24,926 nucleotides of DNA, taken from a virus. Taxonomy: Duplodnaviria; Caudoviricetes. This document shows, one piece after another, positions 1 through 24,926 of this stretch (position 1 is its first letter; every line of letters starts with the position of its first letter). Under the pieces are notes generated by a model. That model was not told the DNA's origin. It saw nothing but the letters and a program-made list of their open reading frames with translations, and did no database searches. Where the stretch lies: positions 1-24,926 of the IMG/VR virus record IMGVR_UViG_3300005932_000211, one strand, 5' to 3'. The translations under genes were made by a program, and so were the position numbers.

Positions 1-96
1 CGACCTCAAGAAATATCCATGTTACGCCGCCAACCAGAACGAACTGGAAGAGAACTGGCGATGCATAAGACGCTAAGAAAGGAGAACGAACATTGA
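1..96 (+). CDS. 3' end of an upstream hypothetical protein (partial)
   Basis: Frame 1 is open from base 1 to TGA at 94-96, overlapping the TTG start of the next gene (TTGA coupling). Frame 2 is also open to TAA at 74-76, so the frame is uncertain. Confidence 0.3.
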   Translation, partial: RPQEISMLRRQPERTGRELAMHKTLRKENEH

Positions 97-551
97 AACT
101 CATCATAAGAGGCCTTGCGGACCATGCGCATCGGCGCTGGTCTACTTGGATAAAGGCGGTTTACAAGACCTGTGAGGTCGGCCCACAGGGCTGTATCATC
201 ATCCCGGCGCAACTCGCGAATACTTGGCTCGGTCTGGCCGAGGCGCCCTGGGGCGCCCTGGAGACGCATGACCAAGAGATAGCCTTGGAGGAAGCAAACG
301 ACATCCTCAAGATCGTGATGGCCTCTAAGGAAGCCAACCCCGCGAATGTCGCGCTCCGTGACTACTTCGCTGCCCACGCGATTCCCGAGGTCATGCGGCA
401 GATGCAAGCCAACCGCACCGCCGAGGACAAAGGGAAGGGGGCCGCGTGCGCTTACCTGGTGGCCGACGCCATGATGGCCTACCGCGCCAAGTATCCCAAG
501 ACGGAAGGAGAGAAACATTGCCCAGACCAGAGCCCTTGCGAAAAGAAGTAA
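93..551 (+). CDS. Phage hypothetical protein (152 aa) with LRDYFAA...AYxVADAM domain
   Basis: AAGGAG at 79-84 precedes TTG at 93. The C-terminal half has LRDYFAAHAIPEVM...AYLVADAMMAYR, a motif widespread in small phage proteins. Confidence 0.8.
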   Translation: MKLIIRGLADHAHRRWSTWIKAVYKTCEVGPQGCIIIPAQLANTWLGLAEAPWGALETHDQEIALEEANDILKIVMASKEANPANVALRDYFAAHAIPEVMRQMQANRTAEDKGKGAACAYLVADAMMAYRAKYPKTEGEKHCPDQSPCEKK

Positions 552-868
552 CCGACAACGACCACGCCGTCAGCCTGAGCGTGCGCCTGTGTAGAGAGGA
601 ACGTAACGCTAACGCGACGGGACGCCCCGGCTATCGGCTCTTCCTGCGAGGAGGCGAGCTGGAGAAGGCGAAGGGCTCGTCCTCTCCGTTCGGGGCCGTG
701 GCCTGGAAAAATAAAGACTGCGGGTTCGACGGCTACTACCTTCTCGCGCAAGACGTCGTAGACCTGCTGGCCCCTCGGATGCAACTGGAGCCTGGCCATG
801 GGCCGCTGAAGATCGATGTCTCGCTCACGGTTGCACGAGACGAACAGACGGAGGGGGGAGCGATGTAA
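518..868 (+). CDS. Hypothetical protein (116 aa)
   Basis: In frame with ORF 446..868. The start is moved to TTG at 518 because AAGGAG (505-510) lies 7 nt upstream. The stop TAA overlaps the next ATG (TAATG). Confidence 0.7.
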   Translation: MPRPEPLRKEVTDNDHAVSLSVRLCREERNANATGRPGYRLFLRGGELEKAKGSSSPFGAVAWKNKDCGFDGYYLLAQDVVDLLAPRMQLEPGHGPLKIDVSLTVARDEQTEGGAM

Positions 869-1191
869 TGGCGCCAGACGCAGAGAAAGGCTTCAAGATC
901 AAACCCACCTCGGAGGGGGAACCCATAGTACCAGGCAACGGCCTGAAGAACATGGTGGTTACAAACAGCACGTTTGAGGTTGCCGTCCTCATGTGCCATG
1001 GGCTACGGATAATGAAAACGGTGGCAGGGGAGCGCGGTAGGGTGGCGTTCTTCTTCAACAGTCCCAAGGCTGCTGAGCTGCTCCTCGACCATCGGAACGG
1101 AGACATCACGGTAAACACGCGGGAGTTTTGCCAGAACGTCAACAATGCCCGCGACATCATTTTCGCCGAAAGGGGGAACGCTGAGCGATGA
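868..1191 (+). CDS. Hypothetical protein, DUF5659-like (107 aa)
   Basis: TAATG-coupled start with GGAGGGG upstream. The pattern T.STFEVAVLMCHG...RVAFFF...LLLDHRNGDITVNTREF resembles DUF5659 proteins from memory, unverified. Confidence 0.7.
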   Translation: MAPDAEKGFKIKPTSEGEPIVPGNGLKNMVVTNSTFEVAVLMCHGLRIMKTVAGERGRVAFFFNSPKAAELLLDHRNGDITVNTREFCQNVNNARDIIFAERGNAER

Positions 1192-1526
1192 TTTCCCTAA
1201 TCAAGTTGTGCGAGTACCTGGCCGTTGAGTGCAGGAGACAAGCCAGCGCGATCGAGGCAGAAGAGAACAAGACGTCGTCTCTTTCCCTTCAAGGGCTGAC
1301 GCCTGAGCAGCTACTCTACCCGGTGCGTCGCGCCTCCCTCGTCGACCTGGCTGTGTGTCTGGGTCGTACCGCAGCGGCGCTCGAAAGGACGCCCGAAGCC
1401 CAGGCTATTATCCAGGTCTCGAAGGGCCTGACCGTCGACATGGCGCACCGAAAAGTCCGCAGGGCGGGGGCGCCGGGGGGGGCCCAAGTGGTACCTAAAT
1501 CAACGGAAGGAGCCAAGGAGCAATGA
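1188..1526 (+). CDS. Hypothetical protein (112 aa)
   Basis: ATGA overlaps at both ends (1188-1191 and 1523-1526) place it in the coupled operon. Confidence 0.75.
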   Translation: MISLIKLCEYLAVECRRQASAIEAEENKTSSLSLQGLTPEQLLYPVRRASLVDLAVCLGRTAAALERTPEAQAIIQVSKGLTVDMAHRKVRRAGAPGGAQVVPKSTEGAKEQ

Positions 1527-2857
1527 CGACCTTTTGCGTAGACCCAAGAGCACAGGAGCCGGGCGACGGTACCAACTGGCACCGAGCGTTCAAGGAGTTT
1601 CCCGAAGAGATGCAAGCCGGCGATCACTTCTACTACTGCGGCGGGCCCTATATCGACCAGGCGCTCGTAGGCGGGCGTACCGGCGGGCCGGTGCTTCGCA
1701 TCGAGAAGGCAACGCCGCACAACGCCGGCGGAAAGATAGAGGGGGCGTCAGACTGGAGCCTGGAGCACTCCGCGATGTTCGACGGGGGCCTCAGTATGTC
1801 GCTGCGTAACGCGGTCTTTGTTGGGGGAGAGAAGCAGCACACCTGGCCAGGGCTTCTGGCCAAAGAGCCGCCCAAACTCGAAACGTACATGTCGAGCCCT
1901 GCGAGCCATTACCGAAGCCGCACGTTGACAATGACGGCGTGCGAAGGGCTGCGGATCTTGGGTGTCGAGTTCACCCAGGCCGGCATCAACCAGGGCCCAA
2001 GGATGCATGACGTATGGTACTTCATTGACTGCCACGACGTCGGCTTCACCGGCTGCTCTGCCGGCAAGACCAACCGCGCTATAGGAGTGGCGATCGGCAG
2101 GTGTTCTAATCTGTGGTTTGAAGATAACATCTTCCACGATCGCGACTGTGACACGCCGTCGGTACACGGAGAAGGGTTTCAGATCTTCCCGCTGGGCGAA
2201 GCCGGCTTAGTGGGCGAACAAGGCGCCAGGTTCCACCACAACCTTTTCCGCGACGTCATCGGTACCGGGTTCATCATCCTCAAGGGGCGCCATACGGCGA
2301 TGGTCGAAGTGACGGATAACGTCTTCGTCCATGAGGCCTACGGCCACGGGAGCAACGGCATCTTTGGGAACTCAAGCAATGACTCGTCCTTGCTCTCCCT
2401 GTTTGCCCGTAACCTCGTCTTCAACTGCAAGGGGCAGACTGGCGTATGCTTCCACGGCTCAGAGAACGCTGCTCGTAACGACGTCATGGCGAACATCTGG
2501 GCCGAGTGTATCGACAACCACGGCGGGCCTGTCGTGAAGCCTTACTTCAAGGGCTGTCGGGTCTTCGACTCGAACATCTACTCAGGTCTCGCAGTGATCC
2601 TCAATAACCCCAGGGAGCGCGACTTCTGGCCACGCACGCAATTCGATCCTATCGAGCAGGTAGGGCCGCTGCCGTTCATGGGGAGCGTGCCGCCAGACGT
2701 TCCTCCCCAGATATCGCCCTTTAACCTCGGCCGTGCGATTGCGATGGCGCGAACCGCACTGCTGAGCATCGAGGGCGTTTCGACCAAAGCCATAGCCGCG
2801 AGGGCGAAATCTGACGAGACGCTGCAATACCTGATAGACCTGAAAGAGAGTCAGTAA
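1523..2857 (+). CDS. Right-handed parallel beta-helix (pectin-lyase-like fold) protein (444 aa)
   Basis: The N-terminus FCVDPRAQEPGDGTNWHRAF...AGDHFYYCGGPY matches the typical YV...GDG.sW..Af...pGD.i...G.Y cap. Repeated Asn-ladder strands (FEDNIFHD, FHHNLFRD, VTDNVFVH, FARNLVFN, VMANIW) and HGEGFQ follow. AAGGAG lies upstream. Confidence 0.8.
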   Translation: MTTFCVDPRAQEPGDGTNWHRAFKEFPEEMQAGDHFYYCGGPYIDQALVGGRTGGPVLRIEKATPHNAGGKIEGASDWSLEHSAMFDGGLSMSLRNAVFVGGEKQHTWPGLLAKEPPKLETYMSSPASHYRSRTLTMTACEGLRILGVEFTQAGINQGPRMHDVWYFIDCHDVGFTGCSAGKTNRAIGVAIGRCSNLWFEDNIFHDRDCDTPSVHGEGFQIFPLGEAGLVGEQGARFHHNLFRDVIGTGFIILKGRHTAMVEVTDNVFVHEAYGHGSNGIFGNSSNDSSLLSLFARNLVFNCKGQTGVCFHGSENAARNDVMANIWAECIDNHGGPVVKPYFKGCRVFDSNIYSGLAVILNNPRERDFWPRTQFDPIEQVGPLPFMGSVPPDVPPQISPFNLGRAIAMARTALLSIEGVSTKAIAARAKSDETLQYLIDLKESQ

Positions 2858-3171
2858 TGCCGACCAGTTGGAGCCCACTATACCGGCATGGCCAGTACGG
2901 CTTCCAGTTCTGCACAGAAACGAAGCCCTACGTGTGCTTGTCCTGCAAGGGCACCGGGCTCTTGGGCGTCTGGCTATCACGTACCAGACTGGGGAACGTT
3001 TACGGCGAAGGCTATAGCATGTGCCCCGTCTGTCATGGGTACGGACTTTCAGCAGCTTGCACCGTCAAGTTTGTTTACTGGGACAAGGAGAAGCCGAAAA
3101 AGAAGCCTCTCTTTGACTCGTTCACGACATGGGGCGCCGATCCACTGGACCCCCCGATGTACCCCAACTGA
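2857..3171 (+). CDS. Small zinc-finger protein with two CxxCxGxG motifs (104 aa)
   Basis: CLSCKGTG and CPVCHGYG are DnaJ-type zinc-binding repeats. TAATG-coupled start. Confidence 0.75.
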   Translation: MPTSWSPLYRHGQYGFQFCTETKPYVCLSCKGTGLLGVWLSRTRLGNVYGEGYSMCPVCHGYGLSAACTVKFVYWDKEKPKKKPLFDSFTTWGADPLDPPMYPN

Positions 3172-3191
3172 GAGGAGGGAACCTGCGCCAA

Positions 3192-3208
3192 GCCGCCTTA
3201 ACGGCGGT
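3192..3208 (+). terminator. Possible weak intrinsic terminator hairpin
   Basis: GCCGCC-TTAAC-GGCGGT stem-loop 20 nt after the stop at 3171. The U-tract is poor (CATACTACTTT). Confidence 0.25.
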
Positions 3209-3238
3209 CATACTACTTTGGACGCTGGCGTCTGGGAC

Positions 3239-3268
3239 TTGACCCGCTGGGCGCCAGTGTTTTATGCT
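3239..3268 (+). promoter_or_regulatory. Putative sigma70-type promoter for terL
   Basis: TTGACC (3239-3244), 18-bp spacer, TATGCT (3263-3268). The ATG at 3276 follows 7 nt later with no Shine-Dalgarno sequence. This is the only sizeable intergenic gap in the window. Confidence 0.45.
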
Positions 3269-3275
3269 CCGCCCT

Positions 3276-5423
3276 ATGGCAATCGCGAGTGACCCCCTCT
3301 CCGAGTTGCACAACCCCGCCTTCCGCCGTGCCATCATCGCAGACCCGGTCCGCTACGCCTTCCTACTCCTCGGCTTCCAGTGCTGGCAACGCCAGGCGGA
3401 AGTCCTTGAAGCGATCTTCCACCATCGAAAAGTCGTCGTGCATACCGGCCACGCTGTCGGCAAAACGTACATGATCCCCGTACTCTTGATCCTGCACATG
3501 ATCGCCAGGCCAGACAGTCTGGGCGTCCTTACCGGCGCGAGTTGGTCGAACGTCGAACAGGTAATGAAGAACCTACGCTCGCGGTTGATGCAGTTACCGA
3601 AAGGCCTCAAGTTCGGTCAACCCACCAGGCACAAGTGGCAGCTCGGCCCAGAGTGGTACCTGGAAGCCTTCTCGCCAGACAAACCCGAGGGGATCGCCGG
3701 CAAGCATTCCTCAGGGCCCAGCGCCGGCACCATCCAGGTCGTAGACGAGGCCAGTGCCCTACTGCTCCCAATCTCTAAGGCGCTCATGGGCAATATGACC
3801 GGAGAGAACGATCGTTTGCTCTACATCGGAAACCCTCTGCACGCTGACGGGCCCTTCGTCGACGCAATCAATAACGTCGACGGTTCGTGGAAGGTTATCC
3901 ATATCTCGAGCCTCGATTCGCCCAACTTCCGCGACGACGGGATCTACGTACCGCACCTGGCGAGCCCGACCTGGCATGATGAAATGAAACGCGAGTACGA
4001 AGAGGGAAGCCCAGAGTATAAGGCCCGCGTGCTTGGCCTGGTACCTGACATCACCGACGATACTCTGATCCCCTCGTCGCTGGTCAGGGCGTGCGGCGAC
4101 GAGAAACGCCTCAAGCAATCTCTGAGATGGCAAGACGATGGACCTCTGATCGTGAGTTGCGATCCTGCGCGGAGTCCCTTCGGCGATCGCACTACGATGC
4201 TCGTGCGCGGCGAGACCCGCGTACATCTCTACGAACAACATCGCGGAAAAGACAGCGTGTGGATCGAGCAGCGCCTCGACGACATCCTCGACGACTACAC
4301 CGTCAAGGGGGAAGACCGGAGCCGCATTCGTGACGAGTACATCGACGGGCAGAACATGGGCGGGCCCCTCTGCGATCGCCGTATCCGCCGGCAGCAGATA
4401 GACCCGACCAGGCCCCACGTTCACCAGTGCATTGCCGGCCATCGAGCGCACGACATGAAACGCTTCGGCAACGAACGGGCCGAGATGTTCTCCGAGTTGA
4501 AAGACCTGCTCTCCACTATTGCCATCCCCCCGAGTATTCTCGCCCATGTCCTTGAGTGCTCCACCATTCGCTTCAGGCGTTCGATAACTCGCGATGTGAT
4601 GTATATGGAAGACAAGCAAGAGTACAAGAAGCGTACCGGCAAGTCGCCCGACGCTGCCGACGTCTTCGCTCTCTCCTGCGTCCGTATGGTAGGCAAGAAA
4701 GCCTTCCCGATGCTTGACGCCATCGTGCATCAAATGAACGCGAGGCCGATCGTCGACGAGAAAACCAACGAGATAAACTTCGCCAACCTGCCCGACGAGT
4801 GGAAACGCAAGGGCTCCCTGCACCGGGCCGTCTGGCTTTCGCGTGCAGGTGAAAGCGGCGCCGTCTGGGTGCATGTCGACGAGTCGGCTGTAACGAACAA
4901 CGAGTATGTCGCCGGCGGTTGCTGGACCGTGTACCGTGTGCTCAAGGCTTACGATGTGCCGGCCAGGATCTTCTACGAGGATGTCCTACAAAAGTCCGGA
5001 GACGAGCAGTACCGGGTCAATACGATCTCTTCTTATGACACTTCAGAGACGAACGAGACTTACGACATCACCCAGGACATTTGGGAACTCATGGACGTGA
5101 ACATGACTACGGTACCGGCCACCGACATCAAAGGCTCGAGAGGGCTCGAGGTACTCGACCGGCTGCTCCTAAGCGCCCTGGCCCATAATGTCCCAGACCA
5201 TCCCTATTGGGACGACCATGACCCAGGACTCTACCAGTCGCCCGAACAGATGCTCGTGTGGCCGGCCATCCTCGTCGACGACCTCAACCGCGCCAGGCGT
5301 GAAGAGATCACGTACACCGGAGAAGAAGATACCCCCGAAAAGGAAGGCCTCATCGGGGGCGGTTCTTCGTTGGTCAAGTGTCTTCGGATGCTTGCGGTTA
5401 GTGGCGTCTCCGCTTCAGTTTAG
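3276..5423 (+). CDS. terL: Terminase large subunit with extended C-terminus (alternative start 3264)
   Basis: Q motif (WQRQAEVL), Walker A HTGHAVGKT (3441-3467), Walker B VVDEA (3738-3752), coupling motif IGNP, YKARVLG, and RNase H-like nuclease motifs IVSCDPAR..GDRT and KSPDAADVFAL. Confidence 0.93.
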   Translation: MAIASDPLSELHNPAFRRAIIADPVRYAFLLLGFQCWQRQAEVLEAIFHHRKVVVHTGHAVGKTYMIPVLLILHMIARPDSLGVLTGASWSNVEQVMKNLRSRLMQLPKGLKFGQPTRHKWQLGPEWYLEAFSPDKPEGIAGKHSSGPSAGTIQVVDEASALLLPISKALMGNMTGENDRLLYIGNPLHADGPFVDAINNVDGSWKVIHISSLDSPNFRDDGIYVPHLASPTWHDEMKREYEEGSPEYKARVLGLVPDITDDTLIPSSLVRACGDEKRLKQSLRWQDDGPLIVSCDPARSPFGDRTTMLVRGETRVHLYEQHRGKDSVWIEQRLDDILDDYTVKGEDRSRIRDEYIDGQNMGGPLCDRRIRRQQIDPTRPHVHQCIAGHRAHDMKRFGNERAEMFSELKDLLSTIAIPPSILAHVLECSTIRFRRSITRDVMYMEDKQEYKKRTGKSPDAADVFALSCVRMVGKKAFPMLDAIVHQMNARPIVDEKTNEINFANLPDEWKRKGSLHRAVWLSRAGESGAVWVHVDESAVTNNEYVAGGCWTVYRVLKAYDVPARIFYEDVLQKSGDEQYRVNTISSYDTSETNETYDITQDIWELMDVNMTTVPATDIKGSRGLEVLDRLLLSALAHNVPDHPYWDDHDPGLYQSPEQMLVWPAILVDDLNRARREEITYTGEEDTPEKEGLIGGGSSLVKCLRMLAVSGVSASV

Positions 5424-8400
5424 CCCGCTGTGCCAGGCCAACGAGCCGCTTGGTTCTCGCTTTGAGTTGCCGGCGTTTGTCTTCCGGCCGCAGCGATCGA
5501 TTCTGCATGATCCTCTTGACCTGAGACCGTACCCCTGACATCGCCCTGGCGGTTGACTCAAGACCTTTCCGCCGGGCCAGGTAGAACTTGTCACGCCGCG
5601 CTATCATCGCAGCCTCGGAAGTGTTGCCGCGTGCGCGTAGAGTCTTCCAAGAGGTGAACGCTTTGCGTGCCTTGTCGAGATCCTCGTAGAACTCCGCGAC
5701 TGATTCGGCGCCGGAGGTTGGGTACCGGATAAGAAGAGACCGGATACCAGGCCAGTCTTCAAGGCCCTTTGCTGGGCCAGGGACGGCGTCTACGAGCCCC
5801 GACGACTTGAGGCCTACATCTATGGCCCCCTGCGCGTAACGGCCCAGGCCACCCGTCCAGCCGCCTACAACCAGGTCTATGTGACGGGGCGAGACGTTGA
5901 GCCAGCCACCGATGATCTTCGAGACCTCACTCGTCCACGGGCCGTACTGGTATTTCTTATAGAGATGTGTCTCCGAGTCGGGAATGACTTTCCTGTGCCG
6001 CCAGTCTTTGTTGGCGTAGATGTGCAGCGCCGGCCAGAAGAAAGTCGGCATAGGTACCGGGACATCGACCCGCGAGATCGTGGCGAGCACGCGCTTACCC
6101 AGCCTGGCGTCCTCGCCCTCATAGTGCGAGATGATCCCGTCGACGATGCGCTCAGGCAACGAGCCGAAAATGGTCCCAACTTCAAACGGCTTCGGGATGC
6201 GCCAGATGTGATTCTCAGTAAACACGATCCAGAAGAGATCTTTTTGCCACTGGGGTATTTCCTTCCAGCGCGGATCTTTGCGGTTGTGCAGCATCAAGGC
6301 CACCGAGGCCAAGGCGAGAAGCGACAGACGAGCGGACGTCGTCCAGGGGCGCTCTTGAAACGCGGTACCGAGACGAGAGTAGCCACCGATACGCGCCGCG
6401 AAGAACGCACTGATCTGATTTACCCCCCAGGCGTAGGAGCCCATCTTCGCGAAGTCCTGAGTGACGCGCCGGCTGGCCCATGCGGCCCTGGCCATCGCTT
6501 CTTTCTCAGGCGTGCCCTTCTTGATCTCGCTCTCGTACACCCTGCCGAACTCACCTATGCGCGTGACGTTCTCCATCGTCTCGCTAAGGATACGCAGTAC
6601 CTCGATTGGGTTCTTGATCGTGCCGGCGATTCGCTTGAAGCCGCCCTGCTTGGCAAAACTGCTCGCCTTCTTCCGGAGACTCTTGCGGTCCATCGAGACA
6701 AACGCAGCGTGGGCGCCGCCGGCCAAGATCCACTTGCGAACCATCTCGCCGCCGTCCTTGCCCTCCCAAATGTGCTTATCCTGCATCATGTAGTACATGC
6801 CCTTGACGATGTTGGCGCCAGGGATCGGGGTTGTGAACGTGTACATGAGCGATTGGACGGCGTCACGCCAGGGGTTACGGACGATCGAGAAATCGGGGTT
6901 GAGCGTAGCGCCCGCCCTGAGCCATACCGCCGGCGCACGTAGCACCTTGAAAACGGCGTGGAGATCCTGACGCGACATGCCGGTAAGCACGTTCCAGATC
7001 TCACGCGACACCAGGTAGTCCTTGCGTTCGCCATCGCGGAAAATGGTGACGACGTCCTCGCGGGGCATTTGATGTCGCGGAATGAAAAACGTGACGACCT
7101 CTTCTGCCGCCTGGCCGTTGACCTTCATGCCGAGTTTCTCTAACTCATGCACCAGGTTCTTCACCGGCTGCGTCACCGGGCCCATCTGTACGGGTGTCTC
7201 TTCTACCTTAGGGGTCTTGCCGGCGTTGTCGGCGATCATGCCGGCCACTCTCTGCTTCTCGGCCATCGAGACAAACGTGTAGACGTTCTTGATGATCGAC
7301 TCCATCGGGTCGACGATCTGGGTACGCCCGCCTTTCATCTTCGAGACCGGCGAGAACAAGTCGACCAGGCGTTCGCTTTTAAGCAGCGGGTTCTTGCCAG
7401 GACGGTGCGCCTCTTCGATGATGCGGTAGAAGGGAACATAGTAGGGGTTCAGTACGCGCATCACCTGGGCCGCGCCGGGGCTCAGGCCTCCGGAGTCGAC
7501 CAGGTATTGCAAGAGCTGGTCTTGGAACTTATGCATCTTCTCGGCAGCGACTACGATGTCGGGCATGTTCTTCTTCATCCACCGAATCGCCTTGTCCGCG
7601 TCGGCGGGGTCGATGCCAGTTTCCAGCGATCGCTGCTCGGACAAGTGCTTCGCCCTCAAGGCCACCATGTACGTCGAGATGTACGCCATGCGGCCATCGT
7701 CGGCGATCGCAGAGACGATCTCGTTCATGCCTGGCCCGATAACCTTCGAGATGTCGCCGAACTCCACCATGCCATGCTCGAGCATGTGGTACGAGATGCC
7801 CATGCGGCCATTGAAGAGCCGCGCCGTCCGATACTCCGACTCTGTGACGTCCTCGTTCTTGACGTACTTGCGGCCCTTGATCTCGCGCTCCATACGCAAG
7901 AGCGGGTGCAGTTGGTCTACCCAAGTGTCGATGAACTTCTCGTAAAGGTCGCGAGTGTCGAGGACCCCGCGCTTGCCGCCAGTGTGATCGATTCGACCCG
8001 CCACCGGCTGCAAGTCCGGAACGTCCTCGGGTGACGCGAGTTGGTACTTGGGCGCCCGCTCCTTGAGGATCTTCTCGCGTGCAGCGTCGGGGATCTCCAT
8101 GTACCAGACATCCTGCGCCGGCCTGAAAGTAAGTTTGAAGTCCTTGATAGCAGCCTGTGGCGTCTCGTGGGAGCCCCAGAACTTCGAGCCCATCGCGTGC
8201 GGCGCCTCCTCTGGCAAGCGCCCTACGTTGTCCTGGTTCGTCTTTATCGACCAACTGGTGAAGCGTTCGGAGACGTCATTCTTGACAACGTCAAGGAGCC
8301 TTAGGTCCTCGCTCTCCCCCCAGTCCTCTACTGAGCGGTCCACCGGGCCGAAGCCTACGGCTCTTTGCTCTGCCCTCAGGCCGAAACGCTTGAAAATCTT

Positions 8401-11400
8401 GTTCGCGATGTCGACGACCATCTTGTCGTAGAAGGCACGCATAGGCTTGCCGCCCATCCGCAAACCCTCCGCGTCTATCGCGCCCCTGCTGCCGTTCTCG
8501 TCCGTGAGGATCTGTACCGCGACGTTCGTACCGACCTGTTCGGCCAACTTGCTCTCTTTGATGTTGTCGAGGAGCTGTATGCTGCCAGACCAGGGGTGAA
8601 TAGTGAGATCGTATGCGCGTTCTTTCCCTTCTACCTCATCGTGCAATTCCCATTCGATCTCCTTCACATGTATCTCGAGGCCATAGAGAAGATTTTGCTG
8701 AAGTCCGGTTGACCAGGCCAGGTCTTTTCCCTCTTTCACGGCGACCATCAGCGCACGCCGCAGAGTTAGGGCGACCCAGTCTTCCGTCTTCGGGTACGGG
8801 CCAACTGGGGTTGTTTCGAGGTACTCGGCGCGTTCTTCAGCCAGGTGGTCGAACTCTCGGAGCAGCCCCAGCTTCTCCCTGGCGTTGTCAAGTGAGCCCT
8901 TCAGTGTTTTTCGCCAATATGTCGCCCTCGCTTCTCCAAGGAGATCTTTCGCGTAATCGTAGAGCTCCTGCGTTGGCACTCTCTCGCTACGCGTCCAGTC
9001 CTCGAAGCCCGAGGACGCCGGCGCCATTTCGTACTCCTCGAAGAGCGGGCCCCAGTCGGCGCTCAGTTCGCTCAGGTGTATGCCGGCCAAGTCCGACCAC
9101 TGGCTCTTGTTCTCGCTTAGGAACCGCATGAACTTGTCGAAGGTGGCGCTGTCCTTTGTCGCGCCGTGGTGCAAGGCACTCTGAAACTTGCGGAGATGAT
9201 CCCTCGCCCGAGAGACGAGCCGGCCCGTCTGTTCACGCATACGTGAACTCGTCGCAAACATCCCATCGGCGTGAGCGAACGCCTCGCGGATCTTTTGCAT
9301 CCTGCGTTTGATCTCTTTAAGGCGCCCTTGCCCTACGAGCGTCTGGTACCCGCCCTTGCGCCCGCTTCCGTGCCAGTCCGACTGTATCTCCTCAAGGAAG
9401 AGCGCACCTCGAGGCGCTAAGCGTTTTACCGGCTGTCGGTCAGTCACGCGGAAATGCGAGACTACGTTCTCTTCGGCCCAGTGCGCCCCCACGAAGGGCT
9501 TCGCCAATGCCGTGAAGTGGTCGAGGTTTCCGAAACGCGCTGCGATCTCTGGGGCGTCCCTCGCGATCATCTCTACCAGGTTCCCCATCGTCCAGACGCG
9601 GCGAGCCGTAAGCTCCTCTGTCTCTAACGATCGGTGCGACGGGCCCAGGAGATCGGGGCGTTCCTTGCGGATCGTGTTCAAGAGAGAAGCACGGAAATAC
9701 TCTTCCTTGTCCCATTGCTCGGTCGGCCACATCATCAGGAACTCGCGGTAGCCTACCGCCAGGGGGGCTTCATCCTGCCCTGTTTGCGTCCAGCTGTAAT
9801 ACTTGGTCTTGGGGTCGGCGTTGTACCTCGTATCGTCGAAGCGATGATAGGCTCGCGTAGCGTGCGCCATTAGCCTGTGCTCTATCTCAATCGGGAGCCC
9901 ATACTCCGAGGCAACGTCGTGAATGGGTTGACGTTCGTCGATCATGTCTGCGATGCTTCTCGCCCAGACGTCGCGGTCTTCGCTTCTGACATGGTCGGGG
10001 TGTTCACTCAGCCAGTGAGTGATGGCGCCGACCGTCTGCTGGCGCGAGTCTTCATAGAGCATATAGGCAGTTCTGGCCCCTGGCTCTTGCGGGCTTGGAT
10101 CGCCGAAAACCTTCTCTTGTAACGGGATGTTGTAGCGGTCAAGGAAAGCCCTGATCTCTTCAGTCTCTACCGCGCCCTTCTGACTTCTTAACCAACTCTC
10201 GAGCCCTGACCAGTAGACTTCCGCTCGTTTCACGCCCTGGGTCTTGAGAAGTTTGTTGATCCAGTCCTGCCCCCTGGCCTTCATCGGCCTGAGATTGTTC
10301 ACGGCCTGGTTGAGCGTCGAGTAGAAGCCCATCTCGTCGACTTCGCCCTCGGCCAGTTGGAACCGTGGGGTGTGGCCCTCGAGATAGTAGCGTTGGATGT
10401 CCGCGGTGATCTTGCGCGGGTTGGTCGTCTTCAGGTCGTAGCTCCGCGACATGTGCGAGTGCGTATCGGAGTACAAGTCGATCGAGAAACGGCTCTCGCT
10501 GAAAGGCGTGTCCTCGAAGAGCCGGCGGATGGTCGCGAGCTGCGGCGCCGTAGGCCTGCCGTAGAGCATCACATGGGAGCCTTCAGGCATCCAGCGTATG
10601 ACGCCTAACTTGCCCACCAGGCGAAGCATCCTGTCGCGGTACCCCGTGGCGCCGTCTACCTCGCCGCGCTTGTCTTGTAAAGACTTCGGGATGATCCGCG
10701 CAAACTCCGAATGGTCGCGAGTTCTCTGGCCATCCCCGCCTGGTTCACTCCCATCGAGCATCCGGCCATTCGGCAAGATCCCGAAGGCTCTCGTCGGCAG
10801 ACCCGTAGTACCAAAGATCCGCTTTGCGTTCGCGATGGCCTGGTCCTTCTCCGTCTTCGTGAAGAGGGGCTTGTCCGTGATAAGCCGAGCGACGATCGCC
10901 AGGGCCTCGGCCTGGTCGCCTGAGAGCCTCCCGCTCCTCTCAGTCAGTCTTTCGATTATCTCCTTGGTGTCTTTCCAGCGACGGCGATCGTAACCCAAAG
11001 CCTTGAGTCGGTTGTTCAGTGCTATCCAGTGGTCGGGTGTTAATGCGCTCAGTTCGACCTCGCCCAACCTGTTGCCGCTATCGTCGTGGAGACTGACCAG
11101 TTGGAAGCGTATATCGGGGGACGTTTCGGCGAAGCGTTCCGAGAGGGGAATGACTTCTCCCTGCTCGTCGCGTGTGACGGGTTCCGCCGACTTGATCTGC
11201 TCGGGGCTCCAAACTAAGATCTCATCCGCGAATTGCTCGATCGTTTCGCCTGGCTTCGTGGGCTCGTTCACGATCACCAGGGAGTCGCGTCCGTTGGCTT
11301 GCGCAATGCCGGCGAGCCAGGGGTCGGTGATCCCGACGTACTGGTAGACCTCGGGGTTCTTCATTCGCAAGTAGGCGCCATAAACTCTTCCGCCGCCGCC

Positions 11401-14400
11401 CTCGCGCTTCTTTCTTCTGTAGTCTATCCATCGATCGTAATACTCTTTCAACTCCTTGTATTTTGGCGTCCCGAAGCCAAGGTCGAGCGACTCGTGCATG
11501 GGTCGGGTCTCAAAGCGTTTTGCTGCTGCTTCGTATTCCTCATAGAGCCGGTCGTCTTCTTCGTCCTTCTGCCTGACGACGGCTTCTTCTCGGTAATAGT
11601 CGGCTTTATTTTGGGACGTCACGAAATAGGTGCCGGCGCCCCAATCGCTCGTCTGCACCGTGCCCGCCTTGCTCGCGTCAAACTCCGTGATGTCTGCGGC
11701 ACCCGAGCCGTGGAAGACTGGCCCAACCGTGTACCCTGCTCGCCTGGCTGCATCCTCAACCATTCTTTCCGCCGCCTGCATGTCTCCACTCTCCACGGCG
11801 GAGAGGTAAGCCTTATCGTCTTCTGCTAACTGAAACTTTGTCTTAGGCTCGCCCTGGCGTTTCTCGATCGCGCCGAAGATATCGGTTTGCCCTGGCTCTT
11901 CTTCTGGCCAGGCTTCCTCGATCGCGGGGAACATCTCGGATTGCTTCAAGACATCACGCGGTTTGATCTTCGCCAGGTTGGGGTTGACCAGCTCATCCTT
12001 GAACAGATCCGTCATGGCCTCGGCGCGTTTGTCCTTGTCGGCTTCGGCGTGGGATAGACGGATAGCCTTCTCGATCGCCGACTCTTCGCCGGCCAGTTGA
12101 AACTCGTCGTTGTAGTCGGTGATAGGCCCTTCCTCAACCGCCGCGTTCAACCCCTTCCACTCCCTGATCTTCCCGCCGATGTATAGTTGGGCCTGGTCGT
12201 CGGGGTATCCGTGCTTTTCCGCGTACTCCGTCGCTTCTGCGCGGACTTGGGCCTCGGGTTTCTTCGCTTCCTCGACGAGATACCGATGGCGGTCCATCTT
12301 CTCCTTGAAGGAAATGTCCTGCTCCTCTTTGGTGTACCCGTACAGTTCACCCTCGCCGTCTTCGTAGATCTCGCGCCGCCAAGCCTCCTCGGTCATGCGG
12401 ATATGCTGCTCTGTCGTAGGCTCGTGGTCCGCGAAACGCTCCTTGTGCCCGCCGTGGTCCTCACCGGCCCGGCCCACTTTCACCCTGAGCTGTTCTTCGC
12501 CGCCGCTCTCAAAAGCGGTCCTCAGGATCTTAACGGCCATTTCTGTCGACTCTTGCTGATCTAAGCCGTTGAACAAGGGGCCTACCAGTTCGTCATTGCG
12601 TAGGAAGTCGGCCAGTTCATCCGCCGTCATGCCGCGCCCGTCGCTGTGAAACCCATGCAACCAGTTCACGCTGGAAGGAACCTGGCGCCCGTCCTTCGTG
12701 GTGGTCATTACGAAGAGATCGCCGTACTCGCCAGAGTCCCAGCGGCCTGTATTCTTATTCTCGGTGACCTTGAGGCCTCCCTGCTTCCTGATCCTGACCA
12801 GCGTTGTCGTTTTTCGGGGCTCCGTGGAGACCTTGCGGCCCTGTTTCGGGTGGACCTTGACCTCCTTCTCGCCCTTTTTCGGCTTCTTGCGGGTCTTAGC
12901 GGGGCTCCCCTTGCCCGATTCCTGCTCCCCAGGCGCGTTCTCCGGGCCTTTCTCCGTCTCCTGGGGTACAGATGCCTCTGAAGGGGCGTTCGTCGATTCT
13001 GCCGCGTTCCTGGTGGCGTTACCGCCCTTCCTGACCCTTCCTGCCGCCATGTCTCCCAGCAATCTACGCGCTTCCTTGCCCGTGGTGAGTCCCAGGCCGT
13101 CCGCAAGCGCCTGGAAAGTGGCCGGGATCTTGGACAGCAAAGGGTGTTCTATCTGGTCGTTGAGGAGCTGGCCAAGGGCCTCGGCGCGTTTCTCACCGTT
13201 CCCGAACTCTTTCCGCAATTCTCCGATCTGGCCTTCGGTCAACACGATCCGTTCGGCTACGTGGTAGACCTCATGGCCGATCGTGCGCTTGTTCGAGTTG
13301 CCGGCCAGGAGAATGATGTGGTCTGCTGTTATGAGGGTACCGTCTTTCGTGGTGATCTTGCCGGCAAGGGTGACGCCCCTGGCGGTGAGCCCAAGGGTCG
13401 GGATAATGCCAGCCTTGAGCGCATCGTTGCCGACGTCGTCTATAGATTTCGTCTCCAGGGGCTTTATGACGTCGACGGTCGCGATGATAAGAGTCTCGCC
13501 GCCTGGTGTCAGTACCTCGACGGTGCTTTCCGTCTCCTTGGTGATCTTCCCGCCCAGGACGCGCTCAACCATCTTCTTCGTGTGCGTCCGTTCCTTCTTG
13601 TCCATCTCGCGGACCAGGCTTGTCGTCTGGCCTGAAGAGGGCTTCGTGCCGGCGTGTGCAGCCTCCAGCGCCGCCCTACGATGTACCAGGGGCTCCATCT
13701 GCTGCTCCAGGAGTGCCCGCTCTTCCGTGGTGGGCGCTGCGGCGACGTTCTTCTGCAGCCTGGCGATCGCATTGTTCACGCGACTGAGCTGCTTGTCGTA
13801 CTCTTGGACCGTGCTCTCTTCGGTGAGGAAGGCCCCGGAGACGCCGCCCATCGCCTCGGCCTCGACGCTGGCTTCTTGCGCGATGAGAAGAGTCTCTGCC
13901 GCGTCCTTGCCGATGAGAGGTTGCTTGGTGAAGTCTCGCGTGCCTTCAGGGTCGATCAGGTTCTCGATGAGTACGCGCAGTCGACCGTTTCTCTTCTGCT
14001 TCCGCCAGAGCCTTTCCGCCTGGCCTTTCTTGTAGTCTTCGCCAAACTGCGCGGTGAGTACCCGTACCCCATTGCCCCAGTCGTCTACCGCTTTAGAAAC
14101 CTTGTGGGGTTCCGCCCGCTTGCGGTGTTTCTTCTTCCACTCCGCAGCCTTGCGTTGCTTCTTCTCGAAACCCTCTTCGTACTCCTGTTCGCCCTGGTTG
14201 GCCTCGGCTTCCTCGGCTTGCCTGGCTTGTCTCTCCTCGGCTTCCCAAGGTGGTTCGCCGGGGCGCTGCTCTCTTTCAGTCTCTTGAGATGGTACCCCTG
14301 GCTTGCCAGTCGGTCGTACTTCTTCGCCACCAACCCCCTCGCCTTCCTGAGACTGTGGCATTGCAGGACCAGGTTGCAGATCGTCACGTATGCGAGCTCC

Positions 14401-15543
14401 ACTGTCGGCCTCCTCTTCCCGCGCCTGGCGTGCCGTCTCTGCTATCTCCCCAGGCTCGGCCAGGCCTTCTTCCTGTTTGATCTTCTCCATCGCTTCTTCG
14501 ATGGTCGCCGGCTGTCCCATCTTGTGCAGTCGCTCGGCGTCCTGCGCCGTGTATTTGTCGTATGCTGCACGCGCCGCGTCGGCATCGTCGGGGTTCTCCT
14601 GGCGGGCTTGATCCATCCGCACCTGGCCATAAGATGCGGCTAAGGTACCGTAGAACAAACCAGCGAAGCCGCCACCCAAGGCAGCGTCTCCCCAGTTAGC
14701 CCAGATGTCGCGCTGTGCGTCGTAGAGCATCCTTGCCGTAGCGTCGTGGCCTACCGTCTGGATCTGCTCTTGTAGCGACTCCGCCAACATCGACTTGAGG
14801 CCGGCGATCGGGACCGTCATCCCTTTCTTAAGCCCCCGGACCCAGTTGAACACACCAGGCAGACCGACCGACTCGGTGAGGCCGCCCAAGATGTCCAGGC
14901 CCAAGCCCTTGAGAAGCTTGGCGTCGTCGTCGGTGTACTCCATTGCGTCGGCCAGGCCATGCCCGCCTTCTTGCAAGGCGCCCAGTCCGCCGGCCATCGC
15001 CTGCACGCCCCGCTGCACGCCCTTGACCCCAAGGCCCGCGCCTTTCATTACCACGCCACCCGCTGCGAGCTGCGCCAGGAAGGAAGCACCGGAGCCCAGG
15101 TAGCCGGCGCCGGTTTCCTGAAACCAACCAGCCACGCCCTCGGTCGGCGTTGCGTCTCTCTTGTACTTTTGGTCGAGGTGTCCCTGTAGAGCCTTCGTGT
15201 AGCCCTTGACGTTCTCGGAGCCGCCAACCAGGAAGTCCTTTATGTCCAACGCGCCCGTCAGGGTCGAAGTAACTCCTGTGTCGAAACTACGCCTGAAGGA
15301 ATTGTAGGAACCTTTGACGAAGCCCATTTCTTCTTCGGGCGGGGCCTCAGACTCAGGAGGAGAATAGCCAGACGGGAGCTCCGGAGCGTTTTGCCCGATC
15401 CCGTTCTCCATCGCAAGATCATAGAGCGAGCCGAGGGTATCAAGATTGAAGCCGCCATCGTCGACGGCGGGCTCTTCCTCTGCCGGCCTTTCGAGATAAA
15501 AGCCGGCCTCTGCCATGCGTTCTTCGATCGACTGAGTCGCCAT
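5398..15543 (-). CDS. Giant large polyvalent protein / internal virion (ejection) protein, 3381 aa
   Basis: 10.1-kb ORF. The ATG at 15543 overlaps the upstream stop (TGATG). It has a Gly/Ala-rich hydrophobic N-terminus, an HEVYH motif, an ART-like domain, an EEIQSDWH domain and an LPD38-like C-terminus. It is the last gene of the virion block, the position of the largest ejection protein in podoviruses. Confidence 0.9.
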   Translation of the reverse strand: MATQSIEERMAEAGFYLERPAEEEPAVDDGGFNLDTLGSLYDLAMENGIGQNAPELPSGYSPPESEAPPEEEMGFVKGSYNSFRRSFDTGVTSTLTGALDIKDFLVGGSENVKGYTKALQGHLDQKYKRDATPTEGVAGWFQETGAGYLGSGASFLAQLAAGGVVMKGAGLGVKGVQRGVQAMAGGLGALQEGGHGLADAMEYTDDDAKLLKGLGLDILGGLTESVGLPGVFNWVRGLKKGMTVPIAGLKSMLAESLQEQIQTVGHDATARMLYDAQRDIWANWGDAALGGGFAGLFYGTLAASYGQVRMDQARQENPDDADAARAAYDKYTAQDAERLHKMGQPATIEEAMEKIKQEEGLAEPGEIAETARQAREEEADSGARIRDDLQPGPAMPQSQEGEGVGGEEVRPTGKPGVPSQETEREQRPGEPPWEAEERQARQAEEAEANQGEQEYEEGFEKKQRKAAEWKKKHRKRAEPHKVSKAVDDWGNGVRVLTAQFGEDYKKGQAERLWRKQKRNGRLRVLIENLIDPEGTRDFTKQPLIGKDAAETLLIAQEASVEAEAMGGVSGAFLTEESTVQEYDKQLSRVNNAIARLQKNVAAAPTTEERALLEQQMEPLVHRRAALEAAHAGTKPSSGQTTSLVREMDKKERTHTKKMVERVLGGKITKETESTVEVLTPGGETLIIATVDVIKPLETKSIDDVGNDALKAGIIPTLGLTARGVTLAGKITTKDGTLITADHIILLAGNSNKRTIGHEVYHVAERIVLTEGQIGELRKEFGNGEKRAEALGQLLNDQIEHPLLSKIPATFQALADGLGLTTGKEARRLLGDMAAGRVRKGGNATRNAAESTNAPSEASVPQETEKGPENAPGEQESGKGSPAKTRKKPKKGEKEVKVHPKQGRKVSTEPRKTTTLVRIRKQGGLKVTENKNTGRWDSGEYGDLFVMTTTKDGRQVPSSVNWLHGFHSDGRGMTADELADFLRNDELVGPLFNGLDQQESTEMAVKILRTAFESGGEEQLRVKVGRAGEDHGGHKERFADHEPTTEQHIRMTEEAWRREIYEDGEGELYGYTKEEQDISFKEKMDRHRYLVEEAKKPEAQVRAEATEYAEKHGYPDDQAQLYIGGKIREWKGLNAAVEEGPITDYNDEFQLAGEESAIEKAIRLSHAEADKDKRAEAMTDLFKDELVNPNLAKIKPRDVLKQSEMFPAIEEAWPEEEPGQTDIFGAIEKRQGEPKTKFQLAEDDKAYLSAVESGDMQAAERMVEDAARRAGYTVGPVFHGSGAADITEFDASKAGTVQTSDWGAGTYFVTSQNKADYYREEAVVRQKDEEDDRLYEEYEAAAKRFETRPMHESLDLGFGTPKYKELKEYYDRWIDYRRKKREGGGGRVYGAYLRMKNPEVYQYVGITDPWLAGIAQANGRDSLVIVNEPTKPGETIEQFADEILVWSPEQIKSAEPVTRDEQGEVIPLSERFAETSPDIRFQLVSLHDDSGNRLGEVELSALTPDHWIALNNRLKALGYDRRRWKDTKEIIERLTERSGRLSGDQAEALAIVARLITDKPLFTKTEKDQAIANAKRIFGTTGLPTRAFGILPNGRMLDGSEPGGDGQRTRDHSEFARIIPKSLQDKRGEVDGATGYRDRMLRLVGKLGVIRWMPEGSHVMLYGRPTAPQLATIRRLFEDTPFSESRFSIDLYSDTHSHMSRSYDLKTTNPRKITADIQRYYLEGHTPRFQLAEGEVDEMGFYSTLNQAVNNLRPMKARGQDWINKLLKTQGVKRAEVYWSGLESWLRSQKGAVETEEIRAFLDRYNIPLQEKVFGDPSPQEPGARTAYMLYEDSRQQTVGAITHWLSEHPDHVRSEDRDVWARSIADMIDERQPIHDVASEYGLPIEIEHRLMAHATRAYHRFDDTRYNADPKTKYYSWTQTGQDEAPLAVGYREFLMMWPTEQWDKEEYFRASLLNTIRKERPDLLGPSHRSLETEELTARRVWTMGNLVEMIARDAPEIAARFGNLDHFTALAKPFVGAHWAEENVVSHFRVTDRQPVKRLAPRGALFLEEIQSDWHGSGRKGGYQTLVGQGRLKEIKRRMQKIREAFAHADGMFATSSRMREQTGRLVSRARDHLRKFQSALHHGATKDSATFDKFMRFLSENKSQWSDLAGIHLSELSADWGPLFEEYEMAPASSGFEDWTRSERVPTQELYDYAKDLLGEARATYWRKTLKGSLDNAREKLGLLREFDHLAEERAEYLETTPVGPYPKTEDWVALTLRRALMVAVKEGKDLAWSTGLQQNLLYGLEIHVKEIEWELHDEVEGKERAYDLTIHPWSGSIQLLDNIKESKLAEQVGTNVAVQILTDENGSRGAIDAEGLRMGGKPMRAFYDKMVVDIANKIFKRFGLRAEQRAVGFGPVDRSVEDWGESEDLRLLDVVKNDVSERFTSWSIKTNQDNVGRLPEEAPHAMGSKFWGSHETPQAAIKDFKLTFRPAQDVWYMEIPDAAREKILKERAPKYQLASPEDVPDLQPVAGRIDHTGGKRGVLDTRDLYEKFIDTWVDQLHPLLRMEREIKGRKYVKNEDVTESEYRTARLFNGRMGISYHMLEHGMVEFGDISKVIGPGMNEIVSAIADDGRMAYISTYMVALRAKHLSEQRSLETGIDPADADKAIRWMKKNMPDIVVAAEKMHKFQDQLLQYLVDSGGLSPGAAQVMRVLNPYYVPFYRIIEEAHRPGKNPLLKSERLVDLFSPVSKMKGGRTQIVDPMESIIKNVYTFVSMAEKQRVAGMIADNAGKTPKVEETPVQMGPVTQPVKNLVHELEKLGMKVNGQAAEEVVTFFIPRHQMPREDVVTIFRDGERKDYLVSREIWNVLTGMSRQDLHAVFKVLRAPAVWLRAGATLNPDFSIVRNPWRDAVQSLMYTFTTPIPGANIVKGMYYMMQDKHIWEGKDGGEMVRKWILAGGAHAAFVSMDRKSLRKKASSFAKQGGFKRIAGTIKNPIEVLRILSETMENVTRIGEFGRVYESEIKKGTPEKEAMARAAWASRRVTQDFAKMGSYAWGVNQISAFFAARIGGYSRLGTAFQERPWTTSARLSLLALASVALMLHNRKDPRWKEIPQWQKDLFWIVFTENHIWRIPKPFEVGTIFGSLPERIVDGIISHYEGEDARLGKRVLATISRVDVPVPMPTFFWPALHIYANKDWRHRKVIPDSETHLYKKYQYGPWTSEVSKIIGGWLNVSPRHIDLVVGGWTGGLGRYAQGAIDVGLKSSGLVDAVPGPAKGLEDWPGIRSLLIRYPTSGAESVAEFYEDLDKARKAFTSWKTLRARGNTSEAAMIARRDKFYLARRKGLESTARAMSGVRSQVKRIMQNRSLRPEDKRRQLKARTKRLVGLAQRAKLKRRRH
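5740..6290 (-). other. LPD38-like domain of the giant protein (approximate bounds)
   Basis: DPRWKEIPQWQKDLFWIV...RIPKPFEVGTIFGSLPER...ANKDW...IP...SP.HID..V.GW.GGLG matches the remembered LPD38 signature. Confidence 0.8.
11110..11823 (-). other. ADP-ribosyltransferase domain (ART-PolyVal-like) of the giant protein
   Basis: VFHGS...EFD...GTYF...A..Y, VYGAYLRMKNP, G.DSLVI, DEILVWSPEQIKSA motifs. His at 11710-11712, Tyr at 11626-11628 and Glu at 11221-11223. Confidence 0.85.
13150..13400 (-). other. Zincin-like metallopeptidase motif (HExxH) in the giant protein (approximate bounds)
   Basis: IILLAGNSNKRTIGHEVYHVAER (HEVYH at 13261-13275) is followed about 20 aa later by GEKRAEAL, a candidate third zinc ligand. 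Confidence 0.65.
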
Positions 15544-16916
15544 CAATGGCCCCCGGTTGCTTGCCTCATTACCTTGATCGATGCTCTCAACCCGCCCAAC
15601 TCTTCTGGGGTATGGGTGTAACTTTTCACGCCTAACTCTTCGGCTCTCCGCTTCTGGTGGGCATGGATTATCTGCCCGTCTGTCATGTCGGGGTTGATCG
15701 GGATAAGATCACGCACGACGTCACCGCCGAAGCCTGGGGTGTAGATGCTGGCCCCCAGACTCTTACGCCTGGCTCTCAGGTCCTCCAACTCCGCCTGTAT
15801 CCTTGCGGTTTGTTCTTCTTCCAGCGTTGGGTCGGCCAGTTGGGCCACGAGGCTCTTCTCGTCGTCTCCCATCATCTTGTAACGCTGCACCTTCTTCTTG
15901 TCGTCGGCCTCGTCCATCTCGGGCACGCTCTCTCCCTGGGAGACCGTCTTGTTCATTACTGCCGTGGCGTGCTTATCGTCCATCGAACGGTCCCAAGTGT
16001 CCTGTGTGACGATCGCATCTTGCAAGGCGCGCTCTTTCGCCCGGTCCAGATCCGCACGTACGCTCTCCTTCGTCATGGGCGGGTTCGCTTTCTCTATCTC
16101 CAGACCCTTTTTGCGTAGATCGTTGGCGTCCTCGCGCATCTGCTTGACGCGGCCCTCCGTGCGTGTCTTCTGGTCAGAGAAGCGTTTGTCTCTTGAGGCC
16201 TGGGCCCTCGCCTTGCGGACCTCGGCCAACCCTTCACCACGCCAGACTTTCACCATCGGTTTGCCCCGATGGGCGCCGCCTCGGTACACGCGCCGATCGC
16301 CACCCCTGCCGCCGCGCCGCGTGCCGGCTTCGGTGAACGGGTCCAGACTGGCCTTGGCCCCGCGTCGGCTCTCTTCGGCGTGCAAGGCTTCTTCCATCCG
16401 GTCGGCCTCCTGGCGTAGTTTGCCCGACTGGCCGGCGAACTTCTTTAGCTGCGCGTTGATCTGCTTGTGCTGTTGGTGCGATTTGAGTATTGGAGCCATG
16501 CCCTCCGCTCTCTTCTGCTGGAAGACATTGAACGCTTGCGGGCTCAGGCTTGCCTTGACCTCAGCGAAGGCGCCGCCCTGTGCCTCGGGTGCTCCGCCTG
16601 GCGCCTCGGGTGAGCCTCCGACGTCAGAAGGTGTCGCCCGCGCCTCGAAGGCGGGCCCTTGTCCGCCTGCTCCTACCTCGTCCTGGTACCGGGCGAAGTT
16701 AGCACGGGTCCGGGCGTCAGGAATAAGATCGTCGGGCGTGTACTGTCGTATGCGTGCGCCGTGCGGGCCCAAGCCCTCGAATTGGCCCAGGGGTTCCTTC
16801 TCCTCGGGCCCGTAGTCCGCTGCTGTGACGGCGGGGTTGACCTTGCGCGTCTCGGCCCCTCTCCGCGCGGCCTTACGTTTGCGGGCTTGCTGATTCTGTT
16901 TCCAGGTCCGTGCCAT
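15543..16916 (-). CDS. Putative internal virion/ejection protein (457 aa)
   Basis: AGGAGG upstream. Highly charged, helical, with Arg/Lys-rich tracts. It lies immediately upstream of and coupled to the giant gene. Function is inferred from position. Confidence 0.7.
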   Translation of the reverse strand: MARTWKQNQQARKRKAARRGAETRKVNPAVTAADYGPEEKEPLGQFEGLGPHGARIRQYTPDDLIPDARTRANFARYQDEVGAGGQGPAFEARATPSDVGGSPEAPGGAPEAQGGAFAEVKASLSPQAFNVFQQKRAEGMAPILKSHQQHKQINAQLKKFAGQSGKLRQEADRMEEALHAEESRRGAKASLDPFTEAGTRRGGRGGDRRVYRGGAHRGKPMVKVWRGEGLAEVRKARAQASRDKRFSDQKTRTEGRVKQMREDANDLRKKGLEIEKANPPMTKESVRADLDRAKERALQDAIVTQDTWDRSMDDKHATAVMNKTVSQGESVPEMDEADDKKKVQRYKMMGDDEKSLVAQLADPTLEEEQTARIQAELEDLRARRKSLGASIYTPGFGGDVVRDLIPINPDMTDGQIIHAHQKRRAEELGVKSYTHTPEELGGLRASIKVMRQATGGH

Positions 16917-16919
16917 CGC

Positions 16920-17693
16920 CTATGCCCCTCCTGTCCTGTCTGGGTTATCCCGCGCCCAAGTCGGGTTAGCGCCGAAGTCTATCCCATCGTCCAGGCCGAG
17001 CATCTCCAGAAGTTCGTTGTAGACCTGCGCGAAGGGATCTGTCGGGTCCGTGGGAATCGCGCCAATCCCAGTGAGCAAGGACATTAGGCTGTCTTGGCCG
17101 CCAATCGCCTGGTCGCCGAAGATCCTCTGGCGCTGGTTGTCGTCGCCCAGTAGTCCCATGAACATGTCGCCGGCGGAATTGTTGCGTGCGCGTTCGTCGC
17201 CGAGAAGGCCCAGGTGCATGTTGTCGGTGATCTGCTGAAACGTGCCCTCTAAGCCACCGAGGCCCATCATCTGATCGCGGTGCTGGAACTCCGCTGCACG
17301 GTCCTGCTCCGCTACCATGATGTCGGCTTCGCCCATCTGCTTTGTGGCTTCGCTCTGACCACCAGCACGGATGTTCGCCGCTGACCTGGCGTACCCTGGA
17401 TCGCTGACGTTGCCGCCAAACGACCTGGCCAGACCTTCGAGCGCGTTGTCCGTCCCTGCCTTGGCGCCGCCGGCAGCTCTCGAGTACAGGTGCGAGAGCT
17501 TCTCGTCGCTCATGCCCTCAGGAGCGCCACTTGCAAGCGTCTTGCTCAGTGCGTCGTAGTTGGGACGCCCACGGTCGGGAGCCGTCAAGGCGCTGGGTGG
17601 CGCGAAGCCTTGGGAGAAGTCCTTGGCCTGGCCCCGTCGCGCCGGGTCATGCTGTGCGCCCCTCGTGCTGACTGTCGGGTTCTTTCTTGGCAT
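16920..17693 (-). CDS. Putative small internal virion/ejection (pilot-like) protein (257 aa)
   Basis: AGGAGGG upstream. Gly/Ala/Gln/Met-rich with GLGG/GLLG repeats, as in small podoviral ejection proteins. It is the first of three genes of increasing size. Confidence 0.7.
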   Translation of the reverse strand: MPRKNPTVSTRGAQHDPARRGQAKDFSQGFAPPSALTAPDRGRPNYDALSKTLASGAPEGMSDEKLSHLYSRAAGGAKAGTDNALEGLARSFGGNVSDPGYARSAANIRAGGQSEATKQMGEADIMVAEQDRAAEFQHRDQMMGLGGLEGTFQQITDNMHLGLLGDERARNNSAGDMFMGLLGDDNQRQRIFGDQAIGGQDSLMSLLTGIGAIPTDPTDPFAQVYNELLEMLGLDDGIDFGANPTWARDNPDRTGGA

Positions 17694-17702
17694 GATGCCC
17701 TC

Positions 17703-18206
17703 CTATCGTGATTGCACCGGCGGGAGACGTCGCAGGATCTCGGCGTTGTCTCGTTCCAGTTGCTCCCTTAGACTTCCTAAGTTCCGTTTGTGGCGCATGT
17801 CGCTTGCCGCCATCTCTTCCTTCAAATTGGCGATCTGCTCCCTGTGCGCTAATAGGATCTCTCGGTTGTTCCGCACTTCGCCGGCGATCCCGTCGAGCGT
17901 CCTTTTCTGAGCCATCTTGGCATTGCTCACGGCCTCGTCGACGTTCTTTAACTCGCGGCCTATGCCGACACGGATCTCCGACTTGTCCTTCTTGGCCTGG
18001 TCGCGTACCTTGACTATCTCCCGCTTCTGCGCCGTGTGGTTCCTCGCTATGGCCTCTTCTGTTTTGTTTATCCTGGAACTCGCGTTTGCGCTTATCTCCC
18101 TAATAGACTCTTCCGTTGCGTTCATCTTCTTGACAATAGCCTTGAGCACCGCCTGTTCTTTTGGCGGCGCCTGGGGCTGCTGGGCGGTCTGGTTCTTCCG
18201 CGGCAT
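17703..18206 (-). CDS. Coiled-coil hypothetical protein (167 aa)
   Basis: Fills the gap between neighbours (4 nt and 9 nt spacers). Charged sequence with heptad pattern. Confidence 0.8.
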   Translation of the reverse strand: MPRKNQTAQQPQAPPKEQAVLKAIVKKMNATEESIREISANASSRINKTEEAIARNHTAQKREIVKVRDQAKKDKSEIRVGIGRELKNVDEAVSNAKMAQKRTLDGIAGEVRNNREILLAHREQIANLKEEMAASDMRHKRNLGSLREQLERDNAEILRRLPPVQSR

Positions 18207-18210
18207 AAGA

Positions 18211-18663
18211 CTACCTGGCCCTAATGGCGTCGAGCAACTCGCCCTTGTCTTCAGTCATCTGCTTTTGGAGATCGCTGAGTTCCTTCATGCGCTTCTCGCG
18301 CCCGTCGGCCATCTCATCGTGGACGTCGGAAATCTCCGTAAAGATCTTCTCGCGGGTGTCGGCGAGCCCGGCTTCTGTCTTGTGTTGGCTTACCCTCAGC
18401 GCCCCGATGTCCCTGACGTTCGTGCTGATGCAGGTGTCGCGTGCTCCGTTGGCCCAGGCGAAGGCGCACAGAGTACCAATAGAGCCCAGGAGTAAAACAA
18501 GGATGGTAACGAGGAGCCCCCAGAGCCGCCCCGTTACCGTTTTCTTGCTGTTGCTGATCGCGTCGAAGGTCCGGTCGCGCCTGTCGAGGCAGTCGCCGGT
18601 CAATACGTGGGCGTCGAGCTGCAGCCCGTCTCTATTTTCTCTTAACGGTTTCTTCTTCGCCAT
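18211..18663 (-). CDS. Single-pass membrane protein with C-terminal coiled coil (150 aa), possibly lysis-related
   Basis: GGAGG lies 8 nt before the ATG at 18663. Hydrophobic segment LWGLLVTILVLLLGSIGTLCAFAWA. Confidence 0.75.
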   Translation of the reverse strand: MAKKKPLRENRDGLQLDAHVLTGDCLDRRDRTFDAISNSKKTVTGRLWGLLVTILVLLLGSIGTLCAFAWANGARDTCISTNVRDIGALRVSQHKTEAGLADTREKIFTEISDVHDEMADGREKRMKELSDLQKQMTEDKGELLDAIRAR

Positions 18664-19069
18664 CCTTCGCACCTCCGTCTGGTTGCGTTTGTGCCGGCAT
18701 GGCCTCCATTGGGATACGCTGCGCTGGGTTTACTTCGATAACCAGAACATCGTCGCCCAGTTTATTGTTTGCTGCCCTGATCTCTTGGATCAGCCCGGCG
18801 CGTTGCTGCTTGAGGCGTTCGAGTTCCTGGCGCTTCTGGTCGATAATCGCGTCGAGGGCGCCGATGTTTCTCATAAGGGACAAGCGGAGGCTTCGGGTCT
18901 CCTTCTCTTCCTTCGGCGTCATTTCCGTTTCTGCGATTGCCGGTGTCTTCGCTTCTTTCGTTGCCCGTGCCTCGGACGACAAGCAGGCGATCGTCCAGAC
19001 GGTGAGAAGGATAAGCATCGCCGGCAAGATCATCCTGTCGTACTTGGCGCGTTCTTCTTTTGTCCACAT
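18632..19069 (-). CDS. Signal-peptide or N-terminal TM protein with coiled coil (145 aa)
   Basis: AAGGAG upstream. MILPAMLILLTVWTIACLSSEARA is hydrophobic with an AxA site. Coiled coil LDAIIDQKRQELERLKQQRAGLIQEI. Confidence 0.75.
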   Translation of the reverse strand: MWTKEERAKYDRMILPAMLILLTVWTIACLSSEARATKEAKTPAIAETEMTPKEEKETRSLRLSLMRNIGALDAIIDQKRQELERLKQQRAGLIQEIRAANNKLGDDVLVIEVNPAQRIPMEAMPAQTQPDGGAKDGEEETVKRK

Positions 19070-19082
19070 GGGGGAGGGCTCC

Positions 19083-22000
19083 TTACTGCAAGATGGGCCG
19101 GGCGTGGAACTTTTCCAACGCCTCGAGCCGTTTACGCAGATCCGCTATTTCCTCGTCCTGCGCGTTGATTCTGTTTACCAGAACGTCTTGCACCATGTCC
19201 AGTTGTCCTATCTGAGCGGCTTGGTTCTCGACAAGGCCTTGTTGCTCTTGTAGCGCTTTCCATGCCACTGGAATCAGGAGCGCCGGGACTATTTTGATCT
19301 TGCCCTCCATCGAAGAGCTGGGGTTGGTCTCAATGCGGGCCGCTCGGGGGTAATGCTCCATTACGTCCTGGCCGATGAAGCCATCTTGAAGAGGTACGGT
19401 GGTCCTCCGGTCGTCTGTACCGGCCCGTTTTGTGCTTGAGCCATAAGCGTTCATCTTGTAACGGAACTGCGAAACCGGGAGAGACCTCACTATATCGAGC
19501 GCATTGGTTTCAGAACGTCGAATATCGCTTTTTAGAGATCGGTCAGAACCTTGCTCTAGTTGCAACACGCCAGATATCACCACAAGCCCGCCCTCGTCGC
19601 CGCCATCGCCATCAAGACACTCAAGGAAGGCTCCCTGGACTCCCGCTTGCGTCTGGTCATCCTCGCCTATTTGGAGGGTAATCCCGGTCCGAGTTACATC
19701 GTTCCCGTCGTTAGTGATGGTCAGCGCGTAGCCAGCGGATGCTTTTGTTATATTAAGCCCACCTCCGTTCAAAAACCGCGCAATCTCTGCCGCTCCGTAG
19801 AGAACGATATCGCCACCGCCCCCATCTTGAAGGAGGGTGTCATCCGTATAAGGCGCGGCTATGCCTGTCCCAGCACGACGGAAGTAACTGGTGCCGCCGT
19901 TGGTTGTAAGCATCACACCCGCCCACGCACTCGCGCCGGCGTTCGGATTTTCAACCTTCAAGCGGGTTGCGCCGTTTTGGCTTAGTTCGATATGCACTTC
20001 CTCGTCAATCGTCCCGGTGCCGGGGAAGCCTACTGTAGTGTCAGCGTCTATAGTCATGGCCGTAGCGAGGCCTGTCACGCCATCAGGGTTAGGGGCCACT
20101 CTCACACGAAAAGCGTCATGATTACCGTTCAAGACTCCCGCTGTGATGGTAGCGCCGCCAGAGTTCCCGTTATGGTACATCGTGCCAAAGTATGTCGTCG
20201 GCAGAACTGAAGCATAGTAGAACTTGAAGATATTGTAGGCCGCGCCTTGTAGCGTGAGATTGCCGTCGGCCAGAGTGGACAGAGCAACCGTGAGATCGTC
20301 TGTCACTATGAGGTCGTCGCCAACCGTGAGATCGTCTGTCACTATGAGGTCGTCGCCAACCGTGAGGTCATTGGCAACCGTGATCAACCCAGTTGTCGCA
20401 GTAAGCTCAGCTGTAGAGTTCACCCTGATCTGAGTCGAAAAGGTGGAGTTCAATAGCGTGTACTGGCCGCCGCTGTGATGAATCAAACAGTAATCTGTTG
20501 CCCCGATATGATCCTCATGGCCGAATACTGCATAAGCGGTAGCGGTGGGCCACGCACCGACATAGGCATTATTGACCGTAAGAGGGCCAGTCGGAGCGTC
20601 GATGGCTCCGCTTGCGTCCACGGTCAGCATCGTATGATAGCCCGTCGCCGTCGTGTAGCCTTTCCAGAAGAACGTGGAGTCGTAAGAGCCTGTGCGGTAC
20701 ACCCCGTAGAACATCTCGGCCTGGTGAGGAGCACCGCCGCCCTTATAGCGAGTCTGCGTGAAGTATCCCGCACCATCAGGGATATTGAAGATCATGTCAT
20801 GGAGCGCCTGGTAGGCGCTTGGGTTGTAGGCCGCGACCCCGAGTTCTGTGTTTATCTCAAGCGTCGCGCCGGTAAGAACGTAGGCCGTATGATCGTCGAT
20901 CGTGTGTGCTCCAGCGACAGGAACCGCCTCCCAAGCGACGACCCCTCCGCCATCCGTGGTCAACACTTCACCGTCTGCGCCATCGATTACCGGATACGTG
21001 CAAGCACCAATCGCTACGCCAGCGGCTCCCGTGAACGCCCAGACTCCTGTCCCGCCGTCATATTTGAGACTGTCTGTGTCGGTATCGGGGCCAACGAAGA
21101 GGTCATCTGAAATAGCGGCGAAGGCGTAAGAGTCGATTGCGGTGTCATGGTCAGCGGCGGTTTGCGCGTTAAAACTGCCGCCCGTTGTACTTCCGGCAGC
21201 GTGTCCGTAGGCATAGAACCCTCCGCGAACGGCATCTACCGTGCCGACCCGAAGCGCCGTGTATGAGGTGCCTGAGCCCCTCACATACAAGGATGAGCCA
21301 TCGGTCTCGAAGTCATGATAGTCGGTAGCGGCAACTTTACTAAGACGCAGGGCAGTTCCCCCGGCATCGACAATATCTAAGTCTGCGTCAAGCGTGTAGG
21401 GCGCTGTGTGGCTTACGAGCGTGTGCGCCTCGGCGTGATCTCTCGCCGCGATGTCTACCCCGTCCACCGTGCCGCCAAGCGTGATGTCGTTGGTCACGTA
21501 GAAGCCCGAAGCGTTCATCATGGCCTCACGGACACCGGCATAGAGAAAGTTGAGATTATCGCCGTCGGCTCCGTCAAGCACGAACGATACGTTCGTCGCG
21601 TCGTTGGACAGGTGGTAGTAAGGCGCAGAGTTCGCCGAAGCATCCGTGACGTGGACGTAAGCAGTCTCAGCCGGGGCTGAATAGAAGAGAAACCCGCCAA
21701 CCGTCGTATAGAAGGAAGCAAGCGCGTTCCCCGCGTAGATGCTCAAACTGTTTGTTGGTGTCGAATCGCTGTTGAGGTTCAGCCAGTACGAGTTGTCGGC
21801 CCAGGCTACGATATTGAAGCCGCCGGGGTCCATCAACTGATCGTGGCCGTGCAAGGCGTCGGCGTTGCTCCCGTCCACCAGCGCACCGTCTACGTTTATC
21901 GTCAGGACGTCGCCGGCGATCGCGGTGTCTATGTTCGTCCCACCCGTGAACGTGAAGACGTCCTCGTAGGTGTCGACTGTTGTAGAGCCGGTGTCGGCGT

Positions 22001-22247
22001 TGAACGTGTACCACCTGGTCAAGGTGCCAGTGGTGAGCAACTGGGCGCTATTGAGATACACAACCAAGGCGCCGCCATCGGTCGCCTGGTATGAGACGAA
22101 CGCATCGAACTCTATTAGGTCGGTTGACCAGGACGTCGGGACGCGATGCTGCACAGGAGCGACCATCGGCCAGGTTTGAGAATAGGCGCCAGCAGCAAGC
22201 AGGATCAGCGAGAATACAAGGAGGTACTGAGCGAGTCGGTGTTTCAT
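19083..22247 (-). CDS. Tail fibre/spike protein with C-terminal intramolecular chaperone (peptidase S74), 1054 aa
   Basis: The start is moved to the ATG at 22247 (ATGA overlap with the upstream gene). Thr/Gly/Ala/Asp-rich beta sequence with GTVDGVDIA and His pairs. S74 signature SDRSLK (19530-19547)...FRYK...GFIGQDV...P...LIPVAWKALQE plus a terminal coiled coil. Confidence 0.88.
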   Translation of the reverse strand: MKHRLAQYLLVFSLILLAAGAYSQTWPMVAPVQHRVPTSWSTDLIEFDAFVSYQATDGGALVVYLNSAQLLTTGTLTRWYTFNADTGSTTVDTYEDVFTFTGGTNIDTAIAGDVLTINVDGALVDGSNADALHGHDQLMDPGGFNIVAWADNSYWLNLNSDSTPTNSLSIYAGNALASFYTTVGGFLFYSAPAETAYVHVTDASANSAPYYHLSNDATNVSFVLDGADGDNLNFLYAGVREAMMNASGFYVTNDITLGGTVDGVDIAARDHAEAHTLVSHTAPYTLDADLDIVDAGGTALRLSKVAATDYHDFETDGSSLYVRGSGTSYTALRVGTVDAVRGGFYAYGHAAGSTTGGSFNAQTAADHDTAIDSYAFAAISDDLFVGPDTDTDSLKYDGGTGVWAFTGAAGVAIGACTYPVIDGADGEVLTTDGGGVVAWEAVPVAGAHTIDDHTAYVLTGATLEINTELGVAAYNPSAYQALHDMIFNIPDGAGYFTQTRYKGGGAPHQAEMFYGVYRTGSYDSTFFWKGYTTATGYHTMLTVDASGAIDAPTGPLTVNNAYVGAWPTATAYAVFGHEDHIGATDYCLIHHSGGQYTLLNSTFSTQIRVNSTAELTATTGLITVANDLTVGDDLIVTDDLTVGDDLIVTDDLTVALSTLADGNLTLQGAAYNIFKFYYASVLPTTYFGTMYHNGNSGGATITAGVLNGNHDAFRVRVAPNPDGVTGLATAMTIDADTTVGFPGTGTIDEEVHIELSQNGATRLKVENPNAGASAWAGVMLTTNGGTSYFRRAGTGIAAPYTDDTLLQDGGGGDIVLYGAAEIARFLNGGGLNITKASAGYALTITNDGNDVTRTGITLQIGEDDQTQAGVQGAFLECLDGDGGDEGGLVVISGVLQLEQGSDRSLKSDIRRSETNALDIVRSLPVSQFRYKMNAYGSSTKRAGTDDRRTTVPLQDGFIGQDVMEHYPRAARIETNPSSSMEGKIKIVPALLIPVAWKALQEQQGLVENQAAQIGQLDMVQDVLVNRINAQDEEIADLRKRLEALEKFHARPILQ
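20285..20366. repeat. Perfect 36-bp tandem repeat (2.3 copies) in the tail fibre gene
   Basis: CAACCGTGAGATCGTCTGTCACTATGAGGTCGTCGC at 20285-20320 and 20321-20356, then a partial CAACCGTGAG. It encodes (LTVGDDLIVTDD)n on the - strand. Confidence 0.95.
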
Positions 22248-22834
22248 CGGGTGCTTGCCCTCAGATTGATTTGCAAGACTGCCGGCGCCTTGCCTGTAGC
22301 CGGGTCCATCGACCCTACGAATTGACCAAGTAGTTGAATGACTCCACCTGCGACTGCCTCGCTGGCGACGGTGCCTGGCGTTACGCCCAGGTACATGGGC
22401 TTGCCCTTTGTCGGAGGCGTCGTGAGGCCTGGCGTTACGAGACACCAGGTAGCGCCTGAACTCTTGTAGGTGAACATGCCGCCAGGGGCGCAAGACGACT
22501 CGCAGATCCCCAGAGCCAGTTGATGCGAGCCCCTTACCGCGTGCGCTTTGATAACCTCACCCGAGGTTGTGTCGATCGCGAACGCGTTACCCGAGACGAG
22601 ATCGCCTGGTCCGCTGTTCACCATCTGGTCGAGCGGGTCGTCCACCTGCTTGTCTGGCTGAATCACTCTTCCCGCGTAGTAAGGGACCTCTGGCGTATAT
22701 GCAGGGGTTGACGTCTGGACGAGAAGCCCGTCTGTGTTCATCTCCATGCGCCGCTGCGCTCGGCAGAGTTTGTCGAGAAGCCGGTTGAGATCGAAGTTGC
22801 CCATGTCGGTAGTGCGGAAGATAAACTCAGGCAC
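22244..22834 (-). CDS. Putative virion accessory protein (196 aa) with decoration/fibre-type beta domain
   Basis: The start is moved to GTG at 22834 (GGGGAGG 6 nt upstream, 2 nt after the previous stop). The C-terminal pattern GEVIKA...ALGI...G..MYLG.TPG...Q.LG resembles DUF2190/capsid-fibre-like domains from memory. Confidence 0.7.
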   Translation of the reverse strand: MPEFIFRTTDMGNFDLNRLLDKLCRAQRRMEMNTDGLLVQTSTPAYTPEVPYYAGRVIQPDKQVDDPLDQMVNSGPGDLVSGNAFAIDTTSGEVIKAHAVRGSHQLALGICESSCAPGGMFTYKSSGATWCLVTPGLTTPPTKGKPMYLGVTPGTVASEAVAGGVIQLLGQFVGSMDPATGKAPAVLQINLRASTR

Positions 22835-22836
22835 GG

Positions 22837-24926
22837 TCAGCCTCCCCTTGTCGACTCTGCGGGATGCTCCTCTTCCTCCACGCCCATGTACTGAAGGACG
22901 AAAGGCCCGCCAGCGTAGGCGTACCACTGGAGCAGATACGCCAGGGCCTTCGACGGGTGCGGCGCCATGTACTGCCAACTCTGCGTCTGCTTGAGGTTGG
23001 CCTCAGTGATCGTCCTCGTGTGCGTGTCGCTCGACTGGTCGACTACGATGTCATTGGCCGCTGCGGTGCGGATGATCCATTCAAGAGTCTGCGCCTGGTT
23101 GGTACGCGAGAAGAAGTTGATAAGAAGGGCCTTGAGAGCGGCGGGATACAGATAGCGGGTTTCACCAAACATGATTCCGCAGGGCATTGGAGCAAGCAGC
23201 AGATAGTCGCCTGTGGCCGGCGAGCCGGCTAACGTCGCGTCTGTGCGGATCAGCTCCTCGTCTGAGTCTGCCTCCGTTTGTGCGCCTATTCGGAACCATT
23301 CGAGGGTGCCTGTTGAATAGAGTACCGCCGCCCTCAAGCCTTCAAGCGTGTTGTCGGTCGGGAACTGTAAGCCTTCGACCGTCTTGTCGATCGCCAAGAC
23401 GTCTTGCGTCGACGTATTGGTCAGGGCCCATTTCGTGCGCTGCAACGGAGAGCCCAGGCCGTAGTCCTGCATTCCATAAGCGCGGTTGAGCATCCCGTAG
23501 CGATCGCCGGCAAAGATCTGGTGCGGGAGTATCCCGTCAGGCGGACAAGGAGACGCCGAACTCAACGAGCAAGTGAGCTCCTGGCCGAAGCCGGGGTGCA
23601 CCGTGTTGTGGCGAAGGTCAAGCATCAACGTCTGCGCGAAGTCTACGGCCAGAGTGGTCGTCTGATCCTGTATCGTCGTCGGGTCTGCCGCCCACGCCAG
23701 GTCATGCCAGTTGTCAGTGTTGGGGTCGAAGCCGTCGACCAGGTCAGGCGCCGCGCCGAAGTTGCCCCATATTCCTCGGTCTTGCTCTTCGATCAGGTGC
23801 AGGTAGTAACGCTTCTGGTGGTTGTCATAGATCGCATGTGCGTACTGGAGGTGCTCCATTGAAACACGGCCGCCACGCAACCATCCCCAGAAGAGCGGGC
23901 TTGATGGGTGGACCTCGAAGACGCCTTCGCCTACGAGCAGGAGATTGCCCTCAGGGGCGAGCCAGAGCAGCCGCTTGTCGCCGAGTTGCACGATCGATCG
24001 GCGGGCCAAGCAACCGGCGCCAGAGATGATGTGCGGGTCAGGATAGACGCCACCAGCCAGGCTATCGTCGAGCGCCTCTTCGTTCTGCCTGAGGTACGCT
24101 ATATGCTTATGGCCGGCAACGACAAGGGTAGCCCCGACATGTGCAAGAGCGACGATTCTGTCACCAGGCATTTCGAGGTCGCGGTGTGCGTTATCTGGGA
24201 CGCTTTCAGTATTGAGCCCCGACGTATCCTTCCCCGTCCACCAGATTTCGCCTTCCTCGCCAAGGATCTCATACTCCGCTTCGGTTTCGGCGTCACCATC
24301 GTAAGGCCTCGTGTCGACGCCTTCATCCTGTGATACGTGCAAGGCGGTAGAGTCGTAGGCCACTGGGGTCAGACCATAGATCTTGTACTCGTCAAGAGCC
24401 AGATCCACGCCATCATCAAAGGGGAGCTCGGAGTAGCCGAAATGCGCCTTCGTGGTGGCGCCGCTGCCGTAGGTTCTTGAGCCAAAATCCGTCGTTCCAA
24501 GAAGGACCCAGTCGCCGCCAATCACTGCCGAGTAGACGGTCATCCAATTCCCGACACGTTCTACTTTGAACTTCCGCCAGGTGTCGAAGGCGCTGTAGTC
24601 CAGGCCGGCGGTGTGCATATCGTAGGAGTAGGCAACCCCCCAGGTCATAGCGGCGCCGTTCATTATGCCGAGGTCAAGGACCAACGCCCCTTTGTCGAAC
24701 AGGCCGGGGTGAAACTTGAGCTGGAGATGGATCTCCGAGTTGTCGGCAGCGTGGCCGATGCGGAAGAGCGACTCTCGCCACAGGGTGCCGGCACGGGTAG
24801 GCAAGTAGAACAAGCCTTCGACGGCAAAGCTGCCGGTTGGCCCCAGTTCTTCCGTGGTCAGTTCGAGATACCCGTTCGTCTTGAAGTAGTCGATTTGGCT
24901 GTCGACCAACTGCAAGCCGTCGCCAA
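22837..24926 (-). CDS. Tail nozzle / DNA-stabilisation-like protein with LamG-like domain (5' truncated, >695 aa)
   Basis: The frame is open to the window edge. IWWT...GDRIVALA...LVV...IAYL...GAGCLARRSIV...LLWLAPEG...AIYD..QKRYYL resembles beta-propeller blades of P22 gp10/T7 gp12-like proteins. The upstream part resembles a ConA/LamG sandwich. Confidence 0.7.
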   Translation of the reverse strand, partial: GDGLQLVDSQIDYFKTNGYLELTTEELGPTGSFAVEGLFYLPTRAGTLWRESLFRIGHAADNSEIHLQLKFHPGLFDKGALVLDLGIMNGAAMTWGVAYSYDMHTAGLDYSAFDTWRKFKVERVGNWMTVYSAVIGGDWVLLGTTDFGSRTYGSGATTKAHFGYSELPFDDGVDLALDEYKIYGLTPVAYDSTALHVSQDEGVDTRPYDGDAETEAEYEILGEEGEIWWTGKDTSGLNTESVPDNAHRDLEMPGDRIVALAHVGATLVVAGHKHIAYLRQNEEALDDSLAGGVYPDPHIISGAGCLARRSIVQLGDKRLLWLAPEGNLLLVGEGVFEVHPSSPLFWGWLRGGRVSMEHLQYAHAIYDNHQKRYYLHLIEEQDRGIWGNFGAAPDLVDGFDPNTDNWHDLAWAADPTTIQDQTTTLAVDFAQTLMLDLRHNTVHPGFGQELTCSLSSASPCPPDGILPHQIFAGDRYGMLNRAYGMQDYGLGSPLQRTKWALTNTSTQDVLAIDKTVEGLQFPTDNTLEGLRAAVLYSTGTLEWFRIGAQTEADSDEELIRTDATLAGSPATGDYLLLAPMPCGIMFGETRYLYPAALKALLINFFSRTNQAQTLEWIIRTAAANDIVVDQSSDTHTRTITEANLKQTQSWQYMAPHPSKALAYLLQWYAYAGGPFVLQYMGVEEEEHPAESTRGG

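What the first reader, a model, noticed from the sequence alone, without database searches (positions are those of the whole stretch)
8035..12105. Five [EKR][FY]QL[AV] motifs punctuate the giant protein at domain boundaries: candidate processed effector polyprotein
Seen directly: EFQLA (12105-12091), KFQLA (11838-11824), RFQLV (11109-11095), RFQLA (10365-10351) and KYQLA (8049-8035), at about aa 1147, 1236, 1479, 1727 and 2499. I found no other copy in 3381 aa. Four are followed within a few residues by acidic tracts (GEES, EDD, EGE, PED). They bracket discrete modules: an 84-aa motif-rich segment, the ART domain (238 aa), a DHxE domain (243 aa), the EEIQSDWH domain (767 aa) and the LPD38-containing C-terminus. 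Polyvalent proteins with metallopeptidase, ART and LPD domains are known. The inference is that this pentapeptide is a protein-specific cleavage or handling signal, possibly read by the upstream HEVYH peptidase, releasing separate effectors after injection. Three copies also share DNA (CCAGTTG[GA]AA on +), so they might double as module-swap junctions.
Basis: partly seen in the sequence, partly recalled or inferred. Interest (0 to 1): 0.88.

Follow-up and report, generated by a model that had tools for sequence, protein, structure and literature searches.

The report
Module-junction code in giant phage protein
A 3,381-residue phage protein that is likely packed into the virus head carries the same short tag five times, at four joints that relatives confirm as module boundaries; relatives mark such joints with their own version of the tag, which likely makes it a "cut here" signal, though no cut has been shown.

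Summary
Observation confirmed: five [EKR][FY]QL[AV] at the stated places, far beyond chance. The protein is a phage polyvalent protein (ART-PolyVal, LPD38, HExxH zincin-like domain). The motif is this protein's version of a family-wide junction signal. Unrelated modules end in the aromatic in relatives (ART 154 of 177, EEIQSDWH 95 of 96). The next two residues form a per-protein 'dialect' (FSL, FMP, FQP, FSK, here FQL) repeated along each protein (330 copies against 139 expected). Close ART modules differ in dialect and match their host protein. A processing site is the best reading (0.5). Iyer 2017 proposed peptidase processing; I found no published site motif. This scan noted similar linker tags on other genomes (e1-6265024, e1-6096207, e1-9562192, e1-5347233).

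The parts
5398..15543 (-). Giant polyvalent protein gene, 3381 aa from ATG; last gene of the structural operon, after tail-type genes and two small ORFs (257 and 457 aa)
   Evidence: capsid and adaptor genes upstream in G001
13033..13500 (-). Zincin-like HExxH domain (HEVYH at 13275-13261; a Glu about 25 aa downstream is the likely third ligand); candidate reader of the motif
   Evidence: relatives L003/L004, P0277, P0065; iterates into 62 polyvalent HExxH windows; weak PDB zincin hits; fold attempt failed
12091..12105 (-). Junction motif 1, EFQLA (F1149)
   Evidence: low-confidence coil in model; no aligned relative
11839..12090 (-). 84-aa segment between motifs 1 and 2, with TDLF, QSEMF and QTDIF words (resemble sliding-clamp-binding words; label recalled)
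   Evidence: mostly low confidence in model; no Pfam hit
11824..11838 (-). Junction motif 2, KFQLA (F1238), start of the ART module
   Evidence: first turn of predicted helix 98-113, outside the ART core
11110..11823 (-). ART-PolyVal module (Pfam 1277-1455)
   Evidence: 32 bits, cut-off 31.2; fold matches PARP/ART domains, best Z 7.9, rmsd 3.2, 110 aligned
11095..11109 (-). Junction motif 3, RFQLV (F1481), end of the ART module (IPLSxRF..DIR[FY])
10366..11094 (-). DHxE module of unknown function (about 80 unmatched residues, then a core at 1565-1728 found in relatives)
   Evidence: no Pfam or Atlas hit
10351..10365 (-). Junction motif 4, RFQLA (F1729), end of DHxE module and start of EEIQSDWH module
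8050..10350 (-). EEIQSDWH module of unknown function, common in polyvalent proteins
   Evidence: 86 relatives; no Pfam hit; Atlas only unnamed clusters below 0.9
8035..8049 (-). Junction motif 5, KYQLA (Y2501), end of the EEIQSDWH module (GQP[LM]F in relatives)
5398..8034 (-). C-terminal block with LPD38 (Pfam 3091-3266, window 5749-6276)

Best explanation
The five [FY]QL words are this protein's version of a family-wide tag that marks the joints between exchangeable modules of a phage polyvalent protein, and they are likely proteolytic processing sites at which the chain, predicted to be packed in the head and ejected into the host, would be cut into separate pieces. Shown: the tag, its place at module ends, its per-protein dialect, and that modules match their host protein's dialect. 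Inferred: packaging and ejection (gene context; LPD38 giants of phi24B and JC1 are virion proteins). Predicted: cutting next to the aromatic residue gives pieces of about 89, 243 (ART), 248 (DHxE) and 772 aa (EEIQSDWH) plus the 1148-aa N-terminal and 882-aa LPD38 parts. The protein's own HEVYH zincin is the most likely cutter (about 0.3 overall, 0.6 if cleavage is real), but nothing here singles it out from the rest of the backbone. New modules probably enter by recombination at the junction DNA, which helps spread one dialect, while selection keeps the aromatic residue.
For: Unrelated modules end in the same aromatic: ART 154 of 177 ends (chance 0.28), EEIQSDWH 95 of 96 (chance 0.33); in loci picked by a DNA pattern that left that position free, 63 of 73 anchors are followed by F or Y. 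Dialect is shared between ART end and EEIQSDWH end (18 kin-collapsed proteins: +1 0.67 vs 0.23, +2 0.56 vs 0.11, p 0.0002) and between ART start and end (36 of 68 vs 3.9). Own dialect recurs 330 times in 150 dereplicated proteins against 139 expected and 139+-14 with swapped dialects. Of 18 ART pairs at 50-75% identity 16 differ in dialect; own dialect recurs 82 times, the partner's 23. Homology breakpoints cluster at the tag (106 of 231 copies vs 60.5, max 79). Codons are not uniform: no excess at the aromatic (16 of 29 vs 17.0), serine uses both codon families in 8 of 15 proteins. Motifs lie outside the ART core. Copies are enriched only downstream of the first HExxH (186 vs 58; upstream 23 vs 28). 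Iyer 2017 (PMC5512222, sections 8 and 34 read) proposes such processing and cites processed P1 DdrB.
Against: No cleavage data. Dialect follows the HExxH domain better than the ART module but no better than the C-terminal (15 vs 13 of 67) or N-terminal backbone (9 vs 6 of 44); no tree signal among 21 proteins of the largest HExxH group (12 changes vs 11.7). Eleven proteins without HExxH or HExxxH still repeat their dialect (20 vs 11.4), and HTVC028P gp34 ends its module in QPLFE with no HExxH. The 119 LPD38 relatives show no enrichment (136 vs 162.5) though 81 have HExxH. Junction pairs share codons at +1 more than expected (15 of 23 vs 7.8; 67 of 166 vs 47.6), so DNA copying can explain part of the concerted pattern. 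Motif 2 is modelled as the first turn of a helix, not open coil. The nearest tag is about 390 aa from HEVYH and none flanks the peptidase here. N4 vRNAP, with HExxH, is described as full-length (PMC13434306 passages; PMC5512222).
Confidence: 0.5

Rival explanations
1. Recombination footprint plus structural cap: modules are inserted by recombination at a 9-12 nt junction that is copied, so +1/+2 agree along a gene; the aromatic is kept because it packs back on each module. No cutting.
For: Excess identical codons at +1 (15 of 23 vs 7.8); 7 of 15 proteins use one serine codon family where 2.8 are expected; dialect is labile among close relatives with no tree signal; residues before the aromatic are module-specific (DIR, GQP[LM]); tag persists without HExxH.
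Against: Three unrelated modules would each need a terminal aromatic cap at the same junction; no codon excess at the aromatic, only a weak one at +2 (15 of 31 vs 10.6); both serine families mix within 8 of 15 proteins; module starts also carry the host dialect; this gene's copies are not significantly alike in DNA.
Confidence: 0.22
2. Non-cutting handling signal: the tag is a short linear motif bound by a backbone domain or another virion protein to stow, unfold, thread or refold the modules one by one during ejection.
For: Protein-level conservation and backbone-linked dialect fit binding as well as cutting; some carriers have altered zincin motifs (P0238, P0239, P0166, P0228); N4 vRNAP is modelled as uncut beads on a string (PMC13434306 passages).
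Against: No binding partner identified; LPD38 relatives are ejected-type giants yet lack enrichment; tags are confined to the cassette downstream of the HExxH domain.
Confidence: 0.2
3. Cut site read in trans by another phage or host protease rather than by the embedded zincin (a sub-case of the best reading, counted within its 0.5).
For: Tag without HExxH in cis; G001 encodes a Peptidase_C92 protein.
Against: No prohead protease among 41 ORFs scanned; [FY]QL is not repeated in other recognisable virion genes of G001; no conserved Glu as in T4 or phiKZ head-protease sites (recalled; logos).
Confidence: 0.2
4. Chance repeats.
For: About 139 of the 330 own-dialect matches in relatives are expected by chance; motif 1 has no aligned relative.
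Confidence: 0.01

Closest known systems
Polyvalent proteins of phages with zincin-like MPTase (Iyer et al. 2017, PMC5512222)
   Same: Giant late-gene product with ART-PolyVal, LPD38 and an HExxH domain; processing by the MPTase is proposed there by analogy with RNA-virus polyproteins.
   Different: In the passages and sections I read no site motif is given ('linker' 0 hits in the main text; FTP supplements not seen). The junction tag, its dialects and their adoption by incoming modules are additions.
E. coli phage phi24B gp47 (bioRxiv 10.64898/2026.04.10.717836) and Burkholderia phage JC1 gp69 (PMC9144972)
   Same: LPD38-bearing giants detected in virions; gp47 proposed as ejection protein (passages read).
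   Different: Different payloads; no processing or junction motif in the passages seen; their sequences were not tested here.
Coliphage N4 virion RNA polymerase gp50 (PMC13434306)
   Same: About 3,500-aa ejected protein with an HExxH domain and flexible linkers.
   Different: Studied as a full-length chain; carries a polymerase, not a module cassette. A counter-example to automatic self-processing.
Phage P1 DdrB (as described in PMC5512222)
   Same: MPTase-bearing virion protein reported as proteolytically processed.
   Different: One cut before packaging; site and enzyme not given in what I read.
RNA-virus polyproteins
   Same: Recurrent short site at domain joints with an embedded protease (general knowledge; analogy drawn in PMC5512222 section 34).
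   Different: No shared domains; cleavage there is proven, here it is not.

Membership tests
Phage polyvalent protein (Iyer 2017) | Large polypeptide joining biochemically disparate domains, including family-specific LPD/ART domains | tested here: met
   3381 aa; PF18857 E 6e-39, PF18760 E 2.5e-7 above cut-off; modules in different orders in relatives
Phage polyvalent protein (Iyer 2017) | Encoded among late/virion genes of a terminase-portal phage | tested here: met
   TerL, TerS, SU10-type capsid and adaptor in G001
Phage polyvalent protein (Iyer 2017) | Packaged in the virion and delivered to the host | not testable with these tools
   Inferred from context and from phi24B gp47 / JC1 gp69
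Zincin-like MPTase | HExxH after a strand, related by profile to polyvalent-protein MPTases | tested here: met
   HEVYH; 14 of 16 weak PDB hits (E 0.02-0.9) of profile A5 carry peptidase, ArdC, Wss1 or MJ1213 names
Zincin-like MPTase | Third ligand Glu on a following helix and three-stranded zincin fold | tested here: inconclusive
   Glu conserved in a 3-sequence alignment only; single-sequence model pLDDT 39
Zincin-like MPTase | Proteolytic activity | not testable with these tools
   No assay possible
Self-processing polyprotein | Recurrent short site at domain boundaries | tested here: met
Self-processing polyprotein | Cleavage at the site by the embedded protease | not testable with these tools
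Self-processing polyprotein | Site variant tied to the embedded protease more than to the rest of the backbone (a prediction, not strictly defining) | tested here: not met
   (15 vs 13 of 67; 9 vs 6 of 44)
Prohead-protease maturation sites (T4 gp21, phiKZ gp175; consensus recalled) | Conserved Glu at the cut site | tested here: not met
   Logos have no conserved Glu
Prohead-protease maturation sites (T4 gp21, phiKZ gp175; consensus recalled) | Prohead protease gene in the genome | tested here: inconclusive
   None recognised among 41 ORFs scanned; many ORFs have no family
ART-PolyVal | Profile match and ART fold | tested here: met
   PARP-type fold Z 7.9, rmsd 3.2, 110 aligned; activity untested

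The most novel reading that the evidence does not exclude
Phage polyvalent proteins are true self-processing polyproteins with a fast-evolving private cleavage code: each giant's zincin reads its own [FY]-x-x dialect, and every effector module picked up from another phage is re-tagged to that dialect, so that the tag alone predicts the released effectors across thousands of uncultured phages.
Probability: 0.3. Interest if true: 0.88.

Novelty: new variant of a known kind. Interest (0 to 1): 0.64.

Why it matters
Processing of polyvalent proteins by their zincin was proposed in 2017 without sites. A conserved junction tag gives exact positions and predicted fragments, so the idea can be tested with one construct. 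Whether or not it is cut, the tag is a practical ruler for splitting these 2,000-6,000-residue proteins into modules, including unnamed ones such as the DHxE and EEIQSDWH modules, which are candidates for early host-takeover or counter-defence effectors.

Tried and rejected
Unbiased 4-mer enrichment in the 119 LPD38 relatives found no comparable tag, and the start of the LPD38 block is not tagged there (11 of 108 vs 0.06): motif 5 is explained as the end of the EEIQSDWH module. A first profile learned on ART ends alone was too DIR-specific and a wide window missed the EEIQSDWH end. Single-sequence fold of the HExxH domain failed (pLDDT 39) and was not searched. A mixed ART+DHxE alignment mis-stacked the DHxE rows and was dropped, so motifs 4 and 5 were not modelled. 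The whole-library profile search, the Foldseek 'pdb' search and the complex prediction (zincin + Zn + motif-1 peptide) were not available, so remote relatives of the zincin and docking of the tag remain open. No close relative of this phage was found beyond its own longer contigs. No cultured phage matched the ART+DHxE region or a typical ART module; weak EEIQSDWH matches in 2 and 5 records; of the four proteins examined from three of them none showed a clear repeated tag. No PDB sequence match for the whole protein; Atlas gave nothing usable. Trees gave no dialect signal. The A4 pre-ejectosome paper does not mention an ART or cleavage in the terms searched.
Full report
Setting. The window is a 24.9-kb virus record that lies within a 48.4-kb record, G001, rated 99% complete. 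G001 has small and large terminase, an SU10-type capsid protein and adaptor, a lysozyme and a Peptidase_C92 gene; a short-tailed phage is inferred. The giant gene (5398-15543, minus strand, 3381 aa) closes the structural operon after tail-type genes and two small ORFs, where ejection proteins usually lie (general knowledge). Pfam finds ART-PolyVal and LPD38.

Observation.

Relatives. Three searches gave 323 other proteins of 1,860-5,919 aa (best 120 of 257, best 120 of 223, all 87). A DNA scan for the ART end, leaving the aromatic position free, gave 128 loci of about 480 held, 80 with long flanks. Alignments to the window protein start and stop near motifs 2-4. The ART module ends IPLSxRF-5-DIR[FY] and the EEIQSDWH module ends GQP[LM]F; the window's YMEIPDAAREKILKERAPKYQL is the latter ending. 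With profiles that omit the motif columns, 154 of 177 ART ends, 95 of 96 EEIQSDWH ends and 14 of 14 DHxE ends carry the aromatic (chance 0.28, 0.33, 0.65). Those profiles were seeded with ends that had the aromatic, so the DNA-picked set is the cleaner check: 63 of 73. In an all-against-all comparison of 99 full-length proteins, leaving out ART junctions, 106 of 231 tag copies sit at clusters of alignment ends or starts against 60.5 for other F/Y (max 79 in 200 draws). Motif 1 has no aligned relative.

Dialects. The two residues after the aromatic differ among proteins (SL, SR, SV, MP, QP, SK, RK, QL and others) but agree within one. ART end against EEIQSDWH end: 27 proteins, 18 after collapsing kin, both residues equal in 0.42 against 0.07. 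ART start against end: 97 of 150 proteins had a recognisable start, 68 an aromatic before it, 36 of 68 the same pair against 3.9. Own-dialect copies: 330 against 139 in 150 proteins dereplicated from 173. Of 18 pairs of ART modules at 50-75% identity only 2 share a dialect; in the other 16 the protein's own dialect recurs 82 times elsewhere, the partner's 23. So the tag changes faster than the modules, yet in step along a protein.

Protein or DNA. Both. No codon excess at the aromatic (16 of 29 vs 17.0), a clear one at +1 (15 of 23 vs 7.8) and a weak one at +2 (15 of 31 vs 10.6) among 43 junction pairs in 27 genes; the wider set of 28 genes agrees (+1 67 of 166 vs 47.6; +2 78 of 205 vs 71.3). 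Serine at +1 mixes its two codon families in 8 of 15 genes, 12.2 expected if independent. Junction DNA therefore shares some ancestry, as expected if modules enter by recombination there, while the residues are kept through synonymous change. In the window itself three CAA-CTG copies have P 0.18.

Structure. A model of aa 1140-1510 from 31 sequences (mean pLDDT 73) puts motif 1 in low-confidence coil, motif 2 at the first turn of the module's first helix, and motif 3 in coil where confidence falls from 87 to 57 (the alignment also ends there). The core matching PARP-type ART domains spans model residues 109-317 (best Z 7.9), so all three tags lie outside it. Motifs 4 and 5 were not modelled.

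HEVYH belongs to a domain related to HExxH domains of other polyvalent giants with weak zincin hits in the PDB; its fold could not be modelled. Tags are enriched only downstream of the first HExxH in 84 proteins, and in P0277 the related domain is bracketed by tags. Dialect is shared with the nearest HExxH neighbour more often than with the nearest ART neighbour (29 vs 15 of 120; 15 vs 5 of 71). But the N- and C-terminal backbone predict it about as well, a tree of 21 proteins shows no signal, 11 proteins without HExxH or HExxxH still repeat their tag (20 vs 11.4) while 4 with only HExxxH do not (3 vs 6.1), several of these 15 keep a zincin-like region with an altered motif, and 119 LPD38 relatives, 81 with HExxH, have no tag excess. 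The zincin remains the simplest candidate, not a demonstrated one.

Mechanism. Most likely (0.5) the chain is packed whole, ejected, and cut beside each aromatic to free the ART, DHxE and EEIQSDWH modules and an 89-aa piece. The bond is unknown: a cut before the aromatic would leave N-terminal F or Y (a ClpS degron, recalled), a cut after it mostly S, Q, M or A. Rivals: copied junction plus structural cap (0.22) and non-cutting handling signal (0.2).

Print. PMC5512222: abstract, passages and sections 8 and 34 read; proposes MPTase processing, notes N4 vRNAP, ArdC and TraC1 as unprocessed; its FTP supplements were not seen and may show the motif in alignments. PMC13434306, PMC9503650, PMC9144972, bioRxiv 10.64898/2026.04.10.717836: passages only. 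PMC12002296: abstract and passages. Ten searches listed no paper on a junction motif in these proteins; subscription papers are not covered. Earlier notes of this scan describe similar tags on other genomes; they are unchecked and are not counted as support.

Verdict. Real feature, known protein class, apparently undescribed junction code; cleavage plausible and directly testable. New variant of a known kind, interest 0.64.

Noticed in passing
window 11839-12090 (-): The 84-aa piece between motifs 1 and 2 holds three similar words (TDLF, QSEMF, QTDIF) that resemble sliding-clamp-binding motifs (label recalled); it could be a released clamp-binding peptide.
   Followed up: partly
P0285, P0289, P0295, P0304; L155:6204-9068 (HTVC028P gp34): Where the EEIQSDWH module is nearly last, the junction aromatic is followed by a short tail of about 20-35 aa, often glycine-rich and hydrophobic; possibly a removable targeting tail.
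   Followed up: no
P0238, P0239, P0228, P0166: Zincin-like domains with HExxE or EExxH in place of HExxH; may be metal-binding variants or dead enzymes.
   Followed up: partly
L010, L026, L085, L034: ART ends where the aromatic is replaced by Arg but Met follows (RRMA, RRMP), so the +1/+2 residues can outlast the aromatic.
   Followed up: no
P0132: ART ends run into FDPSQPRDxRGRW-type repeats instead of the usual tag; a different linker system.
   Followed up: no
PDB 9k3a chain B: A cyanophage A4 pre-ejectosome chain matches the ART model at Z 7.0, rmsd 4.8, 134 aligned; 'ribosyltransferase' does not occur in the paper's main text. May be an unnoticed ART in an ejection protein, or a chance match.
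   Followed up: partly
L153:7368-8072 (-) and L153:4094-4654 (+): G001 encodes a Peptidase_C92 protein, and an HExxH word lies in a frame overlapping an opposite-strand ORF (may be a shadow frame).
   Followed up: no
window 3264-5423 (+): The large terminase gene converges on the giant gene and overlaps it by 26 bases, far from the small terminase gene at L153:10944-11639.
   Followed up: no
window 10366-11094 and 8050-10350 (-): The DHxE and EEIQSDWH modules recur in many polyvalent giants but have no Pfam family; both have conserved His/acidic residues that suggest enzymes.
   Followed up: partly
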